From Bacteroidales bacterium (GTDB lineage: Bacteria > Bacteroidota > Bacteroidia > Bacteroidales > Paludibacteraceae): a DNA stretch of 64,000 nucleotides. The stretch lies in the NCBI GenBank assembly GCA_015061145.1, contig SUXD01000004.1:36931-100930 (forward strand), written 5' to 3'. The notes beneath the pieces were generated by a model that was not told the DNA's origin, did not search any database, and saw only the letters and a program-made list of their open reading frames with translations. Each line of letters starts with the position of its first letter. Positions within the stretch are counted from its first letter, which is position 1. Below are positions 1 to 64,000 of the stretch, one piece after another. The translations under genes and the position numbers were made by a program.

Positions 1-960
1 GCTCAGCGTGGCGTAGGCCGTCGTGAGATTGGACACGGAAACTTGGCTTGCCGTGCGCTCAAGAGCATGATTCCTGCAGACTATCCGTATGTAGTGCGCG
101 TCGTTTCCGACATTTTGGAATCGAACGGTTCTTCGTCAATGGCAACTGTATGTGCAGGAACCCTTGCACTGATGGATGCCGGCGTTCAGATTAAGAAACC
201 AGTATCGGGTATCGCAATGGGATTGATTTCGGAAAACAAAGGTACAAACTACGCTATCCTTTCCGACATCCTCGGCGACGAAGACCACCTTGGCGACATG
301 GACTTTAAGACCACTGGTACCGAAGACGGACTCACCGCCTGCCAGATGGATATAAAAGTGGACGGACTCTCGTACGAGATTCTTGAGAATGCATTGGCAC
401 AAGCGCATGCAGGCCGTATGCACATCCTCGGCAAAATAAAAGAGACCTTGCCTGCTCCACGCCCCGACTTGAAACCACATGCTCCACGCATCGTTGTGAT
501 GACCATCCCGAAAGAGATGATTGGTGCAGTAATCGGCCCTGGCGGAAAAATCATCCAAGACATTCAGGAAAAAACCGGCGCTACCATCTCTATCGACGAA
601 GTGGAGAACGAAGGCCGCGTAGAAATAGCATCGGCGAACAAAGAATCGCTCGACGCTGCTGTGGCTCGCATCAAGAGCATCGTAGTGGTGCCCGAAGTAG
701 GCGAGACATACGACGCTACCGTGAAGTCTATCATGCCTTACGGCGCATTTGTAGAATTCATGCCAGGCAAAGAAGGACTGCTCCATATCTCAGAAATAGA
801 CTGGAAACGCTTCGAGACAATGGAAGAAACCGGACTGAAAGAAGGCGACACCATCACAGTGAAACTTTTGGACATCGACCCGAAAACTGGCAAGTTCAAA
901 CTTTCGCACAAAGTGCTGCTCTCGCGCCCGGAACGCAACCAACACAAAGACAAAGAATAA
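1..960 (+). CDS. pnp: Polyribonucleotide nucleotidyltransferase (PNPase), C-terminal part; the 5' end lies outside the window
   Basis: The frame is open from base 1. The translation shows the second RNase PH region ([18 protein letters not shown]), a KH motif ([16 protein letters not shown]) and an S1 domain ([20 protein letters not shown]...GKFKLS). Confidence 0.9.
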
Positions 961-980
961 AAAACAATTGTCTTGATAAG

Positions 981-1016
981 AAAAGCCGTCGCTCAAAAAG
1001 CGGCGGCTTTTTCTTG
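981..1016 (+). terminator. Intrinsic terminator after pnp
   Basis: Stem aaaagccgtcgc / gcggcggctttt (one G-U pair) with a 7-nt loop, followed by a T-run. It sits 20 nt after the pnp stop. Confidence 0.6.
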
Positions 1017-1143
1017 AAATTGTTAATTATCTCCCTTCGGTCGATTAATGTTAATTTATAATTTAAAGATTTGAAGATTTGAAAATTGCGTCAGCGTCAA
1101 TGTCTACGTTATTGTCCATTTTTAATTATTAATTGTTAATTAT

Positions 1144-2385
1144 ATGAAAATTACTCCAGTTCTCTTGCTAACAGGCTATCTCGGCAGCGGGAAGACCACC
1201 CTGCTGAACCGTATTCTCTCCAACGAGAAAGGCATTAAATTCGCTGTCATCGTGAACGACATCGGCGAAGTGAACATCGACGCACGGCTCATTGAGCAGG
1301 GCGGCATCGTAGGACAAGGCGACGACAGCCTCGTGGCACTGCAAAACGGATGCATCTGCTGCACCCTGAAAATGGACTTGGTGGAACAGCTGCGCGAAAT
1401 CATCGCTATGCACCGTTTCGATTACATCGTGATTGAGGCCAGCGGCATCTGCGAACCGGAGCCTATTGCACAAACCATCTGCTCCATACCGCGCATGGAA
1501 GAAAAATATACCAAAGACGGCATTCCCCTGCTCGACTGCATCGTGACCGTGGTGGACGCACTGCGCATGCGCGACGAATTCGGCGGAGGAGGACACCTGC
1601 TCCGAAAAGACATTGACGACGAAGATATCGAAAACCTCGTCATCCAACAAATTGAATTCTGCAACATCGTGCTGCTGAACAAAGCAAGCGAGGTGAGCCG
1701 CGAAGAACTCGAAAAAACAAAACAAATCATACGCGCCCTGCAACCCAAAGCCGAAATCATTGAATGCGACTACGGCAACGTGGATTTCAACAAAATACTG
1801 GAAACGGGCATGTTCGACTTTGAAGATGTAGCCACTTCGGCCACCTGGATAAACGAACTTGAGAAACATCATGACGAGGACGACAATGAGCATGAGCATG
1901 ACGAAGATGAGGACGAATGCGACGACCCTGAATGCGAATGTCACCATCACCACGACGAAGAAGGACATCACCACTGCCACCATCACCACCATCATCACGA
2001 AGGCGGAGAGGTAGAAGAATACGGCATCGGCACATACGTTTACTATGCCCGCGAACCGCTCAAATTCGACCTGTTCGATGATTTTCTGTTCCGCCTGTGG
2101 CCTAAAAACATCATTCGCGCTAAGGGCATCTGCTATTTTGAGAACCAAACAGATATCTGCTACCTGTTTGAACAAGCAGGCAAACAAAAGACCATACACA
2201 ACGCCGGACAATGGTACGCCACCATGCCCGAAGACGAACTGATGGAACTGATGCAGAAAAATCCGTCGCTCGTAGGCGACTGGGACGAGAACTACGGCGA
2301 CCGCATGCAGAAAATAGTGTTCATAGGGCAGCACCTCGACAAAGCGTTCATCAAACAGAAACTCGACGCCTGCCTGGCTAAATAA
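1144..2385 (+). CDS. COG0523/CobW-family GTPase, putative zinc metallochaperone with a His-rich insert
   Basis: P-loop GYLGSGKTTLLN, the family-typical CxCC motif (GCICCTLK), and an acidic/His-rich tract DEDDNEHEHDEDEDECDDPECECHHHHDEEGHHHCHHHHHHHE. Confidence 0.85.
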   Translation: MKITPVLLLTGYLGSGKTTLLNRILSNEKGIKFAVIVNDIGEVNIDARLIEQGGIVGQGDDSLVALQNGCICCTLKMDLVEQLREIIAMHRFDYIVIEASGICEPEPIAQTICSIPRMEEKYTKDGIPLLDCIVTVVDALRMRDEFGGGGHLLRKDIDDEDIENLVIQQIEFCNIVLLNKASEVSREELEKTKQIIRALQPKAEIIECDYGNVDFNKILETGMFDFEDVATSATWINELEKHHDEDDNEHEHDEDEDECDDPECECHHHHDEEGHHHCHHHHHHHEGGEVEEYGIGTYVYYAREPLKFDLFDDFLFRLWPKNIIRAKGICYFENQTDICYLFEQAGKQKTIHNAGQWYATMPEDELMELMQKNPSLVGDWDENYGDRMQKIVFIGQHLDKAFIKQKLDACLAK

Positions 2386-2394
2386 CGAAAGAAC

Positions 2395-2865
2395 ATGAAA
2401 AAGATAAAGAACCCGTGGCTCGCACACAAAGGGTACAACTGCATAGCCTGCTGCCCCGAAAACAAAATAGGACTGCACCTTGAATTTTGGGAAGACGGCG
2501 ATGACATTGTAAGCTACTGGACACCCACACAAGACCACCAAGGCTGGATAAACACGCTGCACGGCGGCGTGCAAAGCCTGCTCTTGGACGAAGTGGCAGG
2601 ATGGGTAGTGACACGCAAACTGCAAACCACCGGCGTGACCTCCAAAATGGAAGTGCAATACAAACGCCCCGTCTCCACCCTCGACAGCCGACTCACCATA
2701 CGGGCACGCATAGCACGGCAAATGCGGAATGTGGCCATTATAGAAGCCGAAATATACAATGCGGCCGGCGAAGCATGCACCCAAGGCACACTCACCTACT
2801 TCTGCGCCTCAAAAGAAAAAGCCGCGCAAGAAACAGGATTCACTGGTTGCGAAGTGGAAGAATGA
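2395..2865 (+). CDS. PaaI-family hotdog-fold thioesterase
   Basis: 156 aa with the HGG...LLDE core (NTLHGGVQSLLLDEVAGW) typical of PaaI/YbgC-like thioesterases. It lies 10 nt after the upstream gene. Confidence 0.7.
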   Translation: MKKIKNPWLAHKGYNCIACCPENKIGLHLEFWEDGDDIVSYWTPTQDHQGWINTLHGGVQSLLLDEVAGWVVTRKLQTTGVTSKMEVQYKRPVSTLDSRLTIRARIARQMRNVAIIEAEIYNAAGEACTQGTLTYFCASKEKAAQETGFTGCEVEE

Positions 2866-3033
2866 ACATCAATAATTGCACTATAGCTAACTAAAATCTG
2901 TCAATTTTCCATACATTTTGCAAATACTGCTCAATCAAATAAAATTACTGATTAAATTTTTGGGGAATAGAATCCAAAAACATTTTTTATAAAAGCTAGA
3001 AACTGTTAAGAATCGGTTTTAATTTTATTTCGT

Positions 3034-3041
3034 TATCTTTG
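3034..3041 (+). promoter_or_regulatory. Bacteroidetes-type -7 promoter box (TAtcTTTG) for aroB
   Basis: Exact match to the TAnnTTTG consensus, 19 nt upstream of ATG 3060. This argues against the TTG 3039 start in the ORF track. Confidence 0.45.
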
Positions 3042-3059
3042 CAGCATAATTTTTTGCGT

Positions 3060-4115
3060 ATGGCCAAGCAGAATGTCATCATTTGTCAGAATATTACCGA
3101 CACGCTACAGCAAATAGTAGCCAAAGGCGGCTACCCTTCCATATTCATCCTCACCGACAGCAACACCGGCAGAATATGTCTGCCGCGACTGCGCACAATA
3201 CCCGAACTGGCTAATGCCAAAGTGACTGAAATACCGGCTGGCGACGAGAACAAGAATATTGAGCATCTGGCCAACATCTGGCAATTTCTGAGCAACAACG
3301 GCGCCACACGCAAGTCGCTGATGATAAACCTCGGCGGCGGCATGATAACAGACATAGGCGGGTTTGCGGCATCCACCTTCAAGCGCGGAATGGCCTACAT
3401 CAACATACCCACTTCGCTGCTCGGCACAATTGACGCTGCCGTGGGCGGAAAAACCGGCATCAACTTCAACGGACTGAAAAACGAAGTGGGCGTCATCAAC
3501 CCTGCCGACTATGTGCTGATAGACCCCGAATTCTTCCGTACGCTCGACCATGACAATTTTCTCTCGGGCTACGCCGAAATGCTGAAACACGGACTCATAT
3601 CCTCAAAAGAAGAGCTGCTGAAAGTCCTGAATTTCGATTTGCAAAATATTGATTTTGAAAAGTTTAAGAAACTTTTGGAAAGCTCTATCGCCGTAAAGGA
3701 ATATTTTGTGGAGAAAGACCCGAAAGAGCAAAATATACGCAAAGCCCTGAATTTCGGGCATACCATCGGACACGCCATCGAGAGCTACTCGCACGAAATA
3801 GGGAAACCCTTGCTGCACGGCTATGCCGTAGCGTTCGGCATGGTGTGCGAATTGTACCTGTCACACATCAAAACGGGATTCCCGCTTGACCTTATGCGTC
3901 AGATAAATGCGCTGATATACGAAAACTACCGAAAATTCGATTTCGGCTGCAAAAGCTACGACCGGCTGTACGAACTGATGACACACGACAAGAAAAACAC
4001 ATCGTCGGAAATAAATTTCACACTTCTGGCAAACGTAGGAGAACTGAAAATAAACCAAACAGCCACCAAAGAGGAGATTTTTGAAGCACTCGATTTTTAT
4101 CGCGACGCCAACTAA
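3060..4115 (+). CDS. aroB: 3-dehydroquinate synthase
   Basis: GGGMITDIGGFAASTFKRGM nucleotide-binding stretch and metal ligands in GHTIGHAIE...LLHGYAVAFG. Start moved to the ATG at 3060. Confidence 0.9.
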   Translation: MAKQNVIICQNITDTLQQIVAKGGYPSIFILTDSNTGRICLPRLRTIPELANAKVTEIPAGDENKNIEHLANIWQFLSNNGATRKSLMINLGGGMITDIGGFAASTFKRGMAYINIPTSLLGTIDAAVGGKTGINFNGLKNEVGVINPADYVLIDPEFFRTLDHDNFLSGYAEMLKHGLISSKEELLKVLNFDLQNIDFEKFKKLLESSIAVKEYFVEKDPKEQNIRKALNFGHTIGHAIESYSHEIGKPLLHGYAVAFGMVCELYLSHIKTGFPLDLMRQINALIYENYRKFDFGCKSYDRLYELMTHDKKNTSSEINFTLLANVGELKINQTATKEEIFEALDFYRDAN

Positions 4116-4127
4116 ACAAATTACAGA

Positions 4128-5357
4128 ATGGTAACACTGACGGCACCCAAAAATATTGCAGGAAAAATTAACCTGCCCGCCTCCAAAAGCATCAGCAACA
4201 GAGCGCTCATCATCAAAGCGCTGTGCGGCGATACTACGCCCGTCGAAAACCTCTCGGAATGCGACGACACACATGCCGTAACCAAGAATATGGCATCGCT
4301 GGCATCGGGCGGAAAATCATTCGACATAGGAGCGGCAGGAACGGCCATGCGCTTCCTCACAGCATATCTCGCCAACCGAAAAGGAGAATGGGAAATAACC
4401 GGCAGCACACGCATGAAACAGCGTCCCATCAAAATTCTGGCAGATGCGCTGAATCTGTTGGGAGCTAACATCGAATACACCGAGAAAGAAGGATTCCCGC
4501 CTCTACATATCTACGGCAATCCGCTCACAGGAGGAGAAATAGAACTGGAGGGGAACGTAAGCAGCCAATATATTTCGGCGCTGCTCATGATTGCACCATA
4601 TATGCAAAAAGGGCTGACAGTGAACCTGAAAGGAAAAGTCATTTCCAAACCTTACATCCTGCTGACCCTGAAAATGATGGAACAATTTGGCGTGAACTAT
4701 ACCTGGACAAAAAATAAAATACGCATCGAAAAACAGCAATATACGCCACGCCCATACAAAGTGGAGTCGGACTGGTCGGCCGCATCATACTGGTACGAAA
4801 TACTGGCTATATGCGGCGAAGGAGAAATTTTCCTGACCGGTCTCACCAACCGCAGTTCGCAAGGCGACGCAAAAGTGGCGGAATTGTTTTCCATGCTAGG
4901 CATCGAGACTGTCTATTCATCAGAAGGCGCCCTGCTGCGCTACACCGGAAAACTGGCTGAACGAATGATTTACAACTTCGTGGAACAGCCCGACCTGGCA
5001 CAAACCTTTACCGTGACCTGCTGCATGCTGAATATACCGTTTGCTTTTTCCGGACTACAAAGTCTGAAAATAAAGGAAACAGACCGTATCGCCGCTCTGA
5101 TAACCGAAATGCGGAAAACTGGCTTTGTATTGCGCGAAGATGAAGAAGGCACGCTGATATGGGACGGCACAAAAGTTAAAGCAGAAAAAGAAATAACCAT
5201 AAAGACATACGACGACCATAGAATGGCAATGGCCTTTGCGCCAATTTCGCTAAAAGTTGTAAATTTGCAGATAGAAAACCCCGAAGTGGTGAGCAAATCA
5301 TACCCCACTTTCTGGGACGATTTGAAAAGTGTAGGATTTAAAATAACAAATATATGA
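4128..5357 (+). CDS. aroA: 3-phosphoshikimate 1-carboxyvinyltransferase (EPSP synthase)
   Basis: LPASKSISNRALI N-terminal motif, GAAGTAMRFL, KETDRIAA and DDHRMAMAFAP signatures. 409 aa. Confidence 0.9.
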   Translation: MVTLTAPKNIAGKINLPASKSISNRALIIKALCGDTTPVENLSECDDTHAVTKNMASLASGGKSFDIGAAGTAMRFLTAYLANRKGEWEITGSTRMKQRPIKILADALNLLGANIEYTEKEGFPPLHIYGNPLTGGEIELEGNVSSQYISALLMIAPYMQKGLTVNLKGKVISKPYILLTLKMMEQFGVNYTWTKNKIRIEKQQYTPRPYKVESDWSAASYWYEILAICGEGEIFLTGLTNRSSQGDAKVAELFSMLGIETVYSSEGALLRYTGKLAERMIYNFVEQPDLAQTFTVTCCMLNIPFAFSGLQSLKIKETDRIAALITEMRKTGFVLREDEEGTLIWDGTKVKAEKEITIKTYDDHRMAMAFAPISLKVVNLQIENPEVVSKSYPTFWDDLKSVGFKITNI

Positions 5358-6130
5358 AAATAGCATTGGTAGGATTCGGGAAAATGGGGCACATGATTCA
5401 GCAGATAGCGCTGAAAAGAGGTAATGAAGTAGTGCTCACCGCCGATCCTTTTGCGCCTGACGCAGATGTGAAAGAACAAGACAGCGAGAAAATAGCTGAG
5501 GCAGTGAAAAAATCGGGTGCCGAAGCGGTAATCGAGTTCACCCATCCCAACAGCGTGATGAACAACATCAACGCACTGATTGCCACTGACATTCCTGTGA
5601 TTGTAGGCACAACGGGCTGGTACGCACACCTCGACGATGTGAAAAAAGCCGTCAAAACCAACAATGCAAGCCTGTTCTATGCGGCCAACTATTCCATAGG
5701 CGTGAATCTGTTCTACAAAATCGTGAAAGAGGCTGCCGCAGTCATATCAGCATACGACGAATACGACGCTGCAGTATGGGAAGCGCACCACAACCAAAAA
5801 GCTGACAGCCCTTCGGGCACAGCACTCGATGTGGCAAAAATGGTGATGGAAGGCATGAAAAAGAAGACAGAACTTGTGATTGGCAATTTTGAGGGAAGAC
5901 CAAAGAAAGAACAGCTGCAAGTGGCTTCGACCCGCGTGGGTTCGGTGCCAGGCACGCACATCGTATATTTCGACAGCGTGGCCGACACTATTGAACTGAC
6001 ACACACCGCCCGCTCACGCGAGGGATTCGCATTGGGTGCTGTAGTAGCGGCTGAATGGATGGCTAACGGACTGAAAATCGGTTCGCTCAAAAAAGGTGAG
6101 ACCTATACCATGACAGACCTTATGAAATAA
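5354..6130 (+). CDS. dapB: 4-hydroxy-tetrahydrodipicolinate reductase
   Basis: MKIALVGFGKMG Rossmann start, EAHHNQKADSPSGTA active-site motif. ATGA overlap with the aroA stop. Confidence 0.9.
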   Translation: MKIALVGFGKMGHMIQQIALKRGNEVVLTADPFAPDADVKEQDSEKIAEAVKKSGAEAVIEFTHPNSVMNNINALIATDIPVIVGTTGWYAHLDDVKKAVKTNNASLFYAANYSIGVNLFYKIVKEAAAVISAYDEYDAAVWEAHHNQKADSPSGTALDVAKMVMEGMKKKTELVIGNFEGRPKKEQLQVASTRVGSVPGTHIVYFDSVADTIELTHTARSREGFALGAVVAAEWMANGLKIGSLKKGETYTMTDLMK

Positions 6131-6224
6131 ATATGAACAGAAGGTCATCGACCCAAGATAAATAATTTAGAATGAAGAATTGACATATTTTTACCGATTC
6201 AAAATTCAAAACCCTAAATTTGAT

Positions 6225-7619
6225 ATGAGATTCAACAAACCTTTATCCGCTTGGATACACTTTGCAGCATGGAGCTTGCTCTTGATATTATTTCTGGCGT
6301 GGGTAGGAAATTTCTGGTGGCTGCTGTTGCTTCCGCTCATTTTCGATATGTACATCACCCGCTTCATCCCCTGGGGATGGTGGAAAAGCAAAAAAGAGAG
6401 CAATCCCGCTTACTATAAATTCTGGAGTTGGGTGGATGCCATCGTATGGTGCTTGATAGCTGTAGGGCTCATCAATAACTACATCTTCCAGAATTACCGC
6501 ATCCCGTCGTCATCGCTAGAGAAAACACTGCTTACGGGCGATTTTCTGCTGGTAAGCAAAGTGGCATACGGTCCGCGCAACCCGATGACTCCGCTCTCTT
6601 TCCCGCTGGTGCAACATACGCTGCCGGTACTGAACTGCAAATCGTACATTGAACATCCGCAACTGAAATACAAACGCCTGAAAGGATTCGGCAAAGTGCA
6701 ACGCAACGACATAGTAGTGTTCAACTTTCCTACGGGCGACACCGTTTGCACCAAAATGCAGAACCCCGACTATTACACGCTCTGCCACATTTACGGCCGC
6801 GAGCGCGTATGGAACGACAAAGCCACTTTCGGCGACATCGTGTATCGTCCTGTCGACCGCCGGGAGAATTATGTGAAACGCTGCGTGGCATTGCCTGGCG
6901 ACACCTTGCAAATAGTAAACAACGATGTATATGTGAACGGAGCTAAACAAAGCGACATTGAAGGATTGCAACTCAATTACTTCATTCAGACCAACGGCGC
7001 CCACTTTAATGAGAAAATTCTTTCGGAGATGGGCATCGCGCTTGCCGATGTGATGCTGCTCAACGCACAATTTGCCGACATGACTCGTCTGCTGGATACG
7101 CTTCGCTTCGAGCAAAACAACAGTTTTCCGCTCTATCGCATACCGCTCACACAAAGCAACTACGAAAAGATGAAGCAAATGCCTGCCGTGCTTAACATCA
7201 CGCCTGAACCCGCATTTTTCGCAGGAGAAACCTTTCCGTTGGGCAACAGCGCATGGACACGCGACAACTACGGACCGCTGTGGATTCCTGCCAAAGGCGC
7301 AACGGTAAACATCAACAACGAGAATATTGCGCTCTACGAACTTATCATACGAAATTATGAAGGAAACAAACTCGACATCACCGAAAACGGCATTTTCATC
7401 AATGGCGAAAAGGCTGACACCTACACCTTCAAAATGGACTATTATTGGATGATGGGCGACAATCGTCATAACTCTGCCGACTCGCGCTTTTGGGGATTCG
7501 TACCCGAAGACCACATTGTAGGCCGTCCTGTTTTCGTATGGCTCTCGCTTGACCAAGAAAAATCGCTCTTTGGAGGGAAAATACGGTTCAACAGATTCTT
7601 TAAGAATGCAATGCGATGA
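6225..7619 (+). CDS. lepB: Signal peptidase I (long Bacteroidetes form)
   Basis: Catalytic Ser box (IPSSSLEKTLLTGDFLLV), Lys box (YVKRCVALPGD) and GDNRHNSADSRFWGFVP box. ATG 6225 is preferred over TTG 6180. Confidence 0.85.
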   Translation: MRFNKPLSAWIHFAAWSLLLILFLAWVGNFWWLLLLPLIFDMYITRFIPWGWWKSKKESNPAYYKFWSWVDAIVWCLIAVGLINNYIFQNYRIPSSSLEKTLLTGDFLLVSKVAYGPRNPMTPLSFPLVQHTLPVLNCKSYIEHPQLKYKRLKGFGKVQRNDIVVFNFPTGDTVCTKMQNPDYYTLCHIYGRERVWNDKATFGDIVYRPVDRRENYVKRCVALPGDTLQIVNNDVYVNGAKQSDIEGLQLNYFIQTNGAHFNEKILSEMGIALADVMLLNAQFADMTRLLDTLRFEQNNSFPLYRIPLTQSNYEKMKQMPAVLNITPEPAFFAGETFPLGNSAWTRDNYGPLWIPAKGATVNINNENIALYELIIRNYEGNKLDITENGIFINGEKADTYTFKMDYYWMMGDNRHNSADSRFWGFVPEDHIVGRPVFVWLSLDQEKSLFGGKIRFNRFFKNAMR

Positions 7620-7666
7620 TTTGATTAACTAATTACTTAATTCCCAATTATTTAATTTACAATCCT

Positions 7667-8284
7667 TTGCCCATTGTTCATTCTTACATTTTATCTACAG
7701 CTTATCTTGCACCAATTGAGTACTACACTAAATTGGCGCAAGGCGATTGTTTGATAGAGCGCGAAGAGCATTACCAAAAACAAACCTATCGCAACCGTTG
7801 CCACATCGCTTCGCCAAATGGTGTGCTGCCGCTTTCCATCCCTGTGGAGAAAACGGGTGAAAAATGCTGCACAAAGGATATGCGCATCTCCAAACACTCC
7901 GACTGGCAGACGCTGCATTGGCGCGCCATTATGACAGCATACAACTCTACCCCGTTTTTTGAATACTACGAAGACGATTTGCGGCCTTTCTATGAAAAAG
8001 AGTGGCAATTCCTGTTCGACTTCAACAACGAAATACAGCAAAAAATAATAGAACTGCTCGACATCAATACAAACATCTGTTTTACTACGGACTACAAGCA
8101 CGAATATGCCGATGCCATCGATTTGCGCAACAGCATCAGTCCACGCCAACAGCAAAACAACAGCGACTTTGAAGCAAAGCCTTACTATCAGGTGTTTGAC
8201 CAGAAATTTGGATTCCTGCCCAACCTGAGCATCATCGACCTGCTTTTCAACATGGGCAACGAAGCGAAACTATGGCTTGCATAA
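7667..8284 (+). CDS. WbqC-family protein
   Basis: 205 aa with LSTAYLAPIEYY...QKQTYRNRCHI...LSIIDLLFNMG, the pattern of WbqC-like proteins. The only upstream in-frame start is TTG 7667, so the start is uncertain. Confidence 0.65.
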   Translation: MPIVHSYILSTAYLAPIEYYTKLAQGDCLIEREEHYQKQTYRNRCHIASPNGVLPLSIPVEKTGEKCCTKDMRISKHSDWQTLHWRAIMTAYNSTPFFEYYEDDLRPFYEKEWQFLFDFNNEIQQKIIELLDINTNICFTTDYKHEYADAIDLRNSISPRQQQNNSDFEAKPYYQVFDQKFGFLPNLSIIDLLFNMGNEAKLWLA

Positions 8285-8290
8285 ATCAGT

Positions 8291-8869
8291 TTATAACGTC
8301 GCGCGTATCTGCTCTACAAGCGGCAACACGGCTTTGTGCAGCACTTTCTCGTTGAGCCGGTGCTCGCCTTCAAAACGGAATGCCGTTTCGGGATAGAGTT
8401 TGCGGAAAGCATCGTAGGTATGCACTATCGGGTCGTTAATGCCAAAAAGTCCGTAAGTGTTTTTACGGTCGAAATCAGTTATGCCCTTGAACTGCTGCCT
8501 TTCCATCATATTGAAATGCTGAATGATTTCGCGTGTTATCTTGAATTTCTTCTGATGGTCTTTCCGTCCGTTCAGAAAAGCATGCTCGCCCGTCTTCAGC
8601 AATCCGTACTGCGACATGTTGAACGCCGGATTGACACAAATCTTACGAAAGCCGAACATCTGTTGTGCATACATTCCGCCCATGCTTGTGCCGATTATCA
8701 AATCGGGCTGATGCTCCTCGCAATATTGCCGCAAATAAGGCAACGCCTCCACTGGATCGACAGGAATGTCGGGTGCCAGAATCTCGTCGTCGGGCAGGGC
8801 TTTGCGCAACGCCTCTACCGTACCGCTGGCTCCAGACGAGCCGTAACCGTGAAAATAAACAATTCTCAT
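8291..8869 (-). CDS. YqiA/YcfP-like alpha/beta-fold esterase
   Basis: MRIVYFHGYGSSG start and nucleophile elbow GTSMGG. 192 aa. Confidence 0.65.
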   Translation of the reverse strand: MRIVYFHGYGSSGASGTVEALRKALPDDEILAPDIPVDPVEALPYLRQYCEEHQPDLIIGTSMGGMYAQQMFGFRKICVNPAFNMSQYGLLKTGEHAFLNGRKDHQKKFKITREIIQHFNMMERQQFKGITDFDRKNTYGLFGINDPIVHTYDAFRKLYPETAFRFEGEHRLNEKVLHKAVLPLVEQIRATL

Positions 8870-8970
8870 AGTCAGAAGCTGTTTCGAAATTTTATTGATA
8901 CATTTTTCTGCAAATTTAAGAAGTTGTTTTGAACGGCTTCTAAAAACTTTCCGTTAATTTTGCACCCGTC

Positions 8971-9930
8971 ATGCAACAAATCGTACGATTCATAAAAAAC
9001 TGGACGCTGCCTATCTCCATGTTTGCAGGTGTGGCAGGATATTTTGTCTATTCTAATCTGCCATTTCTGGCATGCACCAAACCCTTGGCGAACGAAACGG
9101 TAGGCTACATCCAGCCGTTGCTCATCTTCTGCATGCTGTTCCTCACATTCTGCAAAGTGAAGCCCTCCGATCTGCACTTTCGCACATGGTATCTTTGGCT
9201 TAGCCTGATACAAACCGTATCTTTCGGAGCGCTGGCAATGATACTCCATTTCGTCCCCGACACTTCGTGGCGGCTCATCATCGAGAGCGCAATGCTCTGC
9301 CTCATCTGCCCAACTGCCACGGCCGGCGCCGTTGTGACAATGAAACTGGGCGGCAATGCGGCAAGTCTCACCACCTATACCATTTTCATCAATCTGGTTG
9401 TAGCCATTGTCATACCGCTGCTTGTGCCCATTGCGCACCCGCAGGATGGCATCACCTTTCTGCCCGCCTTTCTGCTGATTATCCGCAAAGTTTTCCCGCT
9501 GCTCATCTGCCCCTTGCTGGCAGCATGGATTGTGAGATACTGTCTGCCCAAAATACATGAGAAACTGCTTTCTTGCAAGGATTTGGCATTTTATTTATGG
9601 GCCGTCGCACTGGCCATCGCCATAGCTGTCACTTGCAAAGCGCTGGTACACAGTCACGAGAATTTCGCACGGATTGCCGCCATGGCTGCCACTACACTTA
9701 TTTGCTGCCTCTTGCAGTTCTACATCGGCAGAAAAATTGGCGCACGCTACGGCGAACGCATCGAGGGCGGACAATCCATCGGACAAAAAAACACCGTTTT
9801 CATCATTTGGCTCGGCTACACCTTCATGACACCCGTGACCGCCATCTCAGGAGGGCTTTACAGCATCTGGCACAACACCATCAACAGCTATCAATTGTGG
9901 CAAAAACGAAAGTCCGACCAAGGAAAATGA
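8971..9930 (+). CDS. Polytopic membrane transporter, bile acid:Na+ symporter (SBF)-like fold
   Basis: About 9-10 hydrophobic segments. CPTATAGAVVTMKLGGNAASL resembles the SBF family signature. Substrate unknown. Confidence 0.55.
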   Translation: MQQIVRFIKNWTLPISMFAGVAGYFVYSNLPFLACTKPLANETVGYIQPLLIFCMLFLTFCKVKPSDLHFRTWYLWLSLIQTVSFGALAMILHFVPDTSWRLIIESAMLCLICPTATAGAVVTMKLGGNAASLTTYTIFINLVVAIVIPLLVPIAHPQDGITFLPAFLLIIRKVFPLLICPLLAAWIVRYCLPKIHEKLLSCKDLAFYLWAVALAIAIAVTCKALVHSHENFARIAAMAATTLICCLLQFYIGRKIGARYGERIEGGQSIGQKNTVFIIWLGYTFMTPVTAISGGLYSIWHNTINSYQLWQKRKSDQGK

Positions 9931-9996
9931 ATATTTTTTGCTTATAAATCCATTTTTCTCTTTGCAGTTTGATATTTTTTTGTTTCCTTTGTTTTC

Positions 9997-10449
9997 ATGC
10001 GAGTTGTGATTCAAAGAGTCAGTTTTGCTTCGCTTGCCATTGACGGGAAAGTGTTCTCAGAAATAGGCAAGGGGCTGATGGTGCTGGTAGGGATTGAAAA
10101 TGCCGACACATCGGAGGATGCAGACTATCTGGCGAAGAAAATACCTGCATTGCGCATTTTTGACGACGAACACGGCGTAATGAACCTGAGCGTAGCAGAC
10201 ATCAACGGCGAAATAATGGTTGTGAGTCAGTTCACGCTGCACGCGATGACAAAGAAAGGCAACAGACCATCGTACATCAAAGCGGCAGGACACGATATTT
10301 CGAAGCCGCTTTACGAAGAAGTCTGCCAAAAATTATCGGCAGCCACAGGGAAAACCGTGAAGACCGGCGTTTTTGGAGCCGACATGAAAATCACACTGCT
10401 GAACGATGGTCCCGTTACCATCCTGATAGATACGAAAAACAAGGAATAA
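9997..10449 (+). CDS. dtd: D-aminoacyl-tRNA deacylase
   Basis: MRVVIQRV start, SQFTLHA and NDGPVT motifs. 150 aa. Confidence 0.9.
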   Translation: MRVVIQRVSFASLAIDGKVFSEIGKGLMVLVGIENADTSEDADYLAKKIPALRIFDDEHGVMNLSVADINGEIMVVSQFTLHAMTKKGNRPSYIKAAGHDISKPLYEEVCQKLSAATGKTVKTGVFGADMKITLLNDGPVTILIDTKNKE

Positions 10450-10478
10450 ATTATTAACTAAAATTTATACGATAAGAT

Positions 10479-11120
10479 ATGAAAAAAATCTCAATTCTGA
10501 TTGCTTCCGCTTTGTTCGGAACATCAATGGCATTCGCACAAGTATGCAACGGAAACTGCCGAAACGGTGAAGGAACCTATACCTGGGCTAACGGCGACAA
10601 ATACGAAGGACAATTCGTAAACGGCAAACCAGAAGGAAAAGGCGTGCTCATCAAAGCCAACGGCGACAAATACGAAGGCGAGTTCGCACAAGGAAAACTG
10701 GACGGAAAAGGCAAAATCACTTTTGCAAACGGCACTAAATTCGACGGAGAATTCAAAGCCAACGAGAAAACCGGAAAAGGAACCATCGTGTTTGCCAACG
10801 GCGACAAATACGAGGGCAGTTTCAATGCCGACAAATTCAACGGCGAAGGCACCTACACATGGGCTGCCAGCAACGACCGATACGAAGGAAACTTTGAGAA
10901 CGGACAACGCCAAGGAAAAGGAAAAATGAACTACGGAAGCGGCGCTTCGTACGATGGCGAATGGAACGCTGACCAACGACACGGAAACGGCGTTTACACC
11001 ACCAACAACGGCAATGTGAAAGAAGGCACTTTTGAAAACGAATTGTTCAAAACCGGCACTTACACATACAAAAACGGCGGCGCAAAAATAGAATACGAAA
11101 ACGGCGTATCGAAAAGATAA
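10479..11120 (+). CDS. Secreted MORN-repeat protein
   Basis: Signal peptide MKKISILIASALFGTSMAFA followed by about 8 tandem YxGxxxxGxxxGxG repeats (GDKYEGQFVNGKPEGKG and similar). Confidence 0.8.
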   Translation: MKKISILIASALFGTSMAFAQVCNGNCRNGEGTYTWANGDKYEGQFVNGKPEGKGVLIKANGDKYEGEFAQGKLDGKGKITFANGTKFDGEFKANEKTGKGTIVFANGDKYEGSFNADKFNGEGTYTWAASNDRYEGNFENGQRQGKGKMNYGSGASYDGEWNADQRHGNGVYTTNNGNVKEGTFENELFKTGTYTYKNGGAKIEYENGVSKR

Positions 11121-11141
11121 TTTTCCTAAAACAGTTATATC

Positions 11142-11178
11142 AAAAAAAACAGGATTATCACAATAGTCCTGTTTTTTT
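11142..11178. terminator. Bidirectional-looking intrinsic terminator
   Basis: A-run, stem acagga / tcctgt extendable through the A/T runs, then a T7 run. It sits between the MORN gene and mazG-like gene. Confidence 0.5.
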
Positions 11179-11191
11179 ATCCTATACGAAT

Positions 11192-11518
11192 ATGTCAATA
11201 GAAGAAGCGCAAAAACTGGTTGACAACTGGATAAAAACATACGGGGTGCGTTATTTCAACGAACTCACCAATATGGCCATCCTCACCGAAGAAGTTGGCG
11301 AACTTGCCAGCATCATCGCCCGAAAATACGGCGAGCAATCGTTCAAAGAGTCGGATAAAGACAAAGACCTGGCCGACGAGATGGCCGATGTGCTATGGGT
11401 GCTCATTTGCCTTGCCAACCAAACAGGCGTTGACCTCAACGAAGCATTTAGAAAAAATCTGGAGAAGAAAACCAAGCGCGACAAAACAAGACACCTCAAC
11501 AACGAAAAACTCAAATAA
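11192..11518 (+). CDS. MazG-like nucleotide pyrophosphohydrolase
   Basis: 108 aa with the EExGE...E..D metal-binding pattern (LTEEVGELASI...LADEMADVLWVL). Confidence 0.8.
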   Translation: MSIEEAQKLVDNWIKTYGVRYFNELTNMAILTEEVGELASIIARKYGEQSFKESDKDKDLADEMADVLWVLICLANQTGVDLNEAFRKNLEKKTKRDKTRHLNNEKLK

Positions 11519-11521
11519 AAC

Positions 11522-12418
11522 ATGGCAGAATACGACAAATACAAAGAATTGTTCAAGATTTACGACTGCTGCAAAATGACCGACGCCGCAGCCAAGAAAG
11601 AATCGAAAAAAATAATAGACGAAAACTTTGACAAGAACAACAACAACGAAGCGCTGAAATCCGTTTTCGCATGCATCGACCTCACTTCGCTCAACAATAC
11701 CGATACCGATGAAAGTGCAGCCAAACTGGCAGGGAAAGTGGCCGATTTCGGCAAGAAATACCCCGAATTGCCTAATGTGGCAGCCATTTGCGTATATCCG
11801 TCGTGCGTGGCAGCCGTGAAAGATACGCTCGGCGAAAACCCTTCCGTAGAGATAGCCTCTGTTGCCGCAGGATTTCCTGCACCGCAGACATTTTTGGAAG
11901 TAAAGATTGCCGAAACAGCCATGGCCGTACTCGAAGGCGCTACCGAGATAGACATGGTATTCCCGCTGCACTACTTTCTGGCTAAGCAATATGACAAAGT
12001 GGAAGAAGAAATCATGGAAGTGAAATCGGCATGCCGAGGCGCCCACTTGAAAGTGATTCTGGAAACCTGCGCGCTGAAATCGGCTGCACAAATAGCCGAA
12101 GCCGCCATTTTAGCTATGGCTTGCGGAGCTGATTTTATAAAAACCTCAACAGGCAAATCGACTGCTGGCGCCACTCCCGAAGGCGTTTATGCCATGTGCC
12201 AAGCCGTGAAAGAATTTAACGAAGAGAACAATACCCGCATCGGCATCAAAGTGGCAGGAGGCGTTTCGGAAACTGACGATGCCGTGAAATACTATACCCT
12301 TGTGACGGAAACATTAGGCAAGCAATACGCCAAGAAAGGCACTTTCAGAATCGGTGCCAGCCGATTGGCCAACAATGTGTTAGGAAAAATAACCGGCACG
12401 GACGAGAAGTATTTTTAA
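11522..12418 (+). CDS. deoC: Deoxyribose-phosphate aldolase (long form)
   Basis: IDLTSLN, VAAICVYP and the Schiff-base lysine context ADFIKTSTGK...IGIKVAGGV. Confidence 0.85.
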   Translation: MAEYDKYKELFKIYDCCKMTDAAAKKESKKIIDENFDKNNNNEALKSVFACIDLTSLNNTDTDESAAKLAGKVADFGKKYPELPNVAAICVYPSCVAAVKDTLGENPSVEIASVAAGFPAPQTFLEVKIAETAMAVLEGATEIDMVFPLHYFLAKQYDKVEEEIMEVKSACRGAHLKVILETCALKSAAQIAEAAILAMACGADFIKTSTGKSTAGATPEGVYAMCQAVKEFNEENNTRIGIKVAGGVSETDDAVKYYTLVTETLGKQYAKKGTFRIGASRLANNVLGKITGTDEKYF

Positions 12419-12755
12419 GCCAATTTTGATATCAATCTTTTATTTGACGTTACAACATAAAGAATCGAATATAACAAAAACAATATTGAATGAAGTAAAA
12501 TTTTGAATTAACATAGTAATAATCATAGCGTTTGCTATTTATTCAGCACTGCTTCAAAACCTAGGAAATTTTGAAATGCTTCATTGCGAATAAGTCTGCG
12601 AACGTCTGCGCTTTGCGTGGACGGCGACTTATCAATGAAGCGGGCAGTTCCTAGGGCCTTGAAGCGTGGATAGTCAAAGTCCACGCTTCTTTTATGCCCA
12701 ACGAGTTGCCGTAAGCCCGAATTGATAAGCATTCGCCAATAAAACGCAATGCAAA

Positions 12756-14963
12756 ATGGCAAAATCTTTTTCTGAAGCAAAAGCGGAATTTGACAAACTA
12801 TACTCGGCTCAATCCGAATATACTTGTTTTCTACCCGAACATCTTACAATAAATAAGACGACCGCACTCCGAAAAAAAGACGGAACAAAAAACGAGCAAT
12901 ACTACAAATGGCAATTTCTTTATGGTATTGTCAATTCGGGATTATTTCCCAAAGACTTAATCGGAACCGAAATCAACTTTCCGAAGGGCAACAAAAGTTC
13001 GGCGGCAATAAAACTTGATGGTGCTATATTTTCGGATGCAGTATGGTTTGATAAATATAAAGACTATCATCTGAATAATAATGTCGAAAGCCTTGATTGG
13101 CTGCGCAAACATCTTATAGTTGCTCTTGAATTTAAAAAAGAGAAAAGTAAAAATATCGCGGAAGTTTGGGATAAACAACTGAAAGCGTATATGAAAGAAA
13201 GTGAGGCAGATTTCTGTTTGGGCGTTCTTTATGATACCGAAAGACTTTATCTTTTTCGTAAATACAATGGTAAGTATCTACGTTACAGCGACGAATATAA
13301 TACAAAGGGTATAGATAGCGGCACAAAAGATATGTCGCTTCATTTGCCTGACCCTTACCGCAATATTCCAAGCATAGACAAAGTGCTTAATTGGGTTGGT
13401 TCAAAAGAAACAGACCGTTCTAAGCGGACAATCAACGACTTGGATATAATTTCGGGTTTACAATCAACCCAAATTAACGATGCAATGTCGGCGATTTTAC
13501 GTACTATGGACAAATTGGGTATGGTTAATCAAAAGGGGTTTGAAATCCTTGTACAGATACTTTCTCTAAAAATATATGACGAAAAACGCAACGAAAGGCA
13601 ACCCGACAGATTCCTTGATTTTTATGTAAAAAACGAGGAACGCCAATTTAATAGTTTGGCAGATAATGGAATTCAGACGTTCTTAAAACGTATCAATACC
13701 CTTAAAGATGAAGCAAGCGAAACATATTACCGCATTTTGCAGGACAAATTGTTTGATGTAAAAAACGATAAACATGTTCGTATCTTGATAGAAGTTGTTT
13801 ATCAATTTCAAGATTATTCGTTTGTAAATTCGCAAAAGACCGACCTTTATCAACTGGTATTTTACAAGTTTGCAGGACAATTTTCAAAAGACCAAAATGC
13901 GCAGTTCGTAACACCGTTACCAATGATTGATTTCCTTGTAAACATTGTAAATCCGCGCAATGGTGAAACCGTCATCGACCCGACAGTTGGAATTGCAGAT
14001 TTTCTTTCGGTGTCATACGTCAATTCAAAAAGTAAATTGGATGACAAAAATATTTTTGGAATGGACATTGACGACCAAATGGTTATGCTTGCTACACTGA
14101 ATATGCTTTTGAATGGCGATGGTAATGCTAAAATTGTTTCGCAAGCCGATGGATACGGTTCGTTGCTTACCAAATTCAGTAGTAAGGGCGAGCCGTTGAA
14201 ACTGATTCCAGAAATGAACAAAAACGGCAATTGGGATGAACGACCCGACACTGAAAGATTGAAAAAATTTGACGTTGTTCTCACAAATCCACCCTTTGGC
14301 GAAGACCGTGCATACGCACCAAAAGACCCTAAGGATTTGGAAGTTATACAATGTTACGAACTATAGAATTTGTACGGACAGAAAAACGAACTTAATAGGA
14401 ACGAAGAAGACCGCGACCTCAAAGGACAAAAGAAAAAGAAGAAAGACGATACTCCCAAACAAGCCACAAAGATAGACCTTGGAGTGGTGTTTCTCGAAAA
14501 CGCTTACCGCATTTTGAAAGATAATGGGCGGTTGGGTATTGTACTTTCAAATTCGATAGCGAGCATTGATTCACATCGTATTGCACGTCAGTGGCTTATG
14601 AATAAAATGCGAATTGTAGCCATGTTTGACATGCCTGCCAATGTGTTTGCTGAAACAGGTGTAAATACTACGATAATAGTGGCATACAAACCATCGGATG
14701 ATGAATTGGAACGGCTAAAAGAACAGAATTACGAAATCTTTGTTCGCGATATTCAAAAGGTTGGTTACGAAGTAAAAACAAGTAAAAGAGTAAAATTCTT
14801 TTCACCCGTTTATAAAATCAATTACGAAACATTTGAGACGGAAATCGACCAAGACGGCAATCCAGTACTTGACGAAGATTTTACGCAAACTATTACCGAT
14901 TTTCGTAATTGGTGCGTTGGTCAGGAAAAAACTTTACAGGATTTATTTATTAAAGTGAAGTAA
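12756..14963 (+). pseudogene. Nuclease-methyltransferase fusion (gamma-class N6-adenine MTase with an N-terminal PD-(D/E)xK-like domain), interrupted by an in-frame TAG at 14364-14366
   Basis: ORFs 12756..14366 and 14370..14963 are in the same frame (both coordinates divide by 3) and are separated only by TAG. The upstream part carries D...EFK (IKLDGAIF...LIVALEFKKEK), SAM motif I (VIDPTVGIADFL) and motif IV (TNPPFG). The downstream part carries the rest of the MTase fold (VFLENAYRILKDNGRLGIVLSNS...FDMPANVFAETGVNTTIIV). Confidence 0.75.
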
Positions 14964-14964
14964 A

Positions 14965-16434
14965 ATGAGTTACAAATATATTGGTACACCTAAATATATT
15001 AGTTTTAGCGAGTGTAGAGAAAATAATCATGTGTTTGCTCCTTCAAAATACACTCGATTCCTGCCTCAGAACGAATGGTTATTCGTTCCGATGTCGCAGA
15101 TTTGTACAGAGAGCAATACTAAAATTGAAATAGAACGAAAATGTGAATATAATTATACAGAAATAGGTGATATTGATGTTTCAAGCGGTATGGTTAATCA
15201 CACCCATTATTATGGAATGAATTTACCGTCAGAGAATCCTAAACATTGTCAATGTGGTGATATTCTAATCTCAACGGTTAGAACATATAGAGGTGGTGTC
15301 GGTATAATTACCGAAGAATTGAGCAATCATTGCTGTTCCCCTGCAATTCTTGTTATTAGAAATGTTGCTAAAATTATTACAAAAGAATATTTGTTGGCTA
15401 TTTTGAAAACAGATTTCTTTGTAGAACAGATTTTGGGATTTCAAACAAGAGGTATGTATCCTCGACTTGATAGTGATGCAATGAATAAAGTGCTTATTCC
15501 AATTCCCAAAAATGTTGATACATTAAAATATGTATCAATCTTGCAAAGGTCGTTTTTGAATAAATACTCACTTATTCGTCAACGTCATGCGAATATTCTG
15601 CAATTGATAGAAAAGGAATTAACAGAAAATCAAAAGTCCAATAAATTCAATTATCATTTGCCGAGATTGAATGAGGTAAAAGAAATTGGAAGACTGGATG
15701 CGTCTTTATATAAGTTGTTTTTCAAAAAGCATTTATTTAGTATTTTGAATTATAAAAATGGGTATTCCCCTTTGACACAACAACAATTGAAGTTGATACC
15801 CGGTCCGAGTTTGGAATTAAGACTATTGGGAACGCGCATTGATAGCGACCATTATGAGAAAGGTTTTTATAGGTTAATAACGCCAAAGCAAATCACAAAC
15901 TACGGAATAGTAAGGAATGAAGAATTTATCGGTACACCTGCAATAATAGCAAATATTCAATTTGGCGATATTTTGTTTGGTGAGAGTGGTACGGGAAGAA
16001 CAATGGTTTTTCTTGATGATGACAATAATACAATTAATAATGCTCATGCTCATATATTAAGGTCAATGTTGGATAATGATATACACAGAGTTATCACCAT
16101 TAGAAGCATTCTCCAATTTTATAAAGAGATTGGGATGACAGATTGTATGACGGTAGGTGGTTCTGGCGGACATTTATCTCCGTCATATTTTGACAGAATC
16201 ATGATTCCAAACTTTCCCGAATCGAAACAAAAGGAAATAGCCGCCTTGTATCATAATCCGCAAGAATATTTAACTGATGATTTCACGCTTGACAATTTTG
16301 AGGAAAAAGACAACGAGTATAATTTGGCTGCGGGCATTTACGAATTAGACAAAACATCCAAACGTCTTAAAGAAAAACTTAATAAGGCAATTGATGATAT
16401 TGTGAATGATAGAGAAGTGCAGATTGAGTTTTGA
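14965..16434 (+). CDS. Restriction-modification specificity subunit (HsdS/BcgIB-like, two target-recognition domains)
   Basis: 489 aa. The ATG lies 1 nt after the MTase stop. There are two halves of similar architecture, each ending in a helical conserved region (LIRQRHANILQLIEKEL; LDKTSKRLKEKLNKAIDDIV), as in type I S subunits. Confidence 0.75.
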   Translation: MSYKYIGTPKYISFSECRENNHVFAPSKYTRFLPQNEWLFVPMSQICTESNTKIEIERKCEYNYTEIGDIDVSSGMVNHTHYYGMNLPSENPKHCQCGDILISTVRTYRGGVGIITEELSNHCCSPAILVIRNVAKIITKEYLLAILKTDFFVEQILGFQTRGMYPRLDSDAMNKVLIPIPKNVDTLKYVSILQRSFLNKYSLIRQRHANILQLIEKELTENQKSNKFNYHLPRLNEVKEIGRLDASLYKLFFKKHLFSILNYKNGYSPLTQQQLKLIPGPSLELRLLGTRIDSDHYEKGFYRLITPKQITNYGIVRNEEFIGTPAIIANIQFGDILFGESGTGRTMVFLDDDNNTINNAHAHILRSMLDNDIHRVITIRSILQFYKEIGMTDCMTVGGSGGHLSPSYFDRIMIPNFPESKQKEIAALYHNPQEYLTDDFTLDNFEEKDNEYNLAAGIYELDKTSKRLKEKLNKAIDDIVNDREVQIEF

Positions 16435-16610
16435 TTACAATTAGTTTAGCTGCCGGACCACCAATATCCTATGGAAAATCGAAATAAAAGTTGCTCGCGA
16501 CATAGGCGTAGCATACGGACAAAATCAACAACCTATCAATATCACCTACAAAACTTTGTGGTGATATGCTTGATGTAGTAAAACTACATTATATGTAACA
16601 ATTTTTTTCA

Positions 16611-16645
16611 GTGCAAATTTCTATGGAAATTTGCACTATTTTTTT
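16611..16645 (+). terminator. Intrinsic terminator downstream of the R-M module
   Basis: Perfect 11-bp stem gtgcaaatttc / gaaatttgcac with loop tatg, followed by tattttttt. Confidence 0.7.
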
Positions 16646-16664
16646 GTCGCCGTTTGACATAAGT

Positions 16665-16915
16665 TATGTCACCCCTTCGGGGTTCTCATCATTGATGGTT
16701 ATGCCCAAAATTCATTGCAAGGGTTGCACCCTTGCCTGAATTATTCTGTGCTTTCAGCACTAATTTTTCAGCCCTAGCACAAAAAGTAACAATTTTTTTA
16801 TTTCCCGCATATTTTTTTATATGTCATCCCTGAAAGGGGGACAGAATTCAGACTGGGGGCGTAAGCCCCTGCTAAACGACGATTGAATTACCAACAAAGC
16901 GCTGTAAGTGCGATA
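16665..16915. repeat. Cluster of six short GC-rich stem-loops in two related units (REP-like intergenic repeat)
   Basis: Hairpins at 16671-16683 (UUCG loop), 16717-16735, 16748-16760, 16827-16841, 16856-16869 (GUAA loop) and 16899-16911. Both units open with tatgtcaYccc-loop-gggg. Confidence 0.45.
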
Positions 16916-16979
16916 TAATTTCATAATACAATGTCACAATCACTTGTAAAAATATATGTGCAATACACTCGCTTCTCCC

Positions 16980-17678
16980 TTACCCTATTGAATATACTTT
17001 CAGTTCTTTGCGATACTCGTCGGATTTGCCTCCCGACACTTGGTCGAGACGGGCGTAAAAATGCTTGCTATGGTCCATGTGTTCGGTATGGCAGAGTTCG
17101 TGCAATATTACATAACGAATCAGGTGCTCGGGTAAGGTGAGCAGATAACAGTTTAGGTTGATGTTTTTGCTCGACGAGCAACTGCCCCAACGCGAATGCG
17201 CTGATGAAATACGAACGGAATTATATGAAAAACCATGCTTTTCGGCTTCTTCTTTCAACATCGCAGGGAGTATTTTGTGCGCTTCTTGCTTAAGAGTGTA
17301 TTCAAAAATACCCCGAAAAATCTTTTGTGCGCTGTCGGTCAACGGATTGTCGGTGCCAGGAAATGTAATGTACAGCTTATCGCCTTTTCTTATACGCTGA
17401 TAGTCTTTCTGCGGTAGCGGCACAAGGTACATCTCGAACGAAAAAGTGCGTGTAGGATTTTCGATGGTGAACAATCTTTTTCGAGACACCAATTTCGCCC
17501 GTTTTTTTTCGATTTCAGCCACTTTCGACTCTACAAAAGCCATTGCGTCGTCGTATGACGAAAAAAACGGCAGAGACACATTTATTTGCTCTGCCTTTAT
17601 TCTTACACTGATGTTACGCGAACGAATGTTTTTCTTCAAAACCACTTCGCCGAGAACAGGATGATCAATTACCTTCAA
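16980..17678 (-). CDS. YgjP-like (DUF45/M48-type) zinc metallohydrolase
   Basis: C-terminal HExxH (YVILHELCHTEHMDHS) in a 232-aa protein with the typical DUF45 layout. It lies 19 nt downstream of oadB on the same strand. Confidence 0.8.
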   Translation of the reverse strand: MKVIDHPVLGEVVLKKNIRSRNISVRIKAEQINVSLPFFSSYDDAMAFVESKVAEIEKKRAKLVSRKRLFTIENPTRTFSFEMYLVPLPQKDYQRIRKGDKLYITFPGTDNPLTDSAQKIFRGIFEYTLKQEAHKILPAMLKEEAEKHGFSYNSVRISSAHSRWGSCSSSKNINLNCYLLTLPEHLIRYVILHELCHTEHMDHSKHFYARLDQVSGGKSDEYRKELKVYSIG

Positions 17679-17696
17679 TTTTCAAAGCGATTAAGT

Positions 17697-18941
17697 TTAT
17701 CCTAAAAACGAAATAAGCACTCCGGCCGCCACTGCCGAACCAATAACTCCCGATATATTGGAAGCCATGCAATAGTTCAGCACATGATTGCGCGAATCGT
17801 ACTTCAACGCTATATCGTTGGCCACACGGCTCGCCATAGGCACTGCGCTCAAACCGGTAGCACCGATGAGCGGATTGATTTTTTTCTTGGAAAAGAGGTT
17901 GAATATCTTCACCAGACAAATGCCTGAAGCGATAGAAAATGCGAAAGCCAAGAATCCGCACACTACAATGCCGATGGTCTGCCAATTGAGGAACGCTTCG
18001 GTTGTCATCGTCGCTCCCACGCACAGTCCGAGGAAAATAGTAGCAGCATTCATAATGCTGTTGCCCGCCGCGTCCACCAGGCGACTGGTGTCGGCACCGA
18101 TTTCCTTGATCAGATTACCGAACATGAGCATACCCACCAACGGCACTGCCGAAGGCACAATAATGGCAACTATTGTTGTAACGGCAATCGGGAATATGAT
18201 TTTGAGTGTCTTCATATTCTTTACCTCATTCTTTGGCGGATAAAGTTTGTCCTGCTCCTTCATGTTGATGGACAGTTCCTTTTTGGAACAAGTAAGTTTT
18301 ACCACCAAAGGAATGATGACCGGTACAAGCGCCATATACGAATAGGCAGCGATAGCGATAGGTCCCAGCAAATGAGGCGCCAATTTGATTGTAGTAAAAA
18401 TGGCTGTAGGCCCGTCGGCACCGCCTATGATGCCCAGCGAAGCCGCCTCTTGCGGTGTGAATCCGAGCGCAATGGCCGTAATCAGCACTGCAAAAATACC
18501 GAATTGCGCACCTGCACCGAAAATAGAGAGCTTCAGGTTGCGCAACATCGGACCGAAATCGGTGAGCGCGCCCACGCCCATGAAGATGATGGGAGGCAGA
18601 AAACCTGTCTTGATGAGCATATAATACAGAAAGTTCATCAAGCCAAGATCGTGCGCAATCTCGTGCAATGGCATTTCCCATATATTGCGCAATGTGCCAT
18701 CGGGAAGCGTCACCATGCCTTCGCCATTGGCAGCTACAACGCCCATGCCGCCACCCGGGAAATTGGCTATCAGCACACCGAATGCAATAGGGACAAGCAG
18801 CAACGGCTCGTAATGCTTCTTAATGCCCAAATAAAGCAAGACAAAAGCTATCAGATACATCAACAAGAACGACGGATCATCAACAATATTGCTGATGGCT
18901 GTCATCTGATACAATTTCTCTAAAATATTCATAGTCAACAA
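17697..18941 (-). CDS. oadB: Na+-translocating decarboxylase beta subunit
   Basis: 414-aa polytopic protein with ANFPGGGMG...MPLHEIAHDLGLMNF...GADGPTAIF...GATGLSAVPMASRV, matching the OadB/MmdB family. Confidence 0.9.
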   Translation of the reverse strand: MLTMNILEKLYQMTAISNIVDDPSFLLMYLIAFVLLYLGIKKHYEPLLLVPIAFGVLIANFPGGGMGVVAANGEGMVTLPDGTLRNIWEMPLHEIAHDLGLMNFLYYMLIKTGFLPPIIFMGVGALTDFGPMLRNLKLSIFGAGAQFGIFAVLITAIALGFTPQEAASLGIIGGADGPTAIFTTIKLAPHLLGPIAIAAYSYMALVPVIIPLVVKLTCSKKELSINMKEQDKLYPPKNEVKNMKTLKIIFPIAVTTIVAIIVPSAVPLVGMLMFGNLIKEIGADTSRLVDAAGNSIMNAATIFLGLCVGATMTTEAFLNWQTIGIVVCGFLAFAFSIASGICLVKIFNLFSKKKINPLIGATGLSAVPMASRVANDIALKYDSRNHVLNYCMASNISGVIGSAVAAGVLISFLG

Positions 18942-18964
18942 ATAAAATATTCAATACTAGATTA

Positions 18965-20797
18965 TTAACCAAGAACGAACAAAGCATCGTCCTCGAAAAC
19001 ATTGTCGCCTGGCGTGACACATATCTCAACGATTACACCGTCTTTCTCTGCATGGATTGCGTTGTAGGTTTTCATCGCCTCAATGTATCCGATGACATCG
19101 CCTTTCTTCACTTGCTGCCCTACTTTTACTGGCGTTTCGGCATTCGATTTCACCAAGAAGAATTTGCCTTCGAGCGGCGAAAGTATCTTTTCAGCATTCG
19201 AAATATTTGTGTTCGCTGTCTGTTTTTGGATATTTTCTGATTTAGGCGCACTGCCATCGTAAGAAATGGCCACCTTGTATGAATTTCCATTGATATTCAC
19301 CACGATGCTCTCGGGCATTGCACCCTTGGCTTGAGCTTTTTCGGCGCGTATTTTCTCTACCGAAGCGTTGAAATCGGCTTTCGCTTTGCCCGACTTGTAC
19401 GCCTCGTACTGCGTAGGATGCATGGCATACTCGAACAATTCTTCGTCGTCCTCGCCAGTCTCCCAGCCTTTTTCCTGCATTGTCTTGCGGAACTGCGGCA
19501 AAACATCAGGATACGAATCTTGCGGGTTGCCAGTAAAGAATTCCCGTCCTTCGGCTTTGGCGCGTTCTATCAGTTCGGGCGCCAACGGGCCAGGCAATTT
19601 GCCTGATTTGCCGAGCATCATATCCCAAATATCGTCGGCAATCATGCTCCAACGCTCCTTGCCTTTCTCCATCTGGATGACATTCATCAAAGCCATATTC
19701 TTGACATATTGGCTGAACGGCGTAACCAGACAAGGATAACCCATCATCGGCCACACATATTTCACCTCGTCGAAGAGTTTTATCAGCAATTGGTCTTGCG
19801 TCATTTTAGGCTGACCGTTTTTCTCTTTCCACTTGTTCAGACCTTCGAGATTTGTCTCAAGGTCGGTCATAAGCGAGCCCATCATGCCGCCCGGAAGTCC
19901 CGGACCGATAAGGAGCGAATTCATCCATCTGTTGCGCGCAGGGATAAACAGGCCCAAAAAATCGTCCATCATCTCTTGTATAATGGTACGCAATTCCATA
20001 TATGCCTCCATATTTATTTCCGGCACTTTGAATCCTGCATCTTTCAGCATTTCGCGAACGGCTATCACATCGGCGTGTCCTGTACCCCACGAAAGCGGTT
20101 CCATTGCCACATCCACATAGTCGCAGCCAGCCTTGCACACTTCCAGGATAGTTGCCATTGAGAATCCTGGACCTGCGTGACCATGATATTGAATTTTGAT
20201 GTCAGGATACTTATCTTTAATATTCTTGGTGATTTTACCCAAAAATACGGGGCGCGCCACGCCTGCCATATCCTTCAGACATATTTCGTCGGCGCCTGCC
20301 TCTATCAGTTCGAAAGCAAGATTTGTGTAATACTCAACGGTGTGCAACGGCGAGTAGGTGATACTCATGGCCGCCTGCGAAATCATGCCCGCTTCCTTAG
20401 CATAGCTTATGGAAGGGATGATGTTGCGTGTATCGTTCAGTCCGCAGAAGGTACGAGTGATGTCAACGCCCTGCGCTTTTTTCACCTTATAGAACAATTT
20501 GCGGACATCGGCTGGAACGGGACTCATGCGCAAGCCGTTGAGCGCACGGTCGAGCATGTGCGTCTGTATGCCAGCATCATGAAACGGTTTTGTCCACGCA
20601 CGTACTGCTTTGTTTGGATTTTCGCCAAAGAGCAGATTAATTTGTTCGAAACCGCCGCCATTTGTCTCCACACGGGCGAAACATCCCATTTTGATGATTG
20701 CCGGCGCAGCCTTGAGCAACTGATCGACGCGAGGCACATATTTGCCCGACGACTGCCACATATCTCTGAAAACCAGACTGAATTTTATTTCTTTCAT
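18965..20797 (-). CDS. oadA: Oxaloacetate decarboxylase alpha subunit (carboxyltransferase plus biotinyl domain)
   Basis: FRDMWQS...ETNGGGFEQ HMGL-like carboxyltransferase domain and a C-terminal biotinyl-lysine context (GYIEAMKTYNAI). Start set at MKEIKF (20797) rather than the extended ORF. Confidence 0.85.
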   Translation of the reverse strand: MKEIKFSLVFRDMWQSSGKYVPRVDQLLKAAPAIIKMGCFARVETNGGGFEQINLLFGENPNKAVRAWTKPFHDAGIQTHMLDRALNGLRMSPVPADVRKLFYKVKKAQGVDITRTFCGLNDTRNIIPSISYAKEAGMISQAAMSITYSPLHTVEYYTNLAFELIEAGADEICLKDMAGVARPVFLGKITKNIKDKYPDIKIQYHGHAGPGFSMATILEVCKAGCDYVDVAMEPLSWGTGHADVIAVREMLKDAGFKVPEINMEAYMELRTIIQEMMDDFLGLFIPARNRWMNSLLIGPGLPGGMMGSLMTDLETNLEGLNKWKEKNGQPKMTQDQLLIKLFDEVKYVWPMMGYPCLVTPFSQYVKNMALMNVIQMEKGKERWSMIADDIWDMMLGKSGKLPGPLAPELIERAKAEGREFFTGNPQDSYPDVLPQFRKTMQEKGWETGEDDEELFEYAMHPTQYEAYKSGKAKADFNASVEKIRAEKAQAKGAMPESIVVNINGNSYKVAISYDGSAPKSENIQKQTANTNISNAEKILSPLEGKFFLVKSNAETPVKVGQQVKKGDVIGYIEAMKTYNAIHAEKDGVIVEICVTPGDNVFEDDALFVLG

Positions 20798-20822
20798 AGT
20801 ATTTTGTTTTATATTTATTCTG

Positions 20823-21083
20823 TTAGATTTTTTCAACTTTAGTCACTTTCCCTTTTCCGCCAGTTATCATCTTCACGGTTTCTGCTATCACCAAAGCGTC
20901 GACAGCATCAATGGGCTTAGAGGCATCTGACGGTCGCTGAGCGGTTTTTTCCTCCTCGGCAGGTATAAAACGATTGATAAATAAAATGAGATATTTGCTC
21001 AAGAGAATGAGCAGCATCAAGACTACAAAAACAGTAGTCATTCCGACAAGAGCGAGCAAAAGCCCGAATTGTAGATTTTCCAT
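20823..21083 (-). CDS. oadG: Oxaloacetate decarboxylase gamma subunit
   Basis: 86 aa with a single N-terminal TM helix (LLLALVGMTTVFVVLMLLILL), immediately upstream of oadA/oadB. Confidence 0.65.
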   Translation of the reverse strand: MENLQFGLLLALVGMTTVFVVLMLLILLSKYLILFINRFIPAEEEKTAQRPSDASKPIDAVDALVIAETVKMITGGKGKVTKVEKI

Positions 21084-21139
21084 TTTTCAACAAATTAGGT
21101 TTAAGGAAAAGTAAAAGTAAGAAAGATATTTGAAAAAAC

Positions 21140-21182
21140 GAAAGAAAAAAGAAAAAATATGGGGTCAGAGACTGACCCCATA
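21140..21182 (-). terminator. Intrinsic terminator after glnN
   Basis: On the minus strand: stem tatggggtcag / ctgaccccata with loop tct, followed by ttttttcttttttc. Confidence 0.65.
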
Positions 21183-21206
21183 CACAAAATGGACAAATTG
21201 AACATT

Positions 21207-23423
21207 CTAACGAATGAACAAAAGTTCGCGATATTTAGGAAGCGGCCAAAGAGAGTCGTCCACAATCAATTCCAATTTATCAATCTGATAACGAATGTCT
21301 TCAAGTTTCGGTTCCACCTTGTCGTGATAGGCAATTGCCTTTTTGTGTTCATCCTCAATTTTGTTGACTTGCTTGCGCACATTGACAAGTTCTTCCACCT
21401 GACTTTCTATCAGAGATGTGCGCTCCGCTATTTCTTCTATCAGTTTGATGTTGCGCGAAGAAAGTTTCTTGGCATGGTCGGCAGGGAATATGTCGGCTAC
21501 ATCTTTTACATTCTTCAGCAATTGCGACTGGTAGTGTGTGGCTACCGGAATGATGTGATTCATAGACAAATCGCCTAGCACACGCGCCTCTATCTGAATT
21601 TTCTTGGTATATGTTTCCCACTTCACTTCGTTGCGCGCCTCCAGCTCTTTTTTAGTCATCACACCCAAACTCTCGAACATTTGGATGCTCTCGGCATCGA
21701 GGTAACGCTCGAAAATTTTCGGGCAACTCTTCTCCACATCAAGTCCACGCTTAGTGGCTTCTTTTACCCATTCGTCGCTATAACCGTTGCCGTCGAAACG
21801 AATCGGCTTGCAAGTTTTGATGTCCTCACGCAAAATGTCGATAATGGCATGGAATGTAGCGCTATGCCCTGTTCCCTCGAACTTTTTAGCTGTTTTGGCA
21901 ATACGGACATCCACCCGTTTCTTGAAATTGACGAGTGCTTCGGCCACTGCGGAGTTCAGCGCAATCATGGCACTAGCGCAGTTTGCCTCACTTCCTACAG
22001 CACGAAATTCGAAGCGGTTGCCTGTGAAAGCGAACGGACTTGTTCGGTTGCGGTCTGTATTGTCTATCAGCAGTTCCGGTATCTCTGGAATATTCATTTT
22101 CAAGCCCTGCTTTCCGTCCATAGCCAGTATATTCTCTTTGTCAGCCTTTTCGATGTGATCGAGCAATTCAGAAAGCTGTTTGCCGAGAAACGAACTGATG
22201 ATGGCGGGAGGTGCTTCGTTGGCGCCAAGTCGGTGAGCATTGGTGGCACTCATAATCGAAGCTTTCAACAAACCATTGTGCTTGTACACACCCATCAAAG
22301 TTTCGACAATGAAAACAGCGAAACGGAGGTTTTGCTCCGGAGTCTTGCCAGGAGCGTGGAGCAATACGCCATTGTCGGTAGAAAGGCTCCAGTTGTTATG
22401 CTTTCCGCTACCATTGATTCCTGCAAATGGTTTCTCATGAAGCAACACACGGAATCCATGTTTACGCGCCACGCGTTTCATCACCGACATCAGCAGCATA
22501 TTGTGATCGACGGCAAGATTCGTTTCTTCAAAAATCGGAGCCAATTCAAACTGATTTGGCGCCACTTCGTTATGACGAGTTTTGCAAGGCACGCCAAGTT
22601 CAAGAGCCACAATCTCCAATTCGCGCATAAAAGCGGCCACACGCTCAGGAATACTTCCGAAGTAATGGTCTTCCATCTGCTGATTCTTCGCAGAATCGTG
22701 TCCCATCAGCGTACGGCCAGTAAGCAAAAGGTCGGGACGGGCAGCATAGAGACCTTCGTCCACGAGGAAATACTCTTGTTCCCAACCAAGGTTGCTCGTC
22801 ACCTTTTTCACACTTTCGTCGAAATAATGGCAAACATCAGTAGCTGCTACATTCACCGCATGAAGGGCGCAAAGCAACGGCGCTTTATAGTCGAGCGCTT
22901 CGCCACTGTAACTGATGAACACCGTGGGGATACACAATGTATCGTCAATGATAAACACAGGCGAAGTAGGATCCCAAGCCGAATAACCGCGGGCTTCGAA
23001 AGTGCTTCGGATACCTCCGCTGGGGAACGAACTTGCATCAGGTTCCTGCTGTACCAGCAGTTTTCCCGTAAATTCTTCTACCATGCCGCCCTTGCCGTCA
23101 TGTTCGATAAACGAATCATGTTTTTCGGCGGTGCCTTCTGTCAACGGCTGGAACCAATGCGTATAATGCGTCACGCCATTTTCCATTGCCCACTGTTTCA
23201 TGCCTTTGGCTACATCATCGGCCACTTCGCGGTCGAGTCGAACGCCATTGTCCATCACATCTATCATTTTCTCGTACACGCTTTTCGGCAGATAGCGATA
23301 CATTTTCTCACGATTGAAAACTTTGCTGCCAAAATATCTGTCCGGCCTTTCGTCGGGTGCTTTCACTTCGAGCGGTTTTTTCTTAAAAGCCGTTCCTACA
23401 ACTTGAAATCTTAATGTTTCCAT
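21207..23423 (-). CDS. glnN: Glutamine synthetase type III
   Basis: 738 aa, the size and sequence style of GSIII (FGSKVFNREKM..., NEVAPNQFELAPIFE, NGSGKHNNWS), as found in Bacteroides. Confidence 0.9.
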   Translation of the reverse strand: METLRFQVVGTAFKKKPLEVKAPDERPDRYFGSKVFNREKMYRYLPKSVYEKMIDVMDNGVRLDREVADDVAKGMKQWAMENGVTHYTHWFQPLTEGTAEKHDSFIEHDGKGGMVEEFTGKLLVQQEPDASSFPSGGIRSTFEARGYSAWDPTSPVFIIDDTLCIPTVFISYSGEALDYKAPLLCALHAVNVAATDVCHYFDESVKKVTSNLGWEQEYFLVDEGLYAARPDLLLTGRTLMGHDSAKNQQMEDHYFGSIPERVAAFMRELEIVALELGVPCKTRHNEVAPNQFELAPIFEETNLAVDHNMLLMSVMKRVARKHGFRVLLHEKPFAGINGSGKHNNWSLSTDNGVLLHAPGKTPEQNLRFAVFIVETLMGVYKHNGLLKASIMSATNAHRLGANEAPPAIISSFLGKQLSELLDHIEKADKENILAMDGKQGLKMNIPEIPELLIDNTDRNRTSPFAFTGNRFEFRAVGSEANCASAMIALNSAVAEALVNFKKRVDVRIAKTAKKFEGTGHSATFHAIIDILREDIKTCKPIRFDGNGYSDEWVKEATKRGLDVEKSCPKIFERYLDAESIQMFESLGVMTKKELEARNEVKWETYTKKIQIEARVLGDLSMNHIIPVATHYQSQLLKNVKDVADIFPADHAKKLSSRNIKLIEEIAERTSLIESQVEELVNVRKQVNKIEDEHKKAIAYHDKVEPKLEDIRYQIDKLELIVDDSLWPLPKYRELLFIR

Positions 23424-23443
23424 ATTCTTTTTATTTTAAAGTG

Positions 23444-24682
23444 TTAATTTCTGTTAATCCATTTCTCTATTCTCCTCAACGCTTCGTCTGTCTGTTCGTG
23501 GCTGCCAAAAGCGGTGAATCGGACGTATCCTTCGCCACTCGGACCAAAACCAACGCCAGGAGTACACACCACATGCGCGCCATAAAGCATCTGCTCGAAA
23601 AATTGCCATGAAGTGAGTGAATCGGGCGTTTTCATCCATACATAAGGCGCGTTCTCGCCACCATATACTTCAAACCCAAGTTCTTTGAATGTTGCCAGCA
23701 ATTTGTGCGCATTCCGCATATAGTAACTGACCATCTGCTGTATCTGCAGTTTTCCGGCCGAAGAATAGATGGCCTCGGCGGCACGTTGCGAAATGTAACT
23801 TGCTCCGTTGAACTTGGTGCACTGCCTGCGATTCCAAAGCGAATGAAGAGAAACACGCGCACCATCACGCGAAGCCATAGTCAAATCTTTGGGTATCACC
23901 GTATAGCCACAACGAATACCCGTGAATCCAGCAGTTTTAGAATATGAACGAAATTCAACGGCACACTTCTGCGCTCCAGGTATTTCGTAGATACTGCGCG
24001 GAATATTCAAATCGGTGATATATGCCTGATAGGCAGCATCGTAAAAAATCAAAGCGTCATTCGCCAACGCATAATCCACCCATTTTTGCAATTCTTCTCT
24101 ACATAGCACCGTTCCTGTCGGGTTGTTAGGATAACACAAATATATCACATCCATTTCCCGCCCCTCAGGTATTTGCGGCACAAAACCGTTTTCGGCAGTG
24201 CACGGAATATACACTACGTCAGACCAGCGACCTTGCTGAAAAACGCCTGTACGACCAGCCATCACGTTCGAATCGAGATAGACGGGATAGACGGGGTCGG
24301 TCAGCGCAACAACATCGTCAGTTGAGAGCAGTTCCTGAATATTGCCCGTATCCGATTTTGCGCCATCGTTGATGAATATCTCATCCGCTTCAATGCGAAT
24401 GCCATAGGGATGGAAATCGTTGTCGCGAATAGCTTCGCGCAAAAAGTCGTAGCCCTGTTCTGGTCCGTAGCCTCGAAAGGAAGATGACACGGCCATTTCA
24501 TCGGTCGCCTTGTGCATCGCCTCAATGGCAGCAGGACAAAGCGGTTGCGTCACATCGCCTATGCCTAAGGATATTACTTCAGCCTCGGGATGCGTTGCCT
24601 TGAAAGCCTTTACTCTCTTAGCTATGTCGGCAAACAAATAATTGTTTTGTAATTTTAGAAAATTCTCGTTTATCAGTGCCAT
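23444..24682 (-). CDS. dapL: LL-diaminopimelate aminotransferase
   Basis: 412 aa. [24 protein letters not shown] start and PLP-lysine context ([17 protein letters not shown]) are typical of DapL. Confidence 0.85.
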
Positions 24683-24693
24683 TGTTGTATATT

Positions 24694-25497
24694 TTAGATT
24701 TCTATTTCTCCGTCGAACACAAATTCAGCTGGTCCAGTCATATATACATGGTTGTCGGTTTGCCGCCATTCAATGTTCAGCGTGCCGCCGTCCATAACGA
24801 TTTCCGCCTGCCGCCCGCTCCGCCCGGTGAGGCATGCAGCCACCGCCGTAGCACAAGCGCCTGTACCGCAAGCCATTGTGATGCCGCTGCCGCGCTCCCA
24901 CACACGGGTTCGGATGATGCCGCCATTTTCGACATGAGCAAACTCTATATTACACCGTTGCGGAAATGCAGCGTGATGCTCCAACAATCTCCCTTCCGTT
25001 TCCACTCGATTCACATCATCGGTAAAAATGACATAATGCGGATTGCCCATCGAAACGAAAGTGCCTTCGGCATTTCCATACTCGGGAAGAAACAAGCGTC
25101 TATCGGAAAATACGGGCGAAAGCATGTCAACCGTAACACTCTTCACTTTTGCGCCATCAAGATGAAGCGAAATCAACTTTATGCCCGAAAGCGTAAATAA
25201 CCTGATTTGCGTTTTATCTGTCAAACCTCTTTCATATAAATATTTGCCAATACACCTCGATGCATTTCCGCACATCATCGCTTCGGAGCCGTCCGCGTTG
25301 AAAATACGCATAGAAAAATCAGCTTCGGGAACAGGCGAGTGTCCGATGAGTACTAGCCCGTCACTTCCTATCCCCGTATGCGGACGGCTCCATGCGATGG
25401 CTGCAGATGCGGGGTCGGGCAAGTCATATTGCATCGCATTGACATAAATATAGTCGTTGCCAGCCCCGTGCATTTTTGTGAATGGTATCTTTGTCAT
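24694..25497 (-). CDS. dapF: Diaminopimelate epimerase
   Basis: [13 protein letters not shown] start and the two catalytic Cys contexts (MMCGNASRC; [12 protein letters not shown]). Confidence 0.9.
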
Positions 25498-26843
25498 TTT
25501 TCTGATAAATATTTGTCAATTTTTGCCGCAGTCTGTTTGCCGCTTGCCATAGCACGGACGACAAGACTTGCGCCGTTGGCTGCATCGCCGCATACAAAAA
25601 CATTTTCGGCATACTGCGGATGTTCCGGTTTGAGGAATCCCATAGCAAGAAGCGCCAGTTCGGCTTTGATGATTTCAGGTTCGCCTTGGGGCACCATCAG
25701 CGGACGACCGCCTTCGGGATTCGGTTTCCAATCGATTTCTTGTACTTTCACACCAGTGAGATGCCCATTTTCACCAATAAATTCCAATGTATTTATGTTC
25801 CATCGGCGCGTGCATCCTTCTTCATGACTTGATGTTGTCTTCAATGTCCGAGGATAATTAGGCCAAGGATTTTTAGGGTCATCCGGACCTTCCACAGGTT
25901 TCGGCATGATCTCAATTTGGGTGACACTCTTGCATTCTTGTCGGTGTGCCGTGCCAATGCAGTCGCTTCCCGTATCGCCACCGCCTATGACAAGCACATC
26001 TTTGCCTTTGGCAGTGACGCGTTCGTCTTTGCTATACTCTGCACCAGCCAATACACGGTTCTGTTGAGCCAGAAGATCTAATGCAAAATAAACCCCTTTC
26101 AATTCGCGACCAGGGATAGTCAGGTCGCGAGCCGTTGGTGTGCCAGTAGCCACGACAACGGCATCATATTGCTTTGAGAACACCTCGTCGCATACAACAG
26201 ACTCGCCGTAGCGGAAAGTGATGCCTTCTTCTTCGAGCAAGCGCAATCTTCTGTCAATCACCGCTTTATTCAATTTGAAATTCGGAATGCCAAACCTCAA
26301 CAAACCGCCTGCCGCCTCATTCTTTTCGAATACTGTCACTGCATAACCCATGAGGTTCAAATCGTGGGCAGCGGCAAGCCCTGCAGGACCGGCGCCAATA
26401 ACGGCTACCCGTTTCCCGTTGCGTTTCGGGTGACGAACGGTTACAAAACCTTCACGAAAAGCCGCCTCGATAATGGCGCACTCATCTTCCCGGTTGGTTG
26501 TCGGCTCGTGAGCAATAAGATTCAATATGCAAGCTTTCTCGCAGAGTGCAGGGCAAACTCTTCCTGTGAATTCGGGGAAAGGGTTTGTAACGCTGAGCAG
26601 ATGGTAAGCCTTCTCCCATTCGCCCTGATGCAGAGCATCGTTCCACTCAGGCGGCTTGTTGCCCAATGGACATGCCCAGTGGCAAAACGGTACGCCGCAA
26701 TCCATACAACGGCTGGCCTGCAATTTTCTGTCTTTGGCATTGAGCGTCTGCTCCACTTCGCCAAAATCATGTATTCTGTCGTTAATCGGACGGTATCCCG
26801 CCTCCTGACGGTGTATTTCTAAAAAACCTTTTGAATTTCCCAT
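25494..26843 (-). CDS. gltD: Glutamate synthase small (NADPH) subunit
   Basis: Fe-S Cys cluster ([17 protein letters not shown]) and dinucleotide folds [14 protein letters not shown] and [11 protein letters not shown]. Start set at MGNSKGF (26843), which leaves a 19-nt gap to the gltB stop. Confidence 0.9.
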
Positions 26844-26862
26844 AATTATGAATTGTTGAATG

Positions 26863-29800
26863 TTAATAATGGTGTTGCATATCAGCAATTTTTTCATTCA
26901 GTCTTGCCATTTGCTCTTCTTGAAGCACACGCTTGTATTCAAATGGAATGACCTGCACAAATTCCTCTAGATAACGGTTCCAATCGTCAAGCATTTTCTT
27001 AGCCAATTTTGAGCCCGTATAATGATAGTGCAGGTTGATGAGTTCGTGCAACTCTTTGCGACTGACATTATCTTCTACAAGATTTATTTCCACCATATCC
27101 ATATTGCAGAAATAATCAAAATCGTGATTCTTGTTCCAAACATACGCTACGCCACCCGACATGCCTGCGGCAAAATTGCGTCCAGTCTGTCCGAGCACTA
27201 CCACCCGACCGCCAGTCATATACTCGCAGCAATGGTCGCCTGCACCCTCTATCACCGCTGTAGCGCCAGAATTTCGAACAGCAAAGCGTTCGCCGACTTT
27301 TCCGCTGACATATACTTCACCACGGGTAGCTCCATAAAGTCCTGTATTGCCAGCTATGATATTCTCTTCAGCAGCGAAAGTGGCATCTGATGGCGGCAAT
27401 ATCATAATTCGGCCACCCGACAATCCTTTTGCAAAATAATCGTTCGTTTCACCTTCGAGCCTAAAATCAATGCCATGTGCAAGAAACGCTCCAAACGATT
27501 GTCCTGCTGAGCCTTTGAAGGTTACACGCAACATGCTTTCAGGCAGTCCTGCCATACCGTATCGTTGAGCCACAACACCAGAAAGCATCGTGCCCACAGC
27601 GCGGTCGGTGTTATGGATGGCATAATTGAGTTCCACGGGTTTCTGTTGAGAGAGTGTACACGCCGAATCCTCTACCATTCGTTGATCGAGCACTTTTTCG
27701 CGCATGCCAAGCGGAAGCGAAGGTTTCTTTATGTCGCCCGTAAAATGCAATGTTCCTTCCTCGCGATACAGAATTCTTCCGAAATCGAGCACTGACGGTT
27801 TTGTTTCAATCAGTTCGGTATGTCCCACAATGTCGTTCAGCGACTTGAATCCCATTTCGGCCAAATATTCTCGAACTTCTTGAGCCAGGAAAGTGAAATA
27901 ATTCACAAGGTATTCGTAATGTCCCATGAAGTGCTTCCTCAACTCCGGGCTTTGCGTCGCTACGCCCATCGGACAAGTGTTCTGGCTGCACTTGCGCATC
28001 ATCATGCAACCGAGCACTATCAGCACTGCCGTACCGAAACCGAATTCTTCAGCGCCTAGCAGCGCCATCAGCACCACATCGCGACCGGTCTTAATCTGTC
28101 CGTCTACTTGCAGTCTCACGCCAGCGCGCAATCCGTTGCGTACAAGTGTCTGCTGTGTTTCGCTCAGTCCGATTTCCGGCGAGATGCCAGCGAAACGCAT
28201 ACTGCTGGAAGGAGATGCGCCCGTGCCTCCTTCAGATCCGCTAATCACGATGAGGTCGGCTTTCGCTTTTGCCACACCTGCAGCAATGGTTCCCACGCCA
28301 CTCTCAGCCACCAGTTTCACCGAAATGGCAGCTTTAGGGTTGACATTTTTCAAATCAAAAATCAATTGCGCCAAGTCTTCTATACTATAGATATCGTGAT
28401 GTGGAGGAGGCGATATAAGTGAAATTCCTGGAATGCTATGGCGGGTTTTGGCTATCACTTCATTCACTTTGAAGCCCGGCAACTGCCCGCCTTCGCCCGG
28501 TTTTGCACCTTGCGCCACTTTTATCTGTATCTCCTCGGCATTCACCAGATACTCAGCCGTCACGCCAAAACGACCTGATGCCACCTGTTTTGTCTTGGAG
28601 CAAAGGCTGATGCCTTCGAACTGCGAATGGAAACGCTCGGAATCCTCGCCGCCTTCGCCAGTATTGCTTCGGGCACCAAGTTTGTTCATGGCAAGACATA
28701 TCGCCTCGTGCGCCTCTTTGCTCAAGGCGCCGAATGACATGGCACCTGTCACAAAATGTTTCACAATGCTTTCCACTGGCTCCACTTCATCAATGGCGAT
28801 AGGGTTTTTCTTGAATCCAAAAAAGTCGCGAATGAATATCGGTTGCTCCTTGTCGTCAACAAGGCGGCTGAACTCCTTGAATTTCTGATAATCTCCTTTG
28901 CGTGTAGCCAACTGCAACGCCACAATAGTTTCCGGATTCCAAGCATGCTTGATGCCATCCTTTCTCCAACGGAACTGGCCCAACGTAGGCAAAATGGACT
29001 GCTGCGCATCGCTATTGTACGCTGCAGTATGGAATGCTACCGCATCAGCGGCTATTTTATCCAAGCCAACGCCACCCACAGTGCTGACGCTTGTTCCAAA
29101 ATATTTCTTTAACAGCTCTTCGCTCAATCCTATGCTCTCAAAAATCTTGGCACCACGATACGAACGAATCGTTGAGATACCCATCTTCGCCATAATTTTA
29201 AACAAGCCTTTTTTCACGGCTTTGATATAATTGGCTTCGGCTGTCGCATAATCTTCTTGTATTTTATGTCTCTTAACAAGGTCGTCGAGAATTGCATAGG
29301 TCATGTAAGGACAAAGTGCAGATGCTCCGTATCCCAATAGCAAAGCCGCATGCATCGTCTCACGAATTTCTCCCGACTCGACAATGAGCGCCGTCTGCAC
29401 ACGCTTGCCAGCCGCTATCAGATGATGATGCACTGCCGAAACAGCCAACAGCGACGGAATCGCCACATGTTCTGCATCAGCTCCCTTATCTGTAAGAATA
29501 ATGTAATTATATCCGTCATCCACGCTTTTCTCAGCCTGACTGCATAACGTATCGAGCGCTTTGCGAAGCCCCTCACCACCTTTCGTTCCATCGAAAAGCA
29601 TCGGCAACTTAATGGTGTCAAAACCTTTGTATCTGATATTGCAAAGAATATCCAACTGCGCATTCGTCAGAATAGGATGAGGCAAGCGCACCATTTTGCA
29701 ATTTGTCTCGTCAGGAGTCAGAATTCCCGTTCCAACGCGACCGATATATTCCGTAAGGCTCATCACCAGTTCCTCTCTTATAGAGTCGATAGCTGGGTTT

Positions 29801-31344
29801 GTCACTTGCGCAAACTGCTGACGGAAATAGTTGAAAAACACCTGCGGACGCTCGCTCAAAACCGCCAACGGCGTATCGTTGCCCATCGAGGCAGTCGGTT
29901 CTTGTCCGTTCACGGCCATCGGAATGACAGTTGACGACACATCCTCTTCGCCGTAACCAAACATTATCTCTTTCTGAATCAATTGGTCAACTGCGTTTTC
30001 CACATGGCGACCACTTTTCAGATTTTCCAACTGAATACGGTTGGTTGATAGCCATTGCCTGTAGGGGTGCTCATCAGCCAACTGTCTTTTTATTTCGCCA
30101 TCGTAGTATATCTTGCCCTCTTGCGTATCGATGAGCAAAATTTTTCCTGGCTGCAGCCGTCCTTTCTCTGCTATTTCTTGTGGAGCGAAATCCATCACGC
30201 CGACTTCAGAAGCCACTACCATCATATCGTTTTTGGTGATGGTGTATCGCGCCGGACGCAATCCGTTACGATCGAGCATACCACCAGCAAAGCGACCGTC
30301 GGAAAACAGCAAAGCTGCCGGACCGTCCCAAGGCTCCATCAAAATGGAGTGGTATTCGTAGAATGCTTTCAGATCTTCGCTGATAGGATTCTTATCGTTG
30401 AACGATTCAGGCACCAGCACCGACATGGCATGCGGCAACGAAAGTCCAGACATTACAAAAAACTCCAACGCATTATCCAAACTGGCCGAATCTGACATTT
30501 CCGGTTGTATGATAGGTGAAATAGCCTTCACATCGCCCAACGCACTGCCCGACAGCACCCCTTCTCGCGCCTGCATCCATGCACGGTTTCCGCGTATGGT
30601 GTTAATCTCGCCGTTGTGAGCCAGCAAACGGAAAGGCTGCGCCAAACTCCATGTCGGGAAAGTATTGGTACTGAAACGTGAATGCACCAAAGCCAACCCA
30701 CTTGTGAAATAAGGACTCGTAAGATCGGTAAAATACTCTCTCACTTGCATAGACGAAAGCATTCCTTTGTATATGATGTTGGAATTGCTCAAAGAACAGA
30801 TGTAGAAATCGGGATGAGTGACTCTCTTCTCTATTTTCTTTCTTATAATATACAATGTTCGCGCAAACGTGTCCAGTTTATCATCATCTACGCCTGTAAT
30901 GAAAATCTGCTTGATATCCGGTTCCGAACTTCTGGACTGCTCTCCCAAACAATCGGAATTTACTGGCACCTGACGCAAATGCGACAATTGCAACCCCGCG
31001 TGTTCAATCTCTTCAGTCATCACGGCTATTATCTCGCTCTGCAATTTCTCGTCTTTGGGCAAAAACACCAATCCCGTACCGTATTTCCCTTTTTCGGGCA
31101 CAGGAATACCCTGCAATAGGATAAACTCATGCGGAATCTGCAGCATGATGCCGGCTCCATCACCGTCCTTGCCCACTTCGGCGCCACGATGCCGCATATT
31201 CTCCAGCACTTTCAGCGCATTGTCAACTAATTCATGGCTCTTATTGCCGTGAATGTTCACAACCATTCCTACGCCACAAGCGTCATGCTCGTACGAACTT
31301 TGATAAAGTCCATTTTTTTGTTCTTGAAAATCTGCTGTACTCAT
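26863..31344 (-). CDS. gltB: Glutamate synthase large subunit
   Basis: 1493 aa. Ntn amidotransferase start (CGVGMV), FMN/3Fe-4S region ([38 protein letters not shown]) and the C-terminal GXGXG beta-helix. Confidence 0.95.
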   Translation of the reverse strand: [1493 protein letters not shown]

Positions 31345-31415
31345 ATCTTTACATTATTAAATAACGTTTTGACTTTGAAATCGATAAAATGGTTTCTTTT
31401 CGTTCGATTTCTTTG

Positions 31416-31423
31416 CAAAGTTA
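31416..31423 (-). promoter_or_regulatory. Candidate -7 box (TAacTTTG on the minus strand) for the gltB operon
   Basis: Plus strand caaagtta is the reverse complement of TAACTTTG, about 72 nt upstream of the gltB ATG. Confidence 0.35.
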
Positions 31424-31621
31424 CGCTAAAACGACACCTAAAAAATCTATTTTTTATCATTTTAATTTTATAAAAATAAAACTGATTTTAAACGCAAACC
31501 AAATTATGTAAATATGTTTTAAATTGAAATTAAAAACAGTAAAAATGTTACAGATTGAAACCGTGCGAATTTTCTAAAAATATAATGACGCACAATAACC
31601 TTATACGAAAACAAAATGAAA

Positions 31622-31629
31622 TAATTTTG
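31622..31629 (+). promoter_or_regulatory. Candidate -7 box (TAatTTTG) for glnK-amtB
   Basis: Exact TAnnTTTG match, 54 nt upstream of the glnK ATG. Confidence 0.4.
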
Positions 31630-31632
31630 CAT

Positions 31633-31644
31633 TGTCAATTGACA
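31633..31644. promoter_or_regulatory. Perfect 12-bp palindrome TGTCAATTGACA overlapping the predicted glnK transcription start
   Basis: tgtcaa|ttgaca begins 4 nt after the -7 box. This placement is operator-like. Confidence 0.3.
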
Positions 31645-31682
31645 TTATGACTTATTATTCATCTTTTAAATGACAAAATGAA

Positions 31683-32030
31683 ATGAAAAGAATTGAAGCC
31701 ATCATCCGAAAAACAAAGTTTGAGGATGTAAAAGAAGCCTTGCTGCAATCTGACATCGACTGGTTTGAGTATCATAATGTGCACGGCATCGGACAAAGCC
31801 GACAGGAGAGAATATACCGTGGCGTGCAGTACTCGACGGATGTGATAGAGCGCGTGGCGCTTACCATCGTCTGCCGCGACCCGTTAGTCGAACCGACAGT
31901 GAAAGTAATTTTGAGTGTAGCGCATACAGGCGAGATTGGCGACGGACGAATATTCGTCAGCGATATGATCGACACTTGGAGCATTCGCACCGGCGAGAAC
32001 GGCGATACCGTCTTGAGAGACAAAAAATAG
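31683..32030 (+). CDS. glnK: P-II nitrogen regulatory protein
   Basis: 115 aa. MKRIEAIIR start, T-loop-like segment GQSRQERIYRGVQY and C-terminal GDGRIFV. Directly upstream of amtB. Confidence 0.85.
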   Translation: MKRIEAIIRKTKFEDVKEALLQSDIDWFEYHNVHGIGQSRQERIYRGVQYSTDVIERVALTIVCRDPLVEPTVKVILSVAHTGEIGDGRIFVSDMIDTWSIRTGENGDTVLRDKK

Positions 32031-32059
32031 ATGAGTCAACTACAAAAAACTTTAATGTT

Positions 32060-33313
32060 ATGGAAGAAATTGGAATATCACTTGATACTGTATGGATGCT
32101 GTTGGCAGCCATGCTGGTTTTCTGGATGCAACCAGGCTTCGCATTGTGCGAGGCTGGATTCACACGAGGCAAGAACACTGCTAACATACTGATGAAAAAT
32201 TTTGTGGACTTCATGTTCGGTTCGTTGCTGTTCTTCTTCGTAGGCTTCGGATTCATGTTCGGAAGCGACGGCGCAGGATTTATCGGCGCGCCAAACTGTG
32301 GCGACCTCAGTTTTTACCATGGCGACCTGCCTGTTGAGGGCTTCCTGATTTTCGAGACAGTGTTCTGCGCTACTGCTGCCACTATCGTCAGCGGTGCTAT
32401 GGCAGAGCGTACTAAGTTCTCGATGTATTTGGTTTACAGTGCTGTAATCTCATTGTTCATTTACCCAATCGAGGGTCACTGGACATGGGGCGGAGGCTGG
32501 CTTTGCAGCGACGCTGCCGACGGCTTCATGATGAGCACTTTCGGCGACGTGTTCCACGATTTCGCTGGTTCGGCTATCGTGCACAGCGTAGGTGGTGTGC
32601 TGGCGCTCATCGGTGCTATGGCGCTCGGTCCACGCATCGGAAAATACGCTAAGGACGGCAAGAGCCGCGCTATTCCTGGTCACAACCTCGCTATGGCAGC
32701 TCTCGGAGTGTTCATCCTCTGGTTGGGCTGGTTCGGATTCAACCCAGGCTCTCAGCTTGCCGCTTCAGGCGAAGTTAACCGTGTGGCAATCTCTCACGTG
32801 TTCCTTACAACAAACCTTGCCGCAGTAGCAGGTGGTGTGGCAGTAATGTTCCTCACTTGGTTCAAGTATGGCAAGCCATCGCTCTCATTGACTTTGAACG
32901 GTGTGTTGGCAGGACTTGTGGGCATCACAGCTGGATGTGACCTAGTCTCTCCTGTAGGCGCAGTTGTAATCGGACTTATTTGCGGTATCGCATTGGTGTA
33001 CTCTATCGAATTCATTGACCGCAAGCTGCATATCGACGACCCTGTTGGTGCTGCTTCTGTACACGGTGTTTGCGGTATCCTCGGAACATTGATGACTGGA
33101 CTTCTGTCAACAACTAACGGCGCATTTTACGGTTTCGGATGGGGATTCTTCGGCGCTCAAACATTCGGCATTCTGATCATCGACCTTTGGACTGCAATTT
33201 GTGGATTCATTCTGTTCTTCGGTATAAAGAAGATACGCGGTCTACGTGTCGATAAGCGCGTGGAAGAGGAAGGACTTGACATTTACGAACACGGAGAAAG
33301 TTGTTACAACTAA
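32060..33313 (+). CDS. amtB: Ammonium transporter
   Basis: WMLLAAMLVFWMQPGFALCEAG, DFAGSAIVHSVGG and VHGVCGILGTL Amt signatures. The ATG at 32060 is chosen because the longer ORF would overlap glnK. Confidence 0.9.
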   Translation: MEEIGISLDTVWMLLAAMLVFWMQPGFALCEAGFTRGKNTANILMKNFVDFMFGSLLFFFVGFGFMFGSDGAGFIGAPNCGDLSFYHGDLPVEGFLIFETVFCATAATIVSGAMAERTKFSMYLVYSAVISLFIYPIEGHWTWGGGWLCSDAADGFMMSTFGDVFHDFAGSAIVHSVGGVLALIGAMALGPRIGKYAKDGKSRAIPGHNLAMAALGVFILWLGWFGFNPGSQLAASGEVNRVAISHVFLTTNLAAVAGGVAVMFLTWFKYGKPSLSLTLNGVLAGLVGITAGCDLVSPVGAVVIGLICGIALVYSIEFIDRKLHIDDPVGAASVHGVCGILGTLMTGLLSTTNGAFYGFGWGFFGAQTFGILIIDLWTAICGFILFFGIKKIRGLRVDKRVEEEGLDIYEHGESCYN

Positions 33314-33339
33314 AAATAACAAAAAAATATTTAAATGCT

Positions 33340-34077
33340 ATGAAAACAACAAGATATATATTAGCGGCTTTGCTGCTTATCGGTGCGACAAGCATCGCTG
33401 CACAAGAGAGTGCAGAGGGTACAGTAACCTCAACTGAAACACAAGAAAAGGAGAAAGTAGAAGCAACCATCGGTGCAGATTTTGTGAGCCAATACATTTG
33501 GCGCGGACAAGATTTGGGGAATATATCTATGCAACCGACTCTGGGTATCGGCTATAAGGGATTGAGCCTAAGCGCATGGGGAAGCGTAGGAGTGGATTCG
33601 AAAGACACAAAAGAAGTGGATCTCACGCTGAGTTATAGCATAAAAGGATTTAGCATTGGCGTGACAGACTACTGGTTTTCTGAAGGCAGATATTTCAAAT
33701 ACAAAGCACACCAGACGACGCATGTTTTTGAAGCTGGAGTCGGTTATGATTTCGATTTCTTGAGCATACAATGGTACACCAACTTTGCCGGCGATGATGG
33801 CGTGAATGAAGACGGCAAACGCGCCTACTCCAGCTATTTCGAGATTTCGGCACCATTCCGCTTGGGAGGACTGGACTGGACCGCAACTGTCGGTGCTGTG
33901 CCATACGCCACCTCGTTTTACAACACTTCGGGCTTTGCAATCACTAATGTCAGTATATGCGCCGCCAAAGAGTTTGTCGTCAAGGATAAACTGAATATCC
34001 CTGTTTACGCAAACCTCTCGGCAAACCCTCGTACTGAAAAAGTGTACCTTGTTTTTGGAGTATCATTCTCTATGTAA
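33340..34077 (+). CDS. Secreted beta-rich outer-membrane protein, putative porin (TorF-like)
   Basis: Signal peptide MKTTRYILAALLLIGATSIAAQ, alternating beta-strand pattern, aromatic C-terminus (VFGVSFSM) and a DFVSQYIWRGQDLG motif reminiscent of TorF-family porins. Confidence 0.5.
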   Translation: MKTTRYILAALLLIGATSIAAQESAEGTVTSTETQEKEKVEATIGADFVSQYIWRGQDLGNISMQPTLGIGYKGLSLSAWGSVGVDSKDTKEVDLTLSYSIKGFSIGVTDYWFSEGRYFKYKAHQTTHVFEAGVGYDFDFLSIQWYTNFAGDDGVNEDGKRAYSSYFEISAPFRLGGLDWTATVGAVPYATSFYNTSGFAITNVSICAAKEFVVKDKLNIPVYANLSANPRTEKVYLVFGVSFSM

Positions 34078-34103
34078 GCAATTGGCATATTCTCTTTTAG
34101 TCT

Positions 34104-35711
34104 ATGGAAACAAAATATATTTTCATCACTGGAGGCGTCACTTCATCACTTGGCAAGGGGATAATATCGGCATCTTTGGGAAAACTGTTGCAAACTAGGG
34201 GATACAAAATCACTATTCAAAAGTTCGACCCCTACATCAACATCGACCCTGGAACACTGAACCCTTACGAGCACGGCGAATGCTATGTGACCGCCGACGG
34301 ACAGGAAACTGACCTCGACCTCGGCCATTACGAGCGGTTCACGGGCATACAGACCACGCGCGACAACAGCGTGACTACCGGACGCATATATCAAAGCGTA
34401 ATTGAACGCGAGCGACACGGCGACTATCTGGGGAAAACCATTCAGGTGGTGCCACACATTACCGACGAAATCAAGCGCCGCATCCTGCTTAATGCGACAA
34501 AAGAGAATTTTGACTTTGTCATCACCGAAATAGGCGGCACCATTGGCGACATCGAAAGCCAACCGTTTCTTGAAGCCATCAGACAATTGCGATGGGAATT
34601 GGGACCAGAAAGAGCGTTGAATGTCCATTTGACTTATGTACCCTATCTGGCCGCAGCTGGAGAATTGAAAACCAAACCGACACAGACCAGCGTGAAACAA
34701 CTGCAAGGATTCGGCATTCAGCCAGAAGTGCTGGTATTACGCACAGAACACGAACTGAGCGACGAACTCAAGCAAAAAGTAGCGCATTTCTGCAATGTCG
34801 ACAGCAAAGCCGTCATCCAAAGCCAGGATTTGCCAAGCATCTACGAAGTTCCCGTGAACATGCAACGACAAGGACTTGACTCCATCTGTCTGAAAAAAAT
34901 GGGCATAGAAGTAGGTCCGACACCAGAACTCGGCGCATGGCATTCGTTTCTCGAACGGCGCCAAAAAGCTACCGAGACATTAAATATCGGACTTGTCGGG
35001 AAATACGACCTGCAAGATGCTTACAAAAGCATACTCGAGAGCCTCGCCCATGCCGGCACCTATCACGACCGCAAAGTGAACGCCATTTTCATCAACAGCG
35101 AAAACATCACGCGCGACAATGTAGCTGAAAAATTGGCGGGAATGGCAGGAGTCGTCATCTGTCCAGGTTTCGGCCAAAGAGGAACCGAAGGAAAAATTAC
35201 CGCTGCAGAATACACCCGCACACATGACATCCCCACTTTCGGCATCTGCCTAGGCATGCAAATGATGGTCATAGAATTTGCGCGAAATGTGCTGGGCTAC
35301 GCTGATGCAAACAGCAGCGAAATGGACAGCAAGACAAAACATAATGTCATCGACATGATGGAAGAACAGAAAAAAATAACGCAAATGGGCGGCACCATGC
35401 GACTAGGCGCTTACGAATGCGAAATTGTGAAAGGAAGCAAAACATGGAAAGCATACGGAAAAGACCAACTCATCAAAGAACGGCACCGCCACCGCTACGA
35501 ATTCAACAACGAATACATTGATGAATTTGAGCGGCACGGCATGAAATGCACAGGTATCAATCCGTCAGCAAATCTAGTGGAGATAGTGGAAATACCGAAA
35601 CTTAAATGGTATATCGGCACGCAATTCCATCCCGAATACAGTTCAACCGTACTCCACCCCCATCCGTTATTCATGAGTTTTATAAAGAATTGTATCAATA
35701 AAAAATCATAA
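34104..35711 (+). CDS. pyrG: CTP synthase
   Basis: KYIFITGGVTSSLGKGI start, GGTIGDIESQPFLEA, and the glutaminase triad context GICLGMQ...HRHRYE. Confidence 0.95.
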   Translation: METKYIFITGGVTSSLGKGIISASLGKLLQTRGYKITIQKFDPYINIDPGTLNPYEHGECYVTADGQETDLDLGHYERFTGIQTTRDNSVTTGRIYQSVIERERHGDYLGKTIQVVPHITDEIKRRILLNATKENFDFVITEIGGTIGDIESQPFLEAIRQLRWELGPERALNVHLTYVPYLAAAGELKTKPTQTSVKQLQGFGIQPEVLVLRTEHELSDELKQKVAHFCNVDSKAVIQSQDLPSIYEVPVNMQRQGLDSICLKKMGIEVGPTPELGAWHSFLERRQKATETLNIGLVGKYDLQDAYKSILESLAHAGTYHDRKVNAIFINSENITRDNVAEKLAGMAGVVICPGFGQRGTEGKITAAEYTRTHDIPTFGICLGMQMMVIEFARNVLGYADANSSEMDSKTKHNVIDMMEEQKKITQMGGTMRLGAYECEIVKGSKTWKAYGKDQLIKERHRHRYEFNNEYIDEFERHGMKCTGINPSANLVEIVEIPKLKWYIGTQFHPEYSSTVLHPHPLFMSFIKNCINKKS

Positions 35712-35715
35712 AATT

Positions 35716-37380
35716 ATGTGTGGTATCGTAGGTATATTTAACGTGAAAGCGCAAACGCCAGCGTTGCGCCAAAAAGCATTGCGTATGAGTCAGAAAATAC
35801 GCCATCGCGGTCCCGATTGGAGCGGAATTTACTGTGGCGGCAGCGCCATTCTGGCGCACGAAAGGTTAAGCATTGTCAATCCGGAATCGGGCGGACAGCC
35901 ATTGTATTCGCCCGACAGAAAACAAGTGCTTGCCGTGAACGGCGAGATATACAACCATCGCGACATAAGGAAAAATTACGCTGGGAAATACGATTTCCAG
36001 ACTGGCAGCGACTGTGAAGTGGTTCTCGCACTCTATCGCGAAAAAGGCATCCATTTTCTGGACGACCTCAACGGCATTTTCGCCTTCGCCCTCTACGACG
36101 AAGAACACGATGAGTTTCTGATTGCACGCGACCCTATCGGCGTAATTCCTCTTTATATCGGCTACGACGATGACGGAACCGTTTATGTGGCCTCGGAGCT
36201 GAAAGCACTCGAAGGGCAATGCCAACGCTATGAACCATTCTTACCCGGACACTACTATTGGAGCCGAGAGCCTGGCATGAAAAAATACTACACGCGCGAC
36301 TGGATGGAATATGAGGCGGTGAAAAATAATCCGGCAAGTGTCAGCTCCATCCACGATGCGCTCGAAAGCGCTGTGAAACGACAGCTGATGTCTGATGTGC
36401 CCTACGGCGTACTGCTGAGCGGCGGGCTCGACTCCTCAGTCATATCTGCTATCGCCGAAAAATTCAGCGAACACCGCATAGAAGACAATTCTATGACACG
36501 CGCCTATTGGCCTCGCCTGCATAGCTTCGCCGTAGGACTGAAAGGTGCCCCCGACCTTGCCAAAGCACGATTGGTAGCCGATCACATCGGCACCGTGCAT
36601 CACGAAATCAACTATACTATTCAAGAAGGATTGGATGCTATACGCGATGTCATTTACTTTATTGAAACATACGATGTTACAACCGTTCGCGCCTCAACAC
36701 CTATGTATCTGCTCGCTCGCGTCATCAAGTCGATGGGCATCAAAATGGTGCTGTCGGGCGAAGGCGCCGACGAGATATTCGGCGGCTACCTCTATTTCCA
36801 CAAAGCGCCGTCGGCAAAAGCCTTCCACGAAGAAACGGTTCGCAAACTCTCTAAACTCTATCTTTACGACTGCCTTCGTGCCAACAAAAGTCTCGCGGCA
36901 TGGGGCGTTGAAGGGCGTGTGCCGTTTCTCGACAAAGAGTTCCTTGATGTGGCCATGCGCACCAACCCCGAGGCAAAAATGTGCATAGGACAGACCGTAG
37001 AAAAGAAAATTGTGCGCGAAGCCTTTTCCAATATGCTGCCAGCCGAAGTGGCTTGGCGACAAAAGGAACAATTCAGCGACGGTGTGGGCTACTCATGGAT
37101 TGATACGCTCAAAAAAATCACTTCTGAAGCCGTGAGCGACGAACAGATGGCGCATGCAGCCGAACGATTCCCTATCAATACGCCGCTCAACAAAGAAGAG
37201 TATTACTACCGCAGCATATTCGCTGAGCATTTTCCAAGCGAAAGCGCCGCACGCAGCGTGAACCAAGAGGCCAGCGTAGCTTGCTCCACCGCCATCGCAT
37301 TAGAATGGGATGCGGCATTCAAGAATATGAACGACCCAAGCGGACGCGCCGTGAAAGGCGTACACGAACAGGCGTACTGA
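35716..37380 (+). CDS. asnB: Asparagine synthase B (glutamine-hydrolysing)
   Basis: MCGIVGIF Ntn start and SGGLDSS PP-loop. 554 aa. Confidence 0.95.
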   Translation: MCGIVGIFNVKAQTPALRQKALRMSQKIRHRGPDWSGIYCGGSAILAHERLSIVNPESGGQPLYSPDRKQVLAVNGEIYNHRDIRKNYAGKYDFQTGSDCEVVLALYREKGIHFLDDLNGIFAFALYDEEHDEFLIARDPIGVIPLYIGYDDDGTVYVASELKALEGQCQRYEPFLPGHYYWSREPGMKKYYTRDWMEYEAVKNNPASVSSIHDALESAVKRQLMSDVPYGVLLSGGLDSSVISAIAEKFSEHRIEDNSMTRAYWPRLHSFAVGLKGAPDLAKARLVADHIGTVHHEINYTIQEGLDAIRDVIYFIETYDVTTVRASTPMYLLARVIKSMGIKMVLSGEGADEIFGGYLYFHKAPSAKAFHEETVRKLSKLYLYDCLRANKSLAAWGVEGRVPFLDKEFLDVAMRTNPEAKMCIGQTVEKKIVREAFSNMLPAEVAWRQKEQFSDGVGYSWIDTLKKITSEAVSDEQMAHAAERFPINTPLNKEEYYYRSIFAEHFPSESAARSVNQEASVACSTAIALEWDAAFKNMNDPSGRAVKGVHEQAY

Positions 37381-37405
37381 CAATTACATTGACTTTCAGA
37401 TATTT

Positions 37406-37441
37406 ACGATGGAGCGGTGAAATCCGCTCCATCGTTTTTTC
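37406..37441 (+). terminator. Intrinsic terminator after asnB
   Basis: 12-bp perfect stem acgatggagcgg / ccgctccatcgt with loop tgaaat, followed by T6. Confidence 0.75.
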
Positions 37442-37460
37442 ACTTGTGTGCAACATTTAC

Positions 37461-37468
37461 TATCTTTG
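37461..37468 (+). promoter_or_regulatory. -7 box (TAtcTTTG) for mnmD-like gene
   Basis: Exact TAnnTTTG match, 14 nt upstream of ATG 37482. Confidence 0.4.
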
Positions 37469-37481
37469 CAAAAAATGAAAA

Positions 37482-38141
37482 ATGACAACCATTCTTACTA
37501 CCACAGCCGACGGATCGAACACACTTTTCGTACCCGAAATTGACGAATGCTATCATTCGACAAACGGCGCTATACAAGAGAGCGAATATATATTTATAGA
37601 ACATGCTTTAAGATACCATTCGCAAACAAATGTCGAAGTGCTTGAAATCGGATTCGGCACAGGCTTGAATGATTTTCTCACGCTTTTGGAAGCCGAACGC
37701 ACTGGCAGAAAAGTTCATCTTACTACCATAGAATTATATCCCATTCCTGAGCAAACAGCTGATTTACTGAATTTTGCAAAAATTATTGCTCCTAAAAATA
37801 TAGACGATTTTAAGAAGTTGCACGCTTGTGCATGGGGCGAGGAAGTGACAATCACACCTCATTTTTCACTTACAAAAATTCAAACAGACTTTACCAAATA
37901 CCATTTCGGACAAACATATGATGTGATATATTTCGATGCTTTCTCGCCCGAAAAGCAGCCTGAAATGTGGAGCGAAGAAATTTTTGAAAAACTATACCTC
38001 GCCACCAGCCCCGAAGGCGTGCTCACCACCTACTGCGCCAAAGGCGCCGTACGCCGAGCGATGCAAAAGGCCGGATACACCGTAGAACGCTTGCCTGGTC
38101 CTATTGGCAAACGCGAAATACTGCGCGCCACGAAAAAATAA
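37482..38141 (+). CDS. mnmD: tRNA (mnm5s2U34)-methyltransferase, MnmC C-terminal-domain type (MnmD)
   Basis: 219 aa. VLEIGFGTGLN SAM motif and DVIYFDAFSPEKQPEMWS signature of the MnmC methyltransferase domain. Confidence 0.8.
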   Translation: MTTILTTTADGSNTLFVPEIDECYHSTNGAIQESEYIFIEHALRYHSQTNVEVLEIGFGTGLNDFLTLLEAERTGRKVHLTTIELYPIPEQTADLLNFAKIIAPKNIDDFKKLHACAWGEEVTITPHFSLTKIQTDFTKYHFGQTYDVIYFDAFSPEKQPEMWSEEIFEKLYLATSPEGVLTTYCAKGAVRRAMQKAGYTVERLPGPIGKREILRATKK

Positions 38142-38194
38142 AATTGCATTTTCGTATTTTTTTACTACTTTTACAAAAGTATATCACGCAAGCT

Positions 38195-38530
38195 ATGGGA
38201 AATATATTTGTCATACTTATCGTTATCGGCATCATGATACTCAAATCGATGGCGAACAAACCGGACAAAAAGAAAAATACGCAACAGCCAACAGCCACCG
38301 TTGTACCGCCACAGCCGCCGAAATCCGCACCACAAAAAACAGTAAAGAAAAAAAACGAGATGTTTCTGAACGAAGAAGCGAAAATAGGCACCAAAACGCA
38401 ATGGAAGGAAACCAAACCCATTGAGTTTGAGTCCGCATCTGAAAATACGCCGAAAATCGACCTTTCGGATACCGACGAACTAAAGCGCGCCGTTCTCTAC
38501 TCGGAAATTCTGCACAGAAAATACGAATAA
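38195..38530 (+). CDS. Hypothetical small membrane-anchored protein
   Basis: N-terminal TM helix (IFVILIVIGIMIL), a Lys/Pro/Gln-rich linker and a short conserved-looking C-terminus (ELKRAVLYSEILHRKYE). No recognisable domain. Confidence 0.45.
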   Translation: MGNIFVILIVIGIMILKSMANKPDKKKNTQQPTATVVPPQPPKSAPQKTVKKKNEMFLNEEAKIGTKTQWKETKPIEFESASENTPKIDLSDTDELKRAVLYSEILHRKYE

Positions 38531-38734
38531 CCCTCCCTATTTAAAACCCTACTGATTACAATTTATTACAAATTGCCTGCATTTTTCAATTTAATATAAC
38601 AATTAGCAATTAAAATCGGCTTTTTTAAGTAATAATTCTCACAAAGAATAAAATAATCTTTCATTTTGCACTGCCACACCCCGTTTTTTAATACAATCGC
38701 TGTAATTTTGTCTTGTCATAAAAATTACACAGTC

Positions 38735-40081
38735 ATGAAAAAACGTTGGATTATTTTAACAGCATTCATATTGCTGTTTGCATTGTTGGGTGTGGTAATA
38801 CCCGAAAATGCATCTTGGAGTACCGAAGGCGAGTCGATAGACTACGCGTCGGTGGCGTGGATGATAACGGCCACCATATTCGTATTGATGATGACGCCGG
38901 GACTTTCGTTCTTCTACGGGGGAATGGTGCGCGCCAAAAATGTCATCTCCACCATGTTGCAAAGTTTCATCGCCATGGGCATCATTAGTGTTATATGGGT
39001 GGTATTCGGCTTCGGCCTGGCATTTGGCGACGACATCGGCGGTTTCATCGGCAATCCGGCCACTTATTTTATGTTTCGTGGCGTAGGGGCACATGTGCCT
39101 GCGGGAGCCGAAAATCTTGCCGCCCTCAACCTGACGATACCGCTTGCGCTCTATGCGCTGTTTCAAATGAAATTCGCCATCATCACGCCTTCGCTCATCA
39201 CCGGTTCGTTTGCCGAGCGGGTACACTTCTCGGCCTATCTGGTGTTTATGTGCTTGTTCTGCGTGTTCGTCTACTGTCCGCTCGCCCACTGGACATGGCA
39301 TCCCGAGGGATTTTTGAACAAACTGTATGTGAAAGACTTTGCTGGCGGCATAGTGGTGCACGCCTCGTCGGGAGTGGCCGCGCTTGTAGGCGCCATCTTT
39401 CTGGGCAAACGCCAGAGCCACGCACCCCACCGCCCTGCCAATGTTCCATTCGTACTGCTCGGCGCCGCTATGCTGTGGCTCGGCTGGTTCGGATTCAACG
39501 GAGGCTCGTCGCTGGGCGCAAATGTGCAAGCCGTGAAAGCTTTTCTTAACACCAATACCGCCTGCGCCACCGCCATGATAGTCTGGGTGCTGTTCGACTG
39601 TCTGCGCGGTCACAAACCATCGGCCATGGGCGCAGCCGTAGGCGCAGTCATCGGACTGGTAGCCATCACACCGTCGGCAGGATGGGTGTCGGTGGGACAA
39701 AGCATCTGCATCGCCGTGCTCACAACCTCTGTATGCTACATTGCCGTACACTGGAAAAACAAGACTTCGGTTGATGACGCTCTTGATGTATTCCCCACCC
39801 ATGGAGTCGGCGGTATATTCGGTACGGTACTGACCGGCATTTTTGTATACGAAACAACGGAAATAACTTATTTCCAAAGTTTTATACATCACATACTGGC
39901 ACTTGTCATCGTTTGCGGGTACACTTTTGTCGTCACTTTCCTACTATATTGGATTACAAACAAAATGATACCTTTCCGCGTATCGGAAGAAAACGAAACG
40001 ATAGGGCTCGACAAAAGTCAGCACGACGAAATTTACGGTATGGGAATGTTTTTCGATGACGAAGCGAAAGACAGCAACTAA
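38735..40081 (+). CDS. Ammonium transporter, second paralogue
   Basis: Amt signatures (FYGGMVRAKN, DFAGGIVVHASSGVAAL, THGVGGIFGTVLTG). Has an N-terminal signal/anchor and no adjacent P-II gene. Confidence 0.9.
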   Translation: MKKRWIILTAFILLFALLGVVIPENASWSTEGESIDYASVAWMITATIFVLMMTPGLSFFYGGMVRAKNVISTMLQSFIAMGIISVIWVVFGFGLAFGDDIGGFIGNPATYFMFRGVGAHVPAGAENLAALNLTIPLALYALFQMKFAIITPSLITGSFAERVHFSAYLVFMCLFCVFVYCPLAHWTWHPEGFLNKLYVKDFAGGIVVHASSGVAALVGAIFLGKRQSHAPHRPANVPFVLLGAAMLWLGWFGFNGGSSLGANVQAVKAFLNTNTACATAMIVWVLFDCLRGHKPSAMGAAVGAVIGLVAITPSAGWVSVGQSICIAVLTTSVCYIAVHWKNKTSVDDALDVFPTHGVGGIFGTVLTGIFVYETTEITYFQSFIHHILALVIVCGYTFVVTFLLYWITNKMIPFRVSEENETIGLDKSQHDEIYGMGMFFDDEAKDSN

Positions 40082-40106
40082 AAAGACCTTCTCGCCTTTC
40101 ATCGTA

Positions 40107-40138
40107 AGAGACTGTCGGACCGACAGTCTCTTTTTTTT
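40107..40138 (+). terminator. Intrinsic terminator after the second amt gene
   Basis: Stem agagactgtcgg / ccgacagtctct with a very short loop, followed by T8. Confidence 0.75.
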
Positions 40139-40204
40139 GAAACAAAGAAATTCTACAGAGAAATTGCGAATATTTTTTTTCTATCCGAAATTTTAATATA
40201 TTTG

Positions 40205-40286
40205 CAAAGAGAAATATGATAAAAAGCCGCTTATGCGATGAGCGGATTTTGAAAGTTCTGGCGACAAGTCAGAATTTTATTTTTTG
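40205..40286 (+). ncRNA. Candidate greA leader transcript (promoter-proximal terminated RNA)
   Basis: -7 box TAtaTTTG at 40197-40204, then hairpin ccgct/agcgg, then stem ttctggc/gtcagaa followed by ttttatttttt. It ends about 60 nt before the greA ATG. Confidence 0.3.
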
Positions 40287-40348
40287 CTGATTTTAAAACA
40301 AGTATATATCAATTTTTTTAATTATAAAATTTTGAAAATAAGACAATT

Positions 40349-40816
40349 ATGGCAACTTACATGACTGAAGAGGGCTACAAGAAAGTGCTGGAAGAACTGC
40401 AATATCTCGAATCGGTGGAACGCCCCCGCATCTCGAAACAGATAGCCGAAGCGCGCGACAAAGGCGACCTTTCTGAAAATGCTGAATACGACGCCGCAAA
40501 AGAGGCGCAAGGCATGCTCGAAATGAAAATTTCGCAAATGAAAGACATGATTGCCAGCGCACGCGTGATAGACGAAAGCAAGCTGAAAACCGACACGGTG
40601 CAACTGCTCAACAAAGTCACTATCAAAAATGTGGCTAACGGGCAGACTATGACCTACACCATCGTTTCGGAAAACGAGGCTAACCTGAAAGAACGCAAAA
40701 TAGCCATCAGCACCCCCATCGCCAAAGGACTGGTGGGCAAAAAAGTGGGCGACAAGGTAGAAATAACCGTTCCTACAGGAAAAATGACATTCGAAATTAT
40801 GGAAATTTCCATTTAA
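40349..40816 (+). CDS. greA: Transcription elongation factor GreA
   Basis: Coiled-coil N-terminus with DLSENAEYDAAKE acidic tip and a C-terminal FKBP-like domain (ISTPIAKGLVGKKVGD). Confidence 0.95.
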   Translation: MATYMTEEGYKKVLEELQYLESVERPRISKQIAEARDKGDLSENAEYDAAKEAQGMLEMKISQMKDMIASARVIDESKLKTDTVQLLNKVTIKNVANGQTMTYTIVSENEANLKERKIAISTPIAKGLVGKKVGDKVEITVPTGKMTFEIMEISI

Positions 40817-40833
40817 GAAAATCACTTGGAAAA

Positions 40834-41226
40834 ATGGCAACAATTTTCACTAAAATAGTAAACGGCGAAATACCATGCTACAAGGTAGCAGAGGATGAGA
40901 AGTTTTTCGCTTTTCTGGACATCAATCCTGTAGCCAAAGGTCATACACTGGTCATCCCGAAAGTAGAAGACGACTACATCTTCCATCTTGACGAAGAAAC
41001 CTACATCGGGCTGCACCTTTTTGCAAAAAAAGTGGCTGCCGCCGTTGAGAAAGCAATCCCCTGCAAACGCATCGGCGAAGTGGTGCTCGGGCTCGAAGTG
41101 CCACACACGCACATCCATCTGATACCCCTCAATCAGGAGTCGGATGTAGATTTCAAGAAACCAAAACTGAAACTCACAGACGAAGAGATGAAGCAAATTG
41201 CAGCAAGCATCGCAAAAAACTTCTAA
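40834..41226 (+). CDS. HIT-family (histidine triad) nucleotide hydrolase
   Basis: CIF-type N-terminus (TIFTKIVNGEIP), INPVAKGHTLVIPK and the histidine triad HTHIHLIP. Confidence 0.9.
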   Translation: MATIFTKIVNGEIPCYKVAEDEKFFAFLDINPVAKGHTLVIPKVEDDYIFHLDEETYIGLHLFAKKVAAAVEKAIPCKRIGEVVLGLEVPHTHIHLIPLNQESDVDFKKPKLKLTDEEMKQIAASIAKNF

Positions 41227-41244
41227 AGAAATATCCATAAACCA

Positions 41245-41272
41245 AATCTCCCTTGCAAGGGAGATTTTTTTT
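41245..41272 (+). terminator. Intrinsic terminator after the HIT gene
   Basis: Stem aatctccctt / aagggagatt with loop gca, followed by T8. Confidence 0.75.
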
Positions 41273-41280
41273 GTCGCAAA

Positions 41281-41574
41281 ATGCCCAAGGAATATATATG
41301 CCCGAGAAATTCAGAAATAAATACAACATATCGTCCACAACCCCCACAACGCCAACCACGATCCATAGCGGGTTTTAAATCGTCAACCAGCAAACAAATT
41401 GATGATTGGATTGATTCAAACAATCTGCCAATGGAAAAATTCAACAAAAACAATCCGTTGTGGCAATCGAATTATCATGACCACATTATTCGAAACGAAA
41501 TAGAATATCAACAGATAACCAATTATATTCTTTGTAATCCTATGAATTGGACGGAAGATACATTAAAAATGTAA
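41281..41574 (+). pseudogene. Remnant of a RayT/IS200-like (Y1/HUH) transposase-family gene
   Basis: The family-typical N-terminus MPEKFRNKYNISS is read from ATG 41298 in one frame and stops at 41378. The family-typical C-terminus (NPLWQSNYHDHIIRNEIEYQQITNYILCNPMNW) is in another frame. The central HUH core is missing. Confidence 0.55.
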
Positions 41575-41644
41575 TTTCACCGACCATTTTTGGTAACATT
41601 ACCAAAATAAAGAAAGAGAACTCATTCGAGCTCTCTTTCTTCAG

Positions 41645-41714
41645 TGATTCAGCTGGGGCTCGAACCCAGGACCCTTCCGTAAAACGGAATGCTCTACCCC
41701 TTTGCAACTGAAGA
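41645..41714 (-). pseudogene. Degenerate tRNA-Lys(UUU)-like copy
   Basis: The T-arm and 3' acceptor strand are identical to the intact tRNA-Lys (31-nt identity, 41644-41674 vs 42008-42038). The anticodon loop still reads UUU. The D-stem and the first two acceptor pairs are mismatched, and there is no CCA. Confidence 0.6.
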
Positions 41715-41959
41715 TACCAACGACTCGATATATTTTCGGCTCTTCTTGCCCTTTATCTCTAACTCACGCTTGTACGCATCTGTACGAAAAGAATATTCCT
41801 CTGTATAACACAAAACCCAAGGAATGCCTACATCTGTATATTTCCCTTTCTTGCGATTATGTTCGCCTAATCTGCGGATTATGTTATCCGTCGAACCTAC
41901 ATAATAGCGGTCCAACTTGGCACTGTATAATATGTAAATGTGTAAACATAGCCTGGCAT
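41694..41959 (-). pseudogene. GIY-YIG nuclease-family gene (about 85 aa), frameshifted by an 8-nt tandem duplication
   Basis: The ORF encodes ...IYILYSAKLDRYYVGSTDNIIRRLGEHN...IPWVLCYTEEY...AYKRELEIKGKKSRKYIESL. The only plausible ATG (41959, MPGYVY) is out of frame. Deleting one unit of tgtaaatg|tgtaaaca (41933-41948) gives MPGYVYILYSAKLDRYYVG. Confidence 0.6.
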
Positions 41960-41974
41960 AGGAGTTTTTTTGCA

Positions 41975-42003
41975 ATAAAAAAAGCGGAAGATTTCTCTTC
42001 CGC
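41975..42003 (-). terminator. Intrinsic terminator after tRNA-Lys
   Basis: On the minus strand: gcggaag-agaaat-cttccgc followed by T7-8, immediately 3' of the tRNA. Confidence 0.7.
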
Positions 42004-42005
42004 TT

Positions 42006-42081
42006 TGGTGATTCAGCTGGGGCTCGAACCCAGGACCCCATCCTTAAAAGGGATGTGCTCTACCAGCTGAGCTACTGAATC
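42006..42081 (-). tRNA. tRNA-Lys (anticodon UUU), CCA encoded
   Basis: Hand-folded cloverleaf: acceptor GATTCAG/CTGAATC, D-arm GCTC-AGCTGGTA-GAGC, anticodon arm CATCC-CTTTTAA-GGATG, variable GGGTC, T-arm CTGGG-TTCGAGC-CCCAG, discriminator A, CCA. 76 nt. Confidence 0.9.
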
Positions 42082-42171
42082 TCCGTAAATGTTCGGCAAA
42101 GGTAATGCCTTTTTTTTAATTCGCAAACTTTTAACCGAAAAAAATGCGAAATCGCCTTATTTTTCCGTTTT

Positions 42172-43635
42172 TTATTTTTTCTGAACAGGTTCACAAGTAA
42201 GTCCCACGCCTAATTTTTGGAATATCTTGCGATCCACTTCGCTCAGCATCACCATGGTATGCACTTGGCAACCGCTGAGCTTCGGCAGCTGCTCGATAGC
42301 TTTCTTGCAGTTGTCGTCTTTGAGGCTGAACATAGCCAACGCCACTAGCACCTCATCGGTATGCAAACGCGGATTGTTGCCATGCAAATACGACACTTTC
42401 ATATTCTGAATCGGCTCTATCATTTCCGCCGGTATGAGTTTCACTTTATGGTCGATGCCTGCCAGATGCTTGATGGCATTCAGAATGAGCGCGGCACTGG
42501 CGCCAAGCAACGAACTTGTCTTGGAGGTGATGATGGTTCCGTCGGCCAATTCGATGGCGGCTGTGTTCACTTTCGTCTTTTCGGCACGCTCGCGGGCAGC
42601 AACTGTCACTTTGCGGTCGGCGGTGGTTATTTTGGCCTGCTGCATCAGCAAAGCTATTTTGTTCACCTCCGACTCCTCGGCTTTGCCCTCCACCAACTTG
42701 TTGTACGAAGCGTAATAGCGGCGGATAATTTCCTGCATGGAAGCCTCGCGGCAAACTTCGTCATCGAAAATACAGAATCCCGCCATATTTACGCCCATAT
42801 CGGTAGGCGACTTGTACGGATTCTCGCCGTAAATGCCTTCGAATATGGCATTCAGCACAGGGAAAATCTCAATGTCACGATTGTAATTGACTGTTGTTTT
42901 TCCGTATGCCTCCAAATGGAACGGGTCTATCATATTCACATCGTTAAGATCGGCTGTAGCAGCTTCGTATGCTATATTCACAGGATGCTTCAACGGCAAA
43001 TTCCAGATAGGGAATGTCTCGAATTTGGCATACCCGGCTTTGATGCCTTTCTTGTTGTCTTGATAAAGTTGGCTGAGACAAACTGCCATCTTGCCGCTGC
43101 CTGGTCCTGGAGCCGTCACCACCACCAGCGGGCGCGATGTCTCCACATAATCGTTCTTGCCGAATCCCTCATCGGAATCGATAAGCTGCACATTGTGCGG
43201 ATACCCCTCGATGGTGTAATGATAGTAGGTTTTGATGTTCAGACGTTTCAAGCGGTTGCGGAAAGCCTTGGCGCTCTCCTGCCCCTTGAAGTGCGTAATG
43301 ACAACAGAACCAACCTTCAGACCGCGGCTTTCGAACTCGTTGCGCAAACGGAGCACATCCATGTCGTAGGTGATGCCGATATCGCTGCGCACTTTGTTTT
43401 TTTCGATGTCCACCGCACTGATGACAATCACAATCTCAGCATAATCGCTCAACTGCATCAGCATCTTCAGCTTGCTGTCGGGGTGAAAACCGGGCAGAAC
43501 ACGGCTGGCATGAAAGTCGTCGAACAGCTTGCCGCCAAACTCCAAATAAAGCTTGTCGCCAAACTGTGCTATACGCTCCTTTATATGTTCCGACTGAATT
43601 TTTATGTATTTGTCGTTGTCAAAACCAAGTTTCAT
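42172..43635 (-). CDS. DUF1846 (UPF0371) family protein
   Basis: 487 aa. The N-terminus MKLGFDNDKYIKIQSEHIKERI...GGKLFDDFHASRVLPGF is characteristic of this family. Confidence 0.8.
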   Translation of the reverse strand: MKLGFDNDKYIKIQSEHIKERIAQFGDKLYLEFGGKLFDDFHASRVLPGFHPDSKLKMLMQLSDYAEIVIVISAVDIEKNKVRSDIGITYDMDVLRLRNEFESRGLKVGSVVITHFKGQESAKAFRNRLKRLNIKTYYHYTIEGYPHNVQLIDSDEGFGKNDYVETSRPLVVVTAPGPGSGKMAVCLSQLYQDNKKGIKAGYAKFETFPIWNLPLKHPVNIAYEAATADLNDVNMIDPFHLEAYGKTTVNYNRDIEIFPVLNAIFEGIYGENPYKSPTDMGVNMAGFCIFDDEVCREASMQEIIRRYYASYNKLVEGKAEESEVNKIALLMQQAKITTADRKVTVAARERAEKTKVNTAAIELADGTIITSKTSSLLGASAALILNAIKHLAGIDHKVKLIPAEMIEPIQNMKVSYLHGNNPRLHTDEVLVALAMFSLKDDNCKKAIEQLPKLSGCQVHTMVMLSEVDRKIFQKLGVGLTCEPVQKK

Positions 43636-43735
43636 CTTTCTGTTTTTTGTATTTTGACAAAGATAGTAATTTTTTTACGGATTGCGGAAGTTATTACACA
43701 TTGTATCAACAAAGGATTTGCACAAAAGTTTCAAA

Positions 43736-43765
43736 TTGAACGAAAAAGACGCGAATTTCGTTCAA
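43736..43765 (-). terminator. Possible terminator after the AAA+ ATPase gene
   Basis: 10-bp stem ttgaacgaaa / tttcgttcaa with a 10-nt loop. On the minus strand it is followed by tttgaaactttt. Confidence 0.4.
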
Positions 43766-43884
43766 TCGTTAACTATTTCTGACCAAAAAACAGCAATAAC
43801 CAAAAGAAAGCGACACCCATAAATGGCATCGCCTTCTCCCCTGAAAATTATGTGAACTATGAAAAAGTTAGTTTTGCAGAAAAT

Positions 43885-45606
43885 CTAAAACCCTATTCGG
43901 GTGTATGAATGATGGCTGAGTTTCTCATTTTTGCACAATTCGAGCACACTTTCCAACGACAGTTTACTTCCGCCAACAATCTCGTTCATGGTCATTTTGC
44001 GAACAATATTCTCTATCTCACCGCCCGAAAACTGATATTTTTCGGCCAAAATGCGATAGTCGTCGTCTGTCAGTCCTGGCAAACGGTCGCGCCAAATGGC
44101 TATCTGCGCTTGCGGTGCCGGACGCTCGAACTTAATTTTGAAAAGAAAACGGCGCTCGAAAGCGGCATCGAGATTGTCCACAAGGTTGGTGGTGGCTATC
44201 AGTATGCCGTCAAGTTTCTCGAGTCCTTCCAATATAATATTTTGGATGGCGTTCTCGGTTTGGGCCACACTCGAAGCATCGGAGTCCTTTCGTTTGCCGA
44301 AGAGTGCGTCGGCCTCGTTGAAGAGCAGGATAGGCGCTTTTTTCTCTACCTTGCACATCTCGGCGTAATCGGTGAAAATACGCTTGATTATTTTCTCGCT
44401 CTCGCCAAACCAGCACGATTTGCTGGCAGCTATGTCAACATGATACACCTTGCGCCCCGTACGACGCGCTATCTGCATCACTGTTTCGGTTTTGCCGGTG
44501 CCAGGTGTGCCGTAGAATATGGCAGCCACCCCTCTTGGCAACGATTTCTGCTCGAGCCGCTTCTGCAAATTTCGGAAATTCGTCTCTAGCAGACTGTTTT
44601 CGAAGAAACTGATCTGACTGTTGAGCTCGCCCTCAAAATAAAGTTGTTTTTGCGGTATTTTCTTGTAGTCCAGCAACTTTTTAGAACTCTGCTTTTTGAA
44701 GAAAAGCTTTACATCATCCTCCATAAATAACTCGCGTCCTTTGTCTGTCAGCACCAATTCCGAATCAGCCAGAAAGTCGGCTCCTACTTTCTCAATCAAA
44801 CCGGCTTTCTGCAAAGCATTTCTGTCAGTCATCAGTTCGCGGGCCACCTTCATGCGACAAGACGAACGGTCGTAAATGTCGTTCAATGTAGATTCTACAT
44901 TTGTATTGCCGTATCGCTGCGACGAAGCTTTCATCGTATCATCACAGATTTCGTAAAACAAAGTGCGGTCTTCGATGCCTATTCTATTGTCAATAAGTTT
45001 TTTAATCATGCTTACTTGCGGATTTTCATCCTCCAATGTCTGCACATCTTCAAACAATATGTCAGTCAAATCGCGGTCTTCAATCATATCCGACACCTTT
45101 GAACAGAAGTCATAACGATCGAGCTGCATCTGATTGCCCAAAGAAATTTGAGGTTTGTTATCCAGAATGCAACGAATGACTTCGTCATAGATATAAAAAA
45201 ATTCTGAGCCACGAATTCGTTTCTTTCCCATGTAATGTTTTTCCTGCAATTCCTTTATTGAACGGATAATAGGAAAAGTGTTCACACCTCTGATACTGAA
45301 AAATCGCTGCAAATCAGAAATGCCTATATTGTTATCGCCATCGCCTACTTGAAGCGAAAAAATAGCGATAAATGCCGCTGCCTGCAACGGCGTACATTGC
45401 ATATATTCCGCCACTTCGAGCAACGCATTTTTTATTATTGCCAATTTTTCCTTTGTAAAACGATTTCTCTTCCCGACTTTTACCGGCTCTTGAGGCGCAT
45501 CAAACTGCTCTGGATCAATCAGATTCAGTATTGTCGTCTCCGACGAATCCATTTCTATTGACAAAATACGAAATGTTTTCAACCAATTTTTCTCCATATT
45601 TTCCAT
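43885..45606 (-). CDS. Classic-clade AAA+ ATPase with an uncharacterised N-terminal region of about 330 aa
   Basis: The C-terminal 230 aa carry Walker A GTPGTGKT, Walker B LLFNEAD, sensor-1 IATTN and the second-region-of-homology Arg (AFERRF). The N-terminal part has no motif I recognise. Confidence 0.8.
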   Translation of the reverse strand: MENMEKNWLKTFRILSIEMDSSETTILNLIDPEQFDAPQEPVKVGKRNRFTKEKLAIIKNALLEVAEYMQCTPLQAAAFIAIFSLQVGDGDNNIGISDLQRFFSIRGVNTFPIIRSIKELQEKHYMGKKRIRGSEFFYIYDEVIRCILDNKPQISLGNQMQLDRYDFCSKVSDMIEDRDLTDILFEDVQTLEDENPQVSMIKKLIDNRIGIEDRTLFYEICDDTMKASSQRYGNTNVESTLNDIYDRSSCRMKVARELMTDRNALQKAGLIEKVGADFLADSELVLTDKGRELFMEDDVKLFFKKQSSKKLLDYKKIPQKQLYFEGELNSQISFFENSLLETNFRNLQKRLEQKSLPRGVAAIFYGTPGTGKTETVMQIARRTGRKVYHVDIAASKSCWFGESEKIIKRIFTDYAEMCKVEKKAPILLFNEADALFGKRKDSDASSVAQTENAIQNIILEGLEKLDGILIATTNLVDNLDAAFERRFLFKIKFERPAPQAQIAIWRDRLPGLTDDDYRILAEKYQFSGGEIENIVRKMTMNEIVGGSKLSLESVLELCKNEKLSHHSYTRIGF

Positions 45607-45666
45607 ATTCCCTCCTTTTTTACAATTACTACTCCAAAAACATCAGGCTGTCTGCACCTTTTAATG

Positions 45667-45701
45667 CAAAGGTAAGACAACATGCTGCCAAATTGCGGCA
45701 G
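45667..45701 (-). promoter_or_regulatory. Promoter/operator of the AAA+ ATPase gene: 17-nt inverted repeat, 10-nt spacer, -7 box
   Basis: Reading the minus strand: CTGCCGCAATTTGGCAG (45701-45685), 10 nt, TACCTTTG (45674-45667). The same layout occurs at 47575-47609. Confidence 0.5.
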
Positions 45702-45731
45702 TAATATGGAAAGATTCAATAAAAAATTTTT

Positions 45732-46253
45732 TCACAATATCTCCCTCGCAATCCAAGCGCAAGCTTCAGCGTCGGCAAGGGCGTGATGATGGTTTTGGAG
45801 GATGTAGCCGCAAGCGGCTGAAACGGTGTGCAGCTGGTGGTTGGGAATCGTGCGGCCGAAATGCCGGCGCGAAGCTATGCAAGTGCACAAAAACGTATAT
45901 TCCGGATAATCCATCTGATAAGACTGAAACACTGCCCGCAGACAACTCTCATCGAAAGCCTTGTTGTGCGCCACAAATGGCACGCCGCTATCGGCAAAAC
46001 AAGGAAAAGTGCGCGACACCTGCGCCATCGCGCGCCGCCACACTTCGGGAAACAGCGGCGCACTATCGGTATCCGCAGCCGACAAACCGTGAACCTCCTG
46101 GCAGAAAATGGCATAATAGTTGGGCGTAGGCTTTATCAAACTATAGAAAGAATCGACAATTTCGCCGCCTTTCACCACTACGATGCCCACACTGCAAACG
46201 CTGGAACGGCGACCGTTGGCCGTCTCAAAATCTATCGCCACAAAATTTTTCAT
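45732..46253 (-). CDS. DEDDh (DnaQ-like) 3'-5' exonuclease
   Basis: ExoI AIDFETAN, ExoII AHNKAFDESCL and ExoIII HHALADAEA. 173 aa. Confidence 0.8.
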   Translation of the reverse strand: MKNFVAIDFETANGRRSSVCSVGIVVVKGGEIVDSFYSLIKPTPNYYAIFCQEVHGLSAADTDSAPLFPEVWRRAMAQVSRTFPCFADSGVPFVAHNKAFDESCLRAVFQSYQMDYPEYTFLCTCIASRRHFGRTIPNHQLHTVSAACGYILQNHHHALADAEACAWIAREIL

Positions 46254-47182
46254 TTACGGTTATTGCTATAGATATTCAACATTTTTTGAACCTCGTTCTT
46301 GAACTCATTGCGAAGCTTTTTGGGCGAAAGGACTTCAACCTGCGAAAGATAGGAAGCCAGCACTTGCTTAAATTCAAAATTAGGCACCAGATTAAACTCC
46401 AACACCGAATATTCCGGCGTTCGTTTTATTAATTTTTGCGACCGATGCAGTGGCAAACTCAGAAAATAATCCACTTGGTCGGCATTTATCTTCACACAAA
46501 TGCGCTCAGGCTTTTTCTGCGAAAGCCCTACACCATAAATATTATCAAAATATTTTTTAGGGTCTACGCTCGAAGGCACGATATAGACTTCCTCTATTTG
46601 CCGCAAGTCTTCTATTCTGTCGAGCGCAAAAATGCGTATATCCTTTTTCTCCTCAACATATCCAAGCATGTACCACCGTTGCTTGAACACTTTAAGGCAA
46701 TAGGGATGAACATGGTATGTATTCGGCTCTTTGCCGAAACTATGGTGCACTATCTCTAACTTCCGTTTGTCGCGCAGACTTTTTATTATTATTGTCAGAT
46801 ATTTTTGTCCGGCAGGTATTTCTTCGAAAAAAATGCTTTGCTGCACATCCTTGTCCCTGCTCTCCATAATCATACTGTTCACCGAAAGAGCATTGAAAAG
46901 CCAACTGTGCAAACCTTTTAAAGCCATATTATCGCCGCCGTTCTCGATGAAATAGGTTCCCTTAGAGCGGTTGCAAGCTATATTGACACCGAAAAGCTCT
47001 TCGGCCGCCACACGCCATCTGTGAAAAGTGCGTTCCGGAAGACTGCCCTCATTTTCTTCGTTCAAAACGCTAGCGCTCCATCTCCGGTCTATCTCCCCGC
47101 GGGTTATCTCGCCCGATGCATTTATCACCTCCACTAACCAGATATAGCAGTTGAACAATGTTGATGCAGATGTTTTTTTCAT
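46250..47182 (-). CDS. WYL-domain transcriptional regulator (wHTH-WYL-WCX architecture)
   Basis: N-terminal wHTH-like region (LFNCYIWLVEVINASGEITRGEI), WYL core (HPYCLKVFKQRWYMLGYVEEKKDIRIFALDRI) and a C-terminal extension. Its stop overlaps the exonuclease start (ATGA). Confidence 0.75.
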   Translation of the reverse strand: MKKTSASTLFNCYIWLVEVINASGEITRGEIDRRWSASVLNEENEGSLPERTFHRWRVAAEELFGVNIACNRSKGTYFIENGGDNMALKGLHSWLFNALSVNSMIMESRDKDVQQSIFFEEIPAGQKYLTIIIKSLRDKRKLEIVHHSFGKEPNTYHVHPYCLKVFKQRWYMLGYVEEKKDIRIFALDRIEDLRQIEEVYIVPSSVDPKKYFDNIYGVGLSQKKPERICVKINADQVDYFLSLPLHRSQKLIKRTPEYSVLEFNLVPNFEFKQVLASYLSQVEVLSPKKLRNEFKNEVQKMLNIYSNNRK

Positions 47183-47295
47183 GATGATGCATTTAAGTTA
47201 AATTGCTAAAGATATTTAATGTCACCAGATTTGCATTCAGAAAATCTATCTGATTCCGAATTTCTTGCGTTGCGTCATTCGGATATTGCAATTTT

Positions 47296-47535
47296 TCATC
47301 TTCTTTTATGTTTATCGGGTACGACAATTTCAAGATGATTAGCACCATAAAACGCAGGGTCATTTTCAATTTCTGTCAAATATTCCTGTTCTCTTTCTTT
47401 TGAATATGCCAATGCTAAATCTGTATTCCAGTCCAACAGTTCCCAATAATCCCAGTCGGCTTCTTTCATCATAAGGTAATCTTCATCTGACAATGGCAGT
47501 TTGATTTTTTCGAAATCTTCTTTTGTAAGTTTCAT
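47296..47535 (-). CDS. Hypothetical small acidic protein (79 aa)
   Basis: ORF starting MKLTKEDFEKIKLPLSDEDYLMMKEADWDYWELLDW.... The ATG lies 40 nt downstream of a TAatTTTG box. No recognisable domain. Confidence 0.45.
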   Translation of the reverse strand: MKLTKEDFEKIKLPLSDEDYLMMKEADWDYWELLDWNTDLALAYSKEREQEYLTEIENDPAFYGANHLEIVVPDKHKRR

Positions 47536-47574
47536 AACAGTAGTATTTAATTGGTTAATAATCTTCCTTTTTGT

Positions 47575-47609
47575 CAAAATTAGTAAAATCAACTGACAAA
47601 TTGCGGCAG
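47575..47609 (-). promoter_or_regulatory. Promoter/operator of the small-ORF/WYL/exonuclease unit
   Basis: Reading the minus strand: CTGCCGCAATTTGTCAG (47609-47593), 10 nt, TAATTTTG (47582-47575). The repeat is 16/17 identical to the element at 45685-45701, with identical spacing. Confidence 0.5.
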
Positions 47610-47673
47610 ATGTGAAAAAAAATTCTGATGGAATCTCAAAATCACTTATTTTTGTAAAAAAGAATGAATTTGT

Positions 47674-48393
47674 ATGGAAAAATGGTATTCACGCACCGAA
47701 CTTTTGTTGGGTAACGAAAAAACAATCCTTCTGCAAAACGCCCATGTAATGGTAGTGGGCATTGGCGGCGTAGGCGGCATGGCTGCCGAAATGCTATGCC
47801 GGGCCGGCATAGGCGAAATGACAATAATCGATGCCGACACTGTTTCTGTCACCAACCTCAACCGACAAATCATTTCGTTGAACGACAACGTAGGGAAAAC
47901 AAAAGCCGAATGCTGGGCAGAACGGCTGAAAAAAATAAATCCTGCGCTGAAACTCAATGTTTTTGCAGCATATATGAACGAAGAAAACATGCTTAATTTC
48001 TTCGAAGGGAAAAAGATAGACTTTGTAGCCGACGCTATCGACACCATCGCGCCAAAAATAGCGCTGATTGAACATTGCATCAAAAACAACATCCCTATCA
48101 TATCGAGCATGGGGTCGGGAGCAAAAACCGACATCACAAAAATATGCCTCACCGACATTGCCAAAACATACAACTGCCGACTGGCGAAAACCGTAAGGCA
48201 ACGACTGGCAAAAGATGGATTCAGACATCTGCCTGTTGTATTCAGCAGCGAACTGCCCGACAAAAATGCCATTATCAGCGTTGAAAACGAGAAAAACAAA
48301 AAATCGACAACCGGCACCATATCATACATGCCAGCTGCCTTCGGATGCTTTATGAGCGCATATATCATCAAAAGACTGTCATCCGACGACTAA
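47674..48393 (+). CDS. tcdA: tRNA threonylcarbamoyladenosine dehydratase (ThiF/E1-like)
   Basis: RTELLLGNEK...VMVVGIGGVGGMAAEMLCRAGIGEMTIIDAD nucleotide fold and NRQ motif. 239 aa. Confidence 0.85.
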   Translation: MEKWYSRTELLLGNEKTILLQNAHVMVVGIGGVGGMAAEMLCRAGIGEMTIIDADTVSVTNLNRQIISLNDNVGKTKAECWAERLKKINPALKLNVFAAYMNEENMLNFFEGKKIDFVADAIDTIAPKIALIEHCIKNNIPIISSMGSGAKTDITKICLTDIAKTYNCRLAKTVRQRLAKDGFRHLPVVFSSELPDKNAIISVENEKNKKSTTGTISYMPAAFGCFMSAYIIKRLSSDD

Positions 48394-48480
48394 AATACAA
48401 GCTCATAAAAGCCGAAACCGCATGCAGTTATTCAGAAAAAAAATCAATAATATTTCATATCTTTACAAAAAATTCATCTG

Positions 48481-49137
48481 ATGATAGAAGTAAAAAACGT
48501 GTGCAAAAGTTTCGGTAACCTGCAAGTGCTGAAAAATGTGAATCTGACGATAGATACGAGCGAAATTGTATCTATAGTTGGGCAAAGCGGTGCCGGAAAA
48601 ACCACTTTGCTGCAAATCATGGGTTCGCTCGAAAAACCTGACAGCGGCGAAATAACCATAGATGGCACTAATATTGCCGCCATGAACGAAAAAGAGCTGT
48701 CGAACTTCAGAAACCGGAATATAGGGTTCATCTTTCAGTTTCACCAACTGCTGCCTGAATTTACAGCTATCGAAAATACCATAATGCCAGCACTCATCGC
48801 CAAAAAAAATTATGCTGAAAGCAAAAAACGAGCCATCGAACTGCTGGAATTTCTTAATCTTAGCAACAGGCTGAACCATAAACCCTCCGAACTTTCGGGC
48901 GGCGAAAAGCAACGCGTGGCTGTGGCGCGCGCACTTATCAACAATCCATCGGTGATTTTTGCCGACGAACCCAGCGGCAGCCTCGATACCAAAAATAAAG
49001 AAGAACTGCATCAGCTTTTCTTCGATCTCCGCGATAAATTTCACCAAACATTCGTGATTGTCACGCACGATAAACACTTGGCAGGCCTCTCCGACAGAGT
49101 GATTGAAATGCAAGACGGGAAAATAATTAATAATTAA
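48481..49137 (+). CDS. lolD: ABC transporter ATP-binding protein, LolD-like
   Basis: Walker [10 protein letters not shown], signature [15 protein letters not shown] and Walker B VIFADEP. 218 aa. Confidence 0.8.
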
Positions 49138-49151
49138 TTACTTCATTTACA

Positions 49152-49403
49152 ATGAATAAGCCATCACTAATAGTGTGTATAATCATGGACATCATTGGAT
49201 GTTTGTCATACTTTATACCTGCCTTAGGCGAATTTTCTGATGCTATATGGGCGCCTATTTCCGCTTACGTTTTTTATAAAATGTTTGGCGGAAAAACCGG
49301 TAAAATTGGAAGTTTGATACAATTCACCGAAGAAATCGTTCCTTTTACAGACTTTCTTCCAACTTTCACTTTGGGATATTTTTTCAAAAAAATAGAAAAA
49401 TAA
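49152..49403 (+). CDS. Hypothetical small membrane protein (83 aa)
   Basis: Two hydrophobic segments. Sits tightly after lolD (14-nt gap). No recognisable motif. Confidence 0.4.
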   Translation: MNKPSLIVCIIMDIIGCLSYFIPALGEFSDAIWAPISAYVFYKMFGGKTGKIGSLIQFTEEIVPFTDFLPTFTLGYFFKKIEK

Positions 49404-49425
49404 AAACGGCTTCTAAAGCTTAACG

Positions 49426-49857
49426 TTAGCGCTTTTTCTTGAAGAACTTTCTCAATAATTCGGCGCACTCATCTTCCAAAACACCTGAAATCACCGTCGT
49501 TTTCGGATGAAATATAGCATTCGAATACTGCGAATAACCCCTTTTTTCGTCTTTTGCACCATACACCACTTTACCTATCTGCGCCCACGAAAGCGCACCG
49601 GCGCACATCACACATGGCTCCAATGTAATATACATAGTGCAATTGACAAGATATTTTCCGCCGAGATATTCTGAAGCGGCCGTCACAGCCTGCATTTCGG
49701 CATGCGCTGTCACATCATGCAAATGTTCGGTGAAATTATGCGTACGAACTATTATTCTGTCGTTACATACAACTACTGCGCCTATAGGCACTTCGTCGGC
49801 TTCAAAAGCAGCCTGCGCCTCTTTCAGCGCCTCTTTCATATAGTATATGTCATCCAT
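49426..49857 (-). CDS. tadA: tRNA adenosine(34) deaminase
   Basis: CDA zinc motifs HAEMQA and PCVMCAGA. 143 aa. Confidence 0.9.
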   Translation of the reverse strand: MDDIYYMKEALKEAQAAFEADEVPIGAVVVCNDRIIVRTHNFTEHLHDVTAHAEMQAVTAASEYLGGKYLVNCTMYITLEPCVMCAGALSWAQIGKVVYGAKDEKRGYSQYSNAIFHPKTTVISGVLEDECAELLRKFFKKKR

Positions 49858-50269
49858 AAAACCACTTGATTTTATAATTGTTCACAAAATTGTTAATAAC
49901 ATTCGGATTATCAATGAAAAAAAATAAAAAATTAATGTTGCAAATATGAAAATAATGCCGTGATATGACAATTTTTTGAATTCCATCATTTTTTATAAAA
50001 AATCTTACAGAATCTATTCAACACAATTTTTGTCCTTTTTAACAACAGTTTTATAAAAATATATTAACTTCGTGAATAATTAACAATTTTGCTAAAAATA
50101 TATATTAAACTAAAAATCAATATATTACAATAAAATAAAATGTTAATAACTGTATTTCCTATTTTTGAAAAACATTAAAGCAAGAAAACATAAAAATAGT
50201 TTTCAGTGTTATAAACAGGAATATATCATAAACATATTTTTTCTTTTTTAAAATTTTAAATTTATATAT

Positions 50270-51214
50270 ATGAAAAGTTCAGAATTGATCGGTGAAATTA
50301 ACCGTTTGCGCAAAGAAAAGAACGCAGTGATAATGGCTCATTACTATCAGACTGGCGAAATACAGGAAATAGCCGATTATGTGGGCGATAGTTTGGCTTT
50401 GGCACAATGGGCGGCAAAAACCGGTGCTGACATTATTGTAATATGCGGTGTACACTTTATGGGTGAGACTGCAAAAATCCTCTCTCCAGGAAAAAAAGTG
50501 CTGATTCCTGACACTGCTGCCGGATGTTCGCTGGCCGACAGTTGTCCCGCCGATAAATTTGCTGAATTTGTAAATGCTCATCCTGGTTATAAAGTTATTT
50601 CGTATGTAAACACCACTGCTGCCGTTAAAGCGCTTACGGATGTGGTAGTCACCTCGACCAACGCACGCCAGATAGTGGAAACTTTCGACAAAGATGAGAA
50701 AATAATTTTTGGTCCCGACCGCAATCTTGGAAATTATATTAACAGTATTACAGGTCGTGATATGTTATTATGGGACGGAGCATGCCATGTACACGAGAAA
50801 TTCTCTGTTGAAAAGATTATAAAGCTTAAAGAGGTTTATCCTGATGCATTGGTGCTGGCACATCCCGAATGTAAGAAACCGGTGCTTACCGTGGCCGATT
50901 ATGTAGGTAGTACAGCTGCATTGCTGAAGTTTTCAACAAAATCGGATTGTAATGTGTTTATTGTGGCCACCGAAAGCGGTATTCTACACGAGATGCAGAA
51001 GGCAAATCCTAAGAAAACTTTTATACCAGCACCTCCTAACGACAGCACTTGCGCTTGCAACGAATGTAACTTTATGCGACTCAATACGCTTGAGAAATTA
51101 TATGATTGTCTGAAGAACGAGACACCCGAAATACTGATTGATGAAAAAATGCAGAAAGCAGCGGTGAAACCTATTAAAAAGATGCTTGAAATATCAGAAA
51201 AATTAGGATTGTAA
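50270..51214 (+). CDS. nadA: Quinolinate synthase
   Basis: AHYYQ, GVHFMGETAKIL, the HPEC motif and a CACNECNFM Fe-S cysteine context. Confidence 0.95.
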   Translation: MKSSELIGEINRLRKEKNAVIMAHYYQTGEIQEIADYVGDSLALAQWAAKTGADIIVICGVHFMGETAKILSPGKKVLIPDTAAGCSLADSCPADKFAEFVNAHPGYKVISYVNTTAAVKALTDVVVTSTNARQIVETFDKDEKIIFGPDRNLGNYINSITGRDMLLWDGACHVHEKFSVEKIIKLKEVYPDALVLAHPECKKPVLTVADYVGSTAALLKFSTKSDCNVFIVATESGILHEMQKANPKKTFIPAPPNDSTCACNECNFMRLNTLEKLYDCLKNETPEILIDEKMQKAAVKPIKKMLEISEKLGL

Positions 51215-51221
51215 TTAAATG

Positions 51222-51250
51222 AAAAAAGCGGCTCAAAGAGTCGCTTTTTT
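51222..51250. terminator. Bidirectional intrinsic terminator between nadA and the convergent lipoprotein gene
   Basis: A6, stem gcggctc / gagtcgc (one G-U pair), then T6. Confidence 0.55.
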
Positions 51251-52347
51251 CATTTTGTGATGTAAATATAAAGATAGTCGTCCAGCGGATTTTCTTCTTC
51301 TTCAATTACAAAATATGGCATTTCTTTGTCCCAATTGCGATAGATGGCGTTTTTGGTGGTGTCTTGTACAAAGTTTTTCACATTTCTCCCCCATTCTTCC
51401 CAATTTTCTGATTCACCTATAAGGCTATGGTATTGCGTTGACCGTCCTACCCTATTGTTGTGTATATCCATCATCAGGTCGCAAGGAGCGTTGTTACCCG
51501 TTTTCTCCCAATAAATGTCCATAATGAGCCAAGCTATTTCTTCTGTGGTGTATCTTTTGAGCATTACATTCACAAAAATATGCCGAAAAGCGTCGCCCAG
51601 CATTCCGTAATTCAGTTGTCCGGGATAATAATGTTCGGCTGCATAAACGGCTCTTGCCTTGCTTTGCATTATTCTGTAGAAAACATAAGAGCCAGGTCCG
51701 AATACAAGCATCGGAATACTCAGATCTTCTTTTAAAAAGAAAGGAATGCTGTCAGAATTCAATCTCTTTTCGAAATGCCATTTTTTATCTGCCACCGTGT
51801 CGTGAAGTTGATCGAAAGAAAAAAATGCGCTATCGTCAGCCAATGAATTAAGTTTCTGATACACATTTATTTCCGTATCTGTCATTTTCAGAAATTTCAT
51901 TTCGTCTTCATCGGATACAAAAGCATGGAATTTTTCTTTTTTCTCAGTAATGTTGAATTCCTTTTGCGGCAGATTCAAAATTTCTTGTTCGGCTTCTGCT
52001 ATCATATCTTCATAGAATTTAGTCATTTTGCTTATCATTCCTTTGTAAGCAGTTTCGGGATACAATTCTATGAGTCTTTTCTCCAGATATATTTCTTTTG
52101 TGAGAGCCGAGTCTTTACGTATTTTTTGGGCTTTTTCGGTATGAAATTTAGGCTTTAGGCTGTCGTGCGCGCTTTCGTATTCGCGTGCCAGAATGTACAG
52201 CACTTCCGCCGGAAACGATGGTATTGCTGCAGTATCGGCTTGTGTGATAGAAAATCCGCTTTCTACAGTTTTATTTTCAGTGATTTTAACTGATTTGCAA
52301 GATATTACAAGAATCAAGAAAATAAGCGGAAACGATATTTTTCTCAT
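51250..52347 (-). CDS. Hypothetical lipoprotein
   Basis: Lipobox MRKISFPLIFLILVISC. The C-terminal part contains GDAFRHIFVNVML...MDIHNNRVG. No function assignable. Confidence 0.55.
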   Translation of the reverse strand: MRKISFPLIFLILVISCKSVKITENKTVESGFSITQADTAAIPSFPAEVLYILAREYESAHDSLKPKFHTEKAQKIRKDSALTKEIYLEKRLIELYPETAYKGMISKMTKFYEDMIAEAEQEILNLPQKEFNITEKKEKFHAFVSDEDEMKFLKMTDTEINVYQKLNSLADDSAFFSFDQLHDTVADKKWHFEKRLNSDSIPFFLKEDLSIPMLVFGPGSYVFYRIMQSKARAVYAAEHYYPGQLNYGMLGDAFRHIFVNVMLKRYTTEEIAWLIMDIYWEKTGNNAPCDLMMDIHNNRVGRSTQYHSLIGESENWEEWGRNVKNFVQDTTKNAIYRNWDKEMPYFVIEEEENPLDDYLYIYITK

Positions 52348-52353
52348 TCGTTG

Positions 52354-53616
52354 TCAGTTTTGATTGTCATGTACATTTTTTGCTTCCACCCATTTGTAAA
52401 GTTTGTCCGAAGGGCGAATTTTTTCGTTCAATTTTATGGAGAATGATTCGCCTTTTTTAGCTTCTTCGGCATTCTTGCAATCAACTTGCATTTCGGTTAT
52501 TTTTGTTTCTATTACGCCGGTTGTCGGTCCCATAATAACCACTTCATCGCCCACTTTCACACTTCCTGTCTCTACATAAAACTCAGCCACGCCAATGTTT
52601 GAGAAATATTTCATTCCTTTGGCTACATACACTTTTTTGTGTGTGGCTTCCGAACCATAATTGGCGCTCCACTCCCCTAGTCTTTGTCCTAAATAATAGC
52701 CGTTCCAGAATCCGCGGTTGAACACTTTGCTCAGTCGGGTGTTCCAGTTTTCTATTTTTTCGTCGGTGAATGTGTTTTCAAGGTAAGCGTTCATCGCTTC
52801 GTTGTAGCATTCGCAGGTTGTTTTCACATACTCGGCGCTTCGTGCGCGACCTTCTATTTTGAAAACTCGCACGCCAGCATCCATCATTTTGTTCAGAAAA
52901 TGTATGGTTTTCAGGTCTTTTGGCGACATGATGTATTGGTTTTCAACATCCAGTTCCACATCACGCTCTTTGTCTATCACATTATAGGCATGTCGACATA
53001 TTTGCATGCATGCGCCGCGGTTAGCCGAAGCGTTCATTTCGTGCAGACTGAGGTAACATTTGCCAGAAATGGCCATGCACAATGCGCCATGACAAAACAT
53101 TTCTATACGTATCAGTTCGCCTTTCGGTCCGCGTATGTTCTGCTCCACAATGTTTTTATGGATTTTTGCCACTTGTTCAAGATTCAGTTCGCGCGCAAGC
53201 ACTACTACATCAGCAAATTGTGCATAAAATCTTAACGCCTCTGTATTTGATATGTTCAGCTGTGTGGAGAGATGAACTTCTACACCTATTTGGTTGGCGT
53301 AGGTCATGGCGGCTATATCGCAGGCTATAATTGCCGAAATTCCGACTTTTTTTGCTGTGTCGATGATTTCCTTCATCAGCGTGATATCATTGTCGTAAAT
53401 CACAATATTCACCGTTAGATAGGTTTTTATGCCGTGTTCTTTGCAGATGCTTACTATTTTCACCAAGTCTTCTGTAGTGAAATTGTTGGACGAGCGGCTG
53501 CGCATGTTCAGTTTTTCTATGCCGAAATAAACCGAATTGGCGCCGCCTTGAATGGCAGCCATCAGCGATTCGTACGAACCTACAGGTGCCATTATTTCAA
53601 AATCTTCACGCTTCAT
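52354..53616 (-). CDS. Peptidase U32 family protein
   Basis: EIMAPVGSYESLMAAIQGGANSVYFG start and the U32 signature region (EMFCHGALCMAISGKCYLS). Start set at MKREDF (53616). Confidence 0.85.
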   Translation of the reverse strand: MKREDFEIMAPVGSYESLMAAIQGGANSVYFGIEKLNMRSRSSNNFTTEDLVKIVSICKEHGIKTYLTVNIVIYDNDITLMKEIIDTAKKVGISAIIACDIAAMTYANQIGVEVHLSTQLNISNTEALRFYAQFADVVVLARELNLEQVAKIHKNIVEQNIRGPKGELIRIEMFCHGALCMAISGKCYLSLHEMNASANRGACMQICRHAYNVIDKERDVELDVENQYIMSPKDLKTIHFLNKMMDAGVRVFKIEGRARSAEYVKTTCECYNEAMNAYLENTFTDEKIENWNTRLSKVFNRGFWNGYYLGQRLGEWSANYGSEATHKKVYVAKGMKYFSNIGVAEFYVETGSVKVGDEVVIMGPTTGVIETKITEMQVDCKNAEEAKKGESFSIKLNEKIRPSDKLYKWVEAKNVHDNQN

Positions 53617-53724
53617 TGTTGTTATTTTTCGCAAAAATACGAAAAAAGGGAAATCTTCACGATAAATCATCTCCAAATCTTCAAATTATCAAATCTTCAA
53701 ATTATTTTTGCAGAAAATATATTT

Positions 53725-54714
53725 ATGAAAATAGGCAACATAGAATTTGGCAAATATCCTCTTTTTCTGGCTCCGATGGAAGATGTAACCGATCCGGCAT
53801 TCCGTCAGTTTTGCAAGCGTTTTGGCGCTGATATGCTTTATACCGAATTCATTTCGGCTGATGCGCTTATCCGTGATATTTCTGCCACTACCCGCAAACT
53901 CACCATTTACGACAGCGAGCGCCCTGTAGCGATACAACTTTATGGTCGCGAACCGGAAGCTATGGCCGAGGCGGCAAAAATTGCTGAAAGTGTTCATTCC
54001 GAGATAATCGACATAAATTTTGGCTGCCCCGTGAAGAAAGTGGCGGGCAAAGGCGCTGGAGCCGGTCTGTTGCGCGATGTGCCAAAAATGCTCGAAATAA
54101 CACGCCAGGTAGTGAATTCCGTTTCGGTGCCTGTAACTGTGAAAACCCGTTTGGGATGGAACGACGACGAAAAAATCATCACTCAAATAGCTGAACCGCT
54201 GCAAGATTGCGGCATTCAGGCGCTTACCATACATGGACGGACAAGGGCGCAGATGTACATCGGCAATGCCGACTGGACATTGATAGGCGAGGTGAAAAAC
54301 AATCCTCGCATCCATATTCCGATTATCGGAAACGGCGACGTATGCACGCCCGAACGCGCTAAGGAGTGTTTCGATCTTTATGGTGTGGATGCTGTCATGG
54401 TGGGAAGGGCTTCTATCGGCAAGCCGTGGGTTTTTGAGGAGATGAAGCACTACCTCTCTACGGGCGAACTGTTGCCGCCAAAATCATTTGCTGCTTGTGT
54501 GGATATTCTGAAAGAATATATAGGCAAGAGCATCGAATGGGTAGGCGACGAGCGGCGCGGTATTGTGCATGTGCGTCGTCATTTGGCTGCCTCGCCTATC
54601 TTCAAAGGCATTCCCGACTTTAAACCTACGCGTATCCGCATGCTTCGTGCCGATACACTGGCGGAATTGTTCGATATTTTTGAAGAAATAGAGCGGAACT
54701 TTATACGTGAGTGA
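53725..54714 (+). CDS. dusB: tRNA-dihydrouridine synthase
   Basis: LAPMEDVTDPAFR, IDINFGCPVKKV and TIHGRTR motifs. The ATG at 53725 is chosen because the longer ORF overlaps the divergent U32 gene. Confidence 0.9.
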   Translation: MKIGNIEFGKYPLFLAPMEDVTDPAFRQFCKRFGADMLYTEFISADALIRDISATTRKLTIYDSERPVAIQLYGREPEAMAEAAKIAESVHSEIIDINFGCPVKKVAGKGAGAGLLRDVPKMLEITRQVVNSVSVPVTVKTRLGWNDDEKIITQIAEPLQDCGIQALTIHGRTRAQMYIGNADWTLIGEVKNNPRIHIPIIGNGDVCTPERAKECFDLYGVDAVMVGRASIGKPWVFEEMKHYLSTGELLPPKSFAACVDILKEYIGKSIEWVGDERRGIVHVRRHLAASPIFKGIPDFKPTRIRMLRADTLAELFDIFEEIERNFIRE

Positions 54715-54721
54715 CTTTCAC

Positions 54722-54786
54722 TTTTGCATAAAAATGGCATGTTTTTTATGTAATTCTTAAAGTCAATTTTAAGATTTGCATAAAAT
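54722..54786 (+). repeat. Direct repeat copy A (about 65 nt) flanking the DUF4143-type ATPase gene
   Basis: ttttgcataaaaatggcatgttttttatgtaattcttaaagtcaattttaagatttgcataaaat. About 85% identical to copy B by eye. Confidence 0.7.
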
Positions 54787-55946
54787 CAGTCGTTTTTCCA
54801 TACTTTTTTCCAAGAAACGAAAAATCCGCTTGTTGTTCTGAAATTGATGTCGCCGCCATATATCACTGCGGTGTTTTCTTGCGGCAAATCGGCTGTTTGC
54901 CTAAAATTTTTCAGCCCGTTTAAAAAATCGCTGTTGATGGTAGCGGAAGATTTTATTTCGTAAGCCTGCAGTGCAAGTCCATTTTCTACCAGCAAATCTA
55001 CTTCATTTTGGTTGCTGTCTCGCCAAAAGTATATCTGTGGTGTTTTGCCTTGTGCGTAATGATTCTTCACACAATCGGCGATAACCATATTTTCGAATAT
55101 CTCGCCGCGCAGATAATGTGTAGCCATTTGTTCGGCATTGGTCATTCCAAGCAGCGATGATAATACGCCGGTGTCGTAAAAATACAGTTTTGGCGATTTT
55201 ATCAAGCGCTTGTTGAAGTTTTTGTGGTAAGGTTGCAATAAAAAAACAATGTAACTTGCCTCTAATATTGACAGCCATGCCTGCACAGTGGGTACGCTGA
55301 TGCCACACTCGTTGGCGAGCGAATTGATATTCAGCAGTTGTCCCACGCGAGCGGCACACAGTTTTAGAAATTTATGAAAAGTAAGCAAATTGCCGATGTT
55401 TCGTAATGTTTGCACATCGCGTTCCATATAGGTTTGTATGTAGTACGGATAGAAATCCGTTGGCTCTATCTCTTTGTCGTAAATGCGTGGATAACCTCCA
55501 GTATAAAGCCATTCGTTGAGATTGTTTTGCATAATGCCTGCACCTTGCATTTCGTTTACCGAAAGCGGAAACAGTTGCAGCACAGCCACTCTGCCAGCCA
55601 GGCTTTGCGAGATTTTCTCTATCAGCAGAAAGTTTTGCGAACCTGAGAGAATATACATGCCGCATTCGTTCTTCTCGTCCACTTTGGTTTGGATGTACGA
55701 GAACAGGTTGGGAGCATATTGCGCCTCGTCTATTATCAGGTGCTCGCCAAAGTTGTTCAAAAAACCACGTGGATCTTCCACCGCCATTCTGCGATAGTCG
55801 GTATCTTCGAGCGAGATATATTGATAGTCGGGAAATGTGTTTTTCAGCAGATATGATTTTCCGCATTGGCGCACGCCTGTGAGCGTAACCACAGGATATT
55901 TTGTGGCTAAGTATTTTAGTTTTTCTGTTATGTCTCTTGCTATCAT
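54786..55946 (-). CDS. AAA-family ATPase with a C-terminal DUF4143-type (PD-(D/E)xK-like) domain
   Basis: Walker A GVRQCGKS and Walker B LIIDEAQ. The C-terminus has a nuclease-like D...ExK (NEVDLLVENG...AYEIKSS). Confidence 0.8.
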   Translation of the reverse strand: MIARDITEKLKYLATKYPVVTLTGVRQCGKSYLLKNTFPDYQYISLEDTDYRRMAVEDPRGFLNNFGEHLIIDEAQYAPNLFSYIQTKVDEKNECGMYILSGSQNFLLIEKISQSLAGRVAVLQLFPLSVNEMQGAGIMQNNLNEWLYTGGYPRIYDKEIEPTDFYPYYIQTYMERDVQTLRNIGNLLTFHKFLKLCAARVGQLLNINSLANECGISVPTVQAWLSILEASYIVFLLQPYHKNFNKRLIKSPKLYFYDTGVLSSLLGMTNAEQMATHYLRGEIFENMVIADCVKNHYAQGKTPQIYFWRDSNQNEVDLLVENGLALQAYEIKSSATINSDFLNGLKNFRQTADLPQENTAVIYGGDINFRTTSGFFVSWKKVWKND

Positions 55947-55986
55947 ACCAATCTATTTTTATGCAAATATATAATTATATTTTAAT

Positions 55987-56050
55987 TTTTGCATAAAAAC
56001 GGCTATTTTTTATGTAATTATCTAAATCGACTTTAAGATTTGCATAAAAT
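55987..56050 (+). repeat. Direct repeat copy B
   Basis: ttttgcataaaaacggctattttttatgtaattatctaaatcgactttaagatttgcataaaat. Confidence 0.7.
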
Positions 56051-56107
56051 AAAATACAAAATTAATCGATGGTTAGTCGCTATTCTATTTTGAAAATGTA
56101 TGATTTT

Positions 56108-56131
56108 TTAATTTTCACTTTTGCATAAAAA
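56108..56131 (+). repeat. Partial repeat copy C (junction sequence)
   Basis: ttaattttcacttttgcataaaaa matches the left edge of copy A (tttcacttttgcataaaaa at 54716-54734). Its first 13 nt recur at 56738-56750. Confidence 0.6.
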
Positions 56132-56178
56132 GACCGTTAAATCATAAAAGCAACAATAGTTTATTGGTTTTTAAAATA

Positions 56179-56703
56179 TTAACTAACCAACATGTTGTTT
56201 TTGGGTGCATCCGAGTTGAGCGGCAAGTTAGATTTCTTTCGAAACTTGAAATAGGCGAAAGGTATAAAGTAGAAAAAAAGCAAGTGTCCCGAAAGGCCAC
56301 GGATTTCGTTGGCCTTGAAGAAAGAGTACTCTGCTTGAGTTAATTCACGAATGAGTGTGCCATGACTATGGAGAACGTACTTATCGTTCCAGATGTCAGG
56401 ACTGCCACCTTCTGTCGCTACCATGACAAGAACAAAGTTGATAAACATGTAGATAAATATGGCGATTCCAATGACTATAACCCAATTTGGAAAGGAGTCA
56501 CGGATTTTGGAAAATTTTGGTCTTTCGCCGAGATGTATTTGGCTGGAAATAACGAATGGTGCATAAATGACGAATACTCCAATGGTTAGAACCAATATAA
56601 ATGGCAAATGATCTGAAAAATCAATGCCAAACAGCGCCGAAATATGCACGACCAATGACAAAATAAAACCAACTAAAGCGATGAATGCGATAAAATGGTT
56701 CAT
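56179..56703 (-). CDS. Hypothetical integral membrane protein (4 predicted TM helices)
   Basis: 174 aa with hydrophobic segments IAFIALVGFILSLVV, FILVLTIGVFVIYAPFV, WVIVIGIAIFIYMFINFVLVMV and LLFFYFIPFAYF. No recognisable domain. Confidence 0.5.
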   Translation of the reverse strand: MNHFIAFIALVGFILSLVVHISALFGIDFSDHLPFILVLTIGVFVIYAPFVISSQIHLGERPKFSKIRDSFPNWVIVIGIAIFIYMFINFVLVMVATEGGSPDIWNDKYVLHSHGTLIRELTQAEYSFFKANEIRGLSGHLLFFYFIPFAYFKFRKKSNLPLNSDAPKNNMLVS

Positions 56704-56820
56704 AGAAATCTAAATATATTTGTTGTATCCTTACTATTTAATTTTCACTTCAAATTATCAGTATAAAATACTGCAACAATTTTTACAAATATAGCATTCT
56801 TAATTCAAAATTCATAATTA

Positions 56821-59619
56821 TCAATGTGCTTCAAGCCAGTTGTTTCCTTCGGCGCAGTCGGCTATGAGCGGAACACTGAGTTTGATGACATGCTCCATTT
56901 CGTTCACCACGATGCGGTGTAGCGTTTCCACTTCGTTTTTCGGTACGGTAAAGTTCAGTTCGTCGTGCACTTGCAGTATCATCTTGGCTTGCAGATGTTC
57001 GCTTTCAATGCTGTTTTGTATGCGTATCATCGCTAGTTTGATGATGTCGGCCGCTGTGCCTTGTATCGGCGCATTGATGGCATTTCGTTCGGCAAATCCG
57101 CGCACTACGCTGTTTTGCGAGTTGATGTCGGCCAGATAACGTTTGCGTCCGAACAAAGTTTCCACATAGCCCTTTTCTTTGGCAAGACTGATGCTGCGGT
57201 CCATGTATGCCTTTACATCTGGATATGTTCTGAAATATCCTTCAATCAGTTCTTTGGCCTCGGCGCGGGGTATGTTCAACCGTTCTGACAGACCGAACAC
57301 CGATATGCCGTAGATGATGCCGAAGTTGGCTGTTTTCGCTTTTCGGCGCATGTCTTTGGTCACTTCTTCCAAAGGCACTTTGTATATTTTGGCGGCGGTG
57401 GCGGCGTGTATGTCGTTGCCGCTGCAGAAAGCGTCAATCATGTTTTTGTCGCCACTCAGATGCGCCATGATGCGCAGCTCTATCTGTGAGTAGTCGGCGC
57501 TCAGGAATGTGCTTCCTTCGTCGGGAATGAAGGCTTTTCGTATCTCCTTTCCTTGCTCGTCGCGCACCGGTATGTTCTGCAGGTTCGGGTTGCTCGAGCT
57601 CAATCGTCCGGTGGAGGTAATGGTTTGATTGTATGATGTGTGTATTTTTCCCGTTTTTTTATTTACCAGTTCGGGCAATGCGTCGATATATGTGCTCAGG
57701 AGCTTTTTAATGCCTCTTAAATCGAGTATTCGTGCCACAATGGGGTGTTTGTTTCTCAGCTTCTCCAAGACATCCTCTGAGGTGGAATACTGTCCTGATT
57801 TTGTTTTTTTCGCTTTTTCGTCTATCTTGAGTTTTTCGAAAAGCACTTCCCCTACCTGTTTGGGCGAACTGATGTTGAATTCCATGCTGGCAAGACCGTA
57901 AATTTCTTGTTCGATGCGTTTCATTTCGGCAGTAAGTGTTTCCGAACTCATTTTCAGCGCATTGCTGTCTATTCTCACACCGTTCAGTTCCATGGTGGCG
58001 AGCACGCGCATCAGCGGCATTTCCATTTCGTAGAAAAGTTTGTCCAGATTTTTTTCTGTTATCTCCTTTTCCAGTATCTCTTTCAGCTGTAGTGTGATGT
58101 CGGCGTCTTCGGCTGAGTACTCGGCGAGTTTTTCTTTCTCTACGCTTCGCAACGGCAGTTGTTTCTTGCCTTTTCCGCCCACTAGTTCTTCGTAGTGTAT
58201 CGTTTTGTATTTTAAATAGATTTCTGCCAGATAGTCCATGCCGTGGTGCAGTTCAGGCTGAATCAGATAGTGCGCTATCATGGTGTCGAACAGTGCACCT
58301 TTCACATCGATGCCGTACATTTTCAGCATCAGCAGGTCGAATTTCATATTCTGCCCGATTTTTGCTATCTCATTATTCTCGAAAAACGGACGGAATTTTT
58401 CTAATATTTGCTGTGCTGCCGTCCTGTTTTCGGGCAATAGTACAAAATATGCCTCGCCTTTTGTCCAGCAGAACGACATGCCCACCAATTCGCTTTCAAA
58501 AACGTTAACGCCGGTTGTTTCGGTGTCAAAGCAAACCGATTTTTGTTGTAATAACTTGTCAAACAAGTAGTTTACATCACTTTCAGACTCGATGAGTTTG
58601 TATAAGTGTTTAATTGTGTTAATGCTTTCAAAATGAGTTTCCACGATATCGTTTTCTTCATTTTCGGCGGCATTTTCCGCTTCATCAAAGAGGTCGAAAA
58701 GCGAAGTTTGATGCGGATTCTCCTTTTTCTTTTTTACAGGAGCGGTTGCAGGCGTTTCGCCGGTTATTTTCGCCAAGAAGTTTCTGAATTCCAGTTCCGT
58801 GAAGAGTTCCGTCAGTTTGTCTGCATTTTTTTCTTCTACATTCAGTTTCTCTTCGTCAAAAGTGATGGGCACATCGGTTTTGATAGTGGCCAGGAAGCGC
58901 GAGAAGATGATTTGTTCTTTGTTCGTTTCGATTTTTTCTTTCAGCGCACCTTTCAGTTTGTCGGTGTTGGCCAGCATATTATCTATGTTTCCGAATTCTT
59001 TCAGCAGTTTAATCGCCGTTTTTTCGCCTACTCCCGGGCATCCGGGTATATTATCGGCGGTGTCGCCCATCAGTCCGAGCATATCAATTACCTGAGCCTG
59101 GTTTTCGAGGTCATACTTGCTTTTCACTTCTGCTATGCCCATGGTCTCAAAACCGCCGGAATGTTTTGGGCGGTACATGAATATGTGTTCCGATACCAGT
59201 TGTCCGTAGTCTTTGTCTGGCGTAAGCATATAAGTGTCAAATCCTTTTTCTTCTGCCTTTTTTGCCATGGTTCCTATCACATCATCGGCCTCGTAGCCGT
59301 CAATCTGCAAAATGGGAATGTTGTATGCGGCAATAATTTCTTTGATGATAGGAATGGATTTCCGTATGTCTTCTGGTGTGGCTTCGCGTTGTGCCTTGTA
59401 TTGTTCAAACGCTTCGTGGCGGAATGTTTTGCCTTGCGGGTCGAAGGCTACGGCTATATGGCTGGGGTTCTCGTGCTTCAATACATCTTCAAGGGTATTC
59501 ACAAAGCCGAAAATGGCTGAAGTGTTCAATCCTTTGGAGTTGATGCGCGGATTTTTAATAAAGGCGTAATATGCCCTGTAAATGCATGCGTAAGCGTCAA
59601 TCAAGAATAGTTTTTTCAT
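56821..59619 (-). CDS. polA: DNA polymerase I
   Basis: 5' nuclease domain (LIDAYACIYRAYYA), 3'-5' exonuclease domain (FDTETT) and polymerase motifs A (LSADYSQIELRI), B (RRKAKTANFGIIYG) and C (QVHDEL). 932 aa. Confidence 0.95.
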   Translation of the reverse strand: MKKLFLIDAYACIYRAYYAFIKNPRINSKGLNTSAIFGFVNTLEDVLKHENPSHIAVAFDPQGKTFRHEAFEQYKAQREATPEDIRKSIPIIKEIIAAYNIPILQIDGYEADDVIGTMAKKAEEKGFDTYMLTPDKDYGQLVSEHIFMYRPKHSGGFETMGIAEVKSKYDLENQAQVIDMLGLMGDTADNIPGCPGVGEKTAIKLLKEFGNIDNMLANTDKLKGALKEKIETNKEQIIFSRFLATIKTDVPITFDEEKLNVEEKNADKLTELFTELEFRNFLAKITGETPATAPVKKKKENPHQTSLFDLFDEAENAAENEENDIVETHFESINTIKHLYKLIESESDVNYLFDKLLQQKSVCFDTETTGVNVFESELVGMSFCWTKGEAYFVLLPENRTAAQQILEKFRPFFENNEIAKIGQNMKFDLLMLKMYGIDVKGALFDTMIAHYLIQPELHHGMDYLAEIYLKYKTIHYEELVGGKGKKQLPLRSVEKEKLAEYSAEDADITLQLKEILEKEITEKNLDKLFYEMEMPLMRVLATMELNGVRIDSNALKMSSETLTAEMKRIEQEIYGLASMEFNISSPKQVGEVLFEKLKIDEKAKKTKSGQYSTSEDVLEKLRNKHPIVARILDLRGIKKLLSTYIDALPELVNKKTGKIHTSYNQTITSTGRLSSSNPNLQNIPVRDEQGKEIRKAFIPDEGSTFLSADYSQIELRIMAHLSGDKNMIDAFCSGNDIHAATAAKIYKVPLEEVTKDMRRKAKTANFGIIYGISVFGLSERLNIPRAEAKELIEGYFRTYPDVKAYMDRSISLAKEKGYVETLFGRKRYLADINSQNSVVRGFAERNAINAPIQGTAADIIKLAMIRIQNSIESEHLQAKMILQVHDELNFTVPKNEVETLHRIVVNEMEHVIKLSVPLIADCAEGNNWLEAH

Positions 59620-59704
59620 ACAAGAAACGAATTTTTGGTAAAATTAGAAATAAAATCGGCTTTTATTGAATGTTTTTCTTAAATTTGCGTAATTTGTTTG
59701 GTTT

Positions 59705-60670
59705 ATGAAAAGTATAGAATCAGTAAAAAATGTTATTTCTAAGGAGTTCGCTCTTTTCGAATCGGAGTTCGGAAAGGTTTATGCTCATGATAATCAATTG
59801 CTGAGTTCTATCTTGCAGCATCTCTCCAAGTCGAAAGGCAAACAGGTCAGGCCGCTATTGGTGTTGCTTGCCGCTAAGTTGTGCGGTGCAGTGAACAATG
59901 CCTCCATACATACGGCTATTTCTCTTGAATTGCTTCATACGGCAAGTCTTATTCATGATGATATTGTGGACGAGTCAGACGAAAGGAGAGGGCAGCAGGC
60001 CGTTCATGTGAAATGGAACAATAAAGTGGCGGTTCTTGCTGGCGATTATATGCTTTCCAATTCACTGAATATTGCTGTAAAAACGCAAAATATTCAGATA
60101 CTGGAGCTTATTTCTGACTTGGGAAAATCTCTTGCCGACGGCGAATTGCTGCAGTTGTCCAACACACGAAAGCTGCTCCAGTCCGAACAAGATTATTATA
60201 CCATCATTCGCAAAAAAACTGCACTTTTGTTTTCTGTTTGCACTACTGCGGGCGCTCTCTCTGTGGATGCTGACAGTGCGCAAGTGCAATGTCTGAAACA
60301 GTTTGGCGAGTTGCTCGGAATGTGTTTCCAGATTCAGGATGATATTTTTGATTATTCTGAGAATCTAAATATTGGAAAGCCTGTCGGTAACGATATAAGC
60401 GAAGGGAAAGTGACATTGCCGCTTATTCTGGCTTTGCGTAATACGCCCAATGCACACATATTGGATATAGTTGAAAACAAGCGCTTTACATCAGAAAATA
60501 TCAACCATGTGCTTTCTTTTGTCCGTAACAACGGCGGCATTCAGCTTGCTCAAGAGGTGATGGAGCGTTTTAGAGCTGAGGCTGCTTCTACTTTGTGTAT
60601 TTTCCCTGATGGCGAAGTGAAAACTGCGATGTTGGAAATGCTGGAATATATTACTAAGCGCAACAAGTAA
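59705..60670 (+). CDS. ispB: Polyprenyl (octaprenyl-type) diphosphate synthase
   Basis: FARM LIHDDIVDESDERRG and SARM FQIQDDIFD. Confidence 0.85.
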   Translation: MKSIESVKNVISKEFALFESEFGKVYAHDNQLLSSILQHLSKSKGKQVRPLLVLLAAKLCGAVNNASIHTAISLELLHTASLIHDDIVDESDERRGQQAVHVKWNNKVAVLAGDYMLSNSLNIAVKTQNIQILELISDLGKSLADGELLQLSNTRKLLQSEQDYYTIIRKKTALLFSVCTTAGALSVDADSAQVQCLKQFGELLGMCFQIQDDIFDYSENLNIGKPVGNDISEGKVTLPLILALRNTPNAHILDIVENKRFTSENINHVLSFVRNNGGIQLAQEVMERFRAEAASTLCIFPDGEVKTAMLEMLEYITKRNK

Positions 60671-60686
60671 GAAGCTAAAACAGCTT

Positions 60687-61661
60687 CTAATTTTGAGCTT
60701 GATATTTTGACATTTTCTTCTTCAAATACGCATTCAATTTCTCGGGAGTAGTGTCCCAGCGTTTGTGCATCCACACCCACTGGCTTACTTTTTCCTTAAT
60801 AATGTTTTCCATTATGTCGTTGTGTATCTGCGTATTATACCTTATGTCTTCTTCCTTATTGCCAGTCAGAACAAGGGGAACTTCCTCGTATATTTTGAAA
60901 GTGTAGGTATCGTCTTCATTTCTGAATGTTGCCATTGGCACAATGCTGGCTCCAGTATCCATCGCCAATTTAGCGCAGCCCACCGGTGTGTAAGCGTTCA
61001 TACCGAAAAATTTCAAGAATTCTCCCTTTATTCTTTTAGAGTCCTGGTCCATCATGAAAATCAGGCATTCTCCCTTTCTTAATACTTCTGTCAGGCAGTC
61101 GTAGCAGTTGTGATGTCTGCTGATATTTTTCATGCCGCGTTTCTCCCGCATTTTGATTATCAGTTTGTTGAGCGCTTTGTTCTTTATCTCGCGACTCAGG
61201 GCCGATGTCTCGTAACCCATTACTGGAGGCATGATGGCCGAAAATTCCCATCCTGCTGTGTGGGGGATTAGGCAGATGACGCCTTTGCCTTTTTCGTAGG
61301 CCTTTTTCAAGTGTTCTTCGCCTTCTATTTTAAAGTATTTGCTGAATTCTTCACGCGTTGTTAAATTCGAAAATATTCCATAGTCGGTGAATGTTTTGCT
61401 GAGGTAAACGAAAACTTCTTTCCCCATGGCATATATTTCTTGCGGACATTTTTCTTTGCCGAAAGCCATTGTCAGATGTTTCAGTATATTTTTTCTGGAA
61501 TGGCGGAGCAGATGAAAAAATAGTTTAGCGACAAATCCATGCCATACTAAAAGTAATTTTCGTGGAAATATTCTGCTGAAGATAAAAACAGATTGAAAGA
61601 AATAATAAAGTAAACCATCCCTAACTGGTCTGATGATTTTTCTTTTAATGATTCCCGCCAT
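60687..61661 (-). CDS. Lysophospholipid/lipid A (LpxL/HtrB-type) acyltransferase
   Basis: N-terminal membrane anchor and catalytic H-x4-E context (CLIPHTAGWEF). 324 aa. Confidence 0.75.
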   Translation of the reverse strand: MAGIIKRKIIRPVRDGLLYYFFQSVFIFSRIFPRKLLLVWHGFVAKLFFHLLRHSRKNILKHLTMAFGKEKCPQEIYAMGKEVFVYLSKTFTDYGIFSNLTTREEFSKYFKIEGEEHLKKAYEKGKGVICLIPHTAGWEFSAIMPPVMGYETSALSREIKNKALNKLIIKMREKRGMKNISRHHNCYDCLTEVLRKGECLIFMMDQDSKRIKGEFLKFFGMNAYTPVGCAKLAMDTGASIVPMATFRNEDDTYTFKIYEEVPLVLTGNKEEDIRYNTQIHNDIMENIIKEKVSQWVWMHKRWDTTPEKLNAYLKKKMSKYQAQN

Positions 61662-61848
61662 GATTTTTGAGAGTTTGTTTTGGCGAAAATACTACATAAT
61701 GTTCAAATTTTATCAGTTTATATTCGAAAATATATGTGCAGTATATCAAAAAAAGTATTTTTTTAAATTCTCAGAGAGTTAATATTTATGTAATATATTG
61801 AAAATCAACAATATATTACTAAATTTCACATTACATAAAAGCTCAATT

Positions 61849-63657
61849 CTAGACTTTTTCGGCGTGAAAATAATCATAAATCAGCGTAGCTTTGCTTTTT
61901 CCGACGATTTTTTCCAAATCTTCAAGTTTTGCTTCACGGATGCGTTTGATACTTTTCAGATTTTTCAGTAGTTCGGTTTTTGTCTTTTCGCCAATGCCGT
62001 TTATGTTGTCGAGTTCGGATGCTATTTGCGATTTGCTTCTTTTTTTTCTGTGGAATGTGATGGCAAAGCGGTGGGCTTCATCTTGTATGTTAGCCAAAAG
62101 TTTGAACAATTCATCGTTTGTTTTCAGTCCTATTGCTTTTTGCGGAAATCCGAAAAGCAGTTCGGATGTGCGGTGGCGGTTGTCTTTCACCAGTCCGGCA
62201 ATAGGAATGTGCAGATGCAGCTCGTCTTCTATCACTTTTCTTACAGCTTCCATTTGTCCTTTTCCGCCGTCGGTGATGATAAGGTCGGGTAGGGGAGCGC
62301 TCTCTTCTTGCAGACGGCTGTATCGGCGTTTTACTATCTCTTGCATCGAAGCGTAGTCGTCAGGACCTGTTACCGTTTTAATATTGTAGTGGCGGTAATC
62401 TTTTTTCGATGGTTTGGCTTTTTTGAATACCACGCACGATGCTACAGCATCCGAACCTTGTATGTTCGAGTTGTCGAAACATTCTATGTGCATCGGCATT
62501 TTCTCTAGTTTCAGCATCTCTTTTATGGCTTTCAGTATTCTTGTAGTCCGTTGTTCCGGATTCAGTTTTTCTGCTTGCTTCAGTTTGTCGAATTTGTATT
62601 GCAAAACATTTTGATGCGCCAATTCAAGCAGTTTTTTACGGTCGCCGCGTTCGGGAATGCTGAAGTTGCATCCGTTTAGTTCCATTTCCAAGGCAAATGG
62701 AACGAGTATTTCTTTTGAGTCGCTTTGTAATCTTTCGCGCAGCTCTATAATACCGAGCGTAAGCAATTCTTCGCGGCTCTCTTCCATTTTTTTCTTGTAT
62801 TCGATGGTGTATCCTTGCACGATGCATCCTTTCGAAATGCGTAGTATGTTCACGAATGCAGAATTCTCGTCTTCGTCGTATCCAAAAACGTCTGTGTCGT
62901 CCATGTGCGTATTTGTAATGATCGACTTTGATTTGTAGTTTTCGATGGCGTCGTATTTTTTCTTCAAATCTGCCGCTTCCTCAAAGCGATATTCTTCGGC
63001 CAATTGTTGCATTTCTTTCAGCAGGCGGTTGCATATTTCTTGCGAATTTCCCTTGATGATTTTTTCTATTTCATCAATGTTTTTCATGTATTCTTCTTCG
63101 CTTTGCAGTCCTTGGCATGGTCCACCGCAATTTTTAATGTGATATTCCAGGCATACTTTAAATGTTCCACGTGGAACATTTTCGTCAGTAAAGTGATGCT
63201 TGCATGTCCGGATAGGGTAGAACTTGTGTATCAAGTCGAGGATGGTGTCGATGGTGTAGTTCGAGCTGTAAGGGCCAAAATATTTCGAACCGTCTTTCAC
63301 GATGTTTCTGGTTTTGAACACACGCGGAAATTTCTCGTTCTTGATGCAAATGCTCGGATATGTTTTGCCGTCTTTCAACAGCACATTGTAATGTGGCTGG
63401 TATTTTTTGATTAGGTTGTTTTCCAGCAGTAATGCGTCTTCTTCTGAATTCACTACGATGTATTGCAAACTTTCAATTTGCTTTACAAGTGCGTTCGTCT
63501 TTCTTGATTCGTGCACTCTGTTGAAATATGACGATACGCGTCGTTTCAGATTTTTCGCTTTGCCGACATATATTATTGTGCCGCTCTTGTCAAAGTATTG
63601 GTAGCAGCCGGGTTTTTCTGGCAGCGAATCTATCGTATTTTTTAGCGTTTCGTTCAT
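61849..63657 (-). CDS. uvrC: Excinuclease ABC subunit C
   Basis: N-terminal GIY-YIG (PGCYQYFDKSGTIIYVGKAKNLKRRV), Cys cluster (CLEYHIKNCGGPC), UVR domain and C-terminal HhH (INGIGEKTKTELLK). Confidence 0.95.
   Translation of the reverse strand: MNETLKNTIDSLPEKPGCYQYFDKSGTIIYVGKAKNLKRRVSSYFNRVHESRKTNALVKQIESLQYIVVNSEEDALLLENNLIKKYQPHYNVLLKDGKTYPSICIKNEKFPRVFKTRNIVKDGSKYFGPYSSNYTIDTILDLIHKFYPIRTCKHHFTDENVPRGTFKVCLEYHIKNCGGPCQGLQSEEEYMKNIDEIEKIIKGNSQEICNRLLKEMQQLAEEYRFEEAADLKKKYDAIENYKSKSIITNTHMDDTDVFGYDEDENSAFVNILRISKGCIVQGYTIEYKKKMEESREELLTLGIIELRERLQSDSKEILVPFALEMELNGCNFSIPERGDRKKLLELAHQNVLQYKFDKLKQAEKLNPEQRTTRILKAIKEMLKLEKMPMHIECFDNSNIQGSDAVASCVVFKKAKPSKKDYRHYNIKTVTGPDDYASMQEIVKRRYSRLQEESAPLPDLIITDGGKGQMEAVRKVIEDELHLHIPIAGLVKDNRHRTSELLFGFPQKAIGLKTNDELFKLLANIQDEAHRFAITFHRKKRSKSQIASELDNINGIGEKTKTELLKNLKSIKRIREAKLEDLEKIVGKSKATLIYDYFHAEKV
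63161..63180. repeat. 20-bp perfect palindrome AATGTTCCACGTGGAACATT inside uvrC
   Basis: Read directly. On the minus strand it encodes NVPRGTF. The same 18-19-nt core recurs at 63671-63688. Confidence 0.8.
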
Positions 63658-63670
63658 GTTATTTTGTTTT

Positions 63671-63688
63671 ATGTTCCACGTGGAACAT
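63671..63688. repeat. 18-bp perfect palindrome ATGTTCCACGTGGAACAT, 13 nt upstream of the uvrC ATG
   Basis: Read directly. It fills most of the 30-nt gap between the upstream gene stop and the uvrC start. Confidence 0.8.
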
Positions 63689-64000
63689 TATATCCCCAAA
63701 ATGGATTTTGTTCTCCCGCATTCTTGTCTGCCATAAAAAATTTCGAGCATTTTGTTTAGCAGTGTTTGCTTGTCTTCATCAGTTGTGGCAAATTTAAATA
63801 ATGTCAGGCTTGAACGCAATTTAAGAGCGTCTATCGACGACATGATTTCAGCTATGCTCTTCTTCGGATTTTCGTTGTGAAATTCCAATAGATTTTGGCA
63901 GCATTCATCGTAATTTTTCCACAATTCAGCATCGTTAATGTACGCTTTGGCTTCGGCAATGTTTTTGATGGAATATTTCCTGTTCATTTCGCTTCGGCCC
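63688..64000 (-). CDS. DUF1810-like protein, C-terminal part (the frame is open to the window edge)
   Basis: EAKAYINDAELWKNYDECCQNLL...SIAEIMSSIDALKLRSSLTLF resembles the DUF1810 C-terminal half. The frame continues upstream of M at 63987 (GRSEMNRKY). Confidence 0.5.
   Translation of the reverse strand, partial: GRSEMNRKYSIKNIAEAKAYINDAELWKNYDECCQNLLEFHNENPKKSIAEIMSSIDALKLRSSLTLFKFATTDEDKQTLLNKMLEIFYGRQECGRTKSILGI

Follow-up and report, generated by a model that had tools for sequence, protein, structure and literature searches.

BrxR-family WYL regulators control phage-defence islands (Picton et al. 2022, PMC9122601). In those islands, a protein of the wHTH-WYL-WCX type heads variable defence cargo, which includes GmrSD-family type IV restriction (BrxU), and binds inverted repeats at promoters. 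Such regulators have reportedly also been described by Luyten et al. in 2022. The locus considered here lies in a 64-kb stretch of Bacteroidales DNA (the window); it is alike in architecture, and its WYL protein is predicted to bind inverted repeats in the same way. However, this protein is only weakly similar in sequence to solved WYL structures (PafBC 6sj9, E = 3e-4; CapW 9c5g, E = 8e-3), its operator also serves unlinked genes and therefore defines a regulon, and its promoter geometry points to an activator, in contrast to the repressor BrxR. A coupled DEDDh exonuclease and an AAA+ ATPase partner are undescribed for BrxR.

In DriD promoters, the site lies at a fixed position over a missing −35 element (PMC13004042), and the WYL protein DdaA activates damage-response as well as defence genes (PMC12392091). 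With PafBC (mycobacteria), DriD (Caulobacter) and DdaA (Moraxellaceae), our locus shares a fixed (here putative) binding site that replaces the missing −35/−33 element, and a palindromic motif that defines a multi-gene regulon; DdaA, moreover, governs both damage-response and anti-phage genes. The locus differs in phylum and in promoter type (Bacteroidetes −7/−33). No repair genes have so far been seen in its type of regulon, the members of which are a tandem winged-helix AAA+ ATPase, a DEDDh exonuclease, a PLD nuclease, GmrSD and McrBC.

The preliminary description of the locus could match it to no named defence system, and neither could we in PADLOC-DB v2, NCBIfam and the literature searched, where the matches to IetA and PDC-S48 were partial. 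The IetAS system was reportedly described by Gao et al. in 2020. IetA is the best PADLOC/NCBIfam match of the ATPase (83 bits) and shares its classic-clade AAA domain, but the match covers that domain only (model positions 88–320 of 374), and the ATPase scores 73.8 bits against an NCBIfam cut-off of 510. IetA is also without the 330-aa tandem winged-helix N-domain, and the module has no IetS serine protease partner. As in McrB–McrC, an N-terminal putative DNA reader is joined to a C-terminal AAA+ motor and the nuclease is separate; in relatives, McrBC and GmrSD genes share operons or the operator with module genes. Neither is present in the window, in which no restriction-type gene was found, and the ATPase, with its protein-translocating pore loop, falls in the classic AAA clade and is no McrB-type GTPase. 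The exonuclease matches the DEDDh domains of PDC-S48, a PADLOC candidate, and of a CRISPR-associated protein (85 and 77 bits), but of the PDC-S48 models (411–512 aa) only the N-terminal ≈165 aa are matched, whereas the window exonuclease is stand-alone and WYL-coupled.

The genes of the module

Four co-oriented minus-strand ORFs (ATPase, exonuclease, WYL and a small acidic ORF; 43885–47535) lie between a DUF1846 gene (42172–43635) and a ThiF/TcdA-like gene (47674–48393), as the preliminary description had it. It had also placed a tRNA-Lys 2 kb away; the tRNA (42006–42081) is 1.8 kb from the module, its 3′ half is duplicated at 41639–41691 (83% identity), and a GIY-YIG ORF is located between the two. 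The module ends at a terminator-like hairpin of 16 pairs with a T-rich tail behind it (43802–43840, minus strand), 45 nt past the ATPase stop codon.

The WYL-family transcription factor (310 aa; 46250–47182, minus strand) contains Pfam WYL (aa 128–194) and WCX (aa 226–302) domains, preceded by a region that appears to be wHTH-like. Its stop codon overlaps the start codon of the exonuclease by 4 nt (ATGA), and the two genes are translationally coupled. The exonuclease is a predicted DEDDh (DnaQ-like) 3′–5′ enzyme of 173 aa (45732–46253, minus strand; Pfam RNase_T/Rv2179c-like) that would trim DNA or RNA and resembles DnaQ, PolC-exo and DinG-exo. The overlap had been noted before, as had the complete DEDDh motifs, which read VAIDFET, AHNKAFDES and HHALADAEA in the translation. 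WYL–exonuclease pairs recur at seven further loci, some of them with the same 4-nt overlap.

The AAA+ ATPase (573 aa; 43885–45606, minus strand) has a classic-clade AAA domain at aa ≈326–573 (Pfam AAA, PF00004, aa 363–494). The preceding ≈330 aa had not been recognized previously, and the Pfam search likewise gave no match for aa 1–330; residues 1 to ≈305 include two winged-helix-like units, and this tandem winged-helix N-domain is new. Walker A (GTPGTGKT, G366–T373), sensor-1 (N474) and the arginines R485/R486 are intact, as claimed earlier, and so is an aromatic pore loop of classic AAA type (W399-F400-G401). The Walker B motif, which had been called intact as well, is instead non-canonical, with Asn in place of Asp (N430-E431, in ILLFN430E431AD), and this Asn is invariant in 65 ATPase homologues. 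The substitution may make the protein a slow or switch-like ATPase rather than a processive motor. Because it combines the new N-domain with a classic AAA pore loop, the ATPase is probably a protein unfoldase.

Operator, promoters and the sign of control

The operator CTGCCGCAATTTGNCAG occurs exactly twice in the 64 kb (45685–45701 and 47593–47609), both times at a promoter; the only further near-match in the window has three mismatches and is intragenic. Copy 1 (CTGCCGCAATTTGTCAG, 47593–47609, minus strand) is an imperfect palindrome, TGCC-N7-GTCA, that precedes the small-ORF/WYL/exonuclease unit and its Bacteroides-type −7 box TAATTTTG (47575–47582, minus strand), in a geometry common to relatives. 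Copy 2 (CTGCCGCAATTTGGCAG, 45685–45701, minus strand) is a perfect TGCC-N7-GGCA palindrome that precedes the ATPase transcription unit and its −7 box (TACCTTTG, 45667–45674, minus strand). The spacing between operator and −7 box is 10 nt at both copies, which bears out the proposal that the two units carry the same module. The palindrome overlaps the promoter core in both cases, and no canonical −33 TTTG was found at 19–21 nt in the ATPase promoter of the window.

The TGCC-N7-GGCA module is also located 5′ of the ATPase genes at six other loci and, in other Bacteroidales, before the exonuclease, an exonuclease–McrBC unit, the PLD nuclease and WYL itself. ATPase and WYL promoters in relatives have locus-specific palindromes in common. 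A scan of 2.27 Mb of loci for TGCC-N7-G[GT]CA followed, after 9–13 nt, by TAnnTTTG gave 22 matches, compared to three for a non-palindromic control. The ORFs 3′ of these matches were eight ATPase genes, WYL, the exonuclease and the PLD nuclease; the remainder were small, unannotated ORFs within the same loci. The WYL recognition helix covaries with operator type: helix RTFHRWR pairs with TGCC-N7-GGCA, and helix SNFHRWK with a different motif. However, the operator is absent from the WYL promoters of loci L161 and L170, and at L175 a type-1 operator adjoins a WYL gene of the other helix type. Thus, a trans-acting paralogue or another factor could bind the operator instead of the local WYL protein.

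It is quite possible, if somewhat short of an even chance, that the same regulon works with the opposite sign, the WYL protein acting as a repressor of the BrxR/CapW type that blocks the promoter until infection releases it. The WYL + WCX architecture, the head-of-island position and the overlap of the palindrome with the promoter core would all fit such a repressor. However, a −33 element at canonical spacing is systematically missing from ATPase promoters (0/34, compared to 21/156 other promoters; p = 0.016), which more often have TTTG 14–15 nt from the −7 box (15/34 versus 13/156; p = 2.5e-6). Furthermore, the distance from palindrome to −7 box in ATPase promoters is fixed across phylum-level divergence, as expected of an activator that replaces the −33 contact; a repressor site requires no fixed distance to the −7 box. 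Because the operator position is fixed and the −33 element is missing, we lean slightly towards activation of the DriD/PafBC/DdaA kind over BrxR/CapW-like repression.

With activation as the preferred sign, a WYL dimer would bind the 17-bp palindrome TGCC-N7-GGCA at the two promoters, in the position usually taken by the −33 element, 10 nt 5′ of the −7 box. Promoter 1 would drive the captured small ORF, the WYL gene and the coupled exonuclease, and promoter 2 the ATPase. By analogy with PafBC and DriD, which respond to ssDNA, the WYL domain may sense a nucleic-acid signal that would arise when a phage or plasmid attacks or DNA is damaged, and that would switch both units on. The exonuclease would trim free 3′ ends, degrading invader DNA, the inducing ssDNA, or both, while the presumably hexameric classic-AAA motor, most likely a protein unfoldase or remodeller, would be brought to DNA or to a particular target.

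Distribution, genomic company and function

Full-length relatives of the ATPase are widespread in Bacteroidota and Treponema. They are patchily distributed and vary in genomic position, and a single genome can carry paralogues; on viral contigs they are essentially absent (two matches, both to contigs of 240–340 kb). We collected 80 ATPase-centred loci from 80 species. A WYL gene was found within 8 kb in at least 25 and the exonuclease in 9–11 of them, counts that are biased upwards by the selection of loci for similarity to the ATPase or WYL protein. A further four of these loci, from Spirochaetes, have a divergent WYL gene. By comparison, a Bacteroidetes genome encodes ≈2.1 WYL proteins on average (PMC6789036). 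In the closest relative (66% identity), WYL and ATPase genes again come with the same operator, next to a tRNA but at a different genomic site. The WYL-controlled nuclease/ATPase system proposed earlier therefore stands as regards the WYL link, which co-occurrence, shared operators and helix/operator covariation show to be conserved and not accidental; the exonuclease is a partner that may or may not be present. What is conserved is a regulon rather than an operon of four genes.

Other partners at the 80 loci are a GmrSD_N pair (eight), a PLD nuclease (five) and RtcB/PrfH (four to five). Mostly, however, the ATPase is alone with its own operator-bearing promoter, and since its immediate neighbours at most loci are ordinary housekeeping genes, the term "defence island" fits a subset only. 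The seven WYL homologues sampled were all found in the company of GmrSD, McrBC, PLD, PDDEXK_4 (PD-(D/E)XK), RM, AbiH or Fic genes. The module presumably belongs with the WYL-gated defence and damage modules. Because the same regulatory site fronts restriction-type anti-phage nucleases in related gut and rumen Bacteroidales, it probably represents, in minimal form, a hitherto undescribed regulon for inducible defence or stress response. The operator in relatives drives GmrSD pairs, McrBC and PLD-family nucleases, and we therefore favour, with moderate confidence, a reading of the module as a minimal copy of a Bacteroidota-wide WYL-controlled regulon for inducible defence against mobile elements; "defence" is read here solely from the gene company of the relatives (GmrSD, McrBC, PLD, RM, AbiH and Fic).

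We consider it rather unlikely that the regulon is instead an SOS-like DNA-damage response, in which the WYL protein would be the Bacteroidales counterpart of PafBC, DriD and DdaA, and the exonuclease and ATPase would be repair factors, for example in end processing or in clearing proteins stuck on DNA. The promoters share the geometry of activated promoters of the DriD type, the exonuclease has the DnaQ/PolC-exo/DinG-exo likeness, the ATPase is often solitary between housekeeping genes, SprT-like or YgjP-like metalloproteases adjoin a few ATPase genes, and RtcB–PrfH repair modules are co-regulated in some loci, all of which would suit such a response. However, no canonical repair genes (recA, uvr, imuAB) were seen under the operator in the 2.27 Mb of loci, and the genes that recur as cargo encode type IV restriction and other restriction-type nucleases, within islands that also have RM, AbiH and Fic. 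The patchy distribution, variable position and within-genome paralogues also argue against it, and DdaA shows that defence and damage roles are not necessarily exclusive.

The small acidic ORF and the locus within its species

The small ORF encodes 79 aa from an ATG (47296–47535, minus strand; 20 D+E, 11 K+R); an alternative TTG start (98 aa) would overlap the promoter. The Pfam search gave no match. The ORF is part of a 335-nt segment derived from a conjugative or mobilizable element (47229–47562, minus strand; 85% identical to the element at L162, 7974–8308), together with ≈75 nt of the frameshifted 5′ end of a Zeta_toxin-domain gene. On the relaxase/T4CP element that carries its homologues, the small ORF lies directly upstream of, and is ATGA-coupled to, a 471-aa Zeta_toxin-domain protein. 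This arrangement of a small acidic protein and a P-loop protein recalls epsilon/zeta systems, but the small protein showed no similarity in sequence to known epsilon antitoxins, the zeta match on the element is weak (24 bits against a cut-off of 22.3), and in the window the toxin is a stub. Because of this truncation, the gene, a candidate epsilon-like antitoxin, is an orphan under a WYL-type promoter.

The preliminary description had counted the small ORF into a four-gene cassette. That the acidic protein is integral to a dedicated four-gene system, for example by inhibiting the ATPase or the nuclease or by serving as antitoxin to either, is very improbable: its gene comes first after the operator promoter and is a conserved coding sequence (16 homologues, 77–91% identity), but it was not found at the 80 ATPase loci, the seven WYL loci or in the 66% relative, its homologues belong to the element, and the frameshifted start of the toxin gene is still in the window. 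The small ORF is a lineage-specific insert captured from a conjugative element, and no conserved member of the module.

That the genes are unrelated neighbours, with the ATPase and exonuclease in ordinary housekeeping roles, is hardly credible: the module has no compositional anomaly and is found at the same site in another assembly from the species, but none of the 80 relatives has DUF1846 synteny with the ATPase, the ATPase family makes up no more than 235 clusters at 50% identity among 1.84 billion library representatives, and co-occurrence and shared operators span Bacteroidales, Flavobacteriales and Spirochaetes. Between strains, the small ORF is 85% identical and its flanks are 99–100% identical; operator copy 1 is unchanged in the same-species contig L166.

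Gene content and surroundings

The locus comprises four co-oriented ORFs on the minus strand, encoding a 573-aa AAA+ ATPase (43885–45606; PF00004), a 173-aa DEDDh exonuclease (45732–46253; RNase_T/Rv2179c-like), a 310-aa protein with WYL and WCX domains (46250–47182) and a small acidic protein of 79 aa without a Pfam match (47296–47535). ORF calls and Pfam confirmed the arrangement given in the preliminary description, with a DUF1846 gene on one side of the module and a ThiF/TcdA-like gene on the other, as well as the ATGA overlap of the WYL stop with the exonuclease start. A terminator-like hairpin is found 3′ of the ATPase gene, and GC content shows no anomaly.

The sole Rfam match is a tRNA-Lys located 1.8 kb from the module. 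Its 3′ half is duplicated (41639–41691 and 42003–42055; 53 nt, 83% identical) at a distance of 364 nt from the intact gene, and an ORF with a GIY-YIG domain (41694–42041) lies between the two tRNA-Lys copies; the arrangement is probably the remnant of a former integration at this tRNA. The putative scar is adjoined by a 97-aa ORF (41281–41574) that has no Pfam match and whose C-terminus (…HDHIIRNE…YILCNP…) may resemble the ends of IS200/RayT-type Y1 transposases.

Presence/absence polymorphism of the cassette at this location, proposed earlier as a check, could be followed in one close relative only, L166, another assembly (a Paludibacteraceae MAG) from this species, which has the same DUF1846-to-tcdA arrangement. 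Neither the cassette nor tcdA was found alongside DUF1846 in any of 80 metagenomic relatives (63–88% identity), a comparison that is uninformative because synteny is not conserved at this distance.

The module corresponds to no named defence system, as had been proposed; the only matches in PADLOC and NCBIfam were partial. The ATPase scored 73.8 bits against NCBIfam IteA, far below the cut-off of 510, and matched PADLOC IetA at model positions 88–320 only, within its AAA domain. By ORF calls and Pfam, the cassette contains no protease gene and hence no IetS, the serine protease partner, and no serine-protease family was among the matches listed for 94 ATPase neighbours. PDC-S48 is a 411–512-aa candidate, whereas the exonuclease has 173 aa and covers model positions 1–164 and 20–177 only. 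Our literature search found neither the WYL/DEDDh/AAA combination in Bacteroides nor a paper on a WYL regulon in Bacteroidales. WYL-gated defence and damage modules are already known; the ATPase family, the WYL–exonuclease head module and an operator-defined regulon in Bacteroidota are new.

The ATPase, exonuclease and WYL proteins

The AAA domain of the ATPase (residues 363–494, E=1.6e-21) had been described as having a full set of intact motifs. This holds for Walker A (G366-TPGTGKT-373, matching GxxGxGKT and invariant in 65 homologues), for sensor-1 (N474) and for the arginines of the second region of homology (R485/R486), but not for Walker B, which reads ILLFN430-E431 rather than hhhhDE. 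The catalytic Glu is kept, and N430, which takes the position of the VAT Walker B Asp in the alignment, is likewise invariant in the 65 homologues. The Asn-Glu Walker B is a trait of the ATPase family. In pore loop 1, W399-F400-G401 aligns with the YYG of VAT and follows the aromatic-hydrophobic-Gly pattern, and the conservation of this aromatic loop points to a hexamer that translocates proteins. The top Foldseek matches of the AAA domain (proteasome Rpt subunits, Vps4 and ATAD1) agree with its matches by sequence (VAT, Afg2 and CDC48).

The preceding ≈330 residues, previously reported to resemble nothing recognizable, indeed have no Pfam match (residues 1–330), and a Foldseek search with the full ATPase model returned AAA proteins only. 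In the AlphaFold models, which are of high confidence (pLDDT 87), two winged-helix-like units, at approximately residues 73–139 and 211–286, precede the AAA domain. Searched alone, this N-domain gave weak winged-helix matches in the PDB (MarR/MexR, ScpB and MukE; best E=0.024) and in BFVD (best E=0.0099), and the N-domain could not be assigned to any family. Bacteroidales, Flavobacteriales and Treponema commonly encode full-length homologues of the ATPase (≈550–700 aa, 33–66% identity), and the N-domain is almost confined to ATPase-sized proteins (235 clusters at 50% identity with E<=1e-3, among 1.84 billion representatives). If the proposed regulon is real, these proteins would form a new candidate effector family that combines a tandem winged helix with a classic AAA domain carrying an Asn-Glu Walker B.

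Some loci (L009, L011, L014 and L016–L025) encode a longer ATPase variant of 690–709 aa, which the N-domain query matches in two separate stretches, suggesting that the winged-helix region is partly duplicated internally. In two loci, a small zinc metalloprotease gene is directly upstream of and co-oriented with that of the ATPase: SprT-like (HEMIH) in L024 (7305–7751) and probably YgjP-like (HELVH) in L026 (7148–7840). This adjacency recalls the Cdc48/SPRTN pairing in DNA–protein crosslink repair, although two cases could also be a coincidence.

The exonuclease (RNase_T, E=1.4e-13; Rv2179c-like, E=7e-15) has the complete DEDDh motifs ascribed to it: its translation contains ExoI (D8-F-E10), ExoII (AFD) and ExoIII (H-ALAD), corresponding to D-x-E, D and H-x4-D. 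It also matched the exonucleases of PolC (2p1j) and DinG (8zef). Regulators of the BrxR/CapW type have a wHTH-WYL-WCX architecture. In the WYL protein, Pfam recognizes the WYL (E=1.4e-16) and WCX (E=1.3e-7) domains. Its N-terminal 115 aa have no Pfam match; the conserved helix pattern in an alignment of WYL homologues suggests that they form a wHTH.

The operator and a proposed WYL regulon

The 64 kb window contains exactly two copies of the 17-mer CTGCCGCAATTTGNCAG, at 45685–45701 before the ATPase gene and at 47593–47609 before the unit of small ORF, WYL and exonuclease genes. Each is followed at a distance of 10 nt by a −7 box of the Bacteroides type (TAnnTTTG), so that the two transcription units do carry the same operator/−7-box module, as claimed. 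A third operator-like site (54199–54215) is intragenic with three mismatches and was attributed to chance.

The exact operator had no match in the first 80 ATPase loci. Operators in these loci are lineage-specific and were found only through an analysis of palindromes and spacing: ATPase and WYL promoters have common, locus-specific palindromes that end 8–12 nt upstream of the −7 box. Bacteroidales, for example, have TGCC-N7-GGCA, Flavobacterium has CGACAC...GTGTCG, and TGTATCA-N5-TGATACA is found in other lineages. Of 34 ATPase promoters, 15 have a TTTG within the palindrome at 14–15 nt from the −7 box, versus 13 of 156 others (p=2.5e-6), while the canonical −33 TTTG spacing (19–21 nt) was found in none of the 34 versus 21 of the 156. 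In 2.27 Mb of sequence (window and loci), the strict pattern TGCC-N7-G[GT]CA + 9–13 nt + TAnnTTTG matched 22 times, and a non-palindromic control three times. Genes that could be identified downstream were the ATPase (eight), WYL or small ORF–WYL (three), the exonuclease (two, one of which heads a McrBC operon) and a PLD nuclease; other matches precede small unannotated ORFs in ATPase or WYL loci, and two have no downstream ORF. This regulatory module is the most conserved feature.

The WYL protein is predicted to bind the operator, since recognition helix and operator type covary: WYL proteins from operator-bearing loci have the common helix RTFHRWR, whereas the promoters of a sister group with the helix SNFHRWK bear another motif. 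This main argument is not airtight, as L175 has the TGCC-N7-GGCA-type operator beside a WYL gene of the SNFHRWK type, and some WYL promoters have no operator. The motif of the sister group, CACTCTTTCAGTTTGTGGGAGT + 10 nt + TAATTTTG, was seen upstream of WYL genes in L172–L175 (for example, L173 at ≈600–676), and in L172 also upstream of a 103-aa ORF at 10526. In L057 (4804–7736) and L068 (4808–7724), the ATPase gene is immediately preceded by a second WYL paralogue in divergent pairing with RtcB and an RF-1-domain (PrfH-like) gene; this paralogue has a palindrome of its own, TTGCGCAAAT..ATTGCGCA. In L063, the RtcB promoter and the ATPase have an operator of the same type.

Partners were counted within 8 kb of the ATPase in 80 loci from different species, selected by similarity, so that the counts are biased upwards. 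A WYL homologue was present in 25 loci, with a divergent WYL in four Spirochaete loci in addition, a pair of GmrSD_N proteins in eight, a PLD nuclease in five and RtcB with a PrfH-like protein in 4–5. As Bacteroidetes genomes encode on average ≈2.1 WYL proteins (PMC6789036), the WYL–ATPase co-occurrence is far above chance. The association with WYL plus DEDDh genes, earlier proposed as a check, is conserved for WYL; the exonuclease was found in 9–11 of the 80 loci. Neither the order nor the orientation of the genes is constant. The other neighbours are for the most part unrelated to the module and have housekeeping roles, while a minority match defence models. In the 66%-identical relative (L161), WYL and ATPase genes with the same operator sit beside a tRNA at a different genomic place, without the exonuclease.

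Seven WYL homologues (42–45% identity) were sampled irrespective of whether the ATPase was present. Each of them heads or lies in a cluster with GmrSD, McrBC, PLD, PD-(D/E)XK (PDDEXK_4), type I or DpnII restriction–modification, AbiH or Fic genes, much as BrxR heads defence clusters (PMC9122601); four have the exonuclease and one the ATPase. In the window, the WYL cargo consists of the exonuclease and ATPase only.

The BrxR-like contexts, together with the DriD-like promoter geometry and the precedent of DdaA, suggest that the WYL regulon is inducible, probably switched on by a nucleic-acid signal; its outputs in the window would be a 3′–5′ exonuclease and a tandem-winged-helix AAA+ unfoldase. 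BrxR and CapW repress through inverted repeats, which the module promoters also have, and repression is nearly as likely as activation. The position of the operator over a missing −33 element nevertheless leans towards activation: DriD-activated promoters have a site at a fixed position over a missing −35-type element (PMC13004042), and the ATPase promoters fit this pattern of fixed distance and absent −35-type element that is common to PafBC, DriD and DdaA. If so, the regulon would make WYL-type activation at Bacteroidetes −7/−33 promoters amenable to testing.

Defence against mobile elements is the most likely role of the WYL regulon, and on sequence and analogy a fairly probable one. Its main rival is a damage response, which we consider rather unlikely to be the main function. 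DdaA shows that a single WYL activator can drive both damage-response and defence genes (PMC12392091), and the two roles may overlap. Activators of the PafBC/DriD/DdaA type are marked by an ssDNA ligand and by damage-induced DNA-repair genes as their regulon; in the 2.27 Mb of window and loci, the operator preceded no repair genes. A phage origin of the module was rejected, as IMG/VR viral contigs contained only two ATPase relatives, and the 29 copies of a 16-mer operator in viral contigs, mostly from two or three families of related contigs with identical flanks, never had a −7 box and were judged to be chance occurrences.

We tentatively suggest, as a composite picture that is rather doubtful in its entirety, that Bacteroidota and some Treponema have an undescribed WYL-activated “alarm” regulon, in which a palindrome that defines the regulon takes the place of the −33 element, much as with DriD, PafBC and DdaA. 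The tandem-winged-helix AAA+ unfoldases, a new family, would be the hallmark output of this regulon, with exonucleases, PLD nucleases and type IV restriction enzymes exchanged around it as cargo and, here, an antitoxin gene captured from a conjugative element as an anti-addiction device. All of these functional statements are drawn from sequence, context and precedent. If correct, the sequence-defined operator would allow the regulon to be read from any Bacteroidales genome; in these dominant gut and rumen bacteria, the regulation of immunity and damage responses is poorly known.

The small ORF and a related mobile element

The small ORF, originally counted as a component of the module, is better regarded as a passenger, as none of the other ATPase or WYL loci examined contains it. 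It has 16 homologues (77–91% identity), which on longer contigs sit on an element with relaxase, MobC and T4CP genes. On four such loci (L162–L165), an ATGA overlap couples the small ORF to a 471-aa protein that has the P-loop GCPGSGKGT and a weak Zeta_toxin match (24 bits), an order resembling that of epsilon/zeta toxin–antitoxin systems, in which the gene of a small antitoxin immediately precedes that of a zeta-toxin kinase. Window and element are homologous at the nucleotide level over 335 nt (47562–47229, 85%). The homology sets in 27 nt upstream of the ATG and continues for ≈70 nt beyond the stop, a segment in which only a frameshifted stub of the toxin gene remains. We infer that the 5′ leader of the WYL operon captured the small ORF, which would be an orphan antitoxin of the epsilon-like type; the zeta assignment is weak. 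Such a captured antitoxin-like gene would be a separate, small and concrete case of conflict between chromosome and mobile element. A 75-aa ORF between the WYL and ATPase genes in L161 was rejected as a counterpart of the small ORF, as it is unrelated and overlaps the promoter.

Between the window and L166, the flanking genes, WYL and exonuclease are 99–100% identical and the small ORF 85%. The differences (47296–47535 versus L166 8001–8240) cluster in the middle of the ORF, where the L166 allele resembles the conjugative-element copy, which suggests gene conversion or diversifying selection. Together with the 471-aa P-loop protein, the small ORF may constitute a new addiction module of the epsilon/zeta-like kind on mobile elements of Bacteroidales. 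In L162, as in L163–L165, the 471-aa protein (L162 8237–9649) is followed by a Toprim protein and then by a helicase of >2000 aa.

Follow-up and report, generated by a model that had tools for sequence, protein, structure and literature searches.

Bacteroidales dominate the human gut. To our knowledge, the control of their responses to DNA damage and to antibiotics such as metronidazole or quinolones, and of prophage induction, is poorly understood. They have neither LexA nor either of the two non-canonical Bacteroidetes SOS repressors (PMC8565304). In the window (the whole 64-kb stretch of Bacteroidales DNA analyzed here), two promoters carry nearly the same 17-nt palindrome, and the gene for a WYL protein lies between them. 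This raises the question of which protein reads the palindrome and whether it turns these promoters on or off. The reading put forward here, to which we give a probability of roughly 0.55, is that the 17-mer is the operator of the window WYL protein, and that this protein is an autoregulated, DriD/DdaA-like, and probably ssDNA-responsive activator of both transcription units.

Two promoters with a common palindrome

Both units are read from the minus strand. One is the gene for a 573-residue AAA+ ATPase (43885..45606, minus strand). The other comprises a 79-aa ORF (47296..47535, minus strand), which has no family match and whose status as a gene is uncertain; the gene for the 310-residue WYL regulator (46250..47182, minus strand), the presumed binder of both operators; and the gene for a 173-residue DEDDh (DnaQ-like) 3'-5' exonuclease (45732..46253, minus strand), which overlaps the WYL stop codon. 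Operator 1, CTGCCGCAATTTGGCAG (45701-45685, minus strand), lies in the AAA+ gene promoter and is a perfect 5-bp dyad, CTGCC/GGCAG, with a TGCC-N7-GGCA core. A spacer of 10 nt (catgttgtct) leads to the -7 box TACCTTTG (45674-45667, minus strand), which fits the TAnnTTTG consensus, and the AAA+ ATG follows 60 nt downstream. Operator 2, CTGCCGCAATTTGTCAG (47609-47593, minus strand), has one arm mismatch (GTCAG) and lies in the promoter of the small-ORF/WYL/exonuclease unit. It is likewise followed after 10 nt (ttgattttac) by a -7 box of the TAnnTTTG type, TAATTTTG (47582-47575, minus strand), with the ATG of the small ORF 39 nt downstream.

The sequence-only reading had reported this pair as 16/17 identical, each member 10 nt from its box, and had considered a chance origin very unlikely. 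The sites are as it described them, and chance is ruled out for the 64-kb window. When up to 2 mismatches are allowed, the 17-mer occurs there only as operators 1 and 2; raising the limit to 3 mismatches gives 3 occurrences, compared to 0.22 expected by shuffling, a number reached in none of 100 shuffles. The third occurrence (54199-54215, 3 mismatches) lies within a coding region and has no -7 box. A relaxed scan for an operator plus a box returns operators 1 and 2 alone, even though the window contains 66 TAnnTTTG boxes. Recent duplication of a promoter segment was rejected as the origin of the pair, since neither the flanks nor the 10-nt spacers are related between the two sites, whose likeness is limited to the palindrome and the box. 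In the close relative L001, a 2.95-kb insert is present 11 bp upstream of operator 1, which remains with the AAA+ gene, and operator 2 is identical to that of the window.

The palindrome had also been said to lie between a -33 and a -7 element, and this proved wrong. At both window sites, the palindrome occupies the place of the canonical -33 TTTG (about 19 to 20 nt upstream of the -7 box), where the left arm of the operator (CCGC) is found, and no -33 element is present. Upstream of the box, these sites have a single TTTG, at a 14-nt gap. The ordinary promoters of the loci surveyed have their TTTG peak at a gap of 20 nt (12.7% of 581 boxes), and a gap of 14 nt is background in them; the TTTG of the motif was thus rejected as an ordinary -33 element. 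A sigma-54 promoter (TGGCAC-N5-TTGC), which the GGCA/TGCC sequences brought to mind, was also rejected, as the order and spacing of the elements fit neither orientation.

The distance between operator and box is strongly constrained. Within 80 loci picked by WYL protein similarity only, with no use of the motif, CTGCC-N7-GGCAG (up to 2 mismatches) precedes TAnnTTTG at an offset of 10 in 55 cases, at an offset of 11 in 3, and at other offsets in no more than 2. In a shift test, the true offset yields 69 sites versus 0 to 3 at shifted offsets, and the 10-bp offset is constant in about 95% of sites. The conserved layout is CTGCCA-N5-TGGCAG, 10 nt, TAnnTTTG; the sequence of the 10-nt spacer is not conserved across loci, and within the operator the position matrix (C T G C C [A/G] y r w T T T G G C A g) has its best-conserved positions in the dyad arms. 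Among about 100 real sites, 60 of the -7 boxes are perfect and 40 have one mismatch. An ORF of at least 100 aa starts within 120 nt in the promoter direction at 71% of the sites, compared to 25-30% in controls. The placement of these ORFs suggests that the operator-box module behaves as a promoter.

The WYL protein and its proposed half-sites

Sequence profiles and a predicted fold place the window protein among the wHTH-WYL-WCX regulators, the superfamily of DriD, PafBC, CapW, and BrxR. Its WYL domain (PF13280, residues 128 to 194, E 1.4e-16) and its WCX dimerization domain (PF25583, residues 226 to 302, E 1.3e-7) both score above the curated cut-offs. No Pfam HTH was found in this protein, and the wHTH rests on an AF2 model (pLDDT 84.8) with helices at residues 6-23, 28-36, and 50-64, a beta hairpin at 67-80, and further helices at 86-107, 111-116, and 124-138. 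The predicted model aligns over its full length with DriD, PafBC, CapW, and BrxR; in a Foldseek search full-length DriD comes out on top (E 3e-14), followed by PafBC, CapW, and BrxR. A profile search of the PDB gives E-values of 8e-14 for PafBC, 2e-12 for DriD, 7e-4 for CapW, and 0.03 for BrxR. Both the sequence profile and the predicted fold are therefore closest to the activators DriD and PafBC, and then to the repressors CapW and BrxR.

The WYL motif itself differs from that of the repressors. The wHTH-WYL-WCX repressor family has a conserved RWHVR motif (PMC11662680), which is absent from the window protein; in a HMMER alignment to CapW (9c5g), window FKQRWYMLGY stands opposite CapW GYRWHVRAW, so that RWYM is present instead, and the consensus among relatives of the window protein is FKQRWYxLA. 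Around this motif, K167, R169, W170, Y171, and R189, which are basic or aromatic, are invariant or nearly so among the relatives.

A candidate for the residue that reads the operator lies in the predicted recognition helix. In DriD, the guanine of the half-site is read by an arginine of helix 3 (PMC10853764). Two arginines of the window protein, R51 and R55 (within PERTFHRWR), are likened to DriD R37 and R41 by their i/i+4 spacing alone. R51 is invariant in members with TGCC/GGCA (A-type) operators, and a change of the half-site G is accompanied by Ser or Cys at this position; the second arginine varies, many members having N55. In a set of loci unbiased with respect to the motif, WYL proteins with Arg51 are accompanied by A-type operators at 41 loci, by CTTTCA-N5-TG(A/G)(A/G)AG (B-type) operators at none, and by no recognizable operator at 12. 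Those with Ser or Cys at position 51 have B-type operators at 12 loci, A-type operators at none, and no recognizable operator at 6, and at one Ser51 locus the AAA+ gene is preceded by CTCCCG-N5-TGGGAG. Residue 51 and half-site type agree without exception wherever an operator is recognizable, which is at about three quarters of the WYL loci examined, though these loci come from few clades and are not phylogenetically independent. The recognition-helix residue and the half-site could form a code, in which Arg51 corresponds to TGCC, Ser to TCCC, and Cys to TTTC.

Known WYL systems offer several parallels. DriD, the ssDNA-activated WYL activator of Caulobacter crescentus, has the same predicted order of wHTH, three-helix bundle, WYL, and WCX, and its operator is pseudo-palindromic, with 4-bp GC-rich half-sites and a 7-bp AT-rich center (CGAC-N7-GTCG, compared to TGCC-N7-GGCA here; PMC10853764). 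The promoters that DriD controls have no -35, and the distance between DriD site and -10 element is constant in them (PMC13004042); here too the distance to the -10-type element is fixed and the -35/-33 is absent, and like the window WYL unit, DriD has a site in its own promoter. The two proteins nevertheless have just 15-16% sequence identity, their half-site sequences differ, and the DriD promoters are of the sigma-70 type rather than the Bacteroidetes TAnnTTTG type. The DriD regulon includes didA, bapE, recJ, and dnaG, whereas an AAA+ ATPase, a DEDDh exonuclease, and variable island genes are found here.

DdaA, a WYL activator of Moraxellaceae that has replaced SOS and also drives anti-phage genes, binds a motif of the same 5-N5-5 geometry (CGWCA-N5-TGWCG, compared to TGCCA-N5-TGGCA here; PMC12392091). 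Its host lineage, like Bacteroidales (PMC8565304), is without LexA-type regulators, and in both cases genes for nucleic-acid repair and for defense are mixed in the regulon. However, DdaA has its motif about 50 bp upstream of the TSS, compared to about -31 here, adjacent to the -7 box, and no recA, uvrA, or ssb promoters are among the operator sites sampled here. PafBC, a mycobacterial WYL activator acting through sigma adaptation, gives the best match in the sequence-profile search (E 8e-14) and shares an RWY-type WYL motif with the window protein; as here, its promoter-specific element is directly upstream of the -10 and replaces the -35 (PMC11804915). PafBC is a heterodimer or fusion that places a single HTH on a non-palindromic -26 element, whereas the dyad operator here implies a homodimer using both HTHs.

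Activation, repression, and other readings

The sequence-only reading had proposed a single regulator for both units, most simply the WYL protein whose gene lies between the sites, and had left the direction of regulation open. The first proposal gains support from the recurrence of the module across Bacteroidales, from WYL and AAA+ genes being the commonest downstream genes, and from the covariation of helix and half-site, all of which point to the WYL protein as the probable common regulator. As to direction, the evidence, by analogy, favors activation in the manner of DriD and DdaA. We infer that the WYL protein physically binds the operator, that it activates rather than represses, and that ssDNA is its signal. 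A predicted homodimer would read one TGCC/GGCA half-site with each wHTH, on an operator at about -39 to -23, in place of the -33 and 10 bp from the TAnnTTTG -7 box. A stereospecific contact with RNA polymerase is suggested by the rigid operator-box spacing and by the lack of a -33. As with DriD and DdaA, the ligand-bound protein (probably bound to ssDNA) on its operator would recruit or stabilize RNA polymerase at these promoters without a -33. One unit switched on would be the protein's own operon (79-aa ORF, WYL, DEDDh exonuclease), which would constitute positive autoregulation; the AAA+ ATPase gene would be switched on together with it. The exonuclease might serve as a feedback element that removes the ssDNA signal.

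The WYL protein could instead be a repressor of the CapW/BrxR type, which in unstressed cells would sit on the -33/-7 region and which, once ssDNA or some other ligand engaged the WYL domain, would be released, de-repressing its own operon and the AAA+ gene. This alternative is possible, if rather doubtful. Such a mode is documented for wHTH-WYL-WCX proteins (PMC11662680), and CapW and BrxR, which control CBASS, BREX, and other defense systems, belong to the same superfamily, have the same fold, and are significant structural matches. Their palindromic sites lie in the promoters of their own or adjacent operons, as is predicted for binding here; an operator overlapping the core promoter is the classic position for a repressor, and many homologues, like BrxR and CapW, are embedded in defense islands. 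Moreover, the -7 boxes, being at or near consensus, might drive transcription without an activator. Yet both sequence and fold are much nearer to DriD and PafBC, similarity to CapW and BrxR being weaker (E 7e-4 to 0.03), and the RWHVR motif is missing. A steric block needs no invariant offset from the box, such as nearly all sites have; the absence of a -33 recalls the absence of a -35 from the DriD promoters, and the operator has the same geometry as the DriD and DdaA boxes.

It is improbable that the WYL protein does not bind the palindrome at all, and that the palindrome just travels with these genes, either as an independent promoter element (such as a -33-like TTTG in a shifted position that sigma would read) or as the target of a different host factor. 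The TTTG at motif positions 10 to 13 is conserved beyond the need of the dyad (T at position 11 in 74%, A at the mirror position 7 in 3%), and among the matches listed in the genome scan described below, neither a WYL nor an AAA+ nor an exonuclease gene is present within 8 kb at 69 of 120 motif-selected loci. Against this, the half-sites change with the WYL recognition helix without exception, the most conserved positions are in the dyad arms, the gap of the embedded TTTG is background in ordinary promoters, and WYL genes are by far the commonest downstream. Still more remote is the idea that site 1 is an intrinsic terminator hairpin of the WYL-exonuclease operon, or another RNA structure, whose likeness to site 2 is incidental. 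Site 1 is 31 nt downstream of the exonuclease stop codon, and 45701-45685 is among the hairpins of a terminator scan, with a stem of 6 bp and a loop of 5 nt. However, the fold of site 1 is weak and does not stand out from shuffled sequences (-7.9 kcal/mol, z -0.73), and none forms at site 2 (z +0.75); an RNA hairpin was rejected on these grounds. In addition, site 2 precedes its operon and lies in the intergenic region between divergent genes, conservation tracks the fixed distance to the downstream -7 box rather than a T-tract, and in L001 site 1 is 2.95 kb away from the exonuclease gene but still with the AAA+ gene.

Predicted regulon, distribution, and significance

When species-representative genomes were scanned with the motif, at least 120 matches were obtained, and the 8-kb loci around the matches listed were compared. 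Most of these matches are from Bacteroidales or other Bacteroidia and a minority are from unrelated taxa; a WYL homologue is present in 44 of the 120 loci, and no locus from the window's own species is among them. Across Bacteroidales, the arrangement of palindrome, spacing, and box is found repeatedly beside WYL homologues. A dispersed repeat, like chance, was rejected as an explanation, for the motif is not scattered: there are 2 sites in 64 kb, and elsewhere it is tied to promoters and WYL loci. A phage-borne element was rejected as well, with just 2 matches in 2.9 million viral contigs.

Downstream of 192 operator-promoters, WYL genes are the commonest (44/192), AAA+ genes are second (22/192), and the exonuclease gene accounts for 4/192. 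Four AAA+ homologues chosen without reference to WYL have no A-type operator (0/4), and so control of AAA+ genes by the exact motif is not universal. Two of these four have other dyads at the same offset (L213 and L214), and two have no recognizable dyad; the Bacteroidales AAA+ promoter at L213 bears a literal CGACA-N5-TGTCG box, a form of the DdaA motif. WYL homologues adjoin genes for GmrSD, McrBC, R-M, AbiH, and PLD, many in defense islands, and some of these neighboring genes carry the operator. The AAA+ and exonuclease genes of the window match defense models weakly, below the curated cut-offs. A known defense system was rejected for them, as the PADLOC and NCBIfam matches (IetA/IteA for the AAA module, PDC-S48 and DEDDh for the exonuclease) are partial or sub-threshold.

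A broader and much more tentative proposal is that this WYL family and its promoter-embedded operator might form a transcription system of Bacteroidales responsive to DNA damage or ssDNA, analogous to DdaA. Its core set would be the regulator itself, the DEDDh exonuclease, and a classical-clade AAA+ unfoldase, joined by strain-variable repair and anti-phage genes, with specificity diversified by the residue-half-site code. A targeted literature search (WYL/YafY with Bacteroides, Bacteroidales, or Bacteroidota), which covered part of the journals, returned no description of this operator or regulon in Bacteroidales. The analysis provides an operator defined by its sequence, the regulator family cognate to it, and a regulon prediction. 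If the protein is an activator, the DriD/DdaA mechanism would extend to a phylum whose primary sigma factor and promoter type are different, and TAnnTTTG promoters would offer a case of class-II-like activation; the operator-plus-box module could become an inducible promoter part for Bacteroides genetics, and the pairs of helix residue and half-site would be a ready specificity-swap system. If it is a repressor, the module would still be a widespread and previously undescribed control element of defense-island genes in gut Bacteroidales.

The AAA+ protein has a classical-clade AAA module (Pfam AAA, E 1.6e-21), and its N-terminal 340 residues contain two winged-helix-like units in an AF2 model (pLDDT 84), the best Foldseek matches of the model being Rpt, Vps4, ATAD1, and p97. 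In L001, the frame of the 79-aa ORF is kept, with one patch variable. The exonuclease matches Pfam RNase_T and Rv2179c-like, as well as the NCBIfam epsilon-like exonuclease models and PADLOC DEDDh. An operon with the order operator, AAA+, WYL, and exonuclease is recurrent, and the exonuclease is 52-72% identical between loci whose WYL proteins share just 32-45%.

Two proposed operator-promoters flanking the WYL gene

Two copies of a 17-nt palindrome are present on the minus strand of the window, one on each side of the gene for a WYL protein. Operator 1, CTGCCGCAATTTGGCAG (45701-45685), lies 10 nt before the -7 box TACCTTTG (45674-45667), which is 60 nt upstream of the start codon (ATG) of an AAA+ ATPase gene (573 aa; 43885-45606, minus strand). 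Operator 2, CTGCCGCAATTTGTCAG (47609-47593), lies 10 nt before TAATTTTG (47582-47575), the -7 box located 39 nt upstream of a three-gene unit encoding a 79-aa ORF, the 310-aa WYL/WCX protein (46250-47182), and a 173-aa DEDDh exonuclease. Both sites are as first described in the sequence-only reading, and the observation of the pair is confirmed. In the window, sites 1 and 2 are the only matches to the 17-mer with 2 or fewer mismatches, a result that shuffles fail to reproduce, and a relaxed scan for operator plus box returns the same two sites, and no others, among 66 TAnnTTTG boxes. Since the flanks and spacers of the two sites are unrelated, their likeness is limited to the palindrome and the box. 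Two other candidates look like chance matches: CTGCCCCTTGCTGGCAG (9507-9523), whose arms are perfect but which lacks the T-rich centre and a -7 box, and ATGCCGCAATCTTGCAG (54199-54215), which has 3 mismatches, lies inside a coding region, and is also without a -7 box. A ThiF-family gene (47674-48393, plus strand), divergent from the WYL operon, is found 65 bp beyond operator 2, which could in principle affect the ThiF promoter as well.

L001, a same-species contig from a sister strain (98.4-99.5% identical) encoding the same WYL protein, carries a 2.95-kb restriction-modification cassette (L001 4297-7246) that is absent from the window and would be inserted at 45712-45714. This strain-level indel between the exonuclease and AAA+ genes spans the exonuclease stop codon to 11 bp upstream of operator 1; it contains an EcoRV-like endonuclease fragment, two Dam-type methyltransferases, and a 236-aa ORF, and no operator is found inside it. 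Despite the cassette, operator 1 and its box remain with the AAA+ gene, which argues that site 1 is a promoter element of that gene rather than the terminator of the upstream operon. A terminator or RNA hairpin is also disfavored by RNA folding, which for both sites is no better than for shuffles. In L001 the frame of the 79-aa ORF (47296-47535, minus strand), first in the WYL operon, is intact; amino-acid identity is 84.6%, with the variation clustered in a patch, versus 99.7% for the WYL protein. The ORF has no family match, and it may be a genuine gene, encode a leader peptide, or specify a diversifying protein.

Conservation of the operator and its place in the promoter

The nearest homologues of the WYL protein are only ~47% identical to it, and several of their loci keep the layout. 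At L008, CTGCCATAATTTGGCAT, 10 nt, and TAATTTTG precede a small-ORF/AAA+/WYL/exonuclease operon; at L006, TTGCCGCGATTTGGCAC, 10 nt, and TAATTTTG precede a WYL gene adjoining GmrSD. The pattern TGCCNNNATTTGKCA-N11-TANNTTTG, scanned over 185,579 species-representative genomes, gave at least 120 matches, and 2 in 2.9 million viral contigs. Among the genome matches listed, most titles are Bacteroidales or other Bacteroidia, and a minority are unrelated taxa; the 8-kb loci around the 120 listed contain a WYL homologue in 44 cases, an exonuclease in 20, and an AAA+ homologue in 17.

A motif-unbiased set of 80 metagenomic loci was chosen by WYL protein similarity alone. In this set, CTGCC-N7-GGCAG (up to 2 mismatches) precedes TAnnTTTG with an offset of 10 in 55 cases, of 11 in 3, and of any other length in at most 2 each; a shift control found 69 operators at the true offset versus 0-3 at shifted ones. 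The position matrix, C-T-G-C-C-[A/G]-y-r-w-T-T-T-G-G-C-A-g, reads CTGCCA-N5-TGGCAG or, equivalently, TGCC-N7-GGCA, with an asymmetric, T-rich centre, and the sequence of the 10-nt spacer is not conserved. Analyzed operator first, the sites comprise a chance background plus ~100 real sites, whose -7 box is perfect in 60 and has one mismatch in 40. At 71% of sites (25-30% of controls), an ORF 100 aa or longer starts within 120 nt downstream, in the promoter direction.

The palindrome had been placed between the -33 and -7 elements, a position that does not hold. Upstream of 581 ordinary TAnnTTTGC boxes in the same loci, TTTG peaks sharply at a 20-nt gap (12.7%), the canonical -33 position, which at both window sites falls within the left arm of the operator (CCGC). 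The TTTG embedded in the operator sits at a 14-nt gap, found at background frequency in ordinary boxes. Thus, the operator replaces the -33 element.

Proposed operator recognition and probable mode of action

AF2 models the WYL protein (pLDDT 84.8) with a winged HTH, then a three-helix bundle, and then the WYL and WCX domains. The top Foldseek match is full-length DriD (E 3e-14), followed by PafBC, CapW, and BrxR, and a profile search of PDB sequences gives PafBC (8e-14), DriD (2e-12), CapW (7e-4), and BrxR (0.03). In the unbiased set, which represents few clades, Arg51 (window numbering; PERTFH, where the recognition helix starts) accompanies TGCC/GGCA operators at 41 loci, the alternative type at 0, and neither at 12, whereas homologues with Ser or Cys51 (PESNFH, PECTFH) accompany CTTTCA-N5-TG(A/G)(A/G)AG at 12, the TGCC type at 0, and neither at 6. 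The alternative operator keeps the same arrangement of 17-mer, 10-nt spacer, and -7 box. It is seen upstream of WYL genes in L003, L005, L153, L157, L162, L164, L170, L189, and L201, often as two tandem promoters; L162 (Ser51) also has a perfect CTCCCG-N5-TGGGAG dyad ahead of an AAA+ gene. DriD helix-3 arginines read half-site guanines (PMC10853764), and the change from Arg to Ser/Cys along with loss of the half-site G is as direct read-out predicts. This covariation, from few clades rather than many independent events, is the strongest evidence of direct recognition, and the WYL protein is predicted to bind the operator with a probability of about 0.85. Two AAA+ loci chosen without regard to WYL suggest further specificity classes: L213 (4945-4979) has a GCGACA-N5-TGTCGT dyad and L214 (~4940-4975) has GTGCG-N7-CGCAC, each 10 nt from a -7-like box, and 1.2 kb from the latter lies a divergent WYL gene whose recognition helix has ARRTF.

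Together, spacing, WYL linkage, and covariation support the proposal that one regulator, the WYL protein encoded between the sites, would control both units; besides the position of the operator, a second correction concerns the mode, which that proposal left open and which is more likely activation than repression. Regulators with the wHTH-WYL-WCX architecture are either ssDNA-activated activators (DriD, PafBC, SiwR, DdaA) or ssDNA-released repressors (CapW, BrxR) (PMC11662680). If it binds, the WYL protein is probably an activator. It is much closer to DriD/PafBC in sequence and fold, and has RWYM where repressors carry a conserved RWHVR motif. The DriD operator, CGAC-N7-GTCG (PMC10853764), has the geometry of TGCC-N7-GGCA, and that of DdaA, CGWCA-N5-TGWCG (PMC12392091), is likewise equivalent; the L213 dyad core, CGACA-N5-TGTCG, in a Bacteroidales AAA+ promoter, is identical to the DriD/DdaA consensus. 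DriD boxes share one fixed distance to the -10, their promoters lack a -35, and the complex recruits RNA polymerase (PMC13004042), a layout mirrored by the invariant 10-bp offset and absent -33 here. Repression, the less likely mode, would suit an operator that overlaps the core promoter, -7 boxes at or near consensus, and the many homologues housed in defence islands, but steric repression does not need rigid operator-box spacing.

The protein is one of the known wHTH-WYL-WCX regulators, and its way of working would be closest to that of DriD and DdaA. Apparently new are the Bacteroidales WYL family, its operator and the integration of that operator into a TAnnTTTG-type promoter, its core regulon, and the helix-residue/half-site pairing; targeted searches of the literature on WYL regulators in Bacteroidales found no earlier description of operator or regulon. 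The finding is directly testable. Both non-canonical SOS repressor groups of other Bacteroidetes are missing in Bacteroidales (PMC8565304), and in Moraxellaceae the SOS system has given way to a WYL activator, which drives defence genes too (PMC12392091), making it plausible that the WYL family fills an SOS role in Bacteroidales. None of the classical SOS genes recA, uvrA, and ssb is among the sampled targets.

The predicted local regulon and its possible signal

Among 192 operator-promoters with a downstream ORF, that ORF is a WYL gene in 44, an AAA+ gene in 22, a 235-263-aa family without a Pfam match in 10, and an exonuclease gene in 4. Other downstream genes are diverse and include GmrSD, PLD, an SNF2/DpdE-like helicase, a PD-(D/E)XK nuclease, short PolIII-alpha-like proteins, RtcB, a metallophosphatase, an RNA-repair HAD domain, DUF2130, and a tubulin/FtsZ-like protein. 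Single WYL loci have up to five operator-promoters. By these counts and multi-promoter loci, the window's two promoters are a pared-down case of a recurring, predicted local regulon whose core is WYL, AAA+, and exonuclease. The short PolIII-alpha-like proteins (435-665 aa), which have PHP, NTPase, and finger domains, are encoded directly behind operator-promoters in the WYL loci L156 (1526-3523) and L169 (7004-8362). At L156 there are also two paralogous WYL genes and five operator-promoters, of which two, 18 bp apart, are divergent.

Characterised WYL relatives sense ssDNA via the WYL domain. In the Bacteroidales family, the basic and aromatic residues surrounding the WYL motif vary little or not at all, and ssDNA may be the family's signal. 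The 3'-5' exonuclease gene (45732-46253, minus strand) is probably translationally coupled to the regulator gene. Across loci its product is 52-72% identical versus 32-45% for the adjacent regulator, and so is much more tightly constrained; by trimming ssDNA, the putative signal, it could provide negative feedback.

The AAA+ module is of the classical clade and unfoldase-like, its predicted structure matching Rpt, Vps4, ATAD1, and p97 best. No family matches the preceding N-terminal 340 residues, which contain two predicted winged-helix-like units (helix-helix-helix plus beta-hairpin). The AAA+ family is very large (at least ~8,000 homologue clusters), with many members unlinked to WYL genes; many are solitary genes in housekeeping surroundings, such as beside recJ, dprA, or rimM.
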